Source: Candidatus Latescibacterota bacterium (GTDB lineage Bacteria; Latescibacterota; UBA2968; GCA-2709665). Taken from it: a stretch of 64,000 nucleotides of DNA. The notes beneath the pieces are model-generated. The model saw only the letters and a program-made list of their open reading frames with translations. It searched no databases and had not been told where the DNA came from. Of the stretch, positions 1 to 64,000 are shown piece by piece. The stretch spans positions 384,001-448,000 of the forward strand of contig CBDDDZ010000003.1 in assembly GCA_965226795.1 (NCBI GenBank), in the 5' to 3' direction. The first letter of the stretch is position 1. Every line of letters begins with the position of its first letter. The translations under genes and the position numbers were made by a program.

Positions 1-1422
1 GAGATCCATCTCTTCGGCCAGGAAGTGAACCCTGAGACGTGGGCGGTCTCAAAGTCTGACATGTACATGAAGGATCCGACGGGCCGCGACGCGGACAAGG
101 TCGTTTTTGGCAGCACGCTCTCAAACGATCGGCATGCCGCCCACCATTTCGATTACCTGATCGCGAATCCTCCCTACGGCAAGGACTGGAAACGCGACAA
201 GGCCGCGGTGGAGTCGGAACATGAACGTGGCGCGGCCGGGCGCTTCGGCCCCGGGCTTCCGCGCATCAGCGACGGACAGACCCTGTTCCTGCTTCACATG
301 CTCTCCCATGCCCGGGCTCCGGAGCAGGGAGGCGCGCGCATCGCGATCATCATGAACGGTTCTCCCCTGTTTACCGGCGACGCAGGCAGCGGCGAAAGCG
401 AAATTCGCCGATACATCATGGAGAACGACCTGCTGGAGGCGTTGATCGCACTGCCCGAGCAACTCTTCTACAACACCGGCATTGCAACCTACGTGTGGAT
501 TTTGAGTAACCGCGAGGCCCCGGAACGCCGGGGCAAGGTGCAGCTTATCGACGCCACGACCTTCTGGAAGCCGATGCGCCGGAGTCTGGGTGACAAGCGG
601 CGGGAGATACCGCCGGAAAAAGCAGACGAAGTACTGAAACTCCTGCGTGGCTTTCAGGATGGCGAGACGCGGAAGGTCTCCGAAGACGGCGAGGAAGAAG
701 ACAAAATCGTCAGCCGTGTCTTCTCTACGAAGCGGTTCGGGTATCGGAGAATTACGGTTGAACGCCCGCTGCGACTCAATTTCCAGGCGAACGCGGAACG
801 CATCGCCCGGTTGAGTGAACAAACGGCATTTCAGAATCTGGCCAAATCGAAGAAGCGGGGAGACGCCGGCGCCAGGGAAGAGGCCGAAGGCCGCGCCCTA
901 CAGCAGGAAATTTCGACCATGCTCGAAACGCTGCCCGACACCCTTTACAAGGACCGCGAGGTATTTCTGGCAGGACTCGCGGAAGCGGCACGGAGAGCCG
1001 GTCCTAAACTCGCGGCGCCGGTGCAGAAGGCAATCCTCACGGCTCTTGGCGAACGCGATGAAACAGCCGCGATTTGCCGGGGAAAGAACGGCGCGCCCGA
1101 ACCCGACCCGGATCTCCGCGACACCGAGCGCGTGCCGCTCGCCGATGGGGAGGACCCAGTGGAAGGCGACGGCGTCCCAGCCAGCGTCAGAGCCTTCTTC
1201 GAGCGCGAGGTCACGCCTCATGTTCCCGAAGCATGGATAGATACATCGAAGCGCGATCATCGGGACGGTAGGGTCGGCTTTGTGGGCTACGAAATCAACT
1301 TCAACCGATATTTCTACCGTTACAAACCGCCACGACCGCTCGCGGAGATCGAGGCCGATATTCAGGATATCGAAAGAGACATAATGGAGATGTTGAAGGG
1401 AATGTCCGGCGCAACGGTCTGA
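1..1422 (+). CDS. hsdM: Type I R-M methyltransferase subunit (5' truncated by window edge)
   Basis: NPPY catalytic motif (IANPPYGKDW), GSPLFTGDAGSGESEIRR, LPEQLFYNTGIATY, C-terminal GYEINFNRYFY. Confidence 0.95.
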   Translation, partial: EIHLFGQEVNPETWAVSKSDMYMKDPTGRDADKVVFGSTLSNDRHAAHHFDYLIANPPYGKDWKRDKAAVESEHERGAAGRFGPGLPRISDGQTLFLLHMLSHARAPEQGGARIAIIMNGSPLFTGDAGSGESEIRRYIMENDLLEALIALPEQLFYNTGIATYVWILSNREAPERRGKVQLIDATTFWKPMRRSLGDKRREIPPEKADEVLKLLRGFQDGETRKVSEDGEEEDKIVSRVFSTKRFGYRRITVERPLRLNFQANAERIARLSEQTAFQNLAKSKKRGDAGAREEAEGRALQQEISTMLETLPDTLYKDREVFLAGLAEAARRAGPKLAAPVQKAILTALGERDETAAICRGKNGAPEPDPDLRDTERVPLADGEDPVEGDGVPASVRAFFEREVTPHVPEAWIDTSKRDHRDGRVGFVGYEINFNRYFYRYKPPRPLAEIEADIQDIERDIMEMLKGMSGATV

Positions 1423-1446
1423 GTCACCAAAAGTATCTATGGCAAC

Positions 1447-1504
1447 TGCTTTGCGTGGCCGGATTGCCGGTCCCGCTGATGTGGAGATCTTCGACTATCA
1501 CTAA
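1447..1504 (+). pseudogene. higB: C-terminal remnant of a HigB/RelE-type toxin
   Basis: Reads CFAWPD / AGPADVEIFDYH* across one frameshift. This matches the VEI.DYH* end typical of HigB and lies directly upstream of higA. Confidence 0.6.
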
Positions 1505-1526
1505 CGATTTACCAAAGGTTTGGATC

Positions 1527-1790
1527 ATGGTACGTATTCCAACCGATCGTGTCCCCACTCATCCGGGCGTGATGTTGCTTGAGGAGTTTCTGAATTCGTT
1601 GAATTTAACACAACGGGAATTGGCTACCGCCATTCATGTGCCCTGTCAATGGGTCAACGAACTGGTGAACGGTCGACGGGGTATCACTCCGAGCACCGCA
1701 TTGCGCCTGGGGAGACATTTCAATGTGTCGGCCGCGTTTTGGCTGAATCTCCAGCTTCGCTGGGATCTGTATCACGGCAATCTGTCCTAG
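1527..1790 (+). CDS. higA: HigA/VapI-family antitoxin (possibly prematurely terminated)
   Basis: PTHPGVMLLEEFL...VNELVNGRRGITPSTALRL...FWLNLQLRWDL. The frame continues TEKLEAIAP after the TAG. Confidence 0.88.
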   Translation: MVRIPTDRVPTHPGVMLLEEFLNSLNLTQRELATAIHVPCQWVNELVNGRRGITPSTALRLGRHFNVSAAFWLNLQLRWDLYHGNLS

Positions 1791-1873
1791 ACTGAGAAAC
1801 TGGAAGCGATTGCGCCACGCGGTCAGGACCTCGAGTATAACGAGATTACATGAAGCATTAGACGGATTTTCCG

Positions 1874-1930
1874 TTGACAATTAAGCAAGAATACAATATA
1901 ATGTCGGCAATCCTTAATAAGATGCCGACA
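1874..1930 (+). promoter_or_regulatory. Consensus sigma70 promoter with overlapping inverted-repeat operator for abiEi
   Basis: TTGACA (1874-1879), 17 bp, TATAAT (1897-1902); TGTCGGCA-N13-TGCCGACA (1902-1930). Confidence 0.85.
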
Positions 1931-1935
1931 ATTTT

Positions 1936-2547
1936 ATGAGCACGCCTACAATTCAACTCGACAGAGATCGCCTTCACAGCGCCGGCCTCGGTGTCTTCTT
2001 TCGTCCGAGCCAGATCGATGAGTTGGGGATCACGTACGACCAACTCCGCCGTTTGGTCTCAACCGGGGCCGTTGAGCGGGTCAACCGGGGCCTTTATAGG
2101 CTCGCCAGTGCGGAGCCGACTGAACACGACACACTCGCTGCTGTATGCGCGCGTGTACCCAATGCCGTCATATGCCTGCTTTCGGCGCTCAGCTTTCACG
2201 AAATCGGTACCCGGCTGCCACACGAGGTCTGGATTGCGATTCCCCATAAGGCGAGACCCCCTCGCCTTCCGCAATTCCGAACCCGACTCATCAGGTTCAG
2301 CGGCGCCGCCTGGACCTATGGTGTGTCAGACACCGCATTCGAAGGCGTTCCGGCGCGAATAACCTCGCCCGCTCGCACGATCGTCGATTGTTTCCGATTC
2401 GAACACTTAATCGGACGCGAAACTGCTATTGAGGCATTGCAAGACGGTTTCCGGGAAAAAAAGGTGACTACCGGCGCCCTGCTGCGAACACTTGAGGAGC
2501 TACCTTCGCGCCGGCTGAGCGCGGCCCTGGAAATAGGAATTATATGA
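1936..2547 (+). CDS. abiEi: Type IV TA antitoxin, AbiEi family
   Basis: N-terminal wHTH (VERVNRGLY), ICLLSALSFHEI, TSPARTIVDCFR; ATGA overlap with the toxin gene. Confidence 0.88.
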   Translation: MSTPTIQLDRDRLHSAGLGVFFRPSQIDELGITYDQLRRLVSTGAVERVNRGLYRLASAEPTEHDTLAAVCARVPNAVICLLSALSFHEIGTRLPHEVWIAIPHKARPPRLPQFRTRLIRFSGAAWTYGVSDTAFEGVPARITSPARTIVDCFRFEHLIGRETAIEALQDGFREKKVTTGALLRTLEELPSRRLSAALEIGII

Positions 2548-3497
2548 TCACCGACGTCGCGGCGTCCATCAGATCTCGCCTGTACAATAAGGCAAAAAAA
2601 GTCGTATCGAGTTCCAGTTTTTCCTCGTGCGCTACGCCTGCGAAAGATTCCTATATCGCCTCGGCGCGTGCCCAGTACGTGATCGGTTTATACTCAAAGG
2701 CGCAACTCTGCTTGCCGTTTGGATGGATGAACCCTACCGCGCTACTCGCGATATCGATTTATTGGCGTCCTCCGGTGTCCCTGACGAAATGTACGTGCGA
2801 GAAACTATGAAAACCATCTGCAATGTCCCCTGCCCGGAGGATGGCCTGGTTTTCGATCTCGATAGCTTGCGGATTTCTATGATTCGTTCGGAGCAAGCGT
2901 TCCCGAGCCAACGCGCCAAGCTCAACTGTTATCTTGGAAGCGCGAGAATTCTCACCCAGGTAGACTTTGGTTTCGGCGACGTCGTCACGGCCGGTGCCGA
3001 GCAAGCGAAATTAAAGACCCTCATTGGCGGTGTCCCCGAACCCTCGTTGCTAGTTTATCCGCTGTCGACAAGCGTTGCCGAGAAGTTTGAAGCCATGGTG
3101 CGATTTGGGCAGCGCAATAGCCGTATGAAGGACTTCCATGACATTTGGGCCCTGTCGGATCGGTTTTTCTTTGATGGCGAGAAACTCCGCCGGGCCATCC
3201 GGGACTGTTTCAGCCGGCGTGGCACGGATCTGAACTCCGAGACTCCGGTTGCTCTCACTTCGTCGTTCTACTCGGACAATGACCGGAATAGGCTGTGGCG
3301 CAACTATCGGGTTGAGAACGGGCTCATGACACCGCCACCCGAATCTTTCGGAAATCGTTGGTGAGCGGTTGCAGAGATTTCTTGAGCCTATCCGTGAAAG
3401 CGTCCTGGCCGACACTTCGTTCGACCTTTGTTGGCCCGCTGGTGGACCGTGGCAACCCGTTTCGGACAAAGACAGCGAGAACGGAGACCGAGCTTGA
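2544..3497 (+). pseudogene. abiEii: AbiEii/AbiGii nucleotidyltransferase toxin with two frameshifts
   Basis: AASIRSRL, ERFLYRL, FILKGA, RATRDIDL, AEKFEAM, NSRMKDFHD. Frameshifts in the A7 run (~2594-2600) and near 3351; the typical tail WPAGGPW lies in another frame ending at 3497. Confidence 0.85.
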
Positions 3498-3721
3498 GGT
3501 CATCAGGTACAGCGGTTGAGATGGCGTGCCCAAAACGAAAACGAAAACGCCTGTGTGTTGCTGCGGTTGAAGACCCTTCCGGACCTTGTAGACTTCGGCA
3601 CCGAGCGGCTTACATATGATTGAGTGGCATCGTGACGTCTCTGCCGGAAATCGGATTGCCCACGTCGCTAACAAACTTGAAATGCTGAAGGGTTTGCGCG
3701 AAGAATCGCCTGAGTGACATC

Positions 3722-3755
3722 AAATGTCGGCAGTTACGATATAGTGCCGACATTT
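3722..3755. promoter_or_regulatory. Second copy of the abiE operator-like inverted repeat
   Basis: AAATGTCGGCA-N12-TGCCGACATTT, with the same 8-bp half-sites as at 1902-1930. Confidence 0.6.
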
Positions 3756-3917
3756 AACGTCTTTCCAGGCTCTCGACCAGACGAACTACAGCAAGAATAG
3801 AATATCTTCAAGGGCGATTTACATGTCCGAACTTGGTGCAACACAGATTCCCAAGCCTAGCGACGAGCAAGCCTTTGAGCGGTGCAATGTTACGCTTTAT
3901 CAGAGGAGGATAGACGC

Positions 3918-5243
3918 TTGGAAGGCGACGTCAGGAGATTGATCGACGATCCCCGGTTCCGGGCATACCATCGGGAGCTCCTGAAACCAAGGGAGTTCAA
4001 CACGTTCGACGTTCTCCAGTACGCGGACTACGAAATCCGCCACAGCAACGTGTTGGCGTGGCTGCTCCAGCCCGGCGACACCCACGGTATCGGCGCACGG
4101 TTCCTGAAATGGTTTGTGGACCAGATCGATAAACGGCTCCCGGTGGCGAATGCGGACCGCCTTCCCGCAATCGGCTTTGAGGTGTCGAATGTCGCTGTCT
4201 GGAGAGAACGGGACCACGTCGACATCACGGTCTTGTTCAAGGAAGAGCGGTGTTTGATCGCCATCGAGAATAAGGTGGGACCGGCGTCTACCGACCACGT
4301 TCAGCAAGCCTTGGGCTACGAACGGGAGCTGCGCGAAAAGCACAAGGACCACACGGTGAGAAGCGTCCTGTTGACCACCTCGCCCAACGGAAGCGTGGAC
4401 TTCCCGGGCATTGTCCACGTTGGTTGGGAGTCGGTCCACGAAGTCATCGGCAGATTCTATGCGGAAGGCAGGTTCCAGTCCTGTGGCGTACGGACCTTCG
4501 TACTACAGTACCTTGAACTGGTCGAAAGGTGGTTTGGTTCCGCAGGAGTCGAGGGCTTCAAGAAGCTTCTTGACGACTATCACTCCATCCTGCAGAAGAT
4601 GCGGCAGGTCCTGGACAAGGACGGCGATGACGGTGTCCGTGGGATGGCGCCGGAGGATCGGACGGCGTACCGCGACGCGCTTGTCACGCTGGTGAAGGCA
4701 TCGAGACAGGATCCCTTGGATCTGCGAACGGCGGTGGCAAATTGCCTCAAGCGGCAAGGCTGTAAACTCCAATACGCAATGAATCCCCCGAAGGGGATTT
4801 ATTGGTTGAATTGGCGCAATACCGACCTGGCCGGTTTCGCGCGGAGACTGGGCTGCGGAGACTTCGCCCTCTCGTGGGGGATGACGTTCACCCATCACGA
4901 AGTCCGGGCGGGTTTCTATCTCTATCAAAAGAAGCCAGAGGAGCAGGCCTCGCTGGACCGGCTCAAGCATTTCCTGAAAGCCACGCCGATCAACAGACAT
5001 ATGCCGGACGAATACGTCATGCGGGACAACGGCTTCGGCTGGTATCAGGTCTACGACCTGGAGGTCCTTTCCAGGGATGAGCTTGCCGGCATGTCGGGAC
5101 ACGAGGTCAAGGAGGAAGTGATCCGGAGACTGGAGAACTTCATGGGTCCGGACGACTCGGAGTACAGACGCATCGACGACTACTTCCAATGCCTCGCCTT
5201 CACACCCGACGATTCGGCATCCGCGCGGGAGGATTCGCCATAG
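3918..5243 (+). CDS. PD-(D/E)XK nuclease family protein
   Basis: EIRHSNVLAWLLQP..HGIG, VDI...IAIENK, Q...Y motifs. AGGAGG RBS precedes a TTG start at 3918. Confidence 0.8.
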   Translation: MEGDVRRLIDDPRFRAYHRELLKPREFNTFDVLQYADYEIRHSNVLAWLLQPGDTHGIGARFLKWFVDQIDKRLPVANADRLPAIGFEVSNVAVWRERDHVDITVLFKEERCLIAIENKVGPASTDHVQQALGYERELREKHKDHTVRSVLLTTSPNGSVDFPGIVHVGWESVHEVIGRFYAEGRFQSCGVRTFVLQYLELVERWFGSAGVEGFKKLLDDYHSILQKMRQVLDKDGDDGVRGMAPEDRTAYRDALVTLVKASRQDPLDLRTAVANCLKRQGCKLQYAMNPPKGIYWLNWRNTDLAGFARRLGCGDFALSWGMTFTHHEVRAGFYLYQKKPEEQASLDRLKHFLKATPINRHMPDEYVMRDNGFGWYQVYDLEVLSRDELAGMSGHEVKEEVIRRLENFMGPDDSEYRRIDDYFQCLAFTPDDSASAREDSP

Positions 5244-5339
5244 CGGTTTGAAACTGCCGCTCCATTGAAGCGCCGAATCGGTGCTATATTGCTTTTGCGG
5301 TCTTGCGGGACAACTCGAAATCCAACGCTGGAGGGATCA

Positions 5340-5828
5340 ATGATATCCGGATCCGCCGGTTCCCTGGTTTCCGCCGAGTGGGGCGCGGCCTCGGTCGCGC
5401 TACTGCTCGGCCTGCTCGCCGCGACCGGCTGCCGTGAATCGACGCTCGATCCGGGTGTCCCCGATAGCAACGTGGTAGTCGCCGACGACCGCGACCGGGG
5501 AGACGACCCCTGCGTCGTGAACTCGGCCGCCATCGGCGGACACCGGTTGACCATCGAAGTCTCGTACGCCGGCGGCTGCCGGAGGCACGACTTCACGCTG
5601 GTAATCTCGAAATCGTTCAGAGAGTCGGATCCAGTGCAGCTTCCGGCCGTGCTCGCCCATAATGCGAACGGCGATCGCTGCGAGGCATGGCTGACCGAGT
5701 CCCACGTCTTCGACCTCGCCTTGGTCAGGACGCGCTATCAGTAGTTATACGGACCCGGTCCGGGCAAGGTCGTCCTTCGAATCGAGGGCGTGTCCGGTGA
5801 CAACTTCTTGTACGAATTCGACGGATAG
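5340..5828 (+). pseudogene. Lipoprotein of unknown function with an in-frame TAG at 5742-5744
   Basis: Hydrophobic signal with lipobox (LLAATGC), YAGGC..HDF, HNANGDRCEA. The frame continues LYGPGPGKVVLRIEG...FDG* after the TAG. Confidence 0.55.
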
Positions 5829-6363
5829 CGCCGGGCGGGTCGCCCAACTCGAAACCGGCAACTCCTGCTTTCTTCGATTGAACGCGACGAGAGTCCTGAC
5901 CTCTCTAATTTACAGGCGCTATGCAATTATATCGGTCATACGGGTGCGGATCTTCAGTCACATACCGCCCTCGGCGCCGGATTCATTAATGCCCTATGGG
6001 CGAGCGCCCGACCTATTGTCCTGTCTGACGTTCCCGTTGATTCAAAGACTCTTAAAGCCACAGACCAGGTGTCACGTGCGCTGATCGGCGAAAATAAAAA
6101 CGAAGAATGGTCAAGATGGGCGGCTAAGCTCTTCCTTGGGTTGGCGAAGCTCCAGCACTTTATCTTCTCCGCTGGTGCGAGGGGAAATTTTTGCCTGTCG
6201 ATCAAATTCGAAAGATTCTGCGAGAAGAGATGGATTGACGGGAGTGGCTATTCGGGGTTCGTTTAGAACGGGGGCAAACGGACAATAGATAGTAAATGAT
6301 CTGAGACGAAGAATTCGAATACCAAGGGAATTTGCGTGATAATAGACACGGCACGGAGGTAGT

Positions 6364-7761
6364 GTGAATTACCGGAAGGCGAACACCAACCATCCATTGA
6401 AGAATAGGCTAAATCCCTACCCGGCCTACAAGGACTCCGGCATCGAATGGCTGGGTGGGATACCAGCGCATTGGGAGGTGAAACGGCTGAAGTATGCTGT
6501 AAATTTGAACCCAGCGTCAACCGAGGCAAGAACCCACGACGATTCGCTTGAGGTCTCGTTTGTACCGATGGAGGCTGTTGGAGAATACGGCGGCCTTGAA
6601 TTGGTGACAACTAAGCCAATACGCGATGTATACGATGGTTACACGTACTTTCGTGAAGGGGATGTTTTGGTCGCGAAAATTACCCCGTGTTTCGAAAATG
6701 GCAAGGGCGCGATCGCTACTGGGCTCGTTAATAAAATTGCATTCGGGACCACGGAGCTGCACATCCTACGGACCAAAAGGACGACAAACCGGCAATTCCT
6801 GTTCTACTTGTCTATGGGAGATGCGTTCAGAAAACTTGGCCAAGCCGAAATGTATGGTGCGGGCGGCCAGAAACGCGTGCCCGAATCATTCATTGCCGAC
6901 TTATTGCACCCGCTCCCACCTCTCCCCGAACAGCGGGCCATCGCCGCTTTCCTTGATCGCGAGACGGCCAGGATCGACACCCTCGTCGAGAAGAAGGAAC
7001 GGCTAATCGAGTTGCTACAGGAAAAGCGCTCCGCGCTCATCAGCCACGCCGTAACGCGGGGTCTCGACCCCGACGTACCCACGAAGGACTCGGGAATCCA
7101 GTGGCTGGGAGAAATTCCGGTGCATTGGGAAGTAAGGAAGATCAAATCTCTGTTGGTTTGCCGAAAAGGTGCAATCAAGACTGGTCCATTCGGCAGCCAA
7201 TTGCACAGTTTCGAAATGACGCATAGCGACATAAAGGTGTTCAATCAGCGGACAGTGATTGATCGCGATATTTGGACCGGTGTGAACTACATTTCGATGG
7301 CTAAATTTAACGAACTACAAGCCTTCGAAGCGTTTCCAGGTGACTTGCTAATTACTACACGGGGCACGATCGGACGATGTCTGATTATTCCATTCGAAGC
7401 TCCTCGAGGTATTCTCCATCCCTGTCTAATGAGGATTCAAATAGACTCAAAGCATGCGTACGATCACTATATCGAGTTGGTCATAGAGAAAAGCGGATTG
7501 ACTTTGGCACAACTTCAATTGATGAGTCATGCTACGACAATTGACGTGATTTATTCGGATTCATTAAAAGAGACTCTACTATCAATTCCACCACTCCCCG
7601 AACAACGCGTTATCGCCGCCTTTCTTGACCGCGAGACGGCAAAGATTGACGCCCTCGCCACAAAGGTCCGAGAAGCCATCGACCGCCTGAAGGAACTCCG
7701 CTCGGCTCTCATTTCCGCGGCGGTGACGGGCAAGATCGATGTGCACGAAAACGTGCCATGA
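6364..7761 (+). CDS. hsdS: Type I R-M specificity subunit
   Basis: Two repeated conserved regions (KDSGI.WLG.IP.HWEV; PPLPEQR.IAAFLDRETA.ID) flanking two TRDs; ends ISAAVTGKIDV. The true start may be ~6397. Confidence 0.95.
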   Translation: MNYRKANTNHPLKNRLNPYPAYKDSGIEWLGGIPAHWEVKRLKYAVNLNPASTEARTHDDSLEVSFVPMEAVGEYGGLELVTTKPIRDVYDGYTYFREGDVLVAKITPCFENGKGAIATGLVNKIAFGTTELHILRTKRTTNRQFLFYLSMGDAFRKLGQAEMYGAGGQKRVPESFIADLLHPLPPLPEQRAIAAFLDRETARIDTLVEKKERLIELLQEKRSALISHAVTRGLDPDVPTKDSGIQWLGEIPVHWEVRKIKSLLVCRKGAIKTGPFGSQLHSFEMTHSDIKVFNQRTVIDRDIWTGVNYISMAKFNELQAFEAFPGDLLITTRGTIGRCLIIPFEAPRGILHPCLMRIQIDSKHAYDHYIELVIEKSGLTLAQLQLMSHATTIDVIYSDSLKETLLSIPPLPEQRVIAAFLDRETAKIDALATKVREAIDRLKELRSALISAAVTGKIDVHENVP

Positions 7762-7910
7762 ATTATCCAGGCGACTGGTCCATTATGGACCATACGTGGA
7801 GACATGGAGCGAAATCCAAAAAGACCGCGGAATACGGCGAATCCCTTGAAACCTGTTCTTGAGTAACTTAGATTTACTGGCTTGATCCCGTCTTTGCGAT
7901 GGGTTTAAAT

Positions 7911-8761
7911 TCACTGTTTTGTCGTCAAATTCCATCCACCTCCGTCTTTGAGAATTAGCTTCATATTCCCGTCCTGATCCGTTCGGTATACCTTGTTTCC
8001 CTTGTTGGAACCGCCAGAATATTTCTCGTATAGTTCGATGGCCTTAGAGTTGGGGTGGCCGTGTGGGTTATCACCAACGGACACAATTGTCATCGCTGGA
8101 TCCATCGCTTCTTAACGTGATCAACGTAGTAGTGTTTTTCATCTTGGGGGTCATCGAAAAACGTGCTTGATCCATGATGGCCTGCTAAAAGTATGTCGCA
8201 CAAGAGTTCACTATTGTTGTAGTCTTCTTTAACTGCATATCTCCATGTCTCAGCATCGCTATCGCCCGTAAGCATTACGCTTCCTTCTCGCGAGACGTCG
8301 TTTGCACTACGTTGCTCAACCTTAAGTACTATGCCTTGCGCGTTGGCGTTTTTGGGTAGTCGTTCGTCTCGCGCACTCAGAAAGCGAAATCGTGTGCGAC
8401 CAAATCCCTGGCGCTTCAACTTCTCTTTGAGAACCGCGCCGACGGTTCTCCTTAGCTGCATGTATTGACGATATTCCGGGGCGTCAATCGAGGTTCCTGG
8501 ATGCCCGCTATCCCAGATCTTCTTAATGGGAAAGTATTCGTTTAACTTGGTTATACCGCGAATATGGTCGGCGTCTCGGTGAGTGCATACAAACGCGGCT
8601 AATATAGACTGCCAACCGATCTGTCTAGCGACGTACTGTAATACTCTATCTTCGTTCTCGTCGGTGATGTTGCAATCAACGACAAAATTGTCTCCATTTG
8701 CCGCTTCAATTAGCGACATGTTGCCCTGTCCAACGTCTATGAAATGTACAATCGTACTCAT
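7911..8761 (-). pseudogene. ComEC/Rec2-like MBL-fold hydrolase split by one frameshift near 8105
   Basis: VHFIDVGQG, THRDADH, LTGD, GHHGS; the continuation in another frame reads IVSVGDNPHGHP...YRTDQDG. Confidence 0.8.
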
Positions 8762-8850
8762 TGTTGGATACTCCACTTCAAGAACTCGAATCTAAAATGC
8801 GTCAGTGTAGATTGCTATTGCATGGAGATCACTTGCTACGAAACTTCCAT

Positions 8851-9603
8851 TTAGTTTTGGCAACTATCAGTGAGATCGTCCCTGTTAAGGCCTACAACCG
8901 CCGCGAAAAAACTTTCTGCGTAACGATCGGCCTTTTGGCGAGTATACTTCGGTAGGATGTATCCTAAGATTACAGTTCCCACCGCGATGAGTGTAGAAAT
9001 GAATGCCAAGAGTGAAGAACCGTTCTGACAGAGATATGTTACCCAGCATCCGACGAGGCTGGCCATAGCGAATGTAATCCACACGCATCTGAGCCCCGTC
9101 AAATTTCGCGCAAACCCGTAGTCGCTGTTGTGTAGACGTACCCGCTCCCCGATAGGTGATTTCCACAACCGACTGCGAAGCTCACTGAGAGCATCGTTAA
9201 TCACGGCCTCAATCTCGTGTTCATTGCCAGTCTCGACGGCTTGAGCGATGTCAAGGCCAACCAAGTCCTTTATGACCTGATACCAACGCTTTTTTTGTTG
9301 ATCGGAAGTTGAATTATCGTCTGGATGGAGCCATCGGTTCGTCGGAGCGTCGTGGGGCCAGGCAGGCCACATTTTTGACTGCAATCGATTGCCAAATGCC
9401 GAAGCAAGATGAGACGCGAATACAGCTAGAAGGGTACTGAACACAACGTAGGACACAAGAAGCTTCACAATTCCGAGAATCGGGATACCGAATGCAACTG
9501 CGACGGTCCACAACGGTAGAACAGAAAGTGCGGCAGGGATAAAACGGGCTTTTCGTTCGTATTGGTCACTCAGGTTTAGGTAGTTGAGCCATCCCTTATT
9601 CAT
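8851..9603 (-). CDS. Four-TM membrane protein, putative defence effector
   Basis: Two N-terminal and two C-terminal hydrophobic helices around a soluble segment (YERKAR..PA, N.DYGFARN); overlaps the upstream gene by 8 bp. Confidence 0.7.
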   Translation of the reverse strand: MNKGWLNYLNLSDQYERKARFIPAALSVLPLWTVAVAFGIPILGIVKLLVSYVVFSTLLAVFASHLASAFGNRLQSKMWPAWPHDAPTNRWLHPDDNSTSDQQKKRWYQVIKDLVGLDIAQAVETGNEHEIEAVINDALSELRSRLWKSPIGERVRLHNSDYGFARNLTGLRCVWITFAMASLVGCWVTYLCQNGSSLLAFISTLIAVGTVILGYILPKYTRQKADRYAESFFAAVVGLNRDDLTDSCQN

Positions 9604-11881
9604 TCGCTATCGCCTCACGTTGGAAGGTGCTTTTCTCCGTTTTGCCAATGTAAAATCCAATATCTCGCCCTTCCCCCACTATTGTCATCGTTGCTGGGTA
9701 GCCGTCGGCTTGCATCAGTTCCTCAAGCCATGCAAGAACCTTCAGATCGTCCTTGCTTGGCTTCGTGCCTGCACCGCTCGGATGTGAATGCCATTCGCCC
9801 ACATACTCAATCATGCCGTGGACTACTTTGGTACGTTGTGCGACTTTCTCCGAAAGCCCCTCACATCCCCGGATGTATAGAGTAGGCCATTCTTCGCTAT
9901 CAGGTGGCGAAGGCAACGCATCGACGACATAGACGATACGTCTCTCCATATCGAAGGAACCCAGTAGAACGCCACCAGTTTCGTTTGGAAGTTTGGATTG
10001 ACGCACACGCGAGAGGGTCTCTATTACGACGTTGTCAGTGACAACTGTCCAATCGTTGGTAATTTTACGCACAACGGGGGCGGGGGATACTTTGACACGA
10101 TTTACGACACCGTCCTCGTTTGAACGCCAGATCGTAATTTGTGCGTCAGCACACCGTACGGCATCGCATACTGCTCTCCCGCCATTGCTCGCGTGAAGAC
10201 CTACCATGTATTGGGGGAGTATGCTTGTGATATCCCGACAGGATTGGGCATAGCGATACCTCCCGGGTGGCTTGTCAAGATGTCCTGACAAGCATCGGTT
10301 GTTTAGAACGGCTCTATAGTACTGCATTTCGAGGGCATCGACGGTAATGTTTCGTTGCTTATCTTCCGCGAGCAGAACGAGGTCTTTCCCGGACGGCGAC
10401 AGGAATAGCGAGATCCTCCGCGCTGTGCTATTGCAATCCTGCGCAATCATCCGTGCAACGCCAACCGATGCCGACATGTCTAGGATCAGGTCGGCCTTAG
10501 CCAGCGCATTGGATAGTTCTTGAGTTCGTCCACCAGGGGATAGCACATTTACTGGAAATGAGCTAAACAGGTCGGAACCGAAAATTATAGTATTCGCTAA
10601 GTGTGCAACGGCATCTGCCTTGTTCCAACCCACAAAACTACCGTCGAGGGCATGCCGGGCTAAATTGTGTGGCAATAGTATGTCGTGATCGATCAGTGTC
10701 CAAGTACCAAACCCTGTTCTCGCAATATTGATTGCAACTTGGGAACCAAGCGCACCCATACCGATCGCAACAACCCTCATATCGACCAATTCATCCTCGC
10801 CATTGAGCTTGGCTGCCATTGAGCGATCGAGGTGATGAACCAGATTCAGCACTGCTATGTCTACATCGTCGCCCGTTTTCGATGTGTCGGGCGGCAATAA
10901 ATAGCCAACCTCTTCTCCCAGTAAATCCCAAAGGCCGATCTTGGCGCCCAGTTGGCGAATTTGCAAGCCCTCAGCACTCTTGTCTTCTGCACTATCCAAA
11001 AGCAAAAACGCCCAACTATCAACTGCCTCGCTCTCTTCTTTTTCATGCCGCATTTTTGGAAACAAAATAACGACGAGAAGATTGGCGTCGAGAACAGATC
11101 TGTCCGTCTGATGCCAGGTCTGGAGACGTTTTCGTAATTCAGAAATAAGGTCGACCTTGGCAACCGCCGTCATGGCAGCAAGGTCAGCAAGTGTCGACGG
11201 AATTTGATGAATGACCCCATGCGTCTGAGGTTCGCAACGATGTACACTTGCAAGTAGCGGCGGCGGTCCTTCATGCGGTTCGCCTGTTAGTGCGATCAGA
11301 AAAAGGCCTTTACTATTATTGTCCGATGTCACCGAAACTACGACTAGCGGGGTTGGTAGGCGCTTCTCCAATTGTTTGGTAGAAGGAAGGACGATGTGCC
11401 CGTGGAAATCCATAAGAAGGGGTTCAAGAGGTTGGTCGTCCTGGTGGAGTTTTCCTTGACTGTTTAAGGATAGCCACCGACGGATGTCGTGGACGAACCT
11501 AGGGGAAGTCCAGCATCGCTTGATTTCCTCGTAAGGTTCTTCGTACACACACATATTTCGAGGATACTCTTGCCGGTGCAGATTGAGGTGCGGCACTCGC
11601 GGGAAATTAACACGTAGGGCATGGACAACAGGTACGTTGTCGTCCTCTTTAGTAAACGACGCGGATATGCGCTCTGTTGCCTTGATCGGGTAACGCTGCA
11701 CCTGTGCGATTTCAACGTCGACCTCAAACACCACAATTTCAATTTTATCCCGCTTACGACATTCGACGAACCGGGCAAAGTCAATGCGCTCAGCCGATAG
11801 ACTGAGCGCGAGATCCTTGGCCTTTGAAATCTCAAGGTCGTTTGGCCGGACGACGTCCCCCGAGACATCAAAATAGCTCAT
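9596..11881 (-). CDS. Prokaryotic E2 - E1(ThiF) - JAB fusion (Cap2/Cap3-like)
   Basis: E2-like FPRVPHLN...NMCVY; ThiF IGMGALGS, IDHD, HNLARH, candidate catalytic Cys in SCRDITS; JAB ETGG...EWHSHP...PSKDD. Confidence 0.9.
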   Translation of the reverse strand: MSYFDVSGDVVRPNDLEISKAKDLALSLSAERIDFARFVECRKRDKIEIVVFEVDVEIAQVQRYPIKATERISASFTKEDDNVPVVHALRVNFPRVPHLNLHRQEYPRNMCVYEEPYEEIKRCWTSPRFVHDIRRWLSLNSQGKLHQDDQPLEPLLMDFHGHIVLPSTKQLEKRLPTPLVVVSVTSDNNSKGLFLIALTGEPHEGPPPLLASVHRCEPQTHGVIHQIPSTLADLAAMTAVAKVDLISELRKRLQTWHQTDRSVLDANLLVVILFPKMRHEKEESEAVDSWAFLLLDSAEDKSAEGLQIRQLGAKIGLWDLLGEEVGYLLPPDTSKTGDDVDIAVLNLVHHLDRSMAAKLNGEDELVDMRVVAIGMGALGSQVAINIARTGFGTWTLIDHDILLPHNLARHALDGSFVGWNKADAVAHLANTIIFGSDLFSSFPVNVLSPGGRTQELSNALAKADLILDMSASVGVARMIAQDCNSTARRISLFLSPSGKDLVLLAEDKQRNITVDALEMQYYRAVLNNRCLSGHLDKPPGRYRYAQSCRDITSILPQYMVGLHASNGGRAVCDAVRCADAQITIWRSNEDGVVNRVKVSPAPVVRKITNDWTVVTDNVVIETLSRVRQSKLPNETGGVLLGSFDMERRIVYVVDALPSPPDSEEWPTLYIRGCEGLSEKVAQRTKVVHGMIEYVGEWHSHPSGAGTKPSKDDLKVLAWLEELMQADGYPATMTIVGEGRDIGFYIGKTEKSTFQREAIANE

Positions 11882-13017
11882 CTTTGGCTACCTGCCCTCG
11901 GTGCGCGCCCTGACGTAGCGATAATTCCCGCGCTTACCACACTCTTTTTCAATGTTGCTTTGCTTTGTCCGATTTCAATCACCAACGGCTTAGGTGAGTT
12001 ACGTGACGGATGTTCCATCGTGACGACGAATTGCCCAACGAGGGCACGCGTGACGTCCTTGTAATAATTCGCAGCCTGTCGATGGGGTGGCTGCGAGTCC
12101 TCGTCTTCGTTACTACCTCCTACGGGAATGGGCTTGCTTGTTGATACCGCGATCGCCCCACGGTGTCCCTTTTTTTCGCATAGCCGCGCCACCTGAGTCA
12201 CGGGTGTGGTTTTGCTTGTGCCCTTTTCGGATCCTATGGAAAGATAGCTGCAGTGGTGGGGAATCTTGAGGATATCCCATTCAAGGTATTCTTCGTTTCC
12301 CTTGAACTCGGTAACGTCAACAATCTGTGACAGCACTTCATGGGTGGAATCAGCCAACATCAGCACTTTGGTATGTACTCCTGCGACATCGAAGGTTGCA
12401 TGCAGCACAAGCGAGTCCTCGTTCCGATCCTCGACCGGTTTATCGTTCTGTCGGATAGCAAATGGCGAGTGAACAAAAAACTCGATATGATCTTTACACA
12501 GAGAAAACTCAGGTGCGATCTCTCCCGCATCCGTAATCAAGTGAAGCCGGTCGTGGAGCTTCATGTCATTTTTTTCGCACCACTTCTCCAACCGTTCCGG
12601 CCGGGAGAAAACACGGATCCCTTTCGCCTGGCGGAATCGATAACGAGCCTCTTTCTGCAAAATGCGCGCCTCATCATCGTCAGGGCTCGTCTCCGTGATG
12701 AACGCAGAGGGCACCCACATCATGTTCATCTTGATGCGTTTTCCAACTTGGTACTTCATCGCATGTTCAAGGTAAAAGAAGTCGGAGGCCCCCTTGAAGT
12801 GATCTTTATCCAGGTGACTGAACGCTACGACGTCGAAGTAGTCACGATTGTTCTTCTTTAGGCCGTCTTTGAGGAGTTCCGGAAGGTCGCACCTAAGGTC
12901 ATTGTCGTCATTTTCATCTTTGGTTGCAGCGTAATCGATAAGGATTGTACGGTCACACGACAGTTCAATGCGACAGCAGTCGGCGTTTCCCAAAGGGAAA
13001 AAGGTCATTGTATGCAT
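11878..13017 (-). CDS. MBL-fold metallohydrolase associated with E2-E1-JAB
   Basis: FFPLGNAD, SHLDKDH, KIPHHCS; low-complexity tail ending SGRAPRAGSQR; GGAGG RBS; ATGA coupling to the E2-E1-JAB gene. Confidence 0.85.
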   Translation of the reverse strand: MHTMTFFPLGNADCCRIELSCDRTILIDYAATKDENDDNDLRCDLPELLKDGLKKNNRDYFDVVAFSHLDKDHFKGASDFFYLEHAMKYQVGKRIKMNMMWVPSAFITETSPDDDEARILQKEARYRFRQAKGIRVFSRPERLEKWCEKNDMKLHDRLHLITDAGEIAPEFSLCKDHIEFFVHSPFAIRQNDKPVEDRNEDSLVLHATFDVAGVHTKVLMLADSTHEVLSQIVDVTEFKGNEEYLEWDILKIPHHCSYLSIGSEKGTSKTTPVTQVARLCEKKGHRGAIAVSTSKPIPVGGSNEDEDSQPPHRQAANYYKDVTRALVGQFVVTMEHPSRNSPKPLVIEIGQSKATLKKSVVSAGIIATSGRAPRAGSQR

Positions 13018-13215
13018 TTTAGCCTCCAACAGGGGTAGTGTTTGTAATTGTCATTTCACGTGAGTTTGGCGAACCGGGAAATGCCGGCCTAAACCGAAAT
13101 CCCAGATTGTCCGCCCAAACCTCCAGCGATGAATCACGCTGATTATCGCGTATGTTTCGGCGATCACTATCCATCTTGATGTCCGGATGACTAACGTCAA
13201 CTATATCGAACCTGG

Positions 13216-14466
13216 TTAAATTCCGTTACTTCCTTCATCGTCGAGGCTCAGGTCGGAAACCGCGTCATCCACTTCGCCGGCATCCACATTCAACATGCCG
13301 ACTAAGTCGATAAGTTCGGCACGGGAGATTCTTTTCCGCCTTAATGCTTCCAGGGCTAACCCGACAAACCGGTCGCGGAATTCGTTACGCAGAGCCTGGT
13401 GGTCCGGTTCCGGAAAGCCCAAGAGCTGCTCCAATTTACGCCCCTTATCCATTCTCTCTTGTTCTAACAGGCTCTCGAGTTCGCTAGCTGTGAGGAGTCG
13501 GGTGCTTCTCAGGCGATAGCAGGCGGCGATTCGGCTGACGCCGAAGTGGTGCGCCATACGCACTACATCGTAGAGCTGTATTTTCTGGCTTCCTGCGGTA
13601 GATCGAGCCCGCCCACGAATTGGCGATCCCTCATCGAACACTTCGGCTTCCATACGGCTGGGTCGCCCCTTTCCGGAAGCGTGGATAAACTGGCGCACTG
13701 CCTCAGCAGGCATCAGAAAGCTGGCGGCAAAGGAGTTGGCACGGACCTCACGTAACTGATCTCGGTCGTGCTCTCGACTGACGAAACCGCCGTGGTCTCG
13801 GTCCATAAGCACGTGACAATATTCGTGTGCGTACGAGAATCGCCTGCGCGAAAAATGGTGCTCCCGATTTGCTACAATGAGGACTCCGATCTCCTGCTTG
13901 ATGAGTGTAAAACCTGATACGTCGTCCGGCAACGTGACCAAGGCAGTACGAACGTCCTGCGATTCGAGAAGCTGGGCGATTTCGGAGATTGACGTAAGGC
14001 CGAGCCCAAGGCGGCCGCGTTCTTCCATTGCGACGCGTTCACCTTGTTGAATAGCCTCCCACGTGGTGCGTGGTTGTGGAAGCGGGTACGCCGCGACTGT
14101 AACTAGATCGCGGTCAATATCCAGCAATTGCTCAAGTCTGGTCATTTCCCGGCCCAAAGCTAAACACCGGAGGAGGGCCTCTCGCAAATCCTCCTTGCTC
14201 GACAGATCCGGGTGAAGTCGGTACAACGCGACGAGTGCATTCTCCTCTTCAGGTTCCTCCTCCGCCACAAAGCTCTGCAGATCCTTACCGAAGAGGATGG
14301 CAAGGCGAAACAGTTCAATACCGTTGACCGTACGGTTGCCCAGTTCGATCTGTGCCACAGTAGAGCGCGAGACTCCGAGGTGATTTGCAACCTCGTCTTG
14401 GGTCAGGCTGCTGGATTCTCTGGCGCGCCTAAGCCTCTGGCCCAACTCTTTATGGTCAATTGCCAT
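13216..14466 (-). CDS. XRE-HTH plus ImmA/IrrE Zn-metallopeptidase regulator
   Basis: LGQRLRRARE..LTQDEVA..LGVSRSTVAQIELG HTH; RRFSYAHEYCH (HExxH); E.RANSFAASFLMP. Confidence 0.9.
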   Translation of the reverse strand: MAIDHKELGQRLRRARESSSLTQDEVANHLGVSRSTVAQIELGNRTVNGIELFRLAILFGKDLQSFVAEEEPEEENALVALYRLHPDLSSKEDLREALLRCLALGREMTRLEQLLDIDRDLVTVAAYPLPQPRTTWEAIQQGERVAMEERGRLGLGLTSISEIAQLLESQDVRTALVTLPDDVSGFTLIKQEIGVLIVANREHHFSRRRFSYAHEYCHVLMDRDHGGFVSREHDRDQLREVRANSFAASFLMPAEAVRQFIHASGKGRPSRMEAEVFDEGSPIRGRARSTAGSQKIQLYDVVRMAHHFGVSRIAACYRLRSTRLLTASELESLLEQERMDKGRKLEQLLGFPEPDHQALRNEFRDRFVGLALEALRRKRISRAELIDLVGMLNVDAGEVDDAVSDLSLDDEGSNGI

Positions 14467-14553
14467 TTCGCCCCTAAGATCATGCCGTAGATTTGCACCG
14501 TGTTCCGCTACACCAAATAGGCGATCGTCGTCGGAAGACTTAATCCGAATGGA

Positions 14554-14594
14554 AAGATAGCTATTCGAACACTATTTGTCAACTTTGGACAAAT
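14554..14594 (-). promoter_or_regulatory. Sigma70 promoter for the minus-strand operon, with an operator over the -35
   Basis: On the minus strand TTGACA (14582-14577), 17 bp, TATCTT (14559-14554); inverted repeat ATTTGTC-N7-GACAAAT (14574-14594). Confidence 0.7.
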
Positions 14595-15150
14595 GTGTTA
14601 GGATTTCATATATTCTCTTCGGGGTTTGACCGCGTCTCCGAAGGCTCGGGGTGAGTGTGTAGATAGGCTATATGCTTGATATCGACGTTTCCATCTGCAC
14701 CAAGAAATTTCACCACGGATTCGGCATCTACCCTGTTTCAGGGGAGTGGATGCCGGAAAATGATCCGGTTCTTTCCTTCCTAATTCATTCGCATTATATT
14801 ATTTTCGATTCAAAGCGTTACCGCTAATAGGAATCGTTCTTATTTTCCCAACCGAAGACAAGGCAAGTTGGTGACACCTGCCACCGATGTAACGCGCGCG
14901 CCTCATGGTCGCACCGTGCGATGTCCGGGGGGCTAGACCGCATCCGGAGAAATGGATAGACGCAGATGAAACAAGGCGAAATTGTCTTTGAAGTGCGCGA
15001 GGCGGTCGAAGTTGGCGATAACGTCAAGCGGGAAGTTGATGCCACAGATACAGCATTGTCCCGCTCAACGGTGGCGAATCCGCAGCCATACGGCGCGAAA
15101 GCGCCAACGACGCGCTTGATGAGACCAGTCTGACTGGTTATATTCACGCA

Positions 15151-15431
15151 ATGACACTGATCTACTCAACTTCTGAAGCAAAGGCGCGGTTTTCGGAGGT
15201 CATCCGTGCAAGTGCGCGAAGGCAGGACCGTCACGGTTTCTTTATCGAGGAGAGCCCGTGGCTGAGATCCGCGGAATCCAGCGTCACCAGCAGACGACGA
15301 TCGAAGAGCGACTGGACGATCTCCAACGACGCGGGGTCCTGGTGCGATCGGGAGCGCCAAGGCAGGCGTTTCAGCCAGTGGCGCGTCGGCCGGGTGCCCT
15401 GGCGCGGTTCCTGGCTGAGCGTGGCGAATGA
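15151..15431 (+). pseudogene. Phd/YefM antitoxin, frameshifted
   Basis: MTLIYSTSEAKARFSEVIR, then QVREGRTVTVS / YRGEPVAEI in other frames; ATGA overlap with a PIN remnant. Confidence 0.75.
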
Positions 15432-15583
15432 GCGCGGCGAACGTCGATACGTCGGTATTGGCCGCCATCGCCTTCGACGAACAGAACCCCGGCGAACTCC
15501 TGCTCTTCACGCTTGACGACCGATAGTGCGCTGTGGCCGCCGTGCTCGGCTTTGTCACTCCGGAGGGACTGTATTCGCTATGA
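15428..15583 (+). pseudogene. VapC/PIN toxin remnant (internal deletion)
   Basis: MSAANVDTSVLAAIAFDE joined directly to a C-terminal-like FTLDDR*.AVAAVLGF. Confidence 0.6.
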
Positions 15584-15683
15584 GCCTCGCGGTTTCAGAA
15601 ACCTCTTTCCAGTACACCATCTACCTGGAACTGGCTTATATTGTGGAAGCCGGTTCTTTTCTTTTTCGCCCATTTGCATTATA

Positions 15684-15715
15684 TTATTAGCGACTTAAAG
15701 CAATGACGCTAATAA
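15684..15715. promoter_or_regulatory. Inverted-repeat operator upstream of fic
   Basis: TTATTAGCG-N14-CGCTAATAA in an AT-rich intergenic region. Confidence 0.55.
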
Positions 15716-15734
15716 GATTGACTCCTATTTTCAT

Positions 15735-16955
15735 ATGTGCAAACAAGGCACGGTCATGACACCAGGAAACAACGGGCGTAGCCCGCCCCCCGGTCGCACA
15801 ATCCGATGTCCGGAAGGCTATAGCGCATACGTACCGGCGCCACTTCCGCCCGATATTGCCTGGGACAAGGAACTCGCCCTCGCGCTTTCCCATGCCGACC
15901 GTGCAGTGGGCCGGCTCGCGGGCGAAGGCCGGCTGATGCCGATTCCGTATCTCTTTATCAGGGCATTCCTGTACAAGGAAGCGGTGCTTTCCAGCCGCAT
16001 CGAGGGCACGCAGGTTTCCCTGGGCGAATTGTTCGCCGCAAATGCCGGAGCGAGAGTCGAGCGAAGCGCAGAGGAATTGGAAGAGGTGGCAAACTACATC
16101 GTGGCGTTAGACTACGGCATCGATCGCTTGGCAACGCTTCCGCTTTCATTGCGCCTGGTTCGGGAACTGCACGAGCGGCTGATGCGCGGCGTGCGCGGCG
16201 ACACTGCGACGCCGGGCGAGTTTCGCCGCATCCAGAACTGGATCGGCCCGCCCGGATGTGGTGGGAGCAACGCGACTTACGTTCCACCGCCCCCGGATGA
16301 ACTGATGGATTGCCTCGGCGCGTGGGAGCGATTTCTCCACGACGAAACACTTCCTCCTCTCGTCCACGCCGCTCTCATCCATTCGCAGTTCGAGGCCATC
16401 CATCCGTTTCTCGACGGGAATGGACGTATCGGTCGGCTGCTCATTCCGCTGCTGTTCGCTGCCCGTGGCGTTTTACCAACACCGCTTCTGTATCTGAGCG
16501 CATACTTTGAATCGACGCGGCAGGAGTACTATGAACACCTTCTAAGGGTGACCCACGACGGAGAGTGGGAGGCGTGGCTGGTGTACTTTCTGCGCGGTGT
16601 TGCCGAGCAGGCCGAGGACGCCATTCGTCGGATCCGCCGCATCGACGAATTGTTCCATCGTTGGTCGGAGCAAATCGCAGGCGTCAGATCGGGGAATCTG
16701 GAGACGGTTTTGGAACTGTTCGTCGAATTCCCGTTCTGGAACGTGCGCATGCTCGCATCAAAGCTGGGGGTCGCCTACACGACGGCTCGGCGCGCCGTCG
16801 ATCGGTTGGAATCAGCAGGTATTGTCACGCAGGTTGGCGACGCAAAGCGAAACCGTGTATATTGTGCGGACGCAGTACTCGAAGTCCTCGACGCGCCGCA
16901 TATCGAAAATCAAGACGAACCGAAAGCCACAATGACTTCGCGAGTCGCATTATGA
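15735..16955 (+). CDS. fic: Fic family protein with C-terminal wHTH
   Basis: EAVLSSRIEG inhibitory-helix motif; HPFLDGNGRIGR Fic motif. Confidence 0.93.
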   Translation: MCKQGTVMTPGNNGRSPPPGRTIRCPEGYSAYVPAPLPPDIAWDKELALALSHADRAVGRLAGEGRLMPIPYLFIRAFLYKEAVLSSRIEGTQVSLGELFAANAGARVERSAEELEEVANYIVALDYGIDRLATLPLSLRLVRELHERLMRGVRGDTATPGEFRRIQNWIGPPGCGGSNATYVPPPPDELMDCLGAWERFLHDETLPPLVHAALIHSQFEAIHPFLDGNGRIGRLLIPLLFAARGVLPTPLLYLSAYFESTRQEYYEHLLRVTHDGEWEAWLVYFLRGVAEQAEDAIRRIRRIDELFHRWSEQIAGVRSGNLETVLELFVEFPFWNVRMLASKLGVAYTTARRAVDRLESAGIVTQVGDAKRNRVYCADAVLEVLDAPHIENQDEPKATMTSRVAL

Positions 16956-19900
16956 GTCCCGTTATTTCCGAAAAAGCCTTCGAAGACGCCATCGAGGCGG
17001 CTTTGCTTGGCCATGGCAAGGATGAGTCGGGGGGTCTTCCGACCGGGGTGCGTGAAGGCGGGTTGCCGATAGGCGGCCAGGCGATGGAACCCGGTGGCTA
17101 TTTCAAACGAAGGCACGAGGACTATGACCACGCACTCTGCCTTCTGCCCAAAGATGTTCTGGATTTCATTATTGCGACTCAGCCAAAGGAGTGGCGGAAG
17201 TTGTCCCAGCACTATGGCGCCCAGGTCAAAGGACGATTTCTCAAGCGCCTATCGTCGGAAATCGAACGCCGGGGCGTACTCCACGTGCTGCGGAACGGGA
17301 TCAAGGATATGGGCTGCACGTTCCGATTGGCCTATTTCCGGCCGGCCAGCGGGCTCAACGAGGAGACGCGCCGACTGTATATGGCCAACTTCTTCGCGGT
17401 TGTCCGCCAGGTACGCTACAGTATGAAAAACGAGAAAAGCCTCGATTTGGTTCTGTTCCTGAACGGTATCCCCATTTTCACCGCCGAACTCAAGAACCTG
17501 CTCAGCGGACAGACGGTCGAGGACGCGATCCGCCAGTATAAGACAGACCGGGACCCGCGCGAGCCGCTGTTCGGCTTTGGCCGATGTCTGGCGCATTTCG
17601 CGGTTGATCCGGATCTGGTCTACGTCACCACACGTCTCGCCGGTCCCAAAACGCGCTTCCTTCCCTTCAACCAGGGTAACAACCGCGGTGCGGGAAACCC
17701 GCCGGTGCCGCCTACGCAATCCGGCTATGCCACTTCGTATCTCTGGGAGGAGACATGGTCGCGGGACAGTGTGCTTGATTTGGTGCGCCAGTTTGTCCAC
17801 GAAGTCGAGGAGGAAGACGAGAACGGCCGCAAGACCGGCAGGAAATCGCTGGTCTTCCCGCGCTACCAGCAACTCGATTGCGTGCGAAAGCTCATATCGG
17901 ATGCCCGTAAGACCGGGGCGGGACAGCGCTATCTCATCCAGCACTCCGCCGGAAGCGGTAAGACGTTCACCATCGCCTGGCTCGCCCACCAGTTATCCAC
18001 GCTGCACGACATAGAAGACCGCCGCGTTTTCGATTCGATCGTAGTTATCACGGACCGGCGCGTGCTCGACCGCGCCCTCCAGGGCGCCATGCGCCAGTTC
18101 GAGCAGACCCTGGGCGTTGTGGAAAATATCGACACGACCTCGCGCCAACTCAAAGAGGCGCTCGAATCCGGCAAGACAATTATCGTGACCACGCTGCAGA
18201 AATTCCCGGTGATCGCCGCGGAAATCGGCGAATTGCCGGGCAAGCGATTCGCACTGATCGTCGACGAAGCGCACTCGTCCCAATCCGGCGAGAGCACCAA
18301 GAGCCTAAAGGCGGTGTTGGCGACGGGGTCTTTAGAAGAGGCGGAGGGCGAGGAAGCCGGGGCCGAGACGCCAGAAGAGGAACTCGAAAACGCGATCCTG
18401 GCGGAGGTGGAGAAGCGCGGGCGCCTGCCCAATCTCTCGACTTTCGCCTTTACCGCGACCCCCAAGCCCAAGACGCTGGAGCTTTTTGGCACCCGCCGCA
18501 CGGACGAATCGTTCGAACCGTTTCACCTCTACAGCATGCGGCAGGCCATCGAGGAGGGGTTCATCCTCGACGTCCTGGAGAACTATACGACCTACAAAGC
18601 CTATTGGCGGCTATTGAAGAAGGTGGAGGACGACCCGCGCTACGACAGGCGCAAGGCTACCGTCCTGCTCAAATCGTACGTTGAACTTCACCCGCACGCG
18701 ATTGACGAGAAGGTACGCATCATGGTCTGCCACTTTGTCGAGCAGGTGCACACCCAGATCGACGGGAAGGCAAAGGCAATGATCGTCACCCGCTCGCGAC
18801 TGCACGCCGTTCGCTTCAAGCTGGCGGTGGACAAATACCTCGCCGAACAGGGGCACGCGTTCAAAGCGCTGGTTGCGTTCTCGGGCACCGTCGAGGATGG
18901 CGGCAAGTCCTATACCGAGCCCGGCATGAACGGCGTTTCCGAGGTGCAGACCGCAAACACATTCAAAGGATCGGAATATCGATTCCTGATATGTGCGAAC
19001 AAATTCCAGACCGGTTTCGACCAGCCGCTGTTGCACGCGATGTACGTCGACAAAAAACTCGGCGGCGTGAACGCGGTGCAGACACTCTCACGGATTAACC
19101 GTACAGAACCAGGAAAAGACGGCACGATGGTACTCGATTTCGCCAACGATGCCGACGACATCAAGGAGGCCTTCGAACCTTATTACGAAACAACACTGCT
19201 GTCGGAGGCGACCGATCCCAACCTGCTCTACGAGATCCAGATGCGTCTGTCCGACTTCCCGGTATACGATCAGTCCGATGTGGATGAATTCGCAAGGATT
19301 TTTTTCGACAAGGCCGCCACACAGGACCAGCTTCATGCCGCGCTCAATCCCGTGGTCCACCGATTTCAGACGTTAGAAGAAAGTGAACAGCAGGAATTCC
19401 GGGGTCAACTTGTCGACTACGTGCGGCTTTACGCGTTTCTCGCACAGATCCTTCCGTTCGCCGACGTCGATCTGGAGAAGCTGTACGTCTTCTCGCGACA
19501 CTTACGCCGCCTGTTGCCAATGGACCGGGCTGAGTTGCCGCTCGAAGTTCAGCAGAATATCGACATGGAGTCGTATAGGATTCAGGAAACCCGCAAAGGC
19601 AAAATAAACCTGGAGCGAGGGACGACGAAGCTCGAGCCCGTCGGTACAAAGGACACATACTCGCTACAGCCGGAAGAAATGGAGACCCTTTCGCGGATCA
19701 TCGCCGAATTGAACGAGCGCTTCGGGGTCGAACTCGGGCAGGAGCACCGCGCCACCCTCGGCCAGATGATGGACAGACTTTCTGAAGACGCTGCACTCGG
19801 CGCCGCGGCGCGGGTGAATACGCGCGAAAATGTGCGATTGACTTTCGACCACAAGGTTGAAGAGACCATCCAGGGTATTGTGGATTCCAATTTCGATCTA

Positions 19901-20482
19901 TACAAACGGATCACCGACGACCTCGCTTTTGGAAACGTCATCAAAGATGTCCTCTTCGACCAGTTCCTGCGCACGAACCGTAGCGCGGAGGACCTCATCA
20001 AACAGGGCGAGTCGAAAACCCTGGAATTTAAATCGACGCTGCGCTGGAACCTGAAAGAGGACCGCAAGAACGATAAGCGCGTCACCCATGCGGCGCTCAA
20101 GACAATCGCCGCATTCCTGAACACGGAAGGCGGCGACCTTCTGCTAGGCGTCGCCGACGACGGCGCCGTCGTTGGAATAGAACGCGACCGGCTAGATACC
20201 GAAGACAAGTTCATGCTGCATCTCGCGCAGATCGTGCGCAACGGTCTCGGCGACCGCGCAGGCACGTGCATCGATCCCGGAGTTCAGATCGTCGACGGCA
20301 AGGCGGTATGCGTGGTGAGTTGCCAACGGAGCCCGGAACCGGTGTTCCTCTCGTGGAAGGGACTTGAGAAGGAAAACGGAGGTGACTTTTTCGTGCGCAG
20401 CGGTCCGGGAGCCGTTAAGCTCTCGTCAGACGACACCAGGGAATACATCCGTTCCCGGTTTGCCGGTTCAAATCCCAAGTGA
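16952..20482 (+). CDS. hsdR: Type I R-M restriction subunit with a C-terminal Schlafen/AlbA_2-like domain
   Basis: D...LNGIP...ELK nuclease, HSAGSGKT, DEAH, FTATPK, FQTGFDQP. The tail reads GESKTLEFKST...IAAFLNTEGGDLLLGVADDG. The start MSPVISEKAFE overlaps the fic stop. Confidence 0.93.
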   Translation: MSPVISEKAFEDAIEAALLGHGKDESGGLPTGVREGGLPIGGQAMEPGGYFKRRHEDYDHALCLLPKDVLDFIIATQPKEWRKLSQHYGAQVKGRFLKRLSSEIERRGVLHVLRNGIKDMGCTFRLAYFRPASGLNEETRRLYMANFFAVVRQVRYSMKNEKSLDLVLFLNGIPIFTAELKNLLSGQTVEDAIRQYKTDRDPREPLFGFGRCLAHFAVDPDLVYVTTRLAGPKTRFLPFNQGNNRGAGNPPVPPTQSGYATSYLWEETWSRDSVLDLVRQFVHEVEEEDENGRKTGRKSLVFPRYQQLDCVRKLISDARKTGAGQRYLIQHSAGSGKTFTIAWLAHQLSTLHDIEDRRVFDSIVVITDRRVLDRALQGAMRQFEQTLGVVENIDTTSRQLKEALESGKTIIVTTLQKFPVIAAEIGELPGKRFALIVDEAHSSQSGESTKSLKAVLATGSLEEAEGEEAGAETPEEELENAILAEVEKRGRLPNLSTFAFTATPKPKTLELFGTRRTDESFEPFHLYSMRQAIEEGFILDVLENYTTYKAYWRLLKKVEDDPRYDRRKATVLLKSYVELHPHAIDEKVRIMVCHFVEQVHTQIDGKAKAMIVTRSRLHAVRFKLAVDKYLAEQGHAFKALVAFSGTVEDGGKSYTEPGMNGVSEVQTANTFKGSEYRFLICANKFQTGFDQPLLHAMYVDKKLGGVNAVQTLSRINRTEPGKDGTMVLDFANDADDIKEAFEPYYETTLLSEATDPNLLYEIQMRLSDFPVYDQSDVDEFARIFFDKAATQDQLHAALNPVVHRFQTLEESEQQEFRGQLVDYVRLYAFLAQILPFADVDLEKLYVFSRHLRRLLPMDRAELPLEVQQNIDMESYRIQETRKGKINLERGTTKLEPVGTKDTYSLQPEEMETLSRIIAELNERFGVELGQEHRATLGQMMDRLSEDAALGAAARVNTRENVRLTFDHKVEETIQGIVDSNFDLYKRITDDLAFGNVIKDVLFDQFLRTNRSAEDLIKQGESKTLEFKSTLRWNLKEDRKNDKRVTHAALKTIAAFLNTEGGDLLLGVADDGAVVGIERDRLDTEDKFMLHLAQIVRNGLGDRAGTCIDPGVQIVDGKAVCVVSCQRSPEPVFLSWKGLEKENGGDFFVRSGPGAVKLSSDDTREYIRSRFAGSNPK

Positions 20483-20757
20483 TCCTCGAAGCTTGCCAGG
20501 AATGGGTCCGGTAGGGGGCCATCGTCGCCAGACTCTGTCAGACAATGGTCACCCAATTCCGTAAATTGTCAAATTTCGACTCCGTTATTATCGAATTAAA
20601 CTGTAAACGCTAATAAGTGTCTTCCTTATTTTCGCAATCGCAAATAACGCGTGGTCGTGACGTCAGGTATCGATGGGAGAAACCGACCCTGCGGTCGACA
20701 GGCCAGCACCTGCACGGCATCGTGGTCCAGGCGCCCGCGCCTGTCTAAGCCCCACCC

Positions 20758-20786
20758 GTAGGGGCAGGTTTCAAACCTGCCCCTAC
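20758..20786. repeat. GTAG-family REP-like palindrome
   Basis: GTAGGGGCAGGTTT-C-AAACCTGCCCCTAC. Confidence 0.7.
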
Positions 20787-20837
20787 CCTCAATACATCCG
20801 CGGATGCAGGTGAAATCGACGGGGCGTTGATGCGGGG

Positions 20838-20874
20838 TTGACATCTCCGATGAGGATGTGTATTATCTATACAC
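20838..20874 (+). promoter_or_regulatory. Promoter and operator of the vapBC pair
   Basis: TTGACA (20838), 17 bp, TATTAT (20861); palindrome GTGTAT-N5-ATACAC over the -10. Confidence 0.7.
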
Positions 20875-20902
20875 ACTTTTCCGCGAACCAGGAGGTGCCC
20901 AA

Positions 20903-21178
20903 ATGGCCAGAGTTCAGCTTGTATTATCCGACGAGGACCGCGACCGCTTCGTTCATCAGGCGCGAAGAGAAGGTAAGACCTTGAGCGCTTGGCTAAGAAC
21001 CGCAGCCCGCCAACGGCTCGAGGAACAGCAGCGGTCCCAGCCCTTCAAGTCGTCGGCTGACGTGGAGGCGTTCTTTCGCGCGTGCGACGCGCTGGAAGGT
21101 CCTGCTAGGGAGCCTGAATGGAATGAACACCTGGCGGTCATCCAGGAATCCCGCAGAAGGGGTATATCCAACACGTGA
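20903..21178 (+). CDS. vapB: RHH/CopG-like antitoxin
   Basis: MARVQLVLSDEDRDRF..QARREGKTLSAWLR; GGAGG RBS; coupled to the PIN gene. Confidence 0.7.
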   Translation: MARVQLVLSDEDRDRFVHQARREGKTLSAWLRTAARQRLEEQQRSQPFKSSADVEAFFRACDALEGPAREPEWNEHLAVIQESRRRGISNT

Positions 21179-21567
21179 TATTTGTCGACACCAATGTCTT
21201 TATGTACGCCGTGGGCAGGCCGCATCCGCTCCGGGATACTGCCCGGGGCTTTTTCACTGAGTGCACCCTTAACCGCACGCCTCTGTGCACGTCGGCGGAA
21301 GTGCTGCAGGAGTTGGCACACGCTTACCTCCCGGTGGCGAGGCTGCAAACGCTCGATGCGGCCCTGTCGTTGATCGCCAGATTCCGCGTGGATGTATGGC
21401 CGCTGGAAGAGGAGGATGTCACGCTTGCGCGTCAGCTCTGCGAACAACATCCCACCCTGGCAGCCAGGGACCTCTGCCACCTGGCCAGCTGCCGGCGGCG
21501 CGGCGTGAGCGAGGTTCGGACCTTCGATCAGGCTCTCGGCGCCGTTATCGGCGGAACGGCGGGGTGA
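21175..21567 (+). CDS. vapC: VapC PIN-domain toxin
   Basis: IFVDTNVFMY, EVLQE, ARDLCHLA, TFDQ. Confidence 0.9.
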   Translation: MIFVDTNVFMYAVGRPHPLRDTARGFFTECTLNRTPLCTSAEVLQELAHAYLPVARLQTLDAALSLIARFRVDVWPLEEEDVTLARQLCEQHPTLAARDLCHLASCRRRGVSEVRTFDQALGAVIGGTAG

Positions 21568-21781
21568 GAGGGCCGGAACGGAAATATATCCCGTGGACCG
21601 AAACCGGTTTTAATCCTGTGATCATTTGACCTATTCTTCAGTCGATTAGTGTGGCTCATCCCAAGGCAAGTAACCCAGGTTTACACGCCAATCATCCTGC
21701 GGTTGAGAGCCTCGGTCGTGCACAGTATCTTAATCGCCACTGATTTTGCGATAACCTGAACCGGAGAATTCAAGAGTCGCG

Positions 21782-23146
21782 ATGTCAAATTTAAAGCGCG
21801 TTGAATCGTGTTCCCTGGACCGCATTAAGAGGATGAGAAGCCTGGTCGCGGGGGAGATCGAAAAGATTGCCCGCCGGTTGGACGCAGAAGAAGAAAAAAT
21901 CAACCGCATGGCCAAAACAGCGGACACGGTGGGCCTGAGCAAGAGGCACGGCCAATACGAACTGAACCTGGATACGGCCGATTCGCGGATTTCGACGCTA
22001 AACGAGGAAAAACAGGAACTGAAGGACAAGGCCCGGATCATTGAACAGGCCTTCCAGAAGAAACATCTGATGGATAGGCAGGCCGAAAAACTGGGTAGCT
22101 CCTGGCGCGTGAAGGTCAAAGACATCATCATCTTCCTTCTCATTCTGTTTCTGATCTCGATCCTTGTCATGGACCTGCTCGGCATCGGCGCCAGCGGAGG
22201 TGGCGCGGTTGCAAATGCGGAGGTAAAAAAAGGAAAGATCCACAATATTGTCATTACGAAAGCGGGCGCCGGGTATGTGCGCGTGAACATTTATATCGTG
22301 GATCCGGCCGGGGCCGGCGCACTCGTTTCCGGGCACCTGACCGGAGGAAATTTGACAGGGGTGGACGTCGTCGACGGCGGGGAAAAATACAAGAACCCCG
22401 TTGTTGAGGTCCACCCCCACTTCTCGGTGGGCACGTTGTGGATATTCTGGATCATAGACGTGGTATGCTGCACCATCTTCATGGCCAACTTCGTCTTCGA
22501 ATGCAGGCTTGCCGCTTCCAAGAAGTGGTATTGGAAGAACAACTGGATCGACTTCATCACTTCCATTCCGCTTCCCCCCGTGCAGGTTATCGCAGTCTCC
22601 GGCGACATCGGCGTCGTACGCCTGGGGCGTCTGCTCCGGGCCGTGCGAATTTTGCGGGCGTTGCGGTTAATGCGCATCGGACTGTTCTTCTGGCGGGGTA
22701 TGGACCACCTCAGTACCACGCTGGACGTTCGCCTCCTAAAAAGGTCCCTTCTTTACGGCCTGTTATCGCTCGTGTTCGGCGCCTGCGTTTTTATGGGCCT
22801 GGAACACATGGAGTCCGGTTCCGGGTTCTGGGAAAGCCTCTGGTGGAGCTTCACCACGCTTGTGACCGGTGGTTACGCCGACATCCACAACCCGGAGACT
22901 GCTTCCGGCAGAATCCTCACGGTTTTTCTGGTGATAACCGGAATGGTTCTGGTGGGCGTATTCACCGCCACACTGACGAGCATCCTCGTCAAGGACAAAG
23001 ACTCCTTAAGCGCGGAAGAGCTTGAAGAGCAGATCGGAATCGCAACGAAAATCCACGAAGACCTGGAGACCACCAACCGCCGCCTGGACCGGCTGGAAGG
23101 AAGCGTCCGCGAGATCAGGGACGCTGTCACGGGCCGGGAGAAATAG
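21782..23146 (+). CDS. Voltage-gated-type ion channel with an atypical filter
   Basis: S4-like RLGRLLRAVRILRALRLMR; pore LWWSFTTLVTGGYAD; C-terminal coiled coil. Confidence 0.8.
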   Translation: MSNLKRVESCSLDRIKRMRSLVAGEIEKIARRLDAEEEKINRMAKTADTVGLSKRHGQYELNLDTADSRISTLNEEKQELKDKARIIEQAFQKKHLMDRQAEKLGSSWRVKVKDIIIFLLILFLISILVMDLLGIGASGGGAVANAEVKKGKIHNIVITKAGAGYVRVNIYIVDPAGAGALVSGHLTGGNLTGVDVVDGGEKYKNPVVEVHPHFSVGTLWIFWIIDVVCCTIFMANFVFECRLAASKKWYWKNNWIDFITSIPLPPVQVIAVSGDIGVVRLGRLLRAVRILRALRLMRIGLFFWRGMDHLSTTLDVRLLKRSLLYGLLSLVFGACVFMGLEHMESGSGFWESLWWSFTTLVTGGYADIHNPETASGRILTVFLVITGMVLVGVFTATLTSILVKDKDSLSAEELEEQIGIATKIHEDLETTNRRLDRLEGSVREIRDAVTGREK

Positions 23147-23301
23147 GCGCACCCTGCATTCTTTGTTTCTGTCCGGTTAACGTGAGCCCCGGGAAGGAAA
23201 TCTCCGGGGTTTGTTGTATCCCGCGGCGGCCGCCAAAGCGGTTGGCCTTCCTGGAGGACGGACCTTTGAACCCAGTTCCCTGCAGGAGTACCTGACCCGG
23301 C

Positions 23302-24579
23302 ATGTCGGTTTCGAGGAAACACGATCCCTATGCGGCCTTCCGCATTCAAAGCTACCGGCGGTACATTCTGGGCTGGTTTTTTGCCATCGTAGGCAACCAG
23401 ATCCAGGGCATCGCTATCGGCTGGGACATTTACCAGCGCACCGGCCAGGCGCTCTCCCTGGGCCTGGTCGGGCTCGCCCAGGCCCTGCCCACCATCATAC
23501 TCGCCCTGCCCGCAGGCTACCTGGCGGACAGATTCGACCGCCGCAGGGTGGTCATCTTCAGCATGCTGGGCACAACCCTGACTTCGCTGGCGCTCCTCGC
23601 GCTCTCCGTTGCAAAGGGGCCGATTCTCATGATGTATGCGTTACTGGCGCTGGATGCCACGGCCACGTGTCTGGGCCGCCCTGCCAGAACCGCCCTTGTC
23701 CCCCTGCTCGTCCCGCGCGACATTTTCCCGATCGCCGTAACATGGAACAGCAGCCTCATGCAGATGGCCTCGGTGGTCGGACCGGCCCTCGGCGGCTTTG
23801 TGGTGATGTTCAACGTTCCCGCCGCCTACGCGCTCAGTGCGGCGAGCACCCTCGTTTTCGTCGTTCTGCTCACGCGGGTGGACTTCCGTGCAGAACCTGA
23901 AAGTGCGGTACCGGCTTCGATCACGACCCTGCTGGCGGGCATCCGCTATGTCTGGCGCACCCGCCTGATCCTTTCCCTGATGGCCCTGGATATGTTCGCC
24001 GTACTGCTGGGCGGCGCCGTCTACCTGCTGCCCATCTATGCGGAGGATATTCTCCACGTCGGCGCCCAGGGCTTCGGCTGGCTTCGCGCCGCCCCGGGCG
24101 TCGGCGCCTTCTGCATGGCGATCCTCCTGGCCTACCTGCCACCCATGCAGCGCGCCGGCCGGAACCTCCTGCTGGCCGTGGCTGGATTCGGCGTAGCCAC
24201 CATCGTCTTCGGCCTCTCTCAATCCTTCTGGCTCTCCCTGGCGATGCTTTTCCTCACCGGCGCCTTCGACAACGTCAGCATGGTCGTCCGGCACACGCTG
24301 GTTCAGCTTCTCACAACCAATCGGATGCGAGGCCGTGTGCTGGCGGTCAACTACGTGTTCATCGGCGCCTCCAATGAACTGGGCGGCCTGGAATCCGGCC
24401 TGGTCGCCCACTGGTTGGGACCGGTCGTCTCCGTGGTCAGCGGCGGAATCGGGACCGTCCTCGTGGTTCTCGGCACCGTAGCCGGCGTTCCCGGCCTTCG
24501 ACGATTCGGCGCGCTCCACGAAGCCAGGCCGCGGGAAGAGGAGTTGGAAGTGGACGCGAACGGGAAGGGGGAACCCTGA
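23302..24579 (+). CDS. MFS transporter (EntS/DHA3-like)
   Basis: AGYLADRFDRRR motif A, about 12 hydrophobic segments, MRGRV, GASNELG. Confidence 0.9.
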   Translation: MSVSRKHDPYAAFRIQSYRRYILGWFFAIVGNQIQGIAIGWDIYQRTGQALSLGLVGLAQALPTIILALPAGYLADRFDRRRVVIFSMLGTTLTSLALLALSVAKGPILMMYALLALDATATCLGRPARTALVPLLVPRDIFPIAVTWNSSLMQMASVVGPALGGFVVMFNVPAAYALSAASTLVFVVLLTRVDFRAEPESAVPASITTLLAGIRYVWRTRLILSLMALDMFAVLLGGAVYLLPIYAEDILHVGAQGFGWLRAAPGVGAFCMAILLAYLPPMQRAGRNLLLAVAGFGVATIVFGLSQSFWLSLAMLFLTGAFDNVSMVVRHTLVQLLTTNRMRGRVLAVNYVFIGASNELGGLESGLVAHWLGPVVSVVSGGIGTVLVVLGTVAGVPGLRRFGALHEARPREEELEVDANGKGEP

Positions 24580-24765
24580 ACACTGTCCGGGCGCGCGGCT
24601 CCGGAGGGTTGTGGGCCTGTAAAGCACCGTATGTAAAGCCCGTTCGGACACGGTAATCAATTCTGAAGACGGATCCCTATGGTACATATTTCACGCCCAA
24701 CGACGTCGTGGCATCGACATTCGCCGGCTAATTCGCAGGCGACTGTCCAGAATGGCGCCCGCGGG

Positions 24766-27700
24766 ATGTCACGCTTGTCGTCGGTCGCCATGCCTTTCCG
24801 GCGGGTGTTGCCGGTTCTGTTTGCGCTCGTGGCAATCTGCACATCGCCGGCGCAGGCGCAGCGGGTCCCGCCGGACGAATCGTGGCGCGCACTCAATACG
24901 GAACACTTCCGCGTCACCTTTCCCGAGCATCTGGAGGACTTCGCCCGGCGGATGGCCGGGCAAGCGGAGTGGGCCTACGCACGGCTGACAGAAAATTTCC
25001 TGCCCGGGCCCCGGGAGCCGATCGATATCCTCATCACCGATCACGTCGACGTCTCCAACGGCTACGCGACCCCATTTCCTTCGAACCGCATCGTTTTATT
25101 CGCGCGTCCGCCTGTCGACAGTTTCGTGCTCGGCTACTTCGACGACTGGCTGGAACTTCTGATCGTTCACGAATTGACGCACATATTTCACCTGGACCGG
25201 CAGGGCCGTTACAGCCTTCGAGGGCTTTTCGGGCGGATCCCGTTCCCCGTATTCGGTTTCCCGGCAGCCACCATGCCGCGGTGGGTGATCGAAGGCATCG
25301 CCACCTGGTACGAATCCGCGCTCACGGGCAAGGGCCGCGTTCTGGGAACCTACCACGACATGGTGCTGCGTACGGCAGCCCTGGAGGGCCGCTTCGAATC
25401 CATCGGCCAGGCCGGGGGATGGTCGCCGCAGTGGCCCGGCGGAACCCGCGTGTACGCGTACGGATCGCTCTTTTTCGAACACCTCATGCGAAGGTACGGG
25501 CGGGGCAGGATGGCCGCGTTCGTTCAGGCGGTCGAGGACCAATGGATACCCTATCGGCTCGACGCGGCCGGAAGGAACGCATTCGGCGCCAGCCTGTCGA
25601 GCGAGTGGACCACGTGGGCAAAGGCCTGGCGGGATTCGGCCGCGGGGCTGGATACCCGCCTCACCCGGTTCGGTGCGATTTCCGAGCCGGAACGGCTGAC
25701 CCATGGCGCCCGTTACGCGCGCCACCCAAAGGTGTCGCCCGACGGATCGGCGCTGGTCTATCTTCGCTCCGACGGCCGTACGGATCCGAAACTCGTATCC
25801 GCCAGGCTGGACGCCGGCGGCGAATCGACCGTCGCGTTGATACAAGGGAACACGTTCGCGTTCACGCCCGGCGGCGACATCCTGGTCGACCAGTTGGAAT
25901 TCTCCGGGCGCTACCGGCAATTCAGCGACATTTATCGGGTGACGCATGATAGCGCGATTCAGCGGCTGACCACCGGCGCCCGTCTGACCGCCCCGTCGGC
26001 CGGACCCGGAGATTGGGCGGTCGCCGTCGCGGAAGGCGAGGGCACCAACGGTCTGGCCCGGGTCAATACCCGTACGGGCGCCGTCGAGACGTTGGCTCAC
26101 CCCGAAGCCGGCGTCTACTGGGCGTTTCCGGCGGTGTCTCCCGACGGCCGCTGGATTGCGGCGACCCGCTGGACAGGCGGGAAACACGACATCGCCATCC
26201 TGGATGGGAGCGGCAGCCTCGTCAGCCAGGTCACCCATGACGGCGCGCTGGACTTCGCCCCCACATGGAGCGCCGACGGGCAGTGGCTGGTATGGTCGTC
26301 CGACCGCACCGGCATCCCGAACGTACTCGCGGCAAGATTCGACAGCGGACGGACCACACCCCCGGTCATGCTCACGAACGTCCGCACGGGCGCGGCGTGG
26401 CCCAGCGTGGACCCGTCGGGGCAATGGCTCTATTTCTCGGGGTACCACGTGGACGGATGGGAGATCGAACGTATTCCGTTCGATCCTGCCGCCGCGAGGC
26501 CGGCCCCTCGTTACATGGCCGATTCGACGCACACCGCGGCGGGAGTGCTCGCGGCAGAAGTCGAGACCACGGCAAATGAACCCGGCGCGCGGCCGGGCGG
26601 ACAAATACGCACCTATTCGCCGATGCAGACCCTCCTTCCCCGCTATTGGGTCCCAATTGGGACTCTGACCTTTTCCGGCGCCGGGAGCAGCACATCGCCC
26701 CGCTCAAAGGTTCTCGGTTCGTCCGTCGGCGCCTTTACGTCAGGGGTGGACCTCGTGGGCCGGCACGCCTATAACGTCGGCGCCCGCATCTTTCTGCCGG
26801 CAGGAGGATATTCGGGAGGGAGGGCGGCCGGTTTTCTGTCCTATGGGTACGCCGGACTCGGCAACCCCACGTTGGGTTTATCGCTATCGCAAAACTGGGA
26901 CGAGGATCTCGTCGGGATGAGGGAAGAGGGCAACGACGCCCCGGCGGACACCACGTTTATTCTTGAACGAAGTCGCCGGGCGGCCGTATCGATGACCCTG
27001 GCGCGCCCCAGGGCGTGGAGCGCGTTCTCATTTACGCTTTCCGGCGGGCTGCTTCAGGAGGACCGGGAGGCGCTGAATTCCGAACTCCGGCCAGCGGATC
27101 TGTCGAAATTCGACAGCCCCCACAGCACCCTGGGCGAAGTGACGGCGCGGTTTTCGGCCTCCACGGCCAGGTCGCATGCGTTTCAGATGGGCAGGGCTGC
27201 CGGCGCGTCATTCTCCGTCGGGGCCACGCGGCGCATCGACTTTTCCGGGGAGCCTTCAGACGACCGGTCCGTCGACGCCGTCTCTGGCGACTTCAGGACC
27301 TACGTGAAACTGCCGGGAGGCGGATTTGCCGCGCCGGTGATGGCGCTCCGGGCAAGCGCGGGCGCGGTGCGGGGCCCGGACAGCGGCAGGGGCTACTTCA
27401 AGGTTGGCGGCTCTGCCCGGCGGACCTTTCCGGTGCGGGGATACGAGAGCACCCCGCGATCGGGGCGGCGCGCCTGGTCCGCCTCGCTGGAGTTCCGGGT
27501 ACCGGCCGTGCTGGTTAACCGCGCCCTGCGAACGCCGCTGCTGCATTTCGACCGCCTCTTTCTCACGCTCTTCGCCGACGCGGGCAACGCCTGGGGCCGC
27601 GACAATCTCAGCCAGGCATCGACGCCGCCCGCACTCCTGTCCGCCGGTGCTGAGTTCCTCTACGATTTCGGTATCCTCTATGTTCCATTCCGCTTCCGCG

Positions 27701-27771
27701 TTGGCGCAGCGTACGGGTTCACCGATCCGAAAGGCGCCGTCCCCCACCTCCACCTCGGCACGTCGTTCTGA
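24766..27771 (+). CDS. Outer-membrane protein: Zn-peptidase-like domain, PD40 propeller and Omp85-like barrel
   Basis: Signal peptide (AQA), VHELTH...WVIEGIA, SPDG/WSADG repeats, VRGY, FADAGNAW, terminal Phe. Confidence 0.8.
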   Translation: MSRLSSVAMPFRRVLPVLFALVAICTSPAQAQRVPPDESWRALNTEHFRVTFPEHLEDFARRMAGQAEWAYARLTENFLPGPREPIDILITDHVDVSNGYATPFPSNRIVLFARPPVDSFVLGYFDDWLELLIVHELTHIFHLDRQGRYSLRGLFGRIPFPVFGFPAATMPRWVIEGIATWYESALTGKGRVLGTYHDMVLRTAALEGRFESIGQAGGWSPQWPGGTRVYAYGSLFFEHLMRRYGRGRMAAFVQAVEDQWIPYRLDAAGRNAFGASLSSEWTTWAKAWRDSAAGLDTRLTRFGAISEPERLTHGARYARHPKVSPDGSALVYLRSDGRTDPKLVSARLDAGGESTVALIQGNTFAFTPGGDILVDQLEFSGRYRQFSDIYRVTHDSAIQRLTTGARLTAPSAGPGDWAVAVAEGEGTNGLARVNTRTGAVETLAHPEAGVYWAFPAVSPDGRWIAATRWTGGKHDIAILDGSGSLVSQVTHDGALDFAPTWSADGQWLVWSSDRTGIPNVLAARFDSGRTTPPVMLTNVRTGAAWPSVDPSGQWLYFSGYHVDGWEIERIPFDPAAARPAPRYMADSTHTAAGVLAAEVETTANEPGARPGGQIRTYSPMQTLLPRYWVPIGTLTFSGAGSSTSPRSKVLGSSVGAFTSGVDLVGRHAYNVGARIFLPAGGYSGGRAAGFLSYGYAGLGNPTLGLSLSQNWDEDLVGMREEGNDAPADTTFILERSRRAAVSMTLARPRAWSAFSFTLSGGLLQEDREALNSELRPADLSKFDSPHSTLGEVTARFSASTARSHAFQMGRAAGASFSVGATRRIDFSGEPSDDRSVDAVSGDFRTYVKLPGGGFAAPVMALRASAGAVRGPDSGRGYFKVGGSARRTFPVRGYESTPRSGRRAWSASLEFRVPAVLVNRALRTPLLHFDRLFLTLFADAGNAWGRDNLSQASTPPALLSAGAEFLYDFGILYVPFRFRVGAAYGFTDPKGAVPHLHLGTSF

Positions 27772-27889
27772 CCGGACGGGAATAGAATGGCGGGCGACCT
27801 AAGACTGCACGCAAAAAAGCCCCCGGAGATTCCTCTCTCGGGGTTGTTCTGCCAGTCCTGCCACTTTGTCACCCGTGCCGTGCGGTACG

Positions 27890-28110
27890 TCAACTATAGA
27901 TTCTCACCGCTTACCTCCGCGCTTCAGGTCCCTTTCGTATCGATTCGTGGTTAGAACACGAACGGATCAAACATGCTCAGCCTTGAACGCCTCCAGGTCG
28001 GTGTATTCAATTAGGCCGTCTTGTGACCGTGCTTGCCGTAGCGCGTCCAAAGTCTCGGTATTCGGAATCCTCACCTCGAAGGGCAAAACCCTGTGCAGAG
28101 TGTCCTGGAA
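27890..28110 (-). pseudogene. DinJ/RelB antitoxin C-terminus and YafQ-like toxin N-terminus remnants
   Basis: LPFEVRIPNTETLDALRQA...AFKAEHV*, followed by VLTTNRYERDLKRGGKR*. Confidence 0.6.
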
Positions 28111-28187
28111 ATAAGGTTTCACCCGGGCGCGGATAAAAACTGAGGGCATGATGCGGTCAAAAACGCTTGCTATTCGATGAAAAAATC

Positions 28188-29294
28188 TCATCCGTAGGAC
28201 CACTCGCTTTGAAACCCCTGTTGTTCTGCAATTGACATGAGAGGCTTCAAGGTCTTGTGATACGCAGATTTCAATTTCTCGTAGTCCAGCGTTTGATCTG
28301 CGCAAATAAACAGGTCCGTCGTATACGGCTCTATTTCCTTTTCCCATTTCTTACTGCTCAAGCTGTCCCGTGCGATGGATAACGCGGCACTCTGGGTTTC
28401 AGCTAAGCGATCAATGTAAATCTCAGATGGGATTTGGTCGCTTTTGCAACTGTTCGCTTGGGAATCAGCCGGTATCAGGTTCCACAACTGATTGTGCGCT
28501 ACGAATCTCCATGGCAAAAAATGATCCAATTCATAACCGCGATCCAGCTTCTTACCCGTGTAAATGCATCGGATATCCGTTTTATCAATAGCGATATTCC
28601 AGAAGCTTCTCTGTGCGTTAAGAGACTCCCTCTTATCTGGCGGGAGCAACTTTCGTGTTACAGCAGGAATACCGGGATTGCGCCGCTGCATATAATCTGC
28701 CCAATGCCACAGCGCCCATCCCTCGATAATCCCTTGGTTTTGTTTCAAATACGCGATCCAATCCGGATGCAAAAGGATGCATTCTTCGGAATTGTCGAAA
28801 CGGAAAAGAGGGCGTCGTTCACGGAAATGTTTGGCGGCGAGCTTGGTAACTTTCTGGTTCACCTTTTGATCTGGCATACCTCTGGTTTCTGTGGCGAAAA
28901 ACGGGCGCAAAATCCGGTAAGGGACAAAACGCGTTAATTTGTAATCTGACAACTTACTATTACAGGCGAGATGTTTCCGCAATTTATCGCGCCCGGTTTT
29001 GGACAGGACATTTCGATAATCTTCGTTGAACTGGATCGGTTCTAAAGCCGAAGCAATTTGGTCCCGAGTGCCAAACGACAATTTGAAAAAGACGAGAGGA
29101 TACCATGCAGTAAGCAGCATCTCAATCTCTATTTTTCTCAATGGAATTCCGTCATCAATCTCAAATTGCCTGTCCCTTATCAAATTCATTAACGAGATAA
29201 AAAAGAGATATTTGTACGAATTGGTCGTATGCCTGAACAAGCTGCTCAGTGTAGCGATATCCAGTTGGTGCGAATGTGGTAATGGCTGGGTCAT
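28188..29294 (-). CDS. HNH endonuclease domain protein
   Basis: TTNSYKYLF N-terminus; CIYTG...ELDHFLPW...LWNLIPA...NSCKSD; lower GC than the flanks. Confidence 0.85.
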   Translation of the reverse strand: MTQPLPHSHQLDIATLSSLFRHTTNSYKYLFFISLMNLIRDRQFEIDDGIPLRKIEIEMLLTAWYPLVFFKLSFGTRDQIASALEPIQFNEDYRNVLSKTGRDKLRKHLACNSKLSDYKLTRFVPYRILRPFFATETRGMPDQKVNQKVTKLAAKHFRERRPLFRFDNSEECILLHPDWIAYLKQNQGIIEGWALWHWADYMQRRNPGIPAVTRKLLPPDKRESLNAQRSFWNIAIDKTDIRCIYTGKKLDRGYELDHFLPWRFVAHNQLWNLIPADSQANSCKSDQIPSEIYIDRLAETQSAALSIARDSLSSKKWEKEIEPYTTDLFICADQTLDYEKLKSAYHKTLKPLMSIAEQQGFQSEWSYG

Positions 29295-29650
29295 AAAGGT
29301 TCAATCCGATTGGCGAATCTCTTCGACCTCTGCAGAAACAAACCTGTCCATTTGAACCGGCAATTCCTATGTCTCGTGGCGTTTCAAAGCGTTGCGCATG
29401 TCGCAAAATGCAACACCCCCTTACAATCGTACGGTCCGGCAGTGTTGTTGTCAACCTGAATCCCCTCGTACGCAAAAAACAAAGCCCGATGGGAAAACTT
29501 ACCCACCGGGCTCTACATGTCGCCAATTATACCTGACGTATCACAGTGTTCAGATAGGCCACACCAAAAAGGCGTCGAAATTACGAAGCGTAGCGAGTAG
29601 GCCCGTCTCGTACGACCTGTCTTGCCTTCGCCCTCGCCTGTCCCGTGTAC

Positions 29651-30156
29651 CTATTCAATCCACGTCAATCCCGCCCGCACTAATTCCCATCCCTCAGAGT
29701 TCCTTTCCAGGAAAGCCCTTCCCCCGGTGTATTCGATCCGGTATTCGGCGATGGCCTTTGAGAGATCTCGATTGAAAACGATGCTCGTCACGAAAGGATG
29801 GGTCTCGAAGTGCCAGCCTTCCCAGTGGCTCCTGAAAATCTTTAGCTCCTGGTTCAGAAAATCAAGCCGTCTGTTCGTGAGCGTGTCCTGATGTGTAGAC
29901 TGAAAACCGGTTTCGTCGGATAAGACCTTGCTTGATTCCAGAAACCTTTCGAGAATGCCTTTCAGAGTTGGAACGAGATAAACCGGCGTGCGTTGATGCG
30001 GTTGCACTCGAGGGCGGAAATCCAGAATACGCAGGTGTGCAATGGCCTGCTTCAATCGCTTTTCAAATTCACGCTGCGTTTCCCGGGATCTATCATCGGG
30101 TTCCGGGAGTGTTTCAACGATGTAAATTTCGATCTCACTTTGTATAAGTGAGTATT
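29651..30156 (-). pseudogene. 3' half of an IS-interrupted hypothetical secreted protein
   Basis: Joins in frame with 31970-32417 when the IS and one TSD are removed (...GKIQY-SLIQSEIEIY...RLKQAIAHL). Confidence 0.8.
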
Positions 30157-31969
30157 GAGCCCACTCCGAAAAGTCGTGTTTACTTAACCAGGGAAAAGTA
30201 CTAAATTCGAGGTGTCAACAGGTTGCAATGTTTCAGATTGATGTTTGATCACAAAGAAGCGAGGGACATATGTTTAGAAGGAGTGCCCCTTCAAGTCAGC
30301 CGGATCTGTTTAGCAGCTTCGAGTCGCATTTCAAAGGTCCGAAGCTGGATCGGCTAAATGATCCGGCCGCCTGGAATAATCTGTTCTACGAGCACATCAC
30401 GTCAAAGGTCGATGAGGATATTTTTCGTGTGGTGTTTGACCCTGACATAGGCCGTCCCAATGCGCCGATCCGGCATCTGGTGTCGATGATGATCTTGAAG
30501 GAGGGCTTTGGGTGGAGCGATGCCCAACTTTTTGAGCAATGTCGGTTCAACATCCTGGTGATGGGGGCATTGGGGTTGGTGAATCTTACGGATGAAGTGC
30601 CTGTCGAGTCCACGTATTATCTGTTCAAGCAGGCTTTGTATGCGTATCAACTGAAGACCGGTCGCGATCTGGTAGGAGAGACCTTTTTCAGCTTAACAAA
30701 GACGCAGGCCAAGGCCTTTGGTGTATTGGGTCAACAAATCCGAATGGACAGTAAGTTGATCGGCGCCAACATTGCCTTGTGTTGTCGGTTGCAGTTGGTG
30801 GTTTGTTGCTTACAAGGGTTCTGGAGGTCATTGGACAAGGATGAGAAGGGACGATTATCGGCAACGGATCAGCAGGTTTTGGAGGATCTGATCCAAGGGA
30901 AGCCCCATCAGGTTGTCTACCGTCTCACCCCTACTGAAAAAGGCGAGAAGCTACAGGAATTGGGGCGGTTATTGAGCAGGCTACAAGAGACCTATACCGA
31001 GAAAGACAGCGATCGATATGGTCTGATCGTGCGTGTTTTTGAGGACCAATATACGGTTTTGTCTTCCCCCGAAGAGGTGCTACCCAAGCCGCCGAAAGCG
31101 ATCTGTTCATCCTCGTTGCAGTCTGCCCATGATGACGATGCGGCCTTTCGCAGGAAAGGCGAGAATAAGGTGAAAGGGTATAATGTCAACCTCACCGAGA
31201 CCTGCGATGAGGATGGCCTCAATTTGATCACGGATGTTGACGTCAAACCGGCGACGAGTCCCGACAACGCGTTTGTCCAACCTGCCATTGAGCAGACACA
31301 ACGCGTGGTGGGTGACGTCTTGGAAGTGTCAATGGATGGGGCCTATAATGATCAATCCAACGCCGAGTACGCAAAAGAACAGGACAAGCAATTCTATTAC
31401 AGTGGCCTGCAAGGAACCCCAGGGCGTTTCAGTTATGAACGCACAGCAGACGGTGTCAAGGTCATTGATCAACAAACCGGAGAGGTTCAGCTTGCCCAAG
31501 AATACAAACCGGGAAAATACAAAATCATCATCGATGGCAAACCACGATACTTTAAAGAACAACACATCGACAGTTACCTCAATCGCAAACAGATCGAAGC
31601 ACTCCCTGCCCATATTAGAAACAGACGCAACAATGTCGAGGCCAGCATCTTCCAGTTGAGCTATTACACCCAAAATGGCAAGACGCGCTATCGCGGACTG
31701 ATGCCACACCAACGGTGGGCCTGGTGTCGTGGCCTATGGATCAACCTGGTTCGGATCAAGAACTACCTCGCTACACCCCTGATGATCCCCGCATAATCGG
31801 GGATTTCTTGTGCAAAACCCTGATTGACAACACCCAGACCAACCTGGTGGCCTCCCTCTACGTTGATGCGCCGCAGGTCGCTGTAAAATCCCGGCACCAC
31901 GATACATCCCTATACGCATCGCTGTCCACCAACACGAATCCTTCGCGGCCCCCTTTTCGGAGGCGACTC
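30157..31969 (+). mobile_element. Insertion sequence (IS1182/IS5-like), 1813 bp
   Basis: Imperfect 17-bp TIRs GAGCCCACTCCGAAAAG / CTTTTCGGAGGCGACTC; 6-bp TSD AGTATT at 30151-30156 and 31970-31975. Confidence 0.9.
30270..31796 (+). CDS. DDE transposase
   Basis: GRPNAP..L..MMILKE..GWSD, MDSK, MDGAY, RNNVEAS, KTRYRGL; lies within the TIRs. Confidence 0.9.
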   Translation: MFRRSAPSSQPDLFSSFESHFKGPKLDRLNDPAAWNNLFYEHITSKVDEDIFRVVFDPDIGRPNAPIRHLVSMMILKEGFGWSDAQLFEQCRFNILVMGALGLVNLTDEVPVESTYYLFKQALYAYQLKTGRDLVGETFFSLTKTQAKAFGVLGQQIRMDSKLIGANIALCCRLQLVVCCLQGFWRSLDKDEKGRLSATDQQVLEDLIQGKPHQVVYRLTPTEKGEKLQELGRLLSRLQETYTEKDSDRYGLIVRVFEDQYTVLSSPEEVLPKPPKAICSSSLQSAHDDDAAFRRKGENKVKGYNVNLTETCDEDGLNLITDVDVKPATSPDNAFVQPAIEQTQRVVGDVLEVSMDGAYNDQSNAEYAKEQDKQFYYSGLQGTPGRFSYERTADGVKVIDQQTGEVQLAQEYKPGKYKIIIDGKPRYFKEQHIDSYLNRKQIEALPAHIRNRRNNVEASIFQLSYYTQNGKTRYRGLMPHQRWAWCRGLWINLVRIKNYLATPLMIPA

Positions 31970-32417
31970 AGTATTGAATCTTGCCATAAATTTTCTCAGC
32001 CCAGCTTTCGTCCTTCAAAATACCTACATAATTCAGGAATTTTTCGTACAACGGCGGTTCCGGGCGCTTGCCCGGGAACCACCTGGTGAACCATCGCAGG
32101 TTCCACGGCGTATGAAGTAAGCGGAAGATGTCATTTGCGTGACGATCGAACGGCAATTTTCGGTCCAACTCTTCCTGGCTGACCGGTTCCGTCCAGTGGG
32201 TCCAGACGTTCAGATAGCTTGAGAGCTTTTCTCTGGACCCGTCTACGTAAGCGTTTTTCAAATGCTTTATATGAAGCAGGCTACGCCTGTTAATCTCAAA
32301 CTTCGTAAGTGACGAATCGGAGCAAGACGCCTCTGCTCGCGACTGTAAACCCGCTGAGAGTACGCCTATGATTACGAACACGAAAAATGCTCTGACTGTC
32401 TTCTGAACCAGATACAT
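31970..32417 (-). pseudogene. 5' half of the IS-interrupted hypothetical secreted protein
   Basis: Signal peptide (FFVFVIIGVLSAG..AEA); the ORF stops at the IS boundary. Confidence 0.75.
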
Positions 32418-33079
32418 GGTAGTCACATTCCGGATGGGTCGTAGCGGGGCACGAGACATCTGCACCGATATGATGAATTCTGCAGAGTGTTATTTTCACC
32501 GCGGGCTACCAGAAAACGACCCCCCCGACTACTCCGTCGCCGGAGAGAGCCCCTTGGGCGCTTGTCATCGGGGGGGAACCTTTTAGCCTTTACCGTAGCC
32601 TTTTGGATTCAATGTAACGCTTTATTTTTCGCGATGCAATCTGCATTGCGTTTTCAGTACGAAGGGATTCCGTACGGTTAACCAAAGAAATGCAGACATC
32701 CGGAAGGCCTTCTGTATGGCCGTAAACCGTCGAATGAATGTTGGTATCGGGTAAACAAAAGACCAAACCCGACTGCTCCGCCTGCGCTGAGAACCCCCAA
32801 CCACCTGTTGTCGGGGAATCTTTTTGTCCCGGATGGAAGTTTACGGTATATTTAACACTTTCTGTTTCGACGTGCCATCCGTGGATGCCGCCGCTTCAAA
32901 AGATAGCGGTTGTGCTGCCTGTCGGGCGGGGGCGATTGACACACGCTCCGACATCATTTGACCTGCCTGCAGCAGGCAGGCGCCGCAGGAGATACTTCGT
33001 CAGCCTGGTGGCTTCCTCAGCATGACAGACCGGGCGAAGGTGTCACGGACGCATTTCGCGGATGATGTAAAGCCGACCT

Positions 33080-33238
33080 GTCATTCTGAGCGAAGTCGAG
33101 ACGCGGCTACCCTTCGACAAGCTCAGGGAACGGCTCACTGTACAGGTGCATTTCCGGGATGATTCCTCAACGGGAGCTTTTTTTCTGTCTCCTTTCCGGC
33201 AGAGGGATAGTGAGACGGGCAGACAGGAATGTCTGCCC
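33080..33238. repeat. Two REP-like palindromic elements
   Basis: CTGAGCGAAGTCGA...TCGACAAGCTCAG (33086-33126) and GGGCAGACA-GGAA-TGTCTGCCC (33217-33238). Confidence 0.55.
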
Positions 33239-33397
33239 CACCTTCACACCGCCTTCCTCAGAGTGTGCGCGCACATGTGACGGATGCGTTTCCCTGATGA
33301 TTCAGCGGCGCATATTTTAGTCTTACCGTTTCAGTTGCGGCTGAGCACAGTGAAGCCGCCCCAGGGAACTTCGGAGAATTGGAGGGATGTCTTGACT

Positions 33398-34657
33398 ATG
33401 TCCGACCTGATAGCGCCCCATGGGGGGCTTTCTTCGCCGGTTTGCCGCATGGTTCCGGCAAACGAGAGGGACTCTTTTCTTGAGAACGCATCGAAGCTGA
33501 CCCCGGTTTCGGTCAGCGACGCCGATCTGTCCACGGTATACCGTTTTGGCGACGGCGGGCTGAGTCCGATCACCGGCCCGATGGACTCGGAGACCTACCA
33601 CAGGGTGCTTGACGAAAGTGTCATCGCTTACAACGGGAAGTTGTATGCCTGGACCATCCCGCTGGCGCTTCCGGTATCGAGCGACCTGGCCGGGCGACTC
33701 GAGGTCGGGCAGACGGTTGCCCTTGCGCGGCAGGACGGGCAAATTGTGGGCAGCCTGGACATCAGCGACGTCTTTCCCTGGGACAAGCAGGCGTATCTCA
33801 AAGGCGTCTACCTCACCGAGCGGACCGACCATCCGGGCGCGGATATGGTTTTGAACGGAGATGCGAACAAGACCCACCTCCTTGGAGGATCCATCAGGGT
33901 ATTGCCGCAACCGAAGCACCCTGCCTTCGGTCGCTATATGCACACACCCGTAGAGGTCCGCCGGCGCCTTTCCCATACGGGCTGGCAGAGGGTGGTTGCG
34001 TTTCAGACCCGAAACCCGCTGCACCGCGCCCACGAATATGCCCTGGTTTACGGACTGGAAACGCTGATTCGGCAGGGGATCAACGCTGGGGCCTGCCTGA
34101 ACCCCCTGGTCGGAGAAACCAAGTCCGACGACGTGAACGCGGAGATCCGGATGCGGACCTACGAAGCGCTGATCGAGGCTCGCGGCCTGGGAGAGGGGGA
34201 TAGCGATACCGGATTGTGGGAACCCAGGGGCGAGGCCGTGTCGGAACGGGTGATACTCATCGGGCTGGATATCAAAATGTTTTACGCCGGCCCCAAAGAG
34301 GCGGTCATGCACGCGATATACCGCCAGAACTTCGGCTTTACCGATATCATCATCGGCCGCAAACATGCCGACGCGCCCTATCACGACGGCAGTCCGATCT
34401 GGGGTGACTTCGACGCGCAGGAAGTGTTCCATCAACTGAGAGGAGACCTCGAGATCCGGCCCCTGAACGTGGGATTCGCGGCGTTCTACGAGTCGCTGGG
34501 ACGGGTGGATTTAATGGAGAACCATCCCAATGAACAACCGGTGTTCATCTCGGGAAAACAGGTGCGGGAGATGTTGCTGAGAGGGGAGGCGGCGGATCCG
34601 CGGATTATGAGGCCCGGCACCTCCCGGATTCTGAGCGAGGCCATGGCGAAAAGTTGA
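33398..34657 (+). CDS. sat: Sulfate adenylyltransferase
   Basis: [45 protein letters not shown]. Confidence 0.95.
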
Positions 34658-34746
34658 GATCCGCGGATTGCGCATGGAACGGTGTGCGGGATGTGTCCGT
34701 AACCTGTCGCGCATCTCGTGCCGGCGCCGATTTCAAGGGAATGGCC

Positions 34747-34775
34747 TTGACATTGATAGGCTTATAGGATAAATT
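34747..34775 (+). promoter_or_regulatory. Sigma70-like promoter of clpP
   Basis: TTGACA, 17 bp, TAAATT. Confidence 0.55.
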
Positions 34776-34843
34776 GAGCGGGCTTTGGAAGCTGGCAAAC
34801 CAGTCCAAATTTCACGCGTAAAAAGCGGCAAGAAGGGGAATCA

Positions 34844-35470
34844 ATGCACGAGTTCCTGTTGAACGAGGATCCGGAGGAAGAAGAAGAGGAGGAGGAGGAA
34901 GCGCGGCCGGGCGGTCATGGCGGCGAGTTCATCGTCAGAAGCCTGATCAAGGCGCGCACCATTCTGATCTCCGATCCGATCGACCATAAATTGACAACGC
35001 GGGTGATTGCCCAGTTGTTGCTGATGGACAGCGCCGATCAGAATAAACCCATCACGATTTTGATCAACTCACCTGGCGGCAGCGCGGACGACGGATTCGC
35101 TATTTACGACATGATTCGCTTCATTCGTCCGCCGGTGAAAATTGTCAGTGTAGGATTGTCAGCCAGTGCGGCCACGGTGATTATGCTGGCCGCGGAAAAA
35201 GGGAGCCGGTTTGCGCTGCCGAATGCACGAATAATGATCCATCAGCCTTCGATGCGGTATATGGGTGTTGCGGAAGACGTAAAACGCACGGCGGAACAGA
35301 TTCTCAAACTTCGAGCGCGGATCAACGAACTGTATGCCCGGGAAACCGGGCAACCACTGGACAAAGTGGTTGAAGATACGGATCGGGACTACTGGTTGTC
35401 CGCGCAGGAAGCGGTGGAATACGGTCTGATCAGCAAGGTGGTTGCGCATTTCGACGAACTTGAAGCGTAG
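34844..35470 (+). CDS. clpP: ATP-dependent Clp protease proteolytic subunit
   Basis: INSPGG, SASAA, IMIHQP, DTDRD..LSAQEAVEYGLI. Confidence 0.95.
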   Translation: MHEFLLNEDPEEEEEEEEEARPGGHGGEFIVRSLIKARTILISDPIDHKLTTRVIAQLLLMDSADQNKPITILINSPGGSADDGFAIYDMIRFIRPPVKIVSVGLSASAATVIMLAAEKGSRFALPNARIMIHQPSMRYMGVAEDVKRTAEQILKLRARINELYARETGQPLDKVVEDTDRDYWLSAQEAVEYGLISKVVAHFDELEA

Positions 35471-35586
35471 TGGCGCGATGGTTTTCGCGATTCGGCAGGG
35501 GCACAGATCTTCGTGCCCCTGCTTAGTTTAATTGGGCAGCGGCACCGTACCATGTGCCGCTGCCCAATTTGAATTGAAAGCCCCCA

Positions 35587-36618
35587 ATGTCCCGAGCCGA
35601 CCGTTTCTTGAAAGCCTGTCGCCGGCAGCCAGTTGACGTGACGCCGGTCTGGCTGATGCGCCAGGCGGGCCGGTACATGCCCGAATATCGGAAGCTGAAG
35701 GAAAATTACGCCTTTCTGGAGATGGTGAAGACGCCGGATATCGCCACCGAGATCACGTTGCAGCCCGTCGATGCCTTCAATGTGGACGCGGCCATTGTTT
35801 TCCAGGATATTCTGCCGATCCTGGAGCCGATGGGCCTGCAACTGGAGTACGTCGGGGGCGAGGGGCCCGTGATTCACAACCCGGTCCGGACGCGCGCGGA
35901 CGTGGACGCCCTGACCATACGTCCCGCCGCGGAAGCCATGGACTTCGCCGCGGCGGCCATCCGCCAGGTCCGGCGAGCGCTGGACGGCAGGGTTCCGCTC
36001 ATCGGGTTTTCCGGGGCTCCGTTTACGCTGGTCTGCTATGCGGTGGAAGGCGGCGCTTCACGCGACTACCGGCTTGCGAAGGGCCTTATGTACGAACAGC
36101 CGGAGACCTGGCGGCGCCTGATGGAAAAAATGTCCACGGCCGTAGGGGACTATCTTCAGGCCCAGGCGGCGGCCGGGGCCCAGGCGCTGCAGTTGTTCGA
36201 CAGTTGGGCGGGAGTGTTGAGCCCTGCGGATTACAAGGAATACGTGTTGCCGCACACCCGGCGGGCGATTGAGACGGTCAGGGCGAAGCACGACGTGCCG
36301 GTGATCCATTTCGGTACGGGCACATCCGGTATTCTGCCGCTCCTGAAACGGGCGGGCGGGGACGTGATCGGGGTGGACTGGCGGATCGAACTCGACCAGG
36401 CATGGAATCGGTTGGGGTCGGACGTGGCGGTGCAGGGTAATCTTGATCCGGCGGTACTGTTTGCGCCCGTGCCGGTAATCGAGAGGCAGGCAGGCCGGAT
36501 CCTGGATCGTGTCCGGGGGCGGCCCGGGCATATATTCAACCTCGGCCACGGCATCCTGCAGCACACGCCGGTAGCGCACGTGGCCGCCCTGGTCGATTTC
36601 GTACACGCCTGCGGATAA
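35587..36618 (+). CDS. hemE: Uroporphyrinogen decarboxylase
   Basis: [33 protein letters not shown]. Confidence 0.97.
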
Positions 36619-36624
36619 GTGACA

Positions 36625-37542
36625 ATGAAGAAAAAAGCCGTGTTGATGCTCGCCTACGGCAGTCCGGATTCGCTGGACGACATGGAAGCGTACCTGAACG
36701 ATATCCGGGGCGGGCGGCCGATGTCCCGGGAATTCGTGGCGGAATTCAAGAGCCGGTACGCGCAGATCGGCGGCAGGTCTCCGCTCAACGAAAACACCTT
36801 TAAACAGGCGCAATGTGCGGAGCGGGCCTTGAAGGCTCGCGGACATGATGTGCGCGTCTACGTGGGAATGCGGCACTGGTCTCCCTGGATTAATGACACG
36901 GTACGTCGGATGTCCGAGGATGGCGTGGAAGAGGCAGTTGCCATTGTCATGGCCCCGCACTACTCCCGTCTGAGTATCGGTAAGTACCGGGAGGCCGTGA
37001 ATCGCGCACAGGAATCGGCAGGAAGCAGGATTCTGTTTTCCTTCGTGGATTCCTGGTGGCGGCAACCCGCGTTGCTGGATGCACAGGAGGCTCACGTGCG
37101 GGCCGGGCTGGAATCGTTCTGCCGGGAAGATCGAAATGCCGTGAAAATCGTATTTACGGCCCATAGCCTGCCGGACCGGCTGTTGAAGATGGGCGATCCC
37201 TACGACGACGAACTGAAGGGCAACGCGAGCGCCGTGGCGGAACGCCTTGGCGAAGTGGACTGGATGTTTTCCTATCAGAGCGCCGCTCACACGGGAGAGC
37301 CATGGCTGGGTCCTCAAATCGAAGACGTGATCCCGGATCTGGCCGGTGAAGGATGCCGGCACGTGCTTGTGGCGCCCATCGGGTTTGTATGCGACCACGT
37401 GGAGATTCTGTACGATATCGATATCGGGGTTCAGAAAATCGCGAGGTCGCGGGGGGTGAACGTGAAGCGCATCGCGTCCATGAACAGCGAACCCGCGTTC
37501 ATCGAAGCGGTGGTCGATGCGGTGGAAGAGGAGCTGAATTAG
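36625..37542 (+). CDS. hemH: Ferrochelatase (Bacillus HemH/CpfC-like)
   Basis: LAYGSP, IGGRSPL, FTAHSLP, WLGP, GFVCDHVEILYDID. Confidence 0.95.
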   Translation: MKKKAVLMLAYGSPDSLDDMEAYLNDIRGGRPMSREFVAEFKSRYAQIGGRSPLNENTFKQAQCAERALKARGHDVRVYVGMRHWSPWINDTVRRMSEDGVEEAVAIVMAPHYSRLSIGKYREAVNRAQESAGSRILFSFVDSWWRQPALLDAQEAHVRAGLESFCREDRNAVKIVFTAHSLPDRLLKMGDPYDDELKGNASAVAERLGEVDWMFSYQSAAHTGEPWLGPQIEDVIPDLAGEGCRHVLVAPIGFVCDHVEILYDIDIGVQKIARSRGVNVKRIASMNSEPAFIEAVVDAVEEELN

Positions 37543-37580
37543 ACACCCACCGACTCCCGGTGCCGCTTTGAGGTGTTGAT

Positions 37581-38975
37581 ATGCATGTGACCATAGCTGG
37601 CGGGGGAATTGCCGGGTTGGCAACGGCCTACTATCTGCAGGAGAAGGCCGAAGCGAACGGGGTGGAGGTGGATTATTCGCTGGTGGAGGCCACGGAGCGA
37701 TGGGGCGGGGAAATCGTGACGGAGCGAATCAACGGGTTCACCATCGAAGGTGGACCCGATTTGCTTTTGACGCGTAAACCCTGGGGCATCGGGCTCTGCC
37801 TGGATCTGGGGCTGGAGGATCGTCTGATTGCGCCCAACGAGGAACGGCGGAAGACCTTCCTGGTACAGGGGCGAAAATTGGTTCCGTTTCCCGAAGACTT
37901 CACGCTGGTACCGGCAGGGTTCATGTCCGTTGCCCGCTCCCCGCTCTTCTCCATCCGAGGCAAGCTGCGGATGGGGTTGGAGAGGCTTGTCCCACCCAGG
38001 AGAAGGACGGACGACGAAAGTCTGGCGTCGTTTGTCCGGCGGCGGCTGGGGCAGGAGGCCCTGGATAAGATCGGGGGGCCGATGCTGGCGGGCATCCACG
38101 GGGCGGACCCGGAGCGGCTGAGCCTGCTGGCCACGTTTCCGCAGTTTGCCGATATGGAGCGCAAATACGGCAGCCTGATCAGAGCGGTGCGGGCCGGCCG
38201 GAAACACCGTACGGCTTCAGGTGCTGGCGGACAGGCGCCGCCCATGTTCCAGACCCTGGTCGGCGGGCTCGGAGAACTGGTCGAGACGCTCGTGAAGCGA
38301 TTGCGGGGCGACCTGCGCGTGAACTGCCCGGTAACGGGCCTGACGAGGCTCGAGCGTGGATTCGAGGTTTCGCTGGGTGGGGACGTGCTGAAAACCGATG
38401 TCGTGGTCTTGGCCGCGCCCGCATCTGCAGTGGCCGATCTGCTGGTCGCTATCGCGCCCCGGCTGTCGGCCGAACTCCGGCGGATCCGTTACGTGTCCTC
38501 CGGGACGGTGGCGCTGGCTTACCGAAAGGCGGATGTTCTACCTCAGCATGACCTTGACGGGTTCGGATTCCTGGTTCCCAGATCGGAGGGTCGCCGAATA
38601 ACGGGATGCACATGGGTGTCATCCAAGCTGGGCCACCGGGCGCCCGATGACGGGATGTTAATCAGGGGATTCGTCGGTGGTGACGCGCGGGAAGAGGTCG
38701 TTGAGATGCCCGACGAGATGCTTGTGCAGGCTGTGAGGGAAGATCTTGCACACGTGATGGGGCTGACCGCGGCGCCGTTGTTCTCCCGGATTCACCGCTG
38801 GCGGAAGGGCAGGCCGCAGTTCGACGTGGGACACCTGAACCGGGTTGCGAAGATGGAATCGCTTGCCGATGAACATCCGGGCCTGTACCTGACCGGCAGC
38901 GCCTATCGCGGGTCTTCTGTGCCCGACTGCATCAGACAGGCACTGGAAACCGCAGACCGGATTCTGGGTCTGTAA
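37581..38975 (+). CDS. hemY: Proto/coproporphyrinogen oxidase
   Basis: GGGIAGL FAD motif, [13 protein letters not shown], position after hemE-hemH. Confidence 0.93.
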
Positions 38976-39007
38976 CGCCCGGCGGTACGCGGTCGACTCT
39001 GCGAGCG

Positions 39008-39048
39008 ATGGAAAAGGAGGGCGAGAGAATCTCGCCCTCCTTTTCCAT
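39008..39048. terminator. Hairpin between convergent hemY and serS
   Basis: 19-bp perfect stem ATGGAAAAGGAGGGCGAGA-GAA-TCTCGCCCTCCTTTTCCAT. Confidence 0.8.
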
Positions 39049-39128
39049 TCGGCAATTCAACGGTTGATAATGGGATCGCGCGCCAATCCCGCCCAGGTTC
39101 AATGGAAATACCCGGGCGGATTGGCGCT

Positions 39129-40415
39129 TCAGACTACGGGTTCCAGGATTTCCTGGCCGCCCATATACGGGCGAAGTACTTCCGGAATAACCGCGGAGCC
39201 GTCAGGCCGCTGGCTCTGCTCGACAATGGCGGGAATCAGACGGCTGGTCGCCAGGCCCGAGGCGTTGAGCGTATGCACGAATTCATTCCGGCCGGTTTCG
39301 GCGCGCTTGAACCGGATGCGGCCGCGCCGTGCCTGGTAGTCTTGCGCATTGGATGCCGAACTGACTTCCTTGTATTCCCCCATGCTCGGAATCCAGATCT
39401 CGATGTCGTACGTCTTTGCCATGGCGGCGCTGGCATCCTGGGCAGCCAGCCTGGAAACGCGGTGATGCAACTCCAGACCCTGAACCAGTCCTTCGGCTTT
39501 TGCGATCAGTTCTTCCAGGGCCCGGTCGGAGTCTTCGGGACGCGTGAACTGGAAGAGTTCGACCTTGTTGAACTGGTGCCCTCTAATCATCCCGCGTTCC
39601 TGGGCGCGGTAACTGCCGGCCTCTTTGCGGTAGCAGGGCGTATAGGAAAAGTATTTCCGGGGCAGGTCCGATTCGGAAAGGATTTCGTCCCGATGGAAGT
39701 TGATCAATGCGGTCTCCGACGTAGGCAACAGGAACCGCGACTCCTTTTCGCTTTCCGACTTCAAATGAAACACATCGTCAGCGAATTTGGGAAACTGCCC
39801 CGCCGTGTAACCGCATTCGTAGGTGAGCAGATGGGGCGGTAGCACAAATTCGTAACCGTCCCCAAGGTGCGTTTCGACAAAGTAGTTCAGGAGCGCCCAC
39901 TCCAGGCGGGCGCCCGCGCCCCGGTAGAGCCAGAAGCCGGCGCCGCCCATTTTGACGCCGCGCTCGTAGTCGACCAGCCCCAACGAGGTGACAAGGTCGA
40001 CGTGATCTCTGGCCCCTTCGCGCAACTCGGGCTTCTCGCCCCAGGTCCGAACGACCTCGTTGTTTTCCTTCCCTCCCGCGGGCACGTCGTCCGCCGGAAT
40101 ATTGGGGAGTTCCTCGAGAAAGCTCTGGATACGGCGTTCAAATTCCGACCGTTCCGCCTCAAGGGTTCGGATGTCCCCGGAAACCGTCTTCATTTCATTC
40201 TGGATATCGGCCGTGTCCCGGCCCGCCTTCCTCATCTGTGGAATTTGCGCGGAGACCCTGTTTCTTCTTTCCCGCAGGCCCCCTATTCTTGCGATGAGGG
40301 CCCTCCGGTTCTCATCCCACAGGAGCAAATCCGCAAAATCAACCGCATCCATACGTTTCAACAGCGCCTGCCTGATGCCCCGGGGATCCTTCCGAATACG
40401 GTTCAGATCCAGCAT
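39129..40415 (-). CDS. serS: Serine-tRNA ligase
   Basis: LLPTSE, YRKEAGS, RGHQFNKVE, EVSSASN, HTLNASGLA. Confidence 0.97.
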   Translation of the reverse strand: MLDLNRIRKDPRGIRQALLKRMDAVDFADLLLWDENRRALIARIGGLRERRNRVSAQIPQMRKAGRDTADIQNEMKTVSGDIRTLEAERSEFERRIQSFLEELPNIPADDVPAGGKENNEVVRTWGEKPELREGARDHVDLVTSLGLVDYERGVKMGGAGFWLYRGAGARLEWALLNYFVETHLGDGYEFVLPPHLLTYECGYTAGQFPKFADDVFHLKSESEKESRFLLPTSETALINFHRDEILSESDLPRKYFSYTPCYRKEAGSYRAQERGMIRGHQFNKVELFQFTRPEDSDRALEELIAKAEGLVQGLELHHRVSRLAAQDASAAMAKTYDIEIWIPSMGEYKEVSSASNAQDYQARRGRIRFKRAETGRNEFVHTLNASGLATSRLIPAIVEQSQRPDGSAVIPEVLRPYMGGQEILEPVV

Positions 40416-40766
40416 ATAGATACCGCCTCCCGCCTCCAATACATCAACCGGGTGAGTCCGGTGAGATCCTTCCGGCTGAACGGATGGTCAGGGTTCATAT
40501 AGTGTCCAGTCCCAGAAATATGTTACCATCCATCCGCCTGTCTGCGTGCAGGTCTTCCGCACAGGCAGGCCGAATTTCGGCAATCTATTTCCGGGACAGA
40601 ACACTAGCCCGCTTCGGTGTACGGGCGGATTTCACCAGATTTTTCACACTGTGTGGCGTAATTGAACACATTTTTTCGTGTCTGACGAATTCCTGCTTTC
40701 AGCCTGTGCCCCGAAAACGCCCCTAAACACTTAAAAAATAAAAACCGGAGCACTCATTCAGATTTA

Positions 40767-40782
40767 TGGCACGATATTCGCT
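40767..40782 (+). promoter_or_regulatory. Sigma54 (-24/-12) promoter candidate
   Basis: TGGCAC-GATAT-TCGCT, against the consensus TGGCAC-N5-TTGCW. Confidence 0.6.
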
Positions 40783-40845
40783 CTAGTATTGGGGGTTCAT
40801 ACTTACCGATGTCTTTCTGTCACCCCTTTACCTACGAGGCCCGAA

Positions 40846-41016
40846 ATGGTTCTCAAAACAGCACTGAATCCGCGCAACCGCCTTGCTTTTATGGCGCTTT
40901 ATTATGCGATCCGTGGAAACGAGGAGCGATCTGAGCAACTGCGTCGTGTGGTACGCCGTCACGATCAGGCCCTGATGGGCCGCCCGCAGTTCCACGGGTT
41001 GCCGGTGGCCTTTTGA
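40846..41016 (+). CDS. Small hypothetical protein (56 aa)
   Basis: GAGG RBS, ATG, non-overlapping intergenic ORF downstream of the sigma54 motif. Confidence 0.5.
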   Translation: MVLKTALNPRNRLAFMALYYAIRGNEERSEQLRRVVRRHDQALMGRPQFHGLPVAF

Positions 41017-41118
41017 GCCGGGGGTCAGGCGCCGGTGGCACATCTTAAACGACAGGCCATGAATCATGGTCTGTCGTTTTTAATTTCTTCCCGAATCCCG
41101 GCCTCGTCTTTGCTGGCA

Positions 41119-42099
41119 CTACGTCAGGATTTTTCGGATGTTGAATTTCTCGAGGGGAAGTGTCTGCCGCGTGATCATATCCGCCAGGAGGCCGGTGCAC
41201 ACGAATTGAACGCCCAACACGGACAGCAGGATTCCCAGGAAAAGAAGCGGATGTCGGTTCTGAATGGTTCCCGTGCGAAACCAGAGCAGAGCAATAAAGC
41301 CGTTGACAGCAACGCCGAGTGCGCTCAACACGATTCCGATGGTTCCGAACAGGTGTAACGGACGCCCGATGTACCGTCCCAGGTACATAACGGTAAGCAG
41401 ATCGAGGAAACCCTTGAGCAGACGCGCCCATCCGTACTTGGACGCGCCGAAGCGACGGGGATGGTGCTGTACGACGATTTCGTCGATACGGTAGCCTTCC
41501 AGGTGGGCGAGAACGGGAATGTACCGATGGAGTTCTCCGTATATCTTGATGTCACGCACCACTTCGCTGCGGAAGGCTTTAAGACCGCAGTTGAAGTCAT
41601 GGATCGGAATGCCCGAAAGCCGGCCGGTGATCCAGTTGAACAACCTGGACGGGATGGTCTTTCTGAGGGGATCGAAGCGCTTCTTCTTCCACCCGGATAC
41701 CAGGTCGAGGCCGCTGTCGATTTTTTCGATCAGGCGGGGGATTTCCGCCGGATCGTCCTGAAGGTCGGCATCCATGGTGATGATCGTCCGGCCCACCGCC
41801 ATGTCGAATCCCGCGGCGTACGCCGCGGCTTTACCGAAGTTGCGGCGGAACTGAATGACCTTGACTTCGTCGTGGGCGTCGTGAAGTTTCTCCAGAACCC
41901 TCATGGAGCCATCGGTACTGCCATCGTCTATGAAAATGGTCTCGAAACGAAACCCGGAAACCGCCATTATCTCCCGGACCCGTTCCATCAGAGGACGAAG
42001 GCTGTCCGCTTCGTTCAGGAGCGGGATGACGATGGAGACATCAACCGTTCCGCCGGTTGGGGTATCGGGTTCGGCCGGAGGTTCGCTTTGGATATCCAT
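41119..42099 (-). CDS. GT2 glycosyltransferase (ArnC/Dpm1-like)
   Basis: IDDGSTD, RNFGKAAA, MDADLQDDP, ELHRYIP, two C-terminal TM helices. Confidence 0.93.
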   Translation of the reverse strand: MDIQSEPPAEPDTPTGGTVDVSIVIPLLNEADSLRPLMERVREIMAVSGFRFETIFIDDGSTDGSMRVLEKLHDAHDEVKVIQFRRNFGKAAAYAAGFDMAVGRTIITMDADLQDDPAEIPRLIEKIDSGLDLVSGWKKKRFDPLRKTIPSRLFNWITGRLSGIPIHDFNCGLKAFRSEVVRDIKIYGELHRYIPVLAHLEGYRIDEIVVQHHPRRFGASKYGWARLLKGFLDLLTVMYLGRYIGRPLHLFGTIGIVLSALGVAVNGFIALLWFRTGTIQNRHPLLFLGILLSVLGVQFVCTGLLADMITRQTLPLEKFNIRKILT

Positions 42100-42320
42100 A
42101 GTTTAAAACCGGCGATCAACGATCTTAAATTGGCCCCTCCCGTTAACCCCCGGGCGAGAGCCTGCAGAATAGGGGAAGAGAGGCCGCGTCTGCCTCTCGC
42201 GTGTAACCTTTCCCGTCTTGCGGCTCCTCAAGATAGCAAAGAAGGACCCGGTTTTCAAGTCCTGTGTCGCCGCTTTGCGGGTTACGGCACGCCTGGAGGT
42301 TCCATTGGAATGCAGGAACG

Positions 42321-44705
42321 TCAGCCAGCCCCCTGTTTCAGGTCGACGAAAAAGCGCTTCTGATCCCGGTTGCCAATCTCGTCCACAACATCCAGCGTGT
42401 GCCATCCCCTCCTGAGTTCCGCGGCTTTGACATGCCGGCCACGGCTGCTTCCCAGGTACCGGTCGTCCAGGTACCAATACAGGATGCGATTTCTCTCCCT
42501 GTGAGCCACCCGCATCGCAATCTTCTGCCACTCGCCATCGAAGTCCCTGGGCAGCCACAGCCTGGCGTTCTGTTGCGGGTAGGTGATCTTCAGCGGATGG
42601 GGCTCGGTCCCGGCCGGACAATCGGGTTTGTGCGGCGGAACCACGCCCGGAACATGGCTTCGTTCCCTCAAGTATTGCGCGACGTCTGCCGGAAAGACAA
42701 GCCGGCGGACCGGACGGTGGTCCTTCGGCTCCCAGCACAGCGAACACACCCCATGACCCCCGTCCAGCGTCACCTGAAAGGTCCGGTGATAGGGACAGAT
42801 CCGGAGGGGTTTCATATGTAAAGGCGCTTCAACGGAAACCGGGCGTTCGCAGTGCGGACCCGCGCGGAATCCCGTATCCGCGCAGAGGCGAAGCGGACTC
42901 AGATCGGCAACGGGCGCTTCGATCCAGGCGTGTTCGCGTTCCTTCGGCAGCATGTTGAATAGGTCGAACAGGAGGGGCGCGGCCGCGCTTGCGCCCGTGA
43001 GGTCCGCGTTGCCGCGACCGCCGAAATTGCCTATCCAGACGGCCACCGTCCACTCCGGGCTGACGCCCACCGCCCAGGCGTCCCGCTTCCCGTAACTGGT
43101 TCCCGTCTTCCAGGCGATCGGCCACTGGTTCTGGTACTGCTGCCAGTAGTACTCCACGCCCGGCCGCTTGAGATCACGAAGCACATTGAGTGTCAGATAA
43201 CAGGCGCCGGGACTGATGAGCGCCGGACCCTCTGCGTGGGGAGTTCCCGCCAGAACCTTGAGTGGACCGAACCGGCCTCCGTTGGCCAGCGCGCGGTAAC
43301 ATAGCGCCATATCCCACAGGCTGACCTCGACGCCGCCGAGAATCATCGGTAGACCGTAATCGCCGGAGGAGCGAAAAAGCGTCGTCAACCCGGCGGACTT
43401 AAGAAATCTGTAAAACGGATCCATCCCGTACGCATCCAACAGCCGGACCGCGGGCACATTGAGGGATCGAACCAGCGCCTCCCTGGCCGACACCAAACCG
43501 CCAAAGGTCCCATCCGCGTTTCCCGGTGCGTACGCGCCGTAGTGAGTGGGCAGATCTCTGATCCGCGTCTGGGGCAGCATAAGGCCTTCGTCGATGCCCA
43601 GGGCGAATAGGAACGGTTTGAGCAGAGAACCGGACGACCTTGGGGCAGCAACGCCGTCCACCTGCCCCTGGTTCCCCGTGTCGAGGAATCCCTGCGATCC
43701 GACGTACGCGCGCACCTTACCCGTACGGGTCTCGGCAACCAGGGCTGCGCCGTTGCGAACCCCCAGGCGCTTCATAAAGCTGGCATGTCGATAGACGAAT
43801 TCCTCGCATTGTCTCTGAGTGTCCAGTTGAAGGGTCGTTCGTACATACGTACTCCGGTGCTGGAACTGGAGCCGTCGCGTCAGGTGCAGTGCGTCCATTG
43901 GCAACGGCCCGGCGCCGTCCGGCACCTTCTCCATCCTCGCCAGTCCAAAGGTCTCGGCGTCTATCGCCCCTTGGTTCAACAGCCGGCTCAGCAGCCGGTC
44001 GCGCCTGAGCCGCAGTTTTTCCGGGTTGGCAAGAGGCGATATCAGCCCGGGAGCGTTCGGAAGAACCGCCAGCATGGCGGCCTCTCCCCAGGTCAACCGT
44101 TCGGGCGACTTGCCGAAATACCGCTGCCCAGCCGCGCGGTAGCCCACTATATTGCCGCCATAGGGTGCGTGGTCCAGATATAGGTTCAGGATCTGTTTTT
44201 TGCCATAACGCAGTTCAATCTTCAATGCCTGGAGTATCTCCAGGGCCTTGTTGATATAGGTCCTTCTCTTTGGCGACGTCATCCGGGCAACCTGCATCGT
44301 CAGCGTGCTCGCGCCGCTGACGACCTCCCCTGCACGGATATTCTGATGGACTGCCCGGAGCAGCGCCAATAGATCCACGCCGGGATGCCTGTAAAAATGA
44401 CGGTCCTCGAAACAGAGAACCGCCTGTTCCAGCGCGAGCGGAACATCGGCGTTCGCCCGGTGGGGGAAACACCACTGCTCATCCCCATTCAGGAATATCC
44501 GCAGGATCCGTCCGTGTTCGTCCAGCACAACCGTGCTGTAGTCAGGATCAAAAAGCGGATCAGGCAGTGGAATCGAAACGTAGAGCGCGCCGGTAAAAAG
44601 CAGAAACGCGATTAGAATCCTTGCCCTTGCCCGCCCCAGGAATGCGAAACGGGCCTTCAGACGTCTTTTTCCGCGCGCTGCCTGGTGCCGCCGTGGCGAA
44701 ACCAT
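42321..44705 (-). CDS. pbpC: Penicillin-binding protein 1C
   Basis: EDRHF..HPGVD, GASTLTMQ, SLLK (SxxK), SLN, KTG; downstream of the alpha-2-macroglobulin gene. Confidence 0.95.
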   Translation of the reverse strand: MVSPRRHQAARGKRRLKARFAFLGRARARILIAFLLFTGALYVSIPLPDPLFDPDYSTVVLDEHGRILRIFLNGDEQWCFPHRANADVPLALEQAVLCFEDRHFYRHPGVDLLALLRAVHQNIRAGEVVSGASTLTMQVARMTSPKRRTYINKALEILQALKIELRYGKKQILNLYLDHAPYGGNIVGYRAAGQRYFGKSPERLTWGEAAMLAVLPNAPGLISPLANPEKLRLRRDRLLSRLLNQGAIDAETFGLARMEKVPDGAGPLPMDALHLTRRLQFQHRSTYVRTTLQLDTQRQCEEFVYRHASFMKRLGVRNGAALVAETRTGKVRAYVGSQGFLDTGNQGQVDGVAAPRSSGSLLKPFLFALGIDEGLMLPQTRIRDLPTHYGAYAPGNADGTFGGLVSAREALVRSLNVPAVRLLDAYGMDPFYRFLKSAGLTTLFRSSGDYGLPMILGGVEVSLWDMALCYRALANGGRFGPLKVLAGTPHAEGPALISPGACYLTLNVLRDLKRPGVEYYWQQYQNQWPIAWKTGTSYGKRDAWAVGVSPEWTVAVWIGNFGGRGNADLTGASAAAPLLFDLFNMLPKEREHAWIEAPVADLSPLRLCADTGFRAGPHCERPVSVEAPLHMKPLRICPYHRTFQVTLDGGHGVCSLCWEPKDHRPVRRLVFPADVAQYLRERSHVPGVVPPHKPDCPAGTEPHPLKITYPQQNARLWLPRDFDGEWQKIAMRVAHRERNRILYWYLDDRYLGSSRGRHVKAAELRRGWHTLDVVDEIGNRDQKRFFVDLKQGAG

Positions 44706-44819
44706 AGTCTCAGTCCCTGCAAACCAACACCGTTTTCCGAATGGTCCCGAACTTCCTGCCCGCGGGTCGCATTCTGAATCTCAGGCCGCCGGCCGCGTTT
44801 TCGAGAACCCGGTGCCGCT

Positions 44820-47800
44820 CTATCTCTGTGTGACCACAACCCGTTTTCCGGCTGCCGTCGCCCGATAAGCTCGGTTGTACATCGCTTCCGCAACCGTTGC
44901 GGGCAGCATGAATGACCCGGCAGTAACCGCGTTCAAACGGACCACGAAATCCAGCTCCCTGTGTTTTTCAAAGTCGAAAAACCACATCACCCGGTCGTCT
45001 CGTACGTCCATATACTCCTCGCGGTTCAGATTCAGGCGACTCATCCACTTCGGCGCCGTCCGATCGGACAGACGCGGGTTGTCGATTTCCCAACCGGCGG
45101 GCAGAAGCTGAACCAGTGCAACCTCTTCGATGTTGCGCGCGACGGTCAGATTGCGCACGCGAAAATGACCCCAGAAGACCTCACCCGGGGAAAGTTCCGA
45201 GGGATCGACCGGCATACCTTCGTCGTTCAGCCAGGCCACCTCCAACCCCAGTTTGCCGGACGTATCTCCCACATCGTCGGTAAGTGGAACTCCGTCCCAG
45301 TCCAGGGCCGTGAACGCCCTCTTGACGGTAGACGTTGAATCCAGGTATACCGCTATTTCATCGCCAAAACCCTCTTCGATTTCAAAGTGGTAGGCAGACC
45401 GATCCGTCTCGAACCGCACCTCCCGTCCACCAGGAAGGCGGATCGTGCCTGCAAGCACGGAAGGGCCGTCCTCCTCTTTGTTGAGAGACCGGACATATTT
45501 TCCCAGGGACAGAAGCATAAACCCGGTGGTCTGTGTGCTGTGCCAATTCTGAGACGCAAGCGCCACGCCCAACTCCTTGGCGATCTCGTCGGCCTCCGAC
45601 CAGCGTTCGAACAGTACGAGCGTATTCAGAATGATCGACAGATCCCGCAGGCCGAGCCGTAGGTGCCACCCGATTCGTTGTAATTCTTCACCCGCACGCC
45701 GGCGGGAATGAGGATCTGCGCGGCGGTCCACTCCACGCCTGCAAGATGATAGGCCGCGGCCAGCATCCACTTCTGGGTGTCGTTCATGTCGTTGATGCCG
45801 GTTTCCTTCAGTAAGTTCATCGGACCGATCTGGTATTCGCCGGCAAGCGCCAGGAGATAGACCCGATAAACCCGCTTCATCAGGTTGTCTTTCGTGGTAA
45901 GCGCACGCGATTTTTCGTAACGCAGCCAGTTTGCCATCAGGTCCTGGGGAACGTGGTATCCCAGTTTGCCGGCTTCAATTAAAAAATGTCCTGTGTACAG
46001 GGACCCCCAGGCAGAGACCGACGATCCGCCGGGCCAGTACGTGAACCCGCCGGAGACAAGCTTGAATTTTCTCAACTTGCGGATCGCCGAATTGATGTAC
46101 TTGTCGATGTCGACCGTTGCGTCTCCGGCATACTTCACGCCTTCCAGGAGAGTCCCCAGATAAAGCAGTGGAAACGCGGCCGAAACCGTCTGCTCAATAC
46201 AGCCGTACGGGTAGCGAACCAGCCCAAGCAGCCGATGGGTCATCCCCAGGTCGGGTCGGCGGCGCACGACCGCGCGGGCGCGATTGGTCCCGGGCAGTCC
46301 TCTGTCCGGGACCTTGAATCGGACCCTTTGGCCGGGACGGATGTCCTGTTCCTCTGCCGCGTAGATCCTGGGTGACGATGGACGCACAGTCAGACCCAAG
46401 CACGCGCGGCAGCGTGGGCATCACCATCAGATCGGTCTTCACCGGAACGGATGCCTCTGCCTGGCCGTATCGCGCTCCGCTGGCGGAAACGGCCATCACC
46501 CTCACTGATCCCACGTAGTCAGGCATATCGAAATCTACGGTAGCCCTCCCCTGCGAATCGGTTTCGATGGGACCCCTGAACAATGATACCGCCTTGAATC
46601 GCTTCCTGTTTTCCGGGTCCAGCTGAGAAGCCCTGTAGGCGTCCGCATAGCCGCCTCCCACGACGTATGTCTTGAACACATCCCCCTTATTGGCGCCGAT
46701 GACATGGGAATAAACGTCGTGCGTAACCACACCCAGACGACGTTTCCTGTAAAACGACTGCCAGGCATCCGGCGTGGAAAACCCCGTGATCGCCAGCAAC
46801 CCCTCGTCTACCACCGCAAGCGTGAACTGGGCTGGATGCCCGTCGACCGTCTCCACCTCAATCTGGAAACGGGTCTCGGGCCTGAGTTCTTCCGGCATGC
46901 GAATGGCGACGTCCTGCCGCGTACGGGGGTCGTTTACATTGAGCGGCACGACGCCGTACATGCGAATCGGCCGATCGTTCAATGTCTGACTGTAAGGCTG
47001 GAGAACGGAGACACCAACGTATGCCGTGGGCGCCATTTCCGGTGTGATGGCCACCGGAACCTGGAACTCGTCGGGGTGACCGTCCGGTTCGTACCATTGG
47101 GATTGCAGAATGCGACTGTCCTGTTCCACCGAGACCAGAATCGCGCCCTGTTGCGGGGCCGGAAACGTCACCAGCGCGAGGTCGCCGGGGGCGTAGGTCT
47201 TACTGTCCGTCTTTCGCGCCAGCGTGCCAGCGGATTTGGGATCGGCCTGCGCTTCGCCCCATGGATAGGCGCGCACGAAGAATGCAGCGGTATGGCCGCT
47301 CCCATCGCGCGCTTCTATCAGATACTCACCCGGGTGCTGAGGCGTAAACACCAGTGGTACGGGCACGGATTGCGAGAATAACGAACCGCTCTCAATCTGT
47401 TCCGTGTACTGATCCGTTTTGAACCGCAGTCGAAACTGATCGCGGGATTCGTATTCCCACCACCAATGCGCCGTGTTTTTGTAGATGCGATATTCAAGCG
47501 GCAGGCCCGGCGCCGCCTTTCCCTGAGCCGTTACCAGTACAACCGGAATCTCCAGGGCGGAACCCAGCCGGGCATATCCAAAGTCCAACCGCGGCTTTCG
47601 TACTCCCACGTAGCGGTCGTACGGATCGACGGAGAGCGTTTCGCGGCTGCGGTTGGGGCGTCGGCCTCTCTCCAGGACCGTGGCGTCGATTCGGGCGCGT
47701 CGAGCTTGCCCTTGAAGATGCTGGTGCGCAGCGGCGCATACGTCACGGCGTCGTTGGCGAAGCTGAAATCCGGGTACTCCGGAAACTGCCGGGGGATATG

Positions 47801-50037
47801 ACTGAATTCCACCGCGACCTCGGCATCCAACCCGGCGGCCGGATTACCGAACAGATAGGTACTCTCGAGCCCCAGTCGGAGTTCAACGTACGTACGTGTC
47901 AGATTCTTCTTTTCGGGCTCGATCCGCACTTTCAACCGATCGGGCGCCACCGTCTCGACTTTCACCGTATGAGAGAACGTCCGGCTTCCGACCTCGAGTT
48001 GCGCCCGCCAGTTTCCCGTAGGATCGTCGGGCTCGGTCTTGAAGCTGAAGACATAGAAACCATCCTTTCCCGTGCGGGCGGTCCGCTCGAGCACAAGCTG
48101 GTTCCTGGGGTTGTAGAGCTTCAGCGTAACCGGGTGGTTCTCGGGAAACGTCTGCTCCGAATTGCGTGCGATCAGCGAAAGATGGATCTGGTCGCCGGGT
48201 CGATACACACCCCGTTCGGTATAGATAAACGCCCGGACGCCGTCGGAAGGCGCCGAGGCGCCCCCGGTATCGAAACCGGAAAGGTTCCACGCCATTTCGT
48301 TGCATTTAATGATGCTTTTCCGGCCGTCTTTTTCCCCTTCAACATAGAATATATCTCGCTCCCCACCCGGGAACGTCGCCATGCCGTGCCTGTCCGTCAC
48401 GCCGCGGCCGGCAACCTGGTTCTGATAGGTACGCAGGGTGACCGCCACGCCGGCCATCGGCGCCGCGCTGACAATATTTCGTGTGTAAACGAGGTGCTGT
48501 CGGTGCGCTTTCTTGTACGTCAGTCCGATATCGCTTACGATCACAGGCTTGAATGCCCTTCCATACGTGTTGACGTATCCCGGCGAAAAGGGATGGCTGC
48601 CATAATCCGACGATTGCCGGTTCCGCCTCCATTGCTTTCGTGCTTCTTCGGCCTCGCCCGGCGCGCCGTACAACATATCACGGTGTTTAAAGCTGAGACC
48701 GATCAGCAACGGCCCTTTTTCTGAAGGATCGAGCAGTGTGTTCAGATCAAGTTCGTGCTGCAGCCACCGGTTGCGAACCTGACCGATCTCCAGGACCGTA
48801 TCCACCAGTCCCACGCCCACGCGGTTGACCTGCCAGGAGTGGAAATCCCGCCGGCGGTCGCCGGCGCTCTTCAAACTCTGACTCTGCAGGAACTGGCCCA
48901 GGTTCGAGTCGAAGACCTGTTTGATCCGGAGCCTCACCCGGCTCACGTTCACCGTCCGGAACCGCACACGCTGGCGGTTGACCGTTGGCACAATCATCCC
49001 GTCTTCGGAGAAACGAATCTGGGGCTTCAGGTCGAGTATCTGGACCGTTTCCATCTGTTCGGACGCAGTCGCCATTCCCCATCGGCTGCGAATGCCCGGA
49101 TGGGCGGTGAGGGTATAGTGCCGGCCGCGCTGAAACTCGCCGGTCACGTTGATTTTACTGCCCACCACTCTGATCCGGATATCCATCGGCGGGTCCACGG
49201 CAATCAGCCCCCGGATGTCCTGGTGGGGGTCCAGGTCGTCCGATAACTCGACCGTAAGTCCGGGCTGCCGCCCTTCCCCATGACCTTTGACTTTGACAAT
49301 TGTTAATTCCGCTATCGGAGCCAGAACCCCGGTCTGCCTGTAGTCCCGTGATATCGCCAGCGCCTCCTTATCGAGTGTGAAAAGCAGAGCCATTCTTTTT
49401 CTCCCTCGCTAGATCGGACCGGAGACGAACGAAAAGATCTTCCCCTCCGAGTCGGCTTTCCAGGCAGCCGACAGCGGCTCCCGTTCCATGAGCAGTCGGG
49501 CTGCCTGTCGCACCTGTTCGAGTGGGGTCTTCTCGCTGAACACGACGCGCCCCTTGTAGGCCACCCGACGCGGATCGTCTTTCTCGATCAACTCAAAGTC
49601 GGCTTCAACCGAGACAAGCTCCCGGCCGGCGACCCCAAAGGCAAACTCCAGGGGTTGCAGTTTCCTGCGCTGGGGGAACAGGGCGGCGAGATCCAGGATG
49701 CCCCGGTATTGCTGCCGGAACGGGAGCGGCGCGTCGGGTTGAAAGAGCAGGGTGCGCGGGTCCGCCCAACGGGCGGTACCTTAACTATGCGCGGCACAAA
49801 CGTGAACACGTCCCTATCCAGGGTCTGGCCGACCCGGTTTCCGGAGGCGACGGGCGACACGAATCGTACACGAATGTCGTCTCCCGCGCGGATAAAATCC
49901 GAGGTCACGTGGCTGACAAGCCTGGCCGTCTCCCGCGGATAGGAAATCGGCCCCGTCTCGTCCCGTTTCGAAGCACATCCGGTCATCAACATACCGATAA
50001 GGAACAGCATGCCGCGTGCAATCCGATTGGGCGTCAT
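44820..50037 (-). pseudogene. Bacterial alpha-2-macroglobulin, fragmented into at least six pieces
   Basis: Lipobox MTGC, TERGVYRPGD, AVVDEG, LPRVL, thioester YPYGCIEQ, DVRDDRV, AEAMY are spread over ORFs in different frames. Confidence 0.9.
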
Positions 50038-50225
50038 CCGCAACTCCCCCATGGTATATCGTGAAAACACCGTCATACAGGGCAAGCACCAGGCCATAGG
50101 AACCCCTGTCAATGGCGGCCCTTCTCCCGATACCGACCCGGAAAACCGCTTGACATCAACGCTTCCATCTTTACCTTAATCGCCGGAAACGCGGCAACGT
50201 GTCACAAAAACTCAGGAGATTTCCG

Positions 50226-51287
50226 ATGCAATTCGGCCAATTCTATCTGCTGGAAACCCCGCCCGGCAAAGACCACGCGCAAATCTACCACGAAGCATTC
50301 GAACAGTTCAAGCTCATGGATGAAACGGGATGGGACGCCATCTGGCTGGCGGAACACCACTTCGACCATAAGGCGCCGGGGGCCAACTACTATTCGATCA
50401 CCCCGTCCATCCATACCATGGCCGCATACGCGTCGGCCATTACCGAACGCATAAAAATCGGCACCGCGGTCATCGTGCTGCCCTTCCACAACCCGGTCAT
50501 TGTCGCGGAAGACTTCGCCACCGTGGATATCATGTCCAGAGGGCGGCTTCTCTTCGGCGTGGGGCGCGGCTACCAGCTCGAGGAATTTCACAACTGGGGA
50601 ATCGATCTGGAGGAAAGCCGTGAACGATTTCAGGAAGAACTGGAAATTATCCTGAAAGCCTGGACGGGCCCGGTCGAATACGACGGCAAGTTCCACAAAG
50701 TCCGGAAAGTCAACGTTATCCCGAAGCCCGTACAACAACCGCACCCACCGGTCTACGTCGCGGCGGTAAGCCCCTCCACGTACGAATGGGTCATCAAGAA
50801 AGGCTACAACGTCCTGACCTCGTTCCTGCATCCCTACGACCAGGTGTTCGAACTCTACGACGCGTACCACAAGACGGCGGACGAGTGCGGGTTGTCAGGC
50901 AAGCTGGACTTCCCCCTGGCGAGGTTCCTTTACGTTGCCGAAAACACGCAGAAAGCCCGCGAGGAATGCCACGACCAGCTTATGTGGTACTTCCGCACCC
51001 TGCTTGCGGAGGTTATCGCGCCCCCGCCGGAAATCGCGCCTCCCGGACAGATGGAATTCTATCAGGGACTCAAACAGAAATTCTCAAACATCACCTTCGA
51101 CGAAATCCTGGCCGAACACGCCATCGTAGGCGACCCCGACTTTGTCGCCGACAAAATCGGCTGGATCCGGAAACACACGGGGTTGCAGAACTTTATGGGG
51201 TGGACGCGCATCGGAGACCTGCACCCCGATCTGGTCTGCAAATCCCTTCGGATGTTTTCCGAACACGTCGTGCCTGCATTCGATTAA
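50226..51287 (+). CDS. LLM-class flavin-dependent oxidoreductase
   Basis: WLAEHHF, IKIGTAVIVLP.HNP, GVGRGY, PKPVQQPHPP. Confidence 0.92.
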   Translation: MQFGQFYLLETPPGKDHAQIYHEAFEQFKLMDETGWDAIWLAEHHFDHKAPGANYYSITPSIHTMAAYASAITERIKIGTAVIVLPFHNPVIVAEDFATVDIMSRGRLLFGVGRGYQLEEFHNWGIDLEESRERFQEELEIILKAWTGPVEYDGKFHKVRKVNVIPKPVQQPHPPVYVAAVSPSTYEWVIKKGYNVLTSFLHPYDQVFELYDAYHKTADECGLSGKLDFPLARFLYVAENTQKAREECHDQLMWYFRTLLAEVIAPPPEIAPPGQMEFYQGLKQKFSNITFDEILAEHAIVGDPDFVADKIGWIRKHTGLQNFMGWTRIGDLHPDLVCKSLRMFSEHVVPAFD

Positions 51288-51330
51288 ACGCACCGATGAC
51301 CACCGCGGATCACCGGGGCCTTACCCTTCC

Positions 51331-51666
51331 TTATTCCCGCCACGCCGGCTGCGTAACGTGCAGCAGCAACGCGCCCTCGGGGACCGTAATCACAGTCGAC
51401 GTTCCCATTTCGATATAGCCCAGATCCCCAACTTCGAAACGCACCGGCTCCTGGCCCGGGGCGTGGACTTCCAGCGCGCCTTTCAGCATAAAAAAGACCT
51501 CGTTGTAGTCGAAGGTCCATTCCAGCCGGCTGGGTGCAAGATATTCCGTAAATCCTGCCGCGAGGCAGTCATCCTTCCCCAGAATGGGATCGGATACCTG
51601 TACCCTTGCGCCGGGTGTGTCGTACAGCTTCATATCCCGTTGATCCGGTTTGACAATCTGTACCAT
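51331..51666 (-). CDS. EutQ-like cupin
   Basis: LAAGF...WTFDYNEVFFMLKGALEV...GD..YI..G. Confidence 0.75.
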   Translation of the reverse strand: MVQIVKPDQRDMKLYDTPGARVQVSDPILGKDDCLAAGFTEYLAPSRLEWTFDYNEVFFMLKGALEVHAPGQEPVRFEVGDLGYIEMGTSTVITVPEGALLLHVTQPAWRE

Positions 51667-51689
51667 TGCGACTCTCCTTTCGGCGTGGC

Positions 51690-54023
51690 CTACGGCTCCA
51701 GGACCTGCCGTGTTTCCGCCTCGGAAACAATGGTCTCCCATTCCCACAGTTGAGGTATATACCCCACGTCGGCCCAGAGTCGGGCCTGATCCGAATAGTG
51801 TGGGCTTCCGGGATGTCCCGAGGCCCCCAGCGGCACGATCCACCGGGAATTGCTCCAGTTCGACGGATCGTGTATATATCGGTTCACCGACATCCCCGTC
51901 GCAATAAAGGGTTCGCTCACGTCGTACCCGCCGGCCAGCGGCACGTCCCCATCCCCATGCGTTGGCATGCAGGGCGGATCGAGAAGCCGTGCGCATTCCG
52001 GAAAAACCCGCGAGAGCGGATGCCTCGGCCGCGTATGGTGGACTCGCCCCCACCGCCATTCCGACATATCTTCTCCCAGTCGTCCTTTGAGGTCCGCGAC
52101 GGCCCGCCGGAGACTCTCAGCCAGCAGGTCTCCCCAACTGCGCCCTTCCGGCAACATCGACCCGTCTCCGCGCTCGATACCCAGGATCATCTCCAGAACG
52201 ATCAAACGGATATGCGATTCGGCTCCTGAAGCCCCCGCAAGTGCCGGCGCCGCCATGTCGCCGAGCAGATGCTCCGCCAGCATCCGGGTTGCGCACAGAC
52301 GGGCCTGCGAATAAATCGTCGGCTGCGCCAGATCTCGATCCATGCGATAGTCCCACTGGCTCAGAAGCGCCAGGGCCCGCTGCGAATCCGCGTCCGGAGG
52401 ATGTATCTCGAGGAGCGCGTTGGTAAAAATCCGCGCGGGAATGGAGGTCCGGTCGGCGTGCATCCGCGCCATGTCGTCCACGGTCGCCTCCCCGGGTTTC
52501 AGATCCTGAATATCCATTTGAAGCCGTCTTGCCCGGTACTCCGGACTGAAGTACAATCCCACGTAATACGGATAGTTGTGTCCGGCCACGCGCTGGTTGC
52601 ATGTCACCGCGTATCCGGCCTGCGGACGGATCGCCCGGGGCAGATCGTTGTGGGGTATATAGCCCTGCCATTCGTATTCCCCGGTCCACCCCGGCACGGC
52701 CCGCCAGCCGTTGGCCTCCGTGCGAATGGGGATCTTTCCCTCGTGCAGATAGCCGAAATTTCCATGGACGTCCACGACGGCATAGTTGTTCACCCGGTCG
52801 GTCCAGTTCTCAAATGCGTCGTGCAGTTCCTGCACCGTGGTCGCGCGCATCGCGTCGCGGGCGGCATCCAGCCAGGGTGTGCCGTGAATGAGGCCGGGGT
52901 CGCTGATCGCAATTCCGTACCCCGCCTCGGGACTGCCCGCGATTATGGGGCCGTGATGGGTAATGTTCACTTCGATCTCGACGGGCTCCGCGTTCCGGAC
53001 CACGATCGTTTCTTGCAGGACTTCGGCCGGTCTCCACGTCTCCTCGAATTCATACTCCCGGCCCCCGGCCGTTTTCCGGAATCGCTCCACGAAAAGGTCC
53101 TGCGTGTCGGCATTTCCGTAGGTCATCCCCCAGCCCACGTACGCGTTGTGGCAAAAATGCAGGATTCCGGGCATCCCGGGTATCGAAGAGCCGACAATCG
53201 AAAAATCCGGACAGGAAAGATGGACCTGATAGTAGACGCTCGGGGTATCCAGGGCCCGGTGGGAGTCTCCCCCCATCAGTGGCAACCCGGATCGGGTCAG
53301 TTCACCTGAGATCGACCATGCATTGGAACCGGCGTCGGTCTCCTTCAGCCAGTTCACGTCCTCCAGCGCCCTGCCAAGTTCCTCCAGGCCGTCGACGCCA
53401 GGTCCCGTATACACGTCCCCGGGGGGTACGGTGAGCAGATGGCCGCCGGGATACCCCTTGATAATGCGCGCTGCTTTCTCGGGGCCAATTGTGAGAGCCA
53501 GACACGTACGGTAGAGTTTCGGCTCGAAGGTCCCCAACAGCGTATTGCGCATCTTGTAGACGGCAATACAGTGCCAGTTCTCCCAGGGTTCGGGCGTCAT
53601 GTCCAGAAGTCCGTATTCGACCGGATACACCGAAGTCGTTTCCACAAACGCGTTCACGCCCGCGGTATAGGCGTCCACCATCGCCCTCGCGTCCGCGCCC
53701 GCCGCCTCGTAGTCGAGCCTGGCCGTTCGGCCCATTCCCGCCGTTCGCAACAGCCGATCCTGGGCTACGCCCTCCGGGCCGGCAAGTTCCGCCCATCTCC
53801 CCAGCGCCCGGTACCGGTCGTAATCCATGTGCCAGAGCCGGTCCTGAGCCGTGGCGAAACCCTGAGCGAAGAAGAGGTCGTGTTCGTTCTCCGCCAGAAT
53901 GTGCGGAATGCCCCACCGATCGCGATCAATCGTCGCTGCGTCGATCAAGCCGGACAGACGGAGCGTGGATGTCATATCCGGCAGCGCGGCGGCCAGGTCG
54001 GCTTCTGTAAGTTCTACACCCAT
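51690..54023 (-). CDS. Penicillin acylase family Ntn hydrolase (cytoplasmic)
   Basis: RDRWGIPHI, AQDRLW, GSNAW nucleophile site, GASGHPGSPHY.DQ. Confidence 0.93.
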   Translation of the reverse strand: MGVELTEADLAAALPDMTSTLRLSGLIDAATIDRDRWGIPHILAENEHDLFFAQGFATAQDRLWHMDYDRYRALGRWAELAGPEGVAQDRLLRTAGMGRTARLDYEAAGADARAMVDAYTAGVNAFVETTSVYPVEYGLLDMTPEPWENWHCIAVYKMRNTLLGTFEPKLYRTCLALTIGPEKAARIIKGYPGGHLLTVPPGDVYTGPGVDGLEELGRALEDVNWLKETDAGSNAWSISGELTRSGLPLMGGDSHRALDTPSVYYQVHLSCPDFSIVGSSIPGMPGILHFCHNAYVGWGMTYGNADTQDLFVERFRKTAGGREYEFEETWRPAEVLQETIVVRNAEPVEIEVNITHHGPIIAGSPEAGYGIAISDPGLIHGTPWLDAARDAMRATTVQELHDAFENWTDRVNNYAVVDVHGNFGYLHEGKIPIRTEANGWRAVPGWTGEYEWQGYIPHNDLPRAIRPQAGYAVTCNQRVAGHNYPYYVGLYFSPEYRARRLQMDIQDLKPGEATVDDMARMHADRTSIPARIFTNALLEIHPPDADSQRALALLSQWDYRMDRDLAQPTIYSQARLCATRMLAEHLLGDMAAPALAGASGAESHIRLIVLEMILGIERGDGSMLPEGRSWGDLLAESLRRAVADLKGRLGEDMSEWRWGRVHHTRPRHPLSRVFPECARLLDPPCMPTHGDGDVPLAGGYDVSEPFIATGMSVNRYIHDPSNWSNSRWIVPLGASGHPGSPHYSDQARLWADVGYIPQLWEWETIVSEAETRQVLEP

Positions 54024-54268
54024 GATTATTCCTCGTCAATGGCGATCATCGTGGAACCGTGGAGTACCCCGTTTATGCCGGATGTAACGATGCCTAACGG
54101 CGTGGAACATAGACACAAACAGCGTCGGGTTTTCCGGACCGGTCGCTTTCGCCTCAGGCAACAACGCGGCGACGATGAGAAACTTCACCTCTCCCACCCT
54201 CGAATGATTCAATGCCTGAACCGGTTTCCCCGTTTCTTTGCGCCTTTGTGCGAGAATGATATGGAGTT

Positions 54269-55108
54269 CTAACCGGGCGCCACGTCGCAGAGCCACCGTT
54301 GAACCGCCTCCGAAAAGCCGTCCGCGTTGTGGTCTGGTACCACCGGAAACCGTTCTCTCAAGGGTTCGGGGGCATTCTGCACGACGAATGGAAACCCGCA
54401 CCACTCCAACATATCCGAGTCGTTGTAGTCGTTTCCGACGGCAGCGGAGCGACCGGCATCCACGCCCAGGCGCTCGCACAGCCTGTCCGCCGACCGGGCC
54501 TTGGAAACCTGTCTCGGAAAAATCTCGAACCACGTGGACCGGTGGTCCGAAGGAGACGTGGTCCGGATCACCGAAAGGTCCGTCAATGCGTTCGAGAGCG
54601 CGTCATGGGCGCGCCACGGATCCGCGTCGCTGGGACAGACCACCAGGAACTGCGAAGCCCGGCCGTGCCGTGGACAACCGGGATTCAGCGGACGGCAGAA
54701 CTCCGCGTTGTATTGACGCCTGCGTAAAAAATCGGGATTGTGCTCGTTCTGTTCCCAGTACTCGAACGTATGGTTCTCCGGAACCGGCGCGTGAACCATA
54801 AAATCGAAACCGCTATCGATAAGATAGTCGGTAACGCGGTGCACGACTCCGGCGGAAAGGGAATGGGATTCCACAAGCGTCTGATCCCGGAAATCGAAAA
54901 CACCGACCCCCGACGAGGTAATCAGAAAATCGATCGGGAAGGTGTCCGGCAAGACGGTCCGCGCCGACACAAGGGACCGACCCGTAACCACCGCCCTCCA
55001 GACGTTCTTGCTCCCCAGCGATTTGAGCGTTTCCAGGCTTCGTGCGCTTGCTCTTCGATCGCTCTGTAACAGCGTTCCGTCCAGATCCGTAAACAAAGCA
55101 AGGATCAT
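54269..55108 (-). CDS. Cof-type HAD hydrolase
   Basis: TDLDGTLL, VTGRS, SKA, GNDYNDSDML. Confidence 0.9.
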   Translation of the reverse strand: MILALFTDLDGTLLQSDRRASARSLETLKSLGSKNVWRAVVTGRSLVSARTVLPDTFPIDFLITSSGVGVFDFRDQTLVESHSLSAGVVHRVTDYLIDSGFDFMVHAPVPENHTFEYWEQNEHNPDFLRRRQYNAEFCRPLNPGCPRHGRASQFLVVCPSDADPWRAHDALSNALTDLSVIRTTSPSDHRSTWFEIFPRQVSKARSADRLCERLGVDAGRSAAVGNDYNDSDMLEWCGFPFVVQNAPEPLRERFPVVPDHNADGFSEAVQRWLCDVAPG

Positions 55109-55190
55109 ATTTTTTTTCTGCGGCTCCAACCCGTGTCTCCATACCTGTACGGCCATTCATTCGCCGGGACTCCGAGGTCTCCCGCGCTCC

Positions 55191-55526
55191 TCACACATCG
55201 GCAATGCGATATGAATACAGCGACGCCTTCCTCATGTAGAACCGGAATCGGGTATAGCCGACGATCGTGTTTACGGCCGGAACCCCATTCCACGACACCA
55301 CATGCTTCACGTCGTCTCCCGTGAACCGGTCGCAGTCCTCGCGACGATGCCGGGCCCAGGGGTTCTCCATCGGATCCAGAACCTCCACGTCGATATATCC
55401 GCCCGGGTCGCACCGTGCGTTGATGATGAGTTTCTCTCCCGTGGAAAACTGCGGCCGCGTGCAAACGATCCCTTCCTGGAGCCCTGCATTCAGCGGGAAT
55501 ATAAAAAAGGCCGGAAGAAAACGCAT
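55191..55526 (-). pseudogene. Isolated C-terminal beta-sandwich fragment of a larger hydrolase-like protein
   Basis: GEKLIINA..GGYIDVEVLD..FTGDDVKHVVSW..RFYMRKASLYSY; no convincing N-terminus. Confidence 0.4.
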
Positions 55527-55649
55527 AATCGATTCGCTTCCGGATTTCCGCTGGCGATTCCAAACAAAAACGGCGCACCACCGTGCGCCGTCACCTTCGT
55601 AAATCCTCTTACTCGTTTTCAGTTCACGCGAATCCTATCGGCCGTCCGG

Positions 55650-56231
55650 TCAATCCCGGGACCGCTTGCGAAAATACAAAACCCGGTGCAGCGCGGTATA
55701 ATTGGCCAGAAACGCAATCGCCCATATGGCTACAGTAAGACCGATTTCGCCCACCAGCGCTCCCACGCCGATGGCGATGACCCGTTCCGGCCGCTGCATG
55801 AAACCGACCTTGCACTCTTCGCCCAGACCCTCGACACGCGCCCGGATATAGCTGACCATCAAGGAGCCGGCCAGCGCGAAAAATACGGCGGACGTGGTCC
55901 ACAGGGAGTCCGACCGGATAAAGCTGACAGCCACGCCAAACCAGATGAAAATTTCTGAATACCGGTCGACGGTCGAGTCCAGAAGCGCGCCGAAGGTGGT
56001 TTCGCTACGCCCAACGCGAGCCACCTGTCCATCCAGAAAATCGAACACACCGGCAAGCAGCACAACAAAGCCCGCCCATCGGAAGTAATCGATCCCGAAA
56101 AACACCGCCGCAACCAGGTTGAGGATAAACCCAACGAGGGTCAGGACATTCGGCCGGAACCTCTTTTTCACAAGAAACTGCGTGGAGGGTTCGAGCAGTT
56201 CGGCGACGTCGTCTTTAACCTTTTCAATCAC
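55650..56231 (-). CDS. CDP-alcohol phosphatidyltransferase
   Basis: PNVLT, DFLDGQVAR...FGALLDSTVDR motif. Confidence 0.93.
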   Translation of the reverse strand: MIEKVKDDVAELLEPSTQFLVKKRFRPNVLTLVGFILNLVAAVFFGIDYFRWAGFVVLLAGVFDFLDGQVARVGRSETTFGALLDSTVDRYSEIFIWFGVAVSFIRSDSLWTTSAVFFALAGSLMVSYIRARVEGLGEECKVGFMQRPERVIAIGVGALVGEIGLTVAIWAIAFLANYTALHRVLYFRKRSRD

Positions 56232-56558
56232 GGGCCAGCATTCCCCATCGGCCGGGATATTGCATTTCCGGGCAGAGCACTACCGAATTTTTTCGAAATA
56301 TAGAATAATCGAAGGGGGGTAGCAAGGGAAATCTTCGATCCCGAAGGCGGTTCCGATCGACGGATTTCCGCGTGTGGACAGGGGAGGGGCCAGTTCGAAG
56401 ACCCCCGGTATCGGTCGTGTATGTGGGTTGATCTTTCCTCGTCGCTGCCCGGGAACTGCTCACGCGAAGCGTTCGCATCCGACGTGGTTTCGAGCGCGAT
56501 CCGGTGGCGATGGTCAGGAACATGGAAATCGCGTCACGCACAACGCGTCGCCGGCCGG

Positions 56559-57219
56559 CCGGTGGTTGGGTGAGTCGGCGGATTTCCCCACGTATTTTCC
56601 ACATACTGGTGCCATAGCCTGAGGATAACTCGCGAGTCTAATGAGTTAAATAACATAAAAACAATTGTTTTAGTTATAAACATCTACTTTTGTACAGTTA
56701 TTCAGGGATGTGGATTACCGCGCGTTGCTCCCCGCAGGGGATATGCCGGTGCTCGTTTCGTCGTCCTTATCCCTTGACCGGTGGTTGGGTGAGTCGGCGG
56801 ATTTCCCCACGTATTTTCCACATACTGGTGCCATAGCCTGAGGATAACTCGCGAGTCTAATGAGTTAAATAACATAAAAACAATTGTTTTAGTTATAAAC
56901 ATCTACTTTTGTACAGTTATTCAGGGATGTGGATTACCGCGCGTTGCTCCCCGCAGGGGATATGCCGGTGCTCGTTTCGTCGTCCTTATCCCTTGACCGG
57001 TGGTTGGGTGAGTCGGCGGATTTCCCCACGTATTTTCCACATACTGGTGCCATAGCCTGAGGATAACTCGCGAGTCTAATGAGTTAAATAACATAAAAAC
57101 AATTGTTTTAGTTATAAACATCTACTTTTGTACAGTTATTCAGGGATGTGGATTACCGCGCGTTGCTCCCCGCAGGGGATATGCCGGTGCTCGTTTCGTC
57201 GTCCTTATCCCTTGACCGG
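56559..57219. repeat. Exact tandem triplication, 219-bp unit, oriC-like
   Basis: Units start at 56559, 56778 and 56997. Each has DnaA-box-like 9-mers and an AT-rich core, and the junctions share CCGG. Confidence 0.95.
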
Positions 57220-57295
57220 AGACGGCCGGCATGTTATTCTTCGCACCCTGTTCGGCAGGACGACGTCATCCTTCAAACGAAAGGTAACCCTTATT

Positions 57296-58153
57296 ATGCG
57301 ACTGCTCACCTTTGATTGCCAGGGAGCACGACGCGTGGGTGTCAGGTCGGGAGATACGATCGTGGACGTGAACCGTGTCGATCCCGACATCCCCCCGGAT
57401 CTCCTAAGCCTGCTGGAGGCGGGGCCGGCCGCGCTGGAAGCGGCGCGAGAGGCGGCAGAGGGAGGCGAAGGCATCGACGCCGGTGGCGTCCATGTGGCGG
57501 CGCCCATCCAGAATCCGGAAAAGATCCTCTGCATCGGCCTCAACTATGCGGACCACGCCGCCGAAAGCAATATGCCCATTCCCTCCGAGCCGGTGGTATT
57601 TTCCAAGTTCTCTTCCACGATTATCGGTCCCGGCGATGCGATCCGCCTGCCGTCAGTGACGCGGTCTATCGACTATGAGGTCGAACTGGTGGTTGTCATC
57701 GGGACGGCAGGAAAGGATATATCGGAATCCGACGCGATGGACCATGTCGCGGGCTATACCGTGGGCCACGACGTGAGCGCGCGGGACTTCCAGCTTGAAA
57801 AACCTGGCGGGCAATGGCTGTTGGGCAAGACCTTCGACACCTTCGCGCCGCTGGGACCGGATATTGTCACCCCCGACGAGGTCGACGATCCGCACAACCT
57901 GGGTATACGGTGTATCCTGAACGGCCAAACCGTTCAGGACTCGAATACGGAACAGCTGATTTTCAAGATCGACCAACTGATCGCCTACCTGTCCCGGGTT
58001 GTCACTCTCCAGCCCGGCGACCTGATCTTCACGGGCACGCCACCCGGAGTCGGAATGGCCCGCCGGCCGCAACTCTGGCTGCGAGCCGGGGACACCGTGG
58101 TTTGTGAAGTCGACGGCATCGGCAGGCTTGAGAATCCGGTTGTTTCCGGCTGA
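57296..58153 (+). CDS. Fumarylacetoacetate hydrolase family protein
   Basis: KILCIGLNYADH, DYEVEL, HDVSARD, GKTFDTF, TGTPPGVG. Confidence 0.95.
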   Translation: MRLLTFDCQGARRVGVRSGDTIVDVNRVDPDIPPDLLSLLEAGPAALEAAREAAEGGEGIDAGGVHVAAPIQNPEKILCIGLNYADHAAESNMPIPSEPVVFSKFSSTIIGPGDAIRLPSVTRSIDYEVELVVVIGTAGKDISESDAMDHVAGYTVGHDVSARDFQLEKPGGQWLLGKTFDTFAPLGPDIVTPDEVDDPHNLGIRCILNGQTVQDSNTEQLIFKIDQLIAYLSRVVTLQPGDLIFTGTPPGVGMARRPQLWLRAGDTVVCEVDGIGRLENPVVSG

Positions 58154-58312
58154 CGGATTCGAGGTCGAAAAACCGGGGTCGCTGCGGTGGCCCCGACAAC
58201 CTCTGGAATCATGCCGAAGCCTGTCGCCCCCGTGGTCCCGCAGACACGGCGGCTCTCATACTTGAACCGGTATAGCGTGTCGTTATCTGATGTATAAACC
58301 GATTTTTTGTGG

Positions 58313-58344
58313 TCAACTTACACACACGAGTGTGTGTAAGTTGA
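58313..58344. promoter_or_regulatory. Perfect 15-bp inverted repeat, candidate operator
   Basis: TCAACTTACACACAC-GA-GTGTGTGTAAGTTGA, 60 bp upstream of the HTH-mutase ATG. Confidence 0.75.
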
Positions 58345-58404
58345 GGCGCGGTGTCGCAATCGTACTTTCAGTGTCGCAGTATCCCCTTAACGGAGGCTTC
58401 GCGG

Positions 58405-60246
58405 ATGAATTTCGGCGATATGATCGAGAGGGCGCGCAGGGGCAGGTTCAGCCAGGAGGGGCTGGGCGAAAGGATCGGCGTCTGGGGCACCTACATTGGA
58501 CAGATCGAGAGCGGGAAGCGAATTCCTTCGGATGAGCGATGCCTGGACCTGGCGGCCATTCTTGACCTGGACCCCAGGGCGCTTCTGATACAGGCTTACA
58601 GGCAGCGCGCCCACACAAAAGAGGCCAGGCGCCTTTTTGACCGGATGGCGAGGTTGCTTTCGGATCCGCCCGTGAGCTGGCGGAAGGCGGATGGCATCGC
58701 GGGCGACGACCACCAACCGGCCAGTGTAGAACAGGGAGATATCCTGGCGGAACGGATCGGTCGCGCGGGTGAGCCGCCCTTCACCCGCGGCGCCTACCGG
58801 TCGATGTATCGTGGGCGCCTCTGGACCCTTCGCCAGTACGCGGGATTCTCCACCCCGGCGGAGACAAACGCCCGGTTTCGCGCTCTGCTTGCCGGGGGCC
58901 AGACCGGCCTGAGCGTGGCCTTCGACCTGCCCACGCAGATGGGCTACGACTCGGACCATCCTGTCGCGGAGGGAGAAGTGGGCAGGGTGGGGGTGGCAGT
59001 CGACGGCCTGTGGGATCTGGAAGCCCTGTTTGATGGTATCCCCCTGGACCGCATCAGCACTTCCATGACAATCAATGCGACGGCGTGCATCCTGTTCGCG
59101 TTCTACGCGGGCCTACGAAAAAAGTGCGGGCTGCCTTCATCGGTGCTTACCGGCACGGTCCAGAACGACATTCTCAAGGAATATGTTTCACGTGGAACAT
59201 ATATCTTCCCCATCGCCGACTCGATGCGCATGGTTGTGGATCTGATGGGCTATTGTCTCCGGGAGGCGCCGAAGTGGAATCCCATCAGCGTCAGCGGGTA
59301 CCACATGAGAGAAGCGGGCGCAACCGCCGCCCAGGAGCTTGGTTTCACGCTCGCCCACGCCCTGTCGTATGCCGATGCCACCAGGGACGCCGGCCTCGAA
59401 CTGGAGCGGATCCTTCCGAAATTCTCCTTCTTTTTTGGCGTCCACAACCATTTCCTTGAAGAAGTCGCCAAATTCCGGGCCGCCAGGCGACTCTGGAGCC
59501 GCCTCGTCGAGGAACGCCTGGGTGTCGGGGACCCGCGCTGCAGGCGACTGAGATTTCACGCCCAGACCGCCGGCTCCACACTCACGGCGCAGCAGCCGTT
59601 GAACAACTGCGCGCGGACCACGCTGCAGGCGCTGGCCGCCGTGCTGGGCGGCGCCCAGTCCCTGCACGTCAACGCCTACGACGAAGCGCTCGGCCTGCCG
59701 TCGGAAACGGGAGCGCAACTGGCCGTCCGTACCCAGCAGATCCTCGCCTGTGAAAGCGGCATCCCCGACACCGTCGATCCGATGGGCGGGTCGTTTGCGG
59801 TCGAGAAAATGACCGATGAACTGGAGGAGGAAGCCATTGCCGTTCTCGAGTCGGTCGACCGGGAGGGGGGGGCCACGCTGGCCGCCGCGAACGGCTTCAC
59901 AGCAGCCTGTATCGCGGATTCCGCATACGATACGCAGAAGAAGATTGAATCCGGTGAAACGGTCGTGGTGGGGGTGAACCGGTATCAGGAGGCTGCGGAT
60001 CCACCTGCTTCCGTATTCGAGCCCCCACAGGACACGGAGCATACACAGAAAGGTGGGCTGGCGCGGGCCCGGAACCTGCGGGATTCCGATGCGACGAATG
60101 CTGCGCTGGACAAAGTCGCACGTCGGGCTCGGGGGAAAGGGTCGATCACGGAGGCGGTCGTGGCGGCGGGGATGGCCGGCGCAACGGTGGGCGAGATTTC
60201 GGACAGGCTGCGCGCGGTTTTTGGATCCTACAGACCCGGAGGGTAA
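58405..60246 (+). CDS. XRE-HTH fused to a methylmalonyl-CoA mutase substrate-binding subunit
   Basis: HTH SQEGLGERIGVWGTYIGQIESGKRIPS; mutase PFTRG, RQYAGF, GLSVAFDLPT, QNDILKE, SGYHMREAG, HAQTAG; no DxHxxG B12-binding domain. Confidence 0.88.
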   Translation: MNFGDMIERARRGRFSQEGLGERIGVWGTYIGQIESGKRIPSDERCLDLAAILDLDPRALLIQAYRQRAHTKEARRLFDRMARLLSDPPVSWRKADGIAGDDHQPASVEQGDILAERIGRAGEPPFTRGAYRSMYRGRLWTLRQYAGFSTPAETNARFRALLAGGQTGLSVAFDLPTQMGYDSDHPVAEGEVGRVGVAVDGLWDLEALFDGIPLDRISTSMTINATACILFAFYAGLRKKCGLPSSVLTGTVQNDILKEYVSRGTYIFPIADSMRMVVDLMGYCLREAPKWNPISVSGYHMREAGATAAQELGFTLAHALSYADATRDAGLELERILPKFSFFFGVHNHFLEEVAKFRAARRLWSRLVEERLGVGDPRCRRLRFHAQTAGSTLTAQQPLNNCARTTLQALAAVLGGAQSLHVNAYDEALGLPSETGAQLAVRTQQILACESGIPDTVDPMGGSFAVEKMTDELEEEAIAVLESVDREGGATLAAANGFTAACIADSAYDTQKKIESGETVVVGVNRYQEAADPPASVFEPPQDTEHTQKGGLARARNLRDSDATNAALDKVARRARGKGSITEAVVAAGMAGATVGEISDRLRAVFGSYRPGG

Positions 60247-60248
60247 CC

Positions 60249-60647
60249 GTGGACGGATGCGTGGATCATGTTGGCATTGCGGTTGACGAGATTGACAGGG
60301 CTCTGGCTGTCTATTCCATGCTCGGGTTCGAAAAGATGGAAGAAGAGACTGTGGAAGCGGAAGGCGTTCGAGCCGTATTTCTCGGCGGCGCCGGCCTCAC
60401 ACGGATCGAACTCCTCGAACCACTGGACGAGCGGAGTTCCCTGGCGAGATTCATTTCCGGACGGGGGCAGGGTCTACACCACATCGCGTTCCGCGTGAAG
60501 AATGTCGAAGCGGCCGTCTCAACCTGCAAAGTCGACGGGCTCAAGATCGCCGGCGAAGTCCGGACAGGCGCCCTCGGAAGGCCTGTGGCGTTCATGCATC
60601 CCAAAAGCGCATCGGGCGTACTGATCGAACTCGTTCAGGCCGCTTGA
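60249..60647 (+). CDS. mce: Methylmalonyl-CoA epimerase
   Basis: DHVGIAV, IELLEP, GLHHIAF, FMHPK..GVLIEL. Confidence 0.92.
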   Translation: MDGCVDHVGIAVDEIDRALAVYSMLGFEKMEEETVEAEGVRAVFLGGAGLTRIELLEPLDERSSLARFISGRGQGLHHIAFRVKNVEAAVSTCKVDGLKIAGEVRTGALGRPVAFMHPKSASGVLIELVQAA

Positions 60648-61295
60648 TCATGCGCCCCGGGCGGAGACCCTCACAAGGATCGTGTTCCTTTGGTGCGCTT
60701 CGGGGGCCATGGATTCTATGGACACGACGGAGCCATCGCCTCCGAATTCCTCTACTTCCCGGTAGGCGCCGGAACCCTTCAGTGCAAATAATTCTCCATC
60801 TCTTTTGAGGAATCCTGACGACAGGCGCCAAAGGAAGGGCAGGGCGCCGACCGCGCGCGCCGTTACAACGTCGTACCGTCCGCGATGCTCGACACGCTCG
60901 CAGGCAGCCTCAGCGCGGTCGGTTAAAACGGACAGCCCGTCCATCTCGAGTTCATCCGCCAGGTGGTTCAGGAAAAGACCCTTCATTCGTAACGACTCCA
61001 GAAGCACGACGTTTATTTCCGGGCGGGCGATCTTGAGCGGCACGCCCGGTAAACCCGCACCCGATCCCAGGTCCAGCAGCGAAATCGGCCCGGGGGGCAG
61101 AAAGGGCGTCACCCTCAAACTGTCAATTATGTGGCGCTCTCTGATTTTGTCCCGATCCCCTCGGGAAACCAGTCGCACCCGTTCGGACCATGACCTGAGC
61201 AGCGACTCATATCGATAAAACTGCGCCGCCTGTTCTTCTGACAACGCAACTGATAAAGCCTCCTCCGCAGCTGCCAGGAATTCCCGATCGGTCAC
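60648..61295 (-). CDS. rsmG: 16S rRNA m7G527 methyltransferase
   Basis: RHIIDSL, DLGSGAGLPG, TARAV, ALKG. Confidence 0.95.
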   Translation of the reverse strand: MTDREFLAAAEEALSVALSEEQAAQFYRYESLLRSWSERVRLVSRGDRDKIRERHIIDSLRVTPFLPPGPISLLDLGSGAGLPGVPLKIARPEINVVLLESLRMKGLFLNHLADELEMDGLSVLTDRAEAACERVEHRGRYDVVTARAVGALPFLWRLSSGFLKRDGELFALKGSGAYREVEEFGGDGSVVSIESMAPEAHQRNTILVRVSARGA

Positions 61296-61351
61296 GGCTC
61301 CTCCACACGCGCCCGGTAACGCAACCCGCAGATTTCTCCGGCAGAATCCGA

Positions 61352-61367
61352 ATTTTCACGTGGAACA
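61352..61367. other. parS-like site
   Basis: ATTTTCACGTGGAACA matches TGTTNCACGTGAAACA (reverse complement) at 14/16 positions; intergenic between mnmE and rsmG. Confidence 0.6.
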
Positions 61368-61473
61368 TCAGCGATTTGCTTTCAGCTTAAAACAAAAACA
61401 GCTATCAGCTGTCAGCTTAAACCGGTTGGCGATACGGCCGTGCGATATCAATCACCGATATCTGCGCCATTAT

Positions 61474-61500
61474 GTGGGCGACACTGAGAGTCGCCCCTAC
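61474..61500. repeat. GTAG-family REP-like palindrome
   Basis: GGGCGAC-ACTGAGA-GTCGCCC-CTAC. Confidence 0.55.
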
Positions 61501-61656
61501 AAAATCAACAGCGGCGAGGACCAAAGCATACAGCCAAAGGCCGTTCAATCGCCAATCCTGGCGGCGGTCCTTCCAGGTCACCGCCCGCCCGGTTGTAGGG
61601 ATGGGGATTTTCCGCGTCAATCCGTCTAACACCTCTTACCTCTCACGGCCTCTCAG

Positions 61657-63012
61657 CTATTTACCGATACAAAACCTACTGAAAATCCGGTCCAGGATCT
61701 CCTCCGACGTGGTGTCGCCGACAATTTCAGCCAGCGCGTCGGCCGCTTCCCGCAAGTCCACCGCGACCACTTCCCGTGGAAGGCCGTCGCCCAGCGCCAC
61801 CGTTCCACGGTCAAGGGCCTCTCCCGCCCGCCGCAACGCCGCGACGTGGCGTGCGTGCGTCACCACGCCGGATTCAGGATCGGAGACTTCCATAACCCGC
61901 TCGCGGATGAGCTTTCTGAGACAGCCGAGGCCCTCCCCCGTGAGGGCGGAGATGGTGAGACCCCGGAACGCGTGATCGTCCCGCCAATCGGCATGAAGGC
62001 CAAGATCCCTCTTGTTCATCACGAGAAGCACGCTTTCGGGATCCAGGCCCGCGACCATGCCTTCCAGCCCCGCGGCAGCGGGGACGGACGCATCCACTAT
62101 CAACAGCACAAGCATCGCCCGCGCAATCGCTTTCCGTGACCGCCGGGCGCCCTCGCGTTCAATCGCGTCGCGCGGCTTTGCGATACCGGCCGTGTCGATC
62201 AGCGTTACGCGAATGCCGTCCAGGGTGATGGACTCCTCAATCGTATCCCGCGTGGTTCCGGACACCGGCGACACGATAGCCCGATCCTCTTCCAGCAGTC
62301 GGTTGAGCAGGCTCGACTTGCCCGCGTTCGGGGGGCCCGCCAGCGCAACGAGGGCGCCCTCGCGTATGACTTTGCCATGCCGATACGAGGCGATCAGGCG
62401 CTCGATCTCTTCCGCCGCCCGCGCGAGCGACGGCCGTATGGCGTCCTGTTCGACGCCAGCGTCTTCGTAAAAATCCAATCCGGCCTCAAGCAACGTCAAC
62501 GAATCCCGCAGGGCTTCCGCCAGATCCTCGAACCTCGACCTCAAGCCACCGCGCAACTGGAAATAGGCGGACCGAAGACCCCGGTCCGCCCGGGCGGTGA
62601 TCATATCCGCTATCGCCTCGGCCTGGGTGAGATCGATCCGGCCATTGAGGAACGCCCGCCGCGTAAATTCGCCGGGTTCAGCCGGCCGGGCGCCCCCCGA
62701 CACGAGGGCCTCCATTGCCCGCTGCAGAAGGAGAGGGCCCCCGTGGCAGTTGAATTCAACCGTATCTTCGCCCGTAAACGACCGGGAAGCCCGCATCACA
62801 GAAACCAGCACCTCGTCCAGGTCCTGGTCTCCGACAACAAATCTGCCGTAAGTAAGGCGGCGGTCCTCAATGTGGTTCAATTCACGTGACCCACAAAAAA
62901 AACCGGAGGCGATTCCTACGGCCTCCGGACCCGTGAGCCGCACGATGCCTATCGCTGCCTCGCCGGGACCGGTGGCGATTGCGACAATGGTATCGCGATC
63001 CGAAGGTTTCAT
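61657..63012 (-). CDS. mnmE: tRNA modification GTPase
   Basis: DTIVAIAT, PGEFTRRAFLNG, GPPNAGKSS, GTTRD, DTAG, FCIGK. Confidence 0.97.
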   Translation of the reverse strand: MKPSDRDTIVAIATGPGEAAIGIVRLTGPEAVGIASGFFCGSRELNHIEDRRLTYGRFVVGDQDLDEVLVSVMRASRSFTGEDTVEFNCHGGPLLLQRAMEALVSGGARPAEPGEFTRRAFLNGRIDLTQAEAIADMITARADRGLRSAYFQLRGGLRSRFEDLAEALRDSLTLLEAGLDFYEDAGVEQDAIRPSLARAAEEIERLIASYRHGKVIREGALVALAGPPNAGKSSLLNRLLEEDRAIVSPVSGTTRDTIEESITLDGIRVTLIDTAGIAKPRDAIEREGARRSRKAIARAMLVLLIVDASVPAAAGLEGMVAGLDPESVLLVMNKRDLGLHADWRDDHAFRGLTISALTGEGLGCLRKLIRERVMEVSDPESGVVTHARHVAALRRAGEALDRGTVALGDGLPREVVAVDLREAADALAEIVGDTTSEEILDRIFSRFCIGK

Positions 63013-63024
63013 TATGACTTACCC

Positions 63025-64000
63025 TCAGTGGCTGTCGAGCACGCGTTTCACGCGTTCCATAACTTGCTGCTGCAAAATCGTGAGCAGGTTGAACATGGTC
63101 CAGTATAGGACCAGACCGGAGGACATGCTCCAGAATATCCAGGTCATGAAAACGGGCATCATGTAGACCATGACCGCCTGCTTGGGATCTTTCATGGTCA
63201 TTTTTGACTGCACAAATGTAGAGACGGCCATAAGTAGTGGCAGAAGGTGGATTTCAATACCGCCAATGAAAAACCGGTCCGGCTGCGAGAGGTCGGTAAT
63301 CCAGAACACGAACTCGGACTGGCGGAGTTCGATCGCGCCCCGGAACACATTGAACAGCGAAAAGAGGATGGGCATCTGGATGACCATCGGCAGGCAGCCC
63401 CCCAGGGGGTTCACCCCCTCCACCTTGTAGAGCTTCATCATATCCCGGCTGACCTTCTGTTGATCATCCGGGTGTTTTTTTTTCAACGCGGCGATCTTGG
63501 GCTGGAGTTGCTGCATCCTGGCGGCTGCTTCGAGACTCTTGTGCGTTAGCGGAAACACCACGATTTTGATAAGCACGGAAAAGACGATAATGACCAGGCC
63601 ATAGTTCTGAATCAGGGGATGGAGCGCGAGAAAAGCCTGGAGATTCAAATTGGTGATGGGCTTTATGATTGGCCGGAACATGGCAAAGCCATACTCCATG
63701 AACTCCTCCATCTCCAGTTCCCGGTAATTGCCCCACAGGTCCCCATTCTGCCGCCTGAGCAGATCGTAGGATTTCGGGCCGAAATAAATCCCGTATCTCT
63801 GTCCCGGATCGACGCCCTTTTCCAAGATTTCGACATTGTACCATTCGGCGGTATCTCGCATGTCGCCGCCCAGATTCAGGCCATAGCTGCCTTCCGGCGG
63901 AATCAGGGCAACCAGGAAATATTTGTTCTGAATCCCAACCCATGAGATCCGCCCCCCTGGCGGGAGGTCGCCGTCGGGTCCAAGATCCTCCACGTTCCAG
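63025..64000 (-). CDS. yidC: Membrane protein insertase (5' truncated by window edge)
   Basis: YFGPK, NYGLVII, MQQLQPKI, NPLGGCLP, WITDLSQPD, SGLVLYW. Confidence 0.96.
   Translation of the reverse strand, partial: WNVEDLGPDGDLPPGGRISWVGIQNKYFLVALIPPEGSYGLNLGGDMRDTAEWYNVEILEKGVDPGQRYGIYFGPKSYDLLRRQNGDLWGNYRELEMEEFMEYGFAMFRPIIKPITNLNLQAFLALHPLIQNYGLVIIVFSVLIKIVVFPLTHKSLEAAARMQQLQPKIAALKKKHPDDQQKVSRDMMKLYKVEGVNPLGGCLPMVIQMPILFSLFNVFRGAIELRQSEFVFWITDLSQPDRFFIGGIEIHLLPLLMAVSTFVQSKMTMKDPKQAVMVYMMPVFMTWIFWSMSSGLVLYWTMFNLLTILQQQVMERVKRVLDSH

Follow-up and report, generated by a model that had tools for sequence, protein, structure and literature searches.

The window, a stretch of 64,000 nucleotides from a Candidatus Latescibacterota bacterium, carries on its minus strand a block of five genes (regulator, MBL1, E2-E1-JAB, 4TM and MBL2, as read from the ORF list), which lies antisense to its flanks between hsdS and fic. 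The surroundings of the locus form a restriction-modification island. The features to which we refer are the following:

6364..7761, plus strand: hsdS, which bounds a variable defence slot on the left (Methylase_S)
7911..8761, minus strand: MBL2, ComEC-like and of the PADLOC PDC-M48B kind, its frame broken near 8109
8851..9603, minus strand: 4TM protein, a likely Csx27 superfamily member through one profile step (topology, profile comparison)
9596..11881, minus strand: E2-E1-JAB fusion, the cap2_3 of 6A-MBL (NF058523; Prok-E2_A, ThiF, Prok-JAB)
11878..13017, minus strand: MBL1, the 6A-MBL enzyme (NF058524)
13216..14466, minus strand: regulator with HTH_3 and Peptidase_M78 (Pfam, PADLOC)
14582-14554, minus strand: promoter-like site TTGACA-17-TATCTT, matching at 10 of 12 positions
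14574-14594: 7-bp palindrome, a likely operator, overlapping the promoter-like site
14586-14614, plus strand: divergent promoter-like site
15735..16955, plus strand: fic, right border of the slot (Fic_N and Fic; synteny)
after fic: an hsdR-like gene, identified by motifs alone

The layout described in an earlier note on this DNA, five co-directional genes inserted antisense between hsdS and fic-hsdR, is borne out, and so are the overlaps it claimed, which measure 4 nt between MBL1 and E2-E1-JAB and 8 nt between E2-E1-JAB and 4TM. Since the remaining gaps amount to only about 200 nt (between regulator and MBL1) and about 90 nt (between 4TM and MBL2), and all five ORFs are assigned otherwise, the block is too tight to hold a CD-NTase or any normal ubiquitin-like gene, in agreement with the reported absence of both. 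The GC content of the four enzyme and membrane genes (47.5-51%; regulator, 55.8%) is indeed below that of the core genes hsdM, fic and hsdR (58-60%) and of the window (57.5%), with hsdS, at 51.4%, as low as the block. Slot cargo varies among the genomes G050, G053 and G056, the first two of which hold other defence-type genes, and the distribution of the locus is patchy (10 of 168 genomes of the phylum, 2 of 15 of the genus). In the RNA runs (n = 2), only a fraction of 0.10-0.11 of the words was present.

By their sequences, two of the five genes are the known anti-phage system 6A-MBL. The E2-E1-JAB chain (761 aa) reaches 624 bits with NF058523 (cut-off 320) and MBL1 391 bits with NF058524 (cut-off 220), and because both stand above their NCBIfam cut-offs the core is the named system, as the earlier note had suggested for an MBL gene beside a Cap2-3 fusion; MBL1 directly adjoins the single-chain E2-E1-JAB, which is the gene pair that marks 6A-MBL. 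Prok-E2_A, ThiF and Prok-JAB follow one another at residues 49-171, 357-486 and 620-717, and the catalytic residues, namely H98 and C111 of E2, the GxGxxG at 374-379 and C548 of E1, and E634, H698, H700 and D712 of JAB, are invariant across 43 ligase sequences. A review (PMC13276650) cites 6A-MBL for its anti-phage role and a preprint (10.1101/2025.09.30.679545) lists it among jumbo-phage defences, and in the passages found of these two a third gene goes without mention; the system corresponds to operon type 6a of Iyer, Burroughs and Aravind 2006 (PMC1779556). A literature search on MBL, Pycsar, Cap2 and JAB brought nothing new among the papers listed.

MBL1 (379 aa from the ATG at 13017) has metal ligands that are 98-100% conserved, so that the catalytic sets of E2, E1, JAB and MBL1 are all intact, and adopts the fold of a ComEC-type metallo-hydrolase, with the ComEC MBL domain 9ic4 as best PDB match (E 4e-13) and a phosphorylcholine esterase as the second best; that it is a nuclease is predicted from the fold. 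Its C-terminus is a disordered tail of 19 residues ending PRAG-SQR (AlphaFold, pLDDT <50). Gly stands exactly at the end in 33 of 49 MBL1 sequences (background 5.7%) and a Gly motif lies within the last 9 residues in 48 of them, and the MBL2 set has a terminal Gly in 0 of 14. MBL1 is thus, by analogy, the likely conjugated substrate of the ligase, and the absence of a ubiquitin gene poses no puzzle, since MBL1 itself would carry the conjugation tail in the manner of a CBASS cyclase. The CD-NTase tail of type II CBASS is likewise disordered, according to the part found of a preprint (10.1101/2022.03.31.486616), and MBL pathways have already been grouped with type II CBASS in PMC11601596; the tail idea is therefore in print.

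MBL2, too, is closest to the ComEC domain, in line with the ComEC-like MBL of the earlier note; it is without a Gly tail, and neither protein has a signal peptide. Its frame is broken by two extra bases at 8109, and a full-length relative aligns to it in frames -1 and then -3 across 8111. The extra bases are present in the contig of run X1 and absent from those of X2 (from the same sample, at a depth of 4) and X3 (from another study and about 93% alike), so an intact allele exists and the frameshift either marks a strain allele or arose in assembly. The PADLOC model PDC-M48B matches the window MBL2 at 2e-14 and its relatives down to 1e-145, and a literature search on PDC-M48 found none.

Upstream of the block, the promoter-like site and the overlapping palindrome are compatible with the single promoter/operator that had been claimed, and G056, of the same genus, keeps both hexamers and the palindrome in part. 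That one promoter serves all five genes is, however, only plausible, given a scan that overall ran near chance (9 sites vs 6.3 +/- 2.8 in shuffles). The regulator (416 aa) unites HTH_3 and Peptidase_M78 in one chain, with HEYCH at 214-218 (Pfam), is 88% identical in G056, where alone it has a close relative, and matches RmrA (1.5e-26), capP (4e-17) and capH (1e-5) in PADLOC, which upholds its description as CapH/CapP-like. By analogy with CapH/CapP, we lean towards a scheme in which the HTH-M78 protein would repress the operon from the palindrome and DNA damage would trigger its self-cleavage and so the relief of repression.

The 4TM protein (250 aa) has hydropathy peaks at about 20-71 and 173-219, which AlphaFold models with high confidence (pLDDT 95) as two helical hairpins whose loops are short and carry no charge, and the ends of the protein are charged; the soluble mass, including a middle domain of about 100 residues, is predicted to be cytoplasmic, with almost no outside domain. 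It likely belongs to the Csx27 superfamily in the wide sense, through an indirect, one-step profile link: the profile of its family (A2) aligns to that of a second family (A3) with a probability of 98.5 and E 3.8e-15 over 213 columns, where unrelated membrane proteins used as controls score 0.2-11%, and the A3 member P0277 matches the PADLOC Csx27 model at 6.6e-8 over 1-185. Direct matches to Csx27 within A2 are weak and few (4 of 93, best 4e-4) and do not include the window protein, and the strict type VI-B Csx27 model NF040557 (cut-off 65 bits) matches neither the window protein nor any other of the genome. No Pfam or NCBIfam family lies above its cut-off, Foldseek gives nothing at E <= 0.001, a PDB sequence search with the profile returned noise only, ESM Atlas offered only 'hypothetical protein' clusters, and a homolog search with the TM of L056 gave 5 unnamed matches. 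Weak matches to DUF2207_C (22 of 93 members, best 7.7e-5) were set aside as hydrophobic noise, the best VIA hit (Z 7.0) reflects generic long helices, the fold searches together being no sign of a new fold, and a CBASS 4TM effector is ruled out (best PADLOC 4TM E 0.023-0.063).

As far as citing sources relay it (PMC8209922, PMC7642515, PMC11662929, 10.1101/2021.11.02.466367), Makarova et al. 2019 tied the Csx27 family to ubiquitin-system, competence and WYL genes, and our neighbourhood scan found ComEC-like, ubiquitin-system and WYL genes around the TM family. The layout was therefore probably noted in silico already, which weakens the earlier view of the five-gene form as undescribed. A search of the literature since 2022 combining Csx27, defense system and MBL found no paper.

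How firmly the parts belong together can be judged from three sets of loci, which are not independent of one another (kin, and a few loci common to the sets). Among 25 loci selected by the ligase, the TM family is present in 15, a patatin in 5, another TM in 3 and nothing evident in 2; the slot after the ligase thus nearly always holds a membrane-acting gene, a Csx27-like TM or a patatin. Six of these 25 combine the TM with a second ComEC-like MBL, so both genes do recur beside the ligase, as the earlier note required of a larger variant. In loci selected by the TM (n = 37), a ligase adjoins in 30 and an MBL in 34, the other 3 lying at contig edges; hence the TM nearly always adjoins a ComEC-like MBL, whether the ligase is there or not. 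Where MBL2 served as the query (n = 27), the TM family adjoins in 14 loci, 12 of them without a ligase in view, and is missing from 13, several of which have room to show one; TMs without a link to the family (L083/L088, the 2TM of L089 and those of 167-169 aa beside MBL2) were counted as unrelated. Two-gene 6A-MBL loci exist as well (L082, plasmids L094 and L095), so some lineages can do without the TM. The same-genus G056 has this core in the corresponding place, 82% identical in DNA to the end of JAB, and then continues with a distant TM and a different MBL. A fixed five-gene system is rejected on these counts; judged by gene content, the TM+MBL pair is a swappable add-on to the 6A-MBL core, and the locus a modular variant of a known system.

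For the function of the whole, we put forward a reading that, to our judgement, has an even chance of being right: the 6A-MBL ligase likely trims MBL1 at its Gly tail and joins it by that tail to a target, and the swappable Csx27-like TM and MBL2 likely act together with this core on the cytoplasmic side of the inner membrane, probably as a defence against phage DNA entering the cell. Its enzymatic part, taken over from Cap2/Cap3, is very probable: JAB would remove SQR from the MBL1 tail, E1 would adenylate Gly376, C548 and then C111 would relay MBL1 to the target molecule, and JAB would reverse the link, MBL1 being thereby switched or relocated. More tentatively, and only slightly short of an even chance, the locus arrangement suggests that the TM may be a membrane platform that places an MBL nuclease at the point of entry of foreign DNA, and TM+MBL2 a plug-in module that may also work alone. 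Against the overall reading stand the esterase as second-best fold match of MBL1, the indirect Csx27 link and the loci that lack the TM.

Unlikely, in our view, is a cyclase-free, CBASS-like signalling, in which MBL1, activated by conjugation, would make a small-molecule signal, the TM or patatin of the slot would be a death effector switched on by this signal and MBL2 would degrade the signal. The genes stand in the order of type II CBASS, MBL1 taking the place of the cyclase, TM and patatin alternate (both in 0 of 25 ligase-selected loci), L057 carries a fusion of patatin with JAB, L012 has a TIR gene after the TM, and PMC11601596 terms the MBL a 'signaling enzyme'; but MBL folds are hydrolases, the one patatin tested has no match to PADLOC CBASS models, two-gene loci are without an effector, L025 carries TM and patatin together, and TM+MBL2 without MBL1 fits poorly with MBL2 as a mere eraser. 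We are more doubtful still that two independent systems, 6A-MBL and a stand-alone TM+MBL of PDC-M48B-like kind, were stacked in a defence hotspot and share nothing more than a promoter. TM+MBL2 does occur away from the ligase (6 of 37 TM-selected, 12 of 27 MBL2-selected loci) and was swapped as a unit in G056, in a slot that is a cargo hotspot; yet 26 of the 30 TM+ligase loci lack MBL2, so that the TM stays with 6A-MBL alone there, the TM is tightly coupled to the core in many phyla, whether it lies before or after it, and the closest relatives of the window TM (about 45-60%) adjoin 6A-MBL rather than MBL2.

Little credence attaches to the TM as a brake or sink, on which MBL1 would be parked until infection. 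Csx27, the only tested member of its family, dampens Cas13b according to a review (PMC8209922), Cap2 links the cyclase of a Bacillus CBASS to PspA, holding it inactive, according to an abstract (PMC11153139), and K18 and K224 show 90% conservation within the close TM clade; over the wide family, however, neither these nor any other lysine is conserved (best 69%), which makes the TM less credible as a fixed acceptor of conjugation, and its replacement by a phospholipase with an active site points to an effector slot. A ubiquitin-regulated channel for DNA uptake or degradation, a proposal on the Csx27 family that citing sources ascribe to Makarova et al. 2019, would suit two MBLs closest to the ComEC domain beside a Csx27-like TM, but is highly improbable for MBLs without signal peptides, a TM with so little outside and a patchily distributed locus inside a restriction-modification island.

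Returning to the proposal of a conjugated MBL1 that acts with a swappable membrane partner, we note that 6A-MBL is curated as two genes, and since 23 of 25 ligase-selected loci hold a membrane-acting third, the usual model leaves a part out. The Csx27 family, which has lacked a mechanism since its discovery, here sits in a compact operon, and nature has performed the swap, with a different TM+MBL pair on the core of G056 and a patatin in other relatives; the conjugation target of the MBL, the role of the Csx27-like protein and the interchangeability of slot genes thus become testable. One may speculate, and we regard this as unlikely, that 6A-MBL joins CBASS and Pycsar as a third signalling chassis, in which a conjugation-gated ComEC-type hydrolase in place of the cyclase would fire an interchangeable Csx27-family channel or patatin through a messenger or an ATG8-like membrane attachment; if true, the Csx27 family would rank as an immune effector of wide distribution and not as an accessory of CRISPR.

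Compared with known systems, the locus resembles type II CBASS/Pycsar in an E2-E1 ligase and JAB protease working on a disordered C-terminal tail of an enzyme, a variable membrane or phospholipase gene, and regulators of CapH/CapP or WYL type, and differs in that no CD-NTase gene or other nucleotide cyclase lies in the operon (Pfam, PADLOC, NCBIfam), JAB is fused to the ligase and the TM is neither a CBASS 4TM nor a 2TM effector. The beta-grasp Ubl gene and separate E1 and E2 of Bil/Bub were found neither in the ORF list nor in family scans. With RosmerTA RmrA and CapH+CapP the regulator shares an HTH and an HExxH zinc-peptidase domain; here, however, it is one polypeptide, co-directional, about 200 nt before the MBL and without an adjoining small toxin. 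MBL2 and its counterparts match PDC-M48B of the PADLOC candidate PDC-M48, whereas no TM matched PDC-M48A, for which one model (125 positions), lacking a positive control, gave no match at all in 5 genomes. Csx27-family operons, as described in the sources found, likewise join a four-TM protein to competence-type, ubiquitin-system and WYL genes, in agreement with the neighbourhoods found here (WYL upstream in L079, L094 and L095), but the present block is without Cas13b or CRISPR genes, its regulator is HTH-M78 and its TM falls below all Csx27 cut-offs. Closest is 6A-MBL itself, with an MBL gene followed by a single-chain E2-E1-JAB and, as here, neither Ubl nor CD-NTase; to what the passages found describe as 'usually two genes', the locus adds a Csx27-like 4TM, a second MBL and an HTH-M78 regulator.

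By its profile scores, the core of the operon is an already named system: MBL1, its first MBL, reached 391 bits on NF058524, where the cut-off is 220, and the E2-E1-JAB ligase fusion 624 bits on NF058523, with a cut-off of 320, which bore out the earlier note's reading of an MBL plus Cap2-3-type core as 6A-MBL. This core is the type 6a operon described by Iyer et al. in 2006 (PMC1779556); a review cites 6A-MBL as anti-phage (PMC13276650) and a preprint counts it among jumbo-phage defences (10.1101/2025.09.30.679545). Among deduplicated near-full-length ORFs from 66 loci and the window, E2 H98/C111, E1 GxGxxG and C548, and JAB E634/H698/H700/D712 were invariant across 43 ligase sequences, and the MBL metal ligands were 98-100% conserved in 49 sequences.

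The five minus-strand genes (an HTH and M78 regulator, MBL1, the ligase, a membrane protein termed 4TM, and MBL2) lie where the earlier note had placed them, MBL1 and the ligase overlapping by 4 nt and the ligase and 4TM by 8 nt. With intergenic gaps of only some 200 and 90 nt, neither a cyclase nor a ubiquitin-like gene would fit, and the earlier note rightly described both as absent. The low GC that the earlier note saw in the block is carried by the four downstream genes (47.5-51% vs 57.5% for the window); the regulator stands at 55.8%. The following features lie around the operon:

1936-3364: AbiE pair
3882-5243: PD-(D/E)XK nuclease (PDDEXK_4), matching PADLOC candidate PDC-S26 at 1e-34
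6364-7761, plus strand: hsdS
14554-14594: promoter-like site with overlapping palindrome
14586-14614: divergent promoter-like site (10 of 12), overlapping that palindrome
15151-15700: short, apparently broken antitoxin/PIN-like ORFs (named from motifs), between regulator and fic
15735-16955, plus strand: fic

Since the promoter scan was overall near chance level, one promoter driving the operon is a candidate reading, and, because the divergent site shares the palindrome, a single operator may govern the fic-hsdR side too. Upstream regulators of related loci were of HTH/M78 type in L009, L028, L050 and L052 and of WYL type in L079, L094 and L095.

4TM is a true companion of the 6A-MBL core. 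In counts that are not independent, the loci being partly kin and a few common to several sets, its family recurred, a point that the earlier note had proposed to check, in 15 of 25 ligase-selected loci (13 by script, plus the insertion-split L090 and the profile-linked L049), and together with a second MBL in six of the 25. This set of NF058523 loci comprised nine from 168 own-phylum genomes and 16 from three samples (401 genomes), four centre genomes being excluded, as it was 4TM that had led to them. The profiles of MBL2 and of A3, a small group whose members match Csx27 (see below), were built partly from these loci; PADLOC PDC-M48B independently matched all six MBL2s. Among 37 GTDB loci selected by 4TM, the ligase adjoined 30 (two cut before MBL1), a ComEC-like MBL alone adjoined six, and one at a contig edge had neither. 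The remaining members of the ligase-selected set of 25 carried patatin (five, one fused to JAB), an unrelated membrane protein (three) or nothing evident (two), and of three plasmid loci read from 246 records, two had WYL plus two genes and one patatin.

Several neighbourhoods had further features. L057 (8668-12219) encodes a single 1183-aa E2-E1-JAB-patatin chain; a TIR gene follows 4TM in L012 (10806-11819), DndB follows an MBL-4TM pair in L034 (10847-12121), and a nucleotidyltransferase lies 2 kb downstream of a 4TM-type 6A-MBL in L021 (12772-13605). In L091 (859-5953), a retron-type reverse transcriptase (PADLOC RT_VI, 1e-78) and an HTH gene stand directly upstream of, and co-directional with, 4TM-MBL1-E2-E1. 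Two more membrane families without annotation, the first occupying the third 6A-MBL slot (L083 7159-7794, L088 7305-7943) and the second adjoining MBL2 (L097 4356-4859, L104, L107), had no profile link to the Csx27-like family.

Pfam and NCBIfam searches gave no family for 4TM and PDB searches no solved relative; its homologues numbered 1,774 representatives at E <= 0.001. The family profile aligned with A3 over 213 columns (probability 98.5), A3 members match PADLOC Csx27 at up to 6.6e-8 across most of the model, and control membrane proteins gave no alignment in the profile comparison; on this ground 4TM likely belongs to the Csx27 superfamily. Direct but weak Csx27 matches were found for 4 of 93 family members, and none for the window protein. 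Multidomain ubiquitin proteins are reportedly among the proteins named by Makarova et al. 2019. As related in reviews (PMC8209922, PMC7642515, PMC11662929) and a preprint (10.1101/2021.11.02.466367), that paper places four-TM proteins of the Csx27 family in operons that also contain genes for natural transformation, components of the ubiquitin system and WYL proteins, and proposes ssDNA channels. The five-gene form, which the earlier note did not recognise as described, was therefore probably anticipated there in its layout.

The 4TM and MBL2 add-on is modular. In G056, a genome of the same genus, the same site holds a regulator, MBL1 and ligase whose proteins are 88%, 87% and 76% identical to those of the window; the two DNAs cease to be similar where JAB ends, and beyond that point come a distant 4TM and a different MBL. 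Among 27 MBL2-selected metagenome loci, many on short contigs, the 4TM family adjoined 14, with the ligase in view in just two of those; in L098 (345-2716) and L112 (74-2751), two different ComEC-like MBLs flank a Csx27-like protein with no ligase in view. The hsdS-fic slot carries other cargo in the relatives G050 and G053: in G050 (L124 3497-14098) a cysteine desulfurase, DUF4007, a large ORF, PAPS reductase and a GHKL protein, which we take to be phosphorothioation-like, and in G053 (L125 3264-5521) an Mrr-type nuclease, an M78 protein and DUF4411. As the AbiE pair and the nuclease sit between an hsdM-like gene and hsdS, two slots for cargo divide the type I RM locus. MBL2 itself is interrupted by two extra bases at 8109, which are missing from a second-run contig of the same sample and from a related-strain contig of another study; because a full-length relative also aligns through the break, there must be an intact allele, and the break reflects either a strain allele or an error. 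A single metagenome run from a sponge contained short pieces at least 99% alike, covering 11 of 30 bins.

The AlphaFold model of MBL1 has a domain of ComEC type, matched best in the PDB by 9ic4 (E 4e-13), and then a disordered 19-residue tail, which would account for the missing ubiquitin gene. Glycine is the C-terminal residue in 33 of 49 MBL1 proteins, and under a permissive pattern 48 carry RAG, xHG, FG or a similar motif in the final nine residues, the sole exception being interrupted by an insertion. Of 14 second MBLs, none had a terminal glycine. The window tail reads PRAG-SQR, and it is within its extension that the gene overlaps the start codon of the next one. ORFs resembling insertion sequences break up the MBL1 tail in L056 (5976-8445) and the ligase in L090 (3687-7249).

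We give about even odds to a membrane-level anti-phage system, in which the ligase would act through the MBL1 tail to switch or relocate a predicted ComEC-type nuclease, while the Csx27-like protein would place the predicted MBL nucleases at the inner membrane, the entry site of foreign DNA. Messenger-based signalling to a death effector seems clearly less probable, and two stacked independent systems are unlikely; we doubt still more that 4TM acts as a brake at the membrane in the manner of Csx27 or of PspA (PMC11153139). DNA uptake is very improbable, since the modelled 4TM, with two hairpins and tiny uncharged outer loops, is predicted to keep its entire soluble portion on the inner side, and both MBLs lack a signal peptide, which fits cytoplasmic action and fits uptake poorly.

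Our literature search, conducted without key primary papers and their supplements, found no paper testing such an operon; the present analysis adds the connection to Csx27, the cassette exchange that occurred naturally in G056, the 4TM-MBL pair that stands alone and the frameshift that is not fixed. The idea of MBL1 conjugation, already published, is one we infer by analogy for the tail, which parallels the CD-NTase tail used by Cap2, as described in a preprint (10.1101/2022.03.31.486616).

Follow-up and report, generated by a model that had tools for sequence, protein, structure and literature searches.

The closest described relatives of the locus analyzed here are the operons of type 6a, described by Iyer, Burroughs and Aravind in 2006 (PMC1779556, available part) and known as the 6A-MBL anti-phage system (van den Berg 2024, through citing papers). 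Anti-phage activity of the family is reported in the available passages of papers that cite van den Berg 2024. These operons usually have two genes, with that of an MBL-fold hydrolase directly upstream of one encoding E2, E1 and JAB domains in a single polypeptide. In type II CBASS, a large non-ubiquitin enzyme, the CD-NTase, carries a disordered tail with a conserved Gly and is accompanied by the E2-E1 fusion Cap2 and the JAB peptidase Cap3. The CD-NTase needs a terminal Gly or Ala (Jenson 2023, PMC10097602), and a 2025 review (PMC12355090) knows of no transferase other than Cap2 that acts on a non-beta-grasp protein. The accessible portion of the Ledvina preprint (10.1101/2022.03.31.486616) reports that Cap3 cleaves linear cGAS-GFP right behind cGAS's C-terminal residue and that Cap3 is dispensable for defence; MBL enzymes are not mentioned in that portion. 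In the BilABCD and BubCD systems, a JAB peptidase exposes a conserved Gly by removing a variable extension: BilA is trimmed by BilC and has homologues with up to 9 residues beyond the Gly (excerpts of the Chambers preprint, 10.1101/2023.09.26.559546), and BubCD acts on BubAB (excerpts of PMC11601596). MBL folds related to that of ComEC are also found in Hachiman, AVAST, Lamassu and DRT defence loci, as pro-nucleases (PMC12799240, in part).

That an MBL enzyme might itself be a conjugation substrate has already been proposed (PMC11601596, same excerpts). MBL pathways are grouped with type II CBASS in the available part of Ye 2024, and 6A-MBL or MBL operons receive passing mentions in PMC13276650, PMC13373217 and 10.1101/2025.09.30.679545. 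Conjugation of the MBL thus appears to have been proposed in print without demonstration in the literature found. MBL operons are reportedly analyzed by Ledvina in Nature in 2023. No trimming of 6A-MBL extensions was found in the passages covered by the literature search; Ledvina 2023 and van den Berg 2024 may already document the tail and its extensions in text or supplements.

We have analyzed one such operon in a window of 64,000 nucleotides from a Candidatus Latescibacterota bacterium. Both the MBL gene and its partner score above the curated NCBIfam cut-offs (Table 1) and they are adjacent in one operon, joined by an ATGA overlap, as the 6A-MBL definition requires. By these profile matches the operon is a 6A-MBL anti-phage system of the known type (6a of Iyer), with which it shares the order of an MBL gene directly followed by a single-polypeptide E2-E1-JAB gene. 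The copy in Gluconobacter oxydans, a species in the available part of Iyer's 6a list, is 49.6% identical, has this layout too and ends in a RAG-RWR tail. The window copy differs from the usual two-gene form in its flanks, which hold genes for a membrane protein and another MBL downstream and for an HTH-peptidase regulator upstream. Its MBL also carries a 3-residue extension, as do one fifth to two fifths of the homologues in extensions of their own. In common with type II CBASS, the operon has a large non-ubiquitin enzyme with a predicted disordered tail and a conserved Gly, a JAB peptidase, and an E2-E1 fusion with matching cysteines (C111/C548 here, C109/C548 in E. cloacae Cap2). It differs in having an MBL-fold hydrolase for the CD-NTase and a JAB fused to E2-E1, and no second messenger is known for it.

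Table 1. Features of the 6A-MBL operon and its flanks, in window coordinates.
Feature	Position	Strand	Basis
Second, ComEC-like MBL gene	7912..8776	-	Pfam Lactamase_B; continuation in another frame
Third gene of the operon, for a protein of 250 aa with about four predicted membrane helices	8851..9603	-	hydropathy scan, tblastn
E2-E1-JAB fusion (Cap2/Cap3-like), 761 aa	9596..11881	-	NF058523, 623.9 bits (cut-off 320); Pfam; PDB sequence matches
E1 Cys548 codon	10238..10240	-	
E2 Cys111 codon	11549..11551	-	
MBL-fold enzyme of the 6A-MBL system, 379 aa, ComEC-type fold	11878..13017	-	NF058524, 391.3 bits (cut-off 220)
ATGA overlap of the MBL stop with the partner start (ATG at 11881)	11878..11881	-	
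SQR extension and stop	11878..11889	-	SQR at 11881-11889, TGA at 11878-11880
Flexible tail, residues 360-376, ending in conserved PRAG	11890..11940	-	pLDDT < 50; conservation
Gly376 codon	11890..11892	-	
XRE HTH and IrrE/M78 metallopeptidase fusion, upstream	13216..14466	-	Pfam HTH_3, Peptidase_M78

The upstream fusion has PADLOC matches to RmrA, capP and capH and is likely a CapH/CapP-like regulator of the operon. For the 250-aa membrane protein no named family was found in PADLOC, NCBIfam or the atlas, where its clusters are all unnamed. No CD-NTase was found among the five proteins of the operon by Pfam, PADLOC or NCBIfam. A separate ubiquitin-like (beta-grasp) gene was likewise absent from the operon ORFs of at least 80 aa and from their Pfam, PADLOC and NCBIfam matches; the genes abut one another. 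The 6A-MBL cassette is embedded in a type I restriction-modification locus, with HsdS identified by Pfam and HsdM and HsdR recognised by eye. Sequencing runs were compared as contigs, those with small word shares being left out. The frame of the second MBL gene is broken near 8109, where contigs of 3 runs lack 2 bases, and the break is probably an assembly error. One run, possibly the one from which the window derives and hence not independent, has a contig of the whole operon; it departs from the window in a single substitution and in two gaps, of 2 bases at 8109 and of 1 at 10488. The gap at 8109 also occurs in two other runs, and that at 10488, inside the partner gene, in this depth-4 contig only. 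We trust the window at 10488, because the frame is open there and the protein matches NF058523 over positions 2-665.

The initial annotation had read the MBL gene as a 380-aa hydrolase with a flexible tail ending in RAPRAG-SQR. The minus strand at 11878-11949 translates to KKSVVSAGIIATSGRAPRAGSQR*, which confirms this end for the protein. Its identity as an MBL also holds, by NF058524; its length is 379 aa, counted from the ATG at 13017. The family motifs H68-x-D70-x-D72-H73, N199, D223, H254-H255 and P310-P311-H312 all fall in invariant columns. An AlphaFold2 model from a 46-row alignment has a mean pLDDT of 89.9, and residues 360-379, all below 50, are predicted to be disordered, in keeping with the flexibility ascribed to the tail. 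Among solved structures the ComEC MBL domain 9IC4 comes nearest in fold (Foldseek E 2.3e-14; Z 23.9, rmsd 3.3, 259 residues aligned). PADLOC matches to LmuA, RTasMBL and Avs1a were weak and partial, and atlas searches with the enzyme returned MBL clusters only. Three close homologues (P0002, P0004 and P0005, 85-90% identical) likewise end in GSQR, by which the extension is no private error of this copy.

The C-termini of the homologues were aligned, and PRAG proved to be conserved and usually terminal, as had been expected of a conjugation end. Among the best 120 of the 3748 homologues found, which are mutually related, RAG lies near the end in all 120 and is terminal in 93; the other 27, the window's own included, carry 1-10 further residues. 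A set of 100 loci, drawn from 12 genomes, 7 plasmids, the top 80 among 509 metagenome matches and the window, gave 91 distinct MBLs, 50 ending at the Gly and 40 extended by 1-6 residues. The only motif-less MBL among these 91, at locus L048, seems to have lost the motif through a frameshift. R374 and G376 are invariant in all 46 aligned loci while positions 359-371 vary, and Gly376 is the putative conjugation residue. Since these queries had included the tail, queries lacking it were used as well. A tail-less alignment query brought 9 new complete C-termini from two samples of 401 genomes, 7 with terminal Gly and 2 extended, and in all 9 an E2-E1 gene comes next after the MBL gene. Locus L110 was considered as a tail-less, partner-less control and rejected: its MBL is split by an insertion element, and the Gly-ending remainder is followed by the partner gene.

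The end motif extends to distant members of the family. From 150 listed representatives at 50% identity we hand-picked the 89 with a match extending to profile position 340, and 78 remained once 11 longer or aberrant forms were dropped. Forty-four of these end in Gly, 30 have a Gly within the last eight residues and 4 end in Ala, three of the 78 ending in Ala with no motif Gly nearby. The pattern [RK]xG occurs at the end or at most 7 residues from it in 64 of the 78, a frequency that exceeds chance in these samples: only 2 of 57 C-termini from partner proteins have it, and 3 of the 49 window ORFs with at least 250 aa. Within the phylum, NF058524, likewise a query lacking the tail, matches above cut-off in 11 of 168 genomes. 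The 10 matches besides the window's own comprise 8 intact genes (6 with terminal Gly and 2 extended, one of the latter not independent of locus L001), one gene split by an insertion element whose remainder ends in Gly, and one fragment.

The partner is most similar to Cap2 among PDB sequences, and Pfam places Prok-E2_A (49-171), ThiF (357-486) and Prok-JAB (620-717) in this order along the polypeptide. Its adenylation site, E1 and E2 cysteines and JAB site are all intact: H98 and C111 in E2; GxGxxG (374-379), N406, R409 and C548 in E1; E634, H698, H700 and D712 in JAB. Partners of at least 700 aa are present in 58 distinct loci (26 extended, 31 terminal, plus L048). The E2 residues, the GxGxxG, N406, R409, C548 and E634/H698/H700 are kept in all 58, and D712 in 57, the single miss being a contig end that cuts the protein.

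Of 46 terminal-Gly loci, 19 have a spacing of 8 nt between the Gly codon and the start of the following gene. This spacing is kept in the window, where no stop comes right after the Gly, so that translation continues to the TGA of the ATGA overlap, giving SQR. Close relatives show intermediate stages: L003 reads TCA at the place of the L002 TGA, and in L027 that stop is one base short. In 30 of 37 extended loci the stop of the MBL gene lies over or beyond the putative start of the following gene, with starts assigned heuristically. A role of SQR as a conserved or regulatory mask was not borne out, since most homologues have no extension and the extensions are mutually unrelated in sequence. 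Most likely SQR arose neutrally when a stop codon was lost, and it is tolerated since JAB would cut after the Gly whichever residues come next.

A quick, unrooted IQ-TREE phylogeny was made of 89 rows with the tail excluded (L048 and the partial L054 omitted). On this tree the extended or terminal state changes 19 times, with at least 9 changes forced by starred branches, and shuffled states average 29.5 changes. The state thus switches repeatedly on this tree yet is clustered, gain and loss being indistinguishable. The 26 extended operons and the 31 terminal ones alike retain their catalytic residues, bar the one contig-end cut. Ratios of dN/dS (Nei-Gojobori) were computed for 8 hand-picked extended and 8 terminal pairs, 2 of the 8 extended pairs being saturated. 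Extended pairs gave 0.07-0.14 for the MBL (6 unsaturated pairs) and 0.14-0.28 for the partner (5 values), and terminal pairs 0.03-0.12 and 0.08-0.25, respectively; the window against L001 gave 0.137 and 0.207. By these estimates extended operons are under purifying selection with intact active sites.

Most copies need a free Gly at the end, yet arbitrary extensions occur in otherwise intact operons; cleavage behind the Gly by a peptidase accounts best for this combination. The obvious candidate is JAB, although its conservation alone is no proof of priming, because it is equally intact in terminal-Gly operons. We consider it probable that the MBL enzyme is itself the ubiquitin-like modifier, trimmed of SQR by JAB and passed to a target by E1 and E2. 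The fused JAB domain would cleave after Gly376 and so expose a carboxylate for adenylation by the E1 domain, and the MBL would be carried as a thioester on Cys548 of E1 and then Cys111 of E2 before transfer onto some host or phage target. JAB may also reverse the link between MBL and target. Each of these chemical steps is drawn by analogy with Cap2/Cap3 and BilC. The exposure of a conserved Gly by removal of a variable extension is what the Bil and Bub systems have in common with this proposal; they differ in that the modifier there is a beta-grasp ubiquitin-like protein and in that E1, E2 and DUB occur there as separate proteins or in other fusions. Obligatory priming would also depart from the CBASS norm, where the Gly or Ala of the CD-NTase is terminal and Cap3 is dispensable. 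As for the output, the ComEC fold and the kinship with defence MBL nucleases lead us to favour, by a little, a ComEC-type metal-dependent DNase, which conjugation would activate or localise when a phage infects.

Conjugation could also proceed with a host carboxypeptidase or endopeptidase removing the extension and JAB serving only to reverse conjugates. The dispensability of Cap3 in CBASS defence and the equal conservation of JAB in loci that have no extension fit this, as do the many short and basic extensions. However, trimming would have to halt exactly at the Gly for unrelated extensions of 1-10 residues in many lineages, and sequence-specific JAB cleavage of linear bonds is known for Cap3, BilC and BubCD (in the available parts of those sources), so we regard a host peptidase as improbable. 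We give equally little credence to the tail binding the E1 or JAB site non-covalently, as a peptide for docking or inhibition, by which the MBL nuclease would be gated without ligation and SQR kept. Related defence MBLs (LmuA-, Avs1a- and DRT-associated) are indeed pro-nucleases activated by a partner protease, and extensions are tolerated in 40 of 91 loci. That protease is trypsin-like and acts at internal insertions, in systems with no E1 or E2 (PMC12799240, in part). In most 6A-MBL homologues, however, the stop follows directly on the invariant Gly, as expected if a free carboxylate matters; all 58 of 58 loci keep the cysteines of E1 and E2, and no other modifier gene is seen in the operon.

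Very improbable, finally, is that the extension kills conjugation in a decaying copy, or that the RAG codons are kept merely as the ribosome-binding site of the next gene. The window codons CCG AGG GCA GGT, 8 nt before the ATG, do resemble a Shine-Dalgarno sequence. Across 82 RAG loci, however, every synonymous codon is in use (four for Pro, six for Arg, four each for Ala and Gly), and this free variation places selection on the peptide; the Shine-Dalgarno account was rejected on this codon usage. The distance from the Gly to the next start also varies. Decay of the extended copies was rejected on their intact active sites and dN/dS ratios, and with the codon usage these largely refute both forms of the explanation. 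The reading we prefer thus remains JAB-primed conjugation of the MBL enzyme.

Other parts of the family bear on what the enzyme does. Five distant representatives align up to residue 357, after which the tail is replaced by an AGS-C sensor domain, named by Pfam from cyclases and SMODS enzymes. No locus with an MBL-AGS-C fusion spanning both parts was found in plasmids, viral contigs or the two samples of 401 genomes. The third gene was surveyed in 54 loci with at least 600 nt downstream. It belongs to the membrane family of the window in 28 loci, encodes a patatin in 8, a different membrane protein in 6 and a further MBL-like protein in 4 (1 confirmed by Pfam), is of another kind in 1, and is absent from 7. 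One homologue is an apparent E2-E1-JAB-patatin fusion. The CBASS layout is a cyclase plus an effector. The AGS-C swap and the varying third gene mirror this layout, so it is conceivable, if rather unlikely, that the 6A MBL, instead of being the killing nuclease, is a signal-making enzyme in the slot of the CBASS cyclase and that JAB-primed conjugation switches on a new second messenger. Against this stand the description of the family as two-gene, the 7 of 54 loci with no third gene, and the hydrolase fold.

The tail picked out by the initial annotation is real and was correctly read; the system is known and the mechanism largely anticipated in print. Because 6A-MBL is already catalogued, the gain would be mechanistic detail unless the signal-enzyme reading holds. 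If the proposed conjugation is correct, ubiquitin-like ligation of whole enzymes would extend from the cyclases of CBASS to an MBL hydrolase. Extended copies would then need JAB for defence and terminal-Gly copies would not, a difference that would separate JAB priming from JAB reversal.

The cassette of a 6A-type MBL-fold enzyme gene and an E2-E1-JAB fusion gene lies on the minus strand and interrupts a type I restriction-modification locus (window 25-20482), with HsdS on one side and Fic and HsdR-like genes on the other. The HTH-IrrE fusion upstream of the MBL gene resembles the regulators found upstream of the plasmid copies L014, L017 and L019, which are WYL-domain proteins or HTH + ImmA/IrrE.

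Features of the window around the cassette
Feature	Position	Strand	Remark
HsdM-like ORF	start of window		
AbiEi/AbiEii-like pair	1936-3364		recognized by eye only
HsdS	6364-7761		one flank of the cassette
Second MBL gene, ComEC-like	7912-8776	-	frame broken near 8109
Membrane protein, unnamed family	8851-9603	-	
Fic and HsdR-like genes	15735-20482		other flank of the cassette

An error in assembling the window probably explains the frame break in the second MBL gene, since contigs of three sequencing runs lack two bases at that point.

Related loci vary in architecture. A C-terminal AGS-C domain replaces the Gly tail in five 6A-type MBLs (P0142, P0150, P0169, P0174 and P0256); plasmids, viral contigs and two samples of 401 genomes yielded no locus that spans both parts of such a fusion, nor any of its genomic neighbours. 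At locus L137 the MBL ends in GFG-KYL and the 1183-aa E2-E1-JAB protein (L137:4868-8419) apparently runs on into a patatin-like domain, its motif recognized by eye. Three viral contigs (L102, L103 and L104) carry a distant MBL with an Ala end (GGGYA) beside separate E2-E1 and JAB genes, a split layout closer to CBASS. At L135 (4876-9924), the 6A MBL gene is interrupted near its 3' end by an insertion element that carries a transposase-like ORF; beyond this element lie the gene's own Gly-ending tail and the E2-E1-JAB gene.

Among 54 related operons with at least 600 nt downstream, 28 have a member of the membrane protein family as their third gene, and the window's member is a candidate effector.

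Follow-up and report, generated by a model that had tools for sequence, protein, structure and literature searches.

In the analysed window, by which we mean the whole stretch of 64,000 nucleotides, a gene of the fumarylacetoacetate-hydrolase (FAH) family (57296..58153, + strand) is followed by a perfect inverted repeat with 15-bp arms (58313..58344, no strand assigned), a fusion gene encoding 613 aa (58405..60246, +) and a methylmalonyl-CoA epimerase gene (mce, 60249..60647, +), which starts 2 nt past the stop of the fusion gene. The FAH-family gene is context outside the proposed mechanism and forms the constant left border of the fusion locus in the relatives examined. The fusion gene starts with an ATG at 58405 behind a GGAGG at 58392-58396 and has no stop in its frame, and the GTG at 58351 given by the ORF finder is a mere upstream extension of this frame. 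It joins an XRE (HTH_3) head (residues 1-87, 58405..58665, +) by a linker (residues 88-114, 58666..58746, +) to the substrate-binding barrel of a methylmalonyl-CoA mutase large subunit (residues 115-613, 58747..60243, +), in which the usual N-terminal arm is absent. Pfam HTH_3 covers residues 15-58 with 31.8 bits (cut-off 23) and MM_CoA_mutase (PF01642) residues 118-607 with 632.6 bits, which confirms the single uninterrupted frame claimed for both domains in an earlier, sequence-only reading of this DNA. The same reading had placed mce behind the fusion, and this is borne out by a TIGR03081 (methylmalonyl-CoA epimerase) match of 131 bits to the gene at 60249-60647 (cut-off 115).

The HTH-mutase fusion is genuine and has become fixed in its genus, whose members are likely sponge-associated, uncultured bacteria. 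Every one of the other 14 genomes has a full-length copy in one open frame, with 83-90% identity, and the junction is spanned by contigs from three of the four runs compared (X3, X5 and X12; X11 has no bridging piece), a control the sequence-only reading had called for; together these results rule out an assembly artefact. Each of the 15 genomes contains exactly one PF01642 match, and a search of the genome for a second mutase or a second close copy of the regulator found none. The frame is maintained across the 15 species despite numerous indels in the linker. In one genome (G009) a short frameshift near codon 10 alters helix 1 and may be an assembly error; all four operator sites described below are nonetheless kept there.

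TIGR00641 aligns to residues 119-610 of the 613 with 636.4 bits (cut-off 303.8), a barrel without a B12 domain of its own. The motifs RQYAGF, QNDILKE and GYH, which had been named as kept, are all three present, and active-site motifs are found in all 15 genomes with the exceptions of one RQYSGF and one NAYDEA variant. Residues Y145, Q253, R263, Y299, H300, E303, Q387 and E427 align to Tyr89, Gln197, Arg207, Tyr243, His244, Glu247, Gln330 and Glu370 of 1REQ. The dN/dS ratio of 0.105 for residues 115-540 (14 fusions) corresponds to purifying selection. The genes for the B12-binding subunit and MeaB, described earlier as missing from the window, are found at about 190.6-191.8 kb of a different contig (G000:C4); the subunit gene (TIGR00640, 158 bits, cut-off 57) is present in 14 of the 15 genomes of the genus and meaB is whole in 13 of 13 relatives. 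A mutase rendered inactive by a broken meaB was rejected, as the 17-nt break of G000 is missing from all four runs. Judged by its intact active-site residues, the fused large subunit is likely a working mutase. It has the same barrel as the split methylmalonyl-CoA mutase large subunits (TIGR00641; HcmA, 4R3U; MutB, 1REQ), and its specificity residues are Tyr/Arg like those of 1REQ and not Ile/Gln like those of 4R3U. As in split mutases, the small B12 subunit and MeaB are encoded elsewhere and the epimerase gene adjoins the fusion, but in contrast to them an XRE head and a linker stand in place of the N-terminal arm. Sources that give the fusion members any name list them only as 'methylmalonyl-CoA mutase family protein'.

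The XRE head is orthologous to the N-terminal half of a stand-alone regulator that is found across the class. Its dN/dS ratio is 0.065 for residues 15-45 and 0.147 for residues 2-62 (14 fusions), with an invariant recognition region, and the stand-alone orthologues of another genus gave 0.043 and 0.127 (seq sample of 7). On these substitution rates the head is retained by selection. The linker evolves almost neutrally (dN/dS 0.81, 14 fusions), none of its 27 columns is invariant and its length between fixed anchors varies from 19 to 43 aa across the genus. A monomer model of the fusion reached a pLDDT of 42-71 in the head and below 50 at residues 80-114, and this weak model carries no information on docking of the head. 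The model of a stand-alone orthologue superimposes on the DNA-binding domain of P22 c2 with a Z of 11.4 (rmsd 2.1, 64 residues; Cro/C1 fold). In the ESM Atlas residues 1-200 of the fusion had no usable match, and the stand-alone regulator fell into generic HTH_3 clusters. Among the best 120 of 157 longer proteins with this head, 11 are the present fusion and all others but one have at most 240 aa; the exception is a full stand-alone regulator of 369 aa from a single contig, with a tail that matches no family. The best 150 representatives of the head contained no mutase match.

The inverted repeat upstream of the fusion consists of two 15-nt arms (58313-58327 and 58330-58344) that are 100% complementary and separated by 2 nt, so that the perfect palindrome noticed earlier was recovered by an inverted-repeat search. 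Such repeats are not rare in this genome (65 perfect ones of at least 15 bp, 20 of them with a gap of at most 2). Conservation of the palindrome in front of homologues, proposed earlier as a check, holds for the 18-bp core ACACACAC-GA-GTGTGTGT (58320..58337, no strand assigned), which is the predicted target of the XRE head and lies 67 bp before the ATG. It fails for the 15-bp perfection, which is private to the genome of the window: the seven outer pairs are not conserved in relatives, and the 13 further genomes measured have a perfect arm of 1-9 bp. A scan of the window for ACACACAC-NN-GTGTGTGT gave a single match, against none in 100 shuffles at up to two mismatches. With a matrix built from 19 sites, all at loci outside the fused genus, the window palindrome ranks first in the 5.4-Mb genome (25.4 bits; maximum in the reversed genome 17.7). 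A looser site pattern also matched three genomes without the regulator (G038, G042 and G058), at control level. In all 14 genomes that could be assessed, the site sits between the FAH gene and the fusion gene, and its position and its co-occurrence with the head make it very likely that the palindrome serves the XRE head as operator, placed before the head's own gene. The autoregulation proposed in the sequence-only reading gains from this arrangement; its directness is harder to reconcile with the repeat-rich DNA of 572-1085 bp that separates operator and ATG in eight of the 14 genomes. A promoter prediction made no sigma-70 call at 58000-58500, so that in the fused genus the operator may serve either repression or activation.

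The 18-bp core can be traced back to the stand-alone regulator, which is present in 94 of 132 genomes of the class, and is its footprint there, with two or three copies about 64 bp apart. A palindromic site precedes the regulator's own gene at 35 of 52 stand-alone metagenome loci (32 with two or three sites, mostly 62-65 bp apart, three with one and 17 with none), whereas in the fused genus the operator stands singly, both before the fusion and at the new sites described below. In the outgroups the second site occupies the spacer of a TTGACA-N17-TATATT promoter (read by eye) and the first lies within the predicted hairpin of a candidate RNA; Rfam gave nothing at gathering level in seven loci. 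By its tandem sites the ancestral regulator resembles XRE/Cro-C1 repressors such as P22 c2, SinR and DdrO with their 18-bp tandem palindromes near the own gene. These repressors carry a C-terminal oligomerisation domain, while the fusion is without the C-terminal half of the ancestral regulator, itself uncharacterised; this half is helical and had no fold match in the lists obtained. The 88-aa gene beside one of the new sites (site B, see below) was considered as the lost half and rejected (no similarity, probability 0.3%). In a related genus (g5) both sites stand ahead of an unfused mutase-mce pair, and a tree of 64 sequences places this mutase as exclusive sister to the fused ones (support 1.0); in the species tree, based on four neighbouring genes, the placement of g5 is not firm (support 70). 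The ancestral neighbours, a coiled-coil gene and the candidate small RNA, were not found in the fused genus, and adjacent but unfused XRE and mutase genes were absent from the order's loci inspected and from 55 metagenome loci. A deletion between neighbouring genes, raised earlier as the alternative explanation, is the most likely origin of the fusion from this comparison, as relatives encode XRE and mutase separately; it does not compete with a function of the product.

The fused genus has further sites. Site A is present in 15 of 15 genomes and site B in 12 of 15, each in none of 15 genomes outside the genus, and site C in six of 15. Site B is located between two converging gene ends, with about 300 bp to the next start on the same strand. 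The new targets are a DUF34/NIF3 gene, a CbiX-like/molybdopterin-oxidoreductase-like gene without His ligands and a gene for a WD40 protein, for which no common pathway is evident, and of the genes with a site only those of the own operon (mutase and mce) clearly belong to the pathway of the enzyme. Fifteen loci for the B12 subunit or meaB scored for the operator had no site (best 2.5 bits), the one carboxyl-transferase locus examined had none and 26 cobalamin-riboswitch loci had no conserved one. A 12.5-bit match at one of these riboswitches (G000:C3:559771) was discarded, as it lies inside a coding frame and is not conserved in the 25 other loci; the match at G000:C5:2527499 (11.5 bits) is below control level and looks by eye like an operator of the toxin-antitoxin type.

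Because the palindrome is likely the regulator's site and has turned up at two or three new positions in the genus, the enzyme likely doubles as a regulator. The reading we prefer, with moderate confidence, is a mutase and DNA-binding regulator in one protein, with a loosely tethered head and a rewired regulon. We infer that the ancestor had genes for regulator, mutase and epimerase in a row after a control region with two operators, and that a deletion took the C-terminal half of the regulator and the N-terminal arm of the mutase and joined the remainder in frame. At this node the tandem operators would have been reduced to one, the old neighbours lost and new sites gained. The fusion would act on methylmalonyl-CoA as an isomerase, in partnership with the B12-binding subunit, whose gene lies elsewhere. 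A dimer of heads would bind the 18-bp palindrome and likely repress the mutase-epimerase operon to which the fusion belongs, along with two or three loci not linked to it. The mutase oligomer may replace the lost C-terminal domain, and autoregulation would set the mutase level. As the head sits on a floppy, neutral linker, head and enzyme are most likely coupled through amount and assembly, and we consider tight allosteric control by acyl-CoA or B12 less probable. The mutase is possibly dispensable for dimerisation of the head, since the isolated XRE head of BzdR dimerises alone (PMC3602430).

The sequence-only reading had proposed a trigger enzyme that senses acyl-CoA or B12-subunit status. 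In such an enzyme, binding of acyl-CoA or docking of the B12 subunit or MeaB would alter the barrel or oligomer, and the head would attach to the operator or leave it in response. Such sensing is possible, and we regard it as a tentative second choice. Substrate makes the barrels of acyl-CoA mutases open and close, the mutase took the place of exactly the regulator's C-terminal half, operator architecture and targets shifted at the same node as the fusion, and the g5 operators already precede an unfused mutase. Furthermore, the fusion is the sole enzyme copy, as for RbkR (PMC5397151), and in the synthetic Q1 chimera fusion to an enzyme was enough to make an XRE head with its linker responsive to ligands, including benzoyl-CoA, with the linker being required (PMC3602430). 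Against this stand the variable and nearly neutral linker, modelled with low confidence, the mutase count of only 25 against 94 regulator-bearing genomes among the 132, most of the latter being without a mutase, and the B12-subunit/meaB, carboxyl-transferase and cobalamin-riboswitch loci without a conserved site, which leave acyl-CoA or B12 sensing unsupported.

It is unlikely that the head is a structural substitute for the lost arm, with the palindrome read otherwise or acting as an RNA hairpin. XRE-fold domains have a non-regulatory role in the enzymes HppE, HEPD and MPnS, the mutase match begins at Pfam position 23 with an N-terminal arm of about 50 aa gone, and the first outgroup site lies inside a predicted hairpin; but the unfused g5 mutases likewise start at position 23-26, and conservation is strongest in the helix-turn-helix and not in helices 63-87 (dN/dS 0.065 versus 0.25). 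The motif also stays with the XRE gene through changes of neighbours, and a double-stranded operator fits both the second outgroup site, with its degenerate left half in a promoter spacer, and the varying orientation of the central AA/TT at one orthologous site. Halves that act apart, freed by an internal start or by cleavage of the linker, appear less probable still; the fusion would then amount to no more than a common frame. The unstructured, freely evolving linker would permit this and 13 of 15 genomes have an in-frame Met ahead of it (residue 81), but this Met is also invariant in stand-alone regulators and thus needs no second role, no conserved start or ribosome-binding site was seen by eye in the linker, and 15 species keep the frame despite the indels. 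Least probable among these readings are chromosomal anchors, with the head holding the mutase at a small number of places or bridging them: the three new sites lie within about 105-135 kb where they share a contig, site B stands between converging genes and the targets have no common function. However, there are just three to four sites per genome, site A and the fusion's own site are 60-110 bp ahead of start codons, the ancestral sites overlap a promoter and the clustering is possibly plain synteny.

The titles and abstract starts searched contained no description of an HTH-mutase fusion. The closest designs are BzdR of Azoarcus and Q1, a synthetic XRE head with linker and E. coli shikimate kinase I that is enzyme and repressor at once (PMC3602430); both have an N-terminal XRE head of about 90 aa, a linker and an enzyme-derived domain, as in the fusion. 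The C-terminal part of the fusion differs from their shikimate-kinase-like fold as a B12-mutase barrel with an intact active site. Compared with BzdR, the head comes from another XRE lineage (the stand-alone orthologue scores 15 bits on PRK08154, cut-off 204), and compared with Q1 the fusion is natural, confined to one genus and unconstrained in its linker. Like PutA, BirA, NadR and RbkR it combines a DNA-binding domain with an intact sole-copy enzyme, both under selection. The regulon of these trigger enzymes comprises genes of the own pathway and their ligand control is proven (PMC5397151), whereas for the fusion only its own operon is clearly in the pathway and ligand control is hypothetical.

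We would not put much weight on the fusion being a newly arisen natural trigger enzyme in full, with the mutase as sensor and oligomerisation module, acyl-CoA or B12-subunit status switching the operators and the old targets dropped. If true, it would exert operator control over its own operon and the recruited genes for a DUF34 metal-binding protein, a CbiX-like protein and a WD40 symbiont protein, a natural equivalent of what was engineered in Q1. It would then also be, to our knowledge, the first case of a transcription factor among the radical B12 isomerases. Transitions from enzyme to regulator mostly have to be deduced from ancient families or reconstructed at the bench. In the present case sequenced genomes contain the states before and after, namely a free regulator with tandem operators, a free mutase behind them and the fusion with its altered set of sites. 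The predicted operator is now specified to the base, and for the uncharacterised regulator, which most genomes of the class contain, there is now a binding motif along with a small RNA as candidate target.

The fusion of an XRE head to the methylmalonyl-CoA mutase large subunit is real, and such a joining of an HTH domain to a mutase is apparently undescribed in the literature at the level of titles and abstract openings, where none was found. The single uninterrupted frame and the adjoining mce proposed by the sequence-only reading both held: the frame runs from an ATG at 58405 to a stop at 60246 of the forward strand (613 aa) without a break, and the epimerase gene begins 2 nt past it. Pfam places HTH_3 at residues 15-58 and MM_CoA_mutase at 118-607; among the NCBIfam models, the one for the mutase N-terminal domain gives a passing match, unlike the full-length, IcmF and beta models. 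The junction is bridged by contigs of the sequencing runs X3, X5 and X12 and covered in pieces only by X11; of the three bridging runs, two derive from RNA libraries, the contigs themselves being no sign of transcription. The homologues carry source names of Candidatus Latescibacterota or 'Gemmatimonadota' MAGs, and two runs that hold more than half of the window, X11 among them, carry the label sponge metagenome.

By the tests run, the enzyme half makes the fusion a predicted member of the split mutase family. Its Tyr, Gln, Arg, Tyr, His, Glu, Gln and Glu align with positions of 1REQ that we take to be the methylmalonyl-CoA mutase active site, unlike the 2-hydroxyisobutyryl-CoA mutase 4R3U, which carries Ile and Gln at the two specificity positions. 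The usual N-terminal arm is gone from the fused mutase (stand-alone homologues have a median of 54 aa before PFTRG), and the unfused sister mutases likewise match Pfam only from position 23-26. There is no copy of the large subunit besides the fusion in the window's own genome (G000), nor in any of the 15 genomes belonging to the genus that carries the fusion. The sequence-only reading saw no B12-binding subunit or meaB in the window; the genes for a small B12-binding subunit and MeaB stand side by side on a different contig. The subunit was detected in 14 of the 15 genus genomes, the exception being a 320-contig assembly, and meaB is one open frame in 13/13 relatives. A 17-nt insertion that breaks meaB in the G000 assembly only (G000:C4 about 190970, L039:6969) is likely an assembly error because it is absent from 4/4 runs. 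G000 also encodes a carboxyl-transferase gene and has a cobalamin riboswitch ahead of a periplasmic binding protein gene.

Furthermore, the same tests identify the fusion as a predicted XRE family member. Residues 1-88 match a single-copy regulator found in 94 of 132 class genomes, and the 79 regulator-bearing genomes outside the genus encode it unfused, in open frames of 95-303 aa. The mutase occurs in only 25/132 class genomes and therefore the old job of the regulator is independent of it. The stand-alone regulator is all helical, about 166 aa long and has a P22 c2-like head; tblastn of the G000 genome did not find its C-terminal half. Across 14 fusions, dN/dS was 0.065 for residues 15-45, 0.147 for 2-62 and 0.25 for 63-87; the barrel gave 0.105 and the linker 0.81. 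These values come from pairwise counting among relatives that are not independent, with G009 excluded for a frameshift. Seven stand-alone orthologues gave 0.043 (15-45), 0.127 (2-62) and 0.104 (63-87), and therefore the head has relaxed little since the fusion. The G009 frameshift results from a short deletion near codon 10 of the fusion gene (L022 / L125), and an in-frame ATG upstream would yield a protein with a changed first helix.

The 15-bp palindrome in front of the fusion is present as the sequence-only reading described it, but conservation is restricted to an 18-bp core, the predicted operator. This core sits between the fumarylacetoacetate-hydrolase-family gene (FAH) and the fusion in all 14 genomes that could be assessed; in G004 the contig ends before this region. 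Six genomes have it 64-67 bp from the ATG, and in the other eight intervening repeat-rich DNA brings the distance to 572-1085 bp. Upstream of the stand-alone regulator the core is doubled, 64-65 bp apart, in six aligned genomes of the order and present in 35/52 metagenome loci, 32 of which have 2 or 3 copies. As read by eye, the second copy in outgroups makes up the spacer within a divergent TTGACA-N17-TATATT promoter, a position that suggests repression. With a matrix trained on 19 outgroup sites alone, the window palindrome ranks first genome-wide. The exact degenerate pattern has 37 matches in the 15 genus genomes versus 6 in a reversed control. Within the order's other family, the control is matched about as often as the real sequence, and therefore only position is informative there.

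The gene order of related genera bears on the origin of the fusion. Genera g2 and g4 have FAH, a coiled-coil gene, two operators, the regulator and rsmG; in g5, FAH and the same two operators are followed by an unfused mutase, mce and rsmG, and a diverged regulator lies elsewhere; and the genus has FAH, one operator, the fusion, mce and rsmG. The mutases of g5 and of the fused genus group exclusively with each other in a tree of 64 sequences, about half of the homologues listed, and the branching order of the genera is weakly supported. The simplest history would be that regulator, mutase and mce once stood in a row and suffered different deletions; an adjacent but unfused intermediate was not found among the metagenome loci. 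The divergent promoter and RNA, not the mutase, may be the reason why g5 retained its operators.

Our preferred reading, to which we give about even chances, is a bifunctional protein whose head and enzyme are loosely coupled. The head would bind the palindrome as a dimer and thereby likely repress, the barrel would act as a mutase, and the mutase oligomer probably stands in for the lost C-terminal half. DdrO dimerisation requires its C-terminal domain (PMC12828697), the BzdR head is able to dimerise alone (PMC3602430) and split mutases are mentioned as heterotetramers (PMC6759758). The fusion is not a BzdR by the tests run, but would work like BzdR and like Q1, a synthetic chimera of BzdR XRE head, linker and shikimate kinase. 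It would also resemble the trigger enzymes given in PMC5397151, as a candidate only. True ligand sensing by the fusion, for which Q1 is a good precedent, seems doubtful to us. Explanations in which the head is purely structural, the gene gives split products or the head serves for anchoring fit less well than the loosely coupled protein; we consider the first very unlikely, the second still more so and the third the least probable.

The predicted regulon was rewired in the genus, where core matches with at most 2 mismatches occur at four loci only. Site A directly follows an EamA gene and is itself followed by a DUF34/NIF3 gene in 15/15 genus genomes, compared with 0/15 EamA loci outside; there the NIF3 gene is not adjacent to EamA, and therefore this contrast holds for the locus and not for a single promoter. 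The DUF34/NIF3 gene lacks its 5' end in G000 (L042:5050-5100, G000:C2 about 472.5 kb) and is whole in the closest relative, the loss being a deletion or an assembly error. Site B, flanked by two small converging genes, stands roughly 300 bp ahead of a CbiX-like/oxidoreductase-like gene (12/15 in the genus versus 0/15 outside) that is common to the order and whose CbiX part has no His ligands. In the interval from site B to this gene, a conserved ORF of about 45 aa, resembling a membrane protein, lies on the opposite strand (L043:14100-14240, +); it is deleted in G001. Site C is followed by a WD40 protein gene in G000, G002 and G009 and, by position, also in G001, G007 and G010. No operator was found at 15 B12-subunit/meaB loci and no conserved one among 26 cobalamin-riboswitch loci.

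The ancestral neighbours include a conserved non-coding multi-hairpin stretch of about 220 nt (L120:3560-3885, -; L133:4438-4775, +; L035:1040-1359, -; L121:5750-6046, -; and other outgroup loci), a candidate small RNA controlled by the regulator. It comes after the divergent promoter with the second operator as spacer, contains a GGGGAGGG/CCCUCCCC stem as well as recurrent loops with the anti-Shine-Dalgarno-like CUCCCC, matches no Rfam family and shows slight covariation (1/12 pairs). It was detected in 0/15 genus genomes (150 candidates scored per genome; the five positives were training-set members). In g5 (L024, L025) a strong inverted repeat, with 29-bp arms in G021, lies directly past the FAH stop at the candidate RNA end and is probably a terminator-like hairpin. 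In several genera the coiled-coil gene (115-146 aa, no known family; L031:2243-2587, +, and orthologues) and the stand-alone regulator are divergent; the former was found neither in g5 nor in the fused genus (0/15 genomes).

An insert of about 4.7 kb separates the fusion from mce in 4/15 genomes (L125:5959-10647, L127:1509-6200, L128:1982-6800, L131:1933-6681); it encodes a TonB-dependent receptor and a SusD-like lipoprotein and is followed by a duplicate of the last 28-37 codons of the mutase. The fusion locus adjoins rsmG-mnmE-yidC, an origin-type neighbourhood, and a parS-like 16-mer lies within the mutase coding sequence (59184-59199), its place being shared by the relatives examined. Three identical copies of a non-coding unit of 219 bp stand head to tail (56559-57219) in the interval from the phosphatidyltransferase gene to FAH; a recent amplification could account for them, or else an assembly error.
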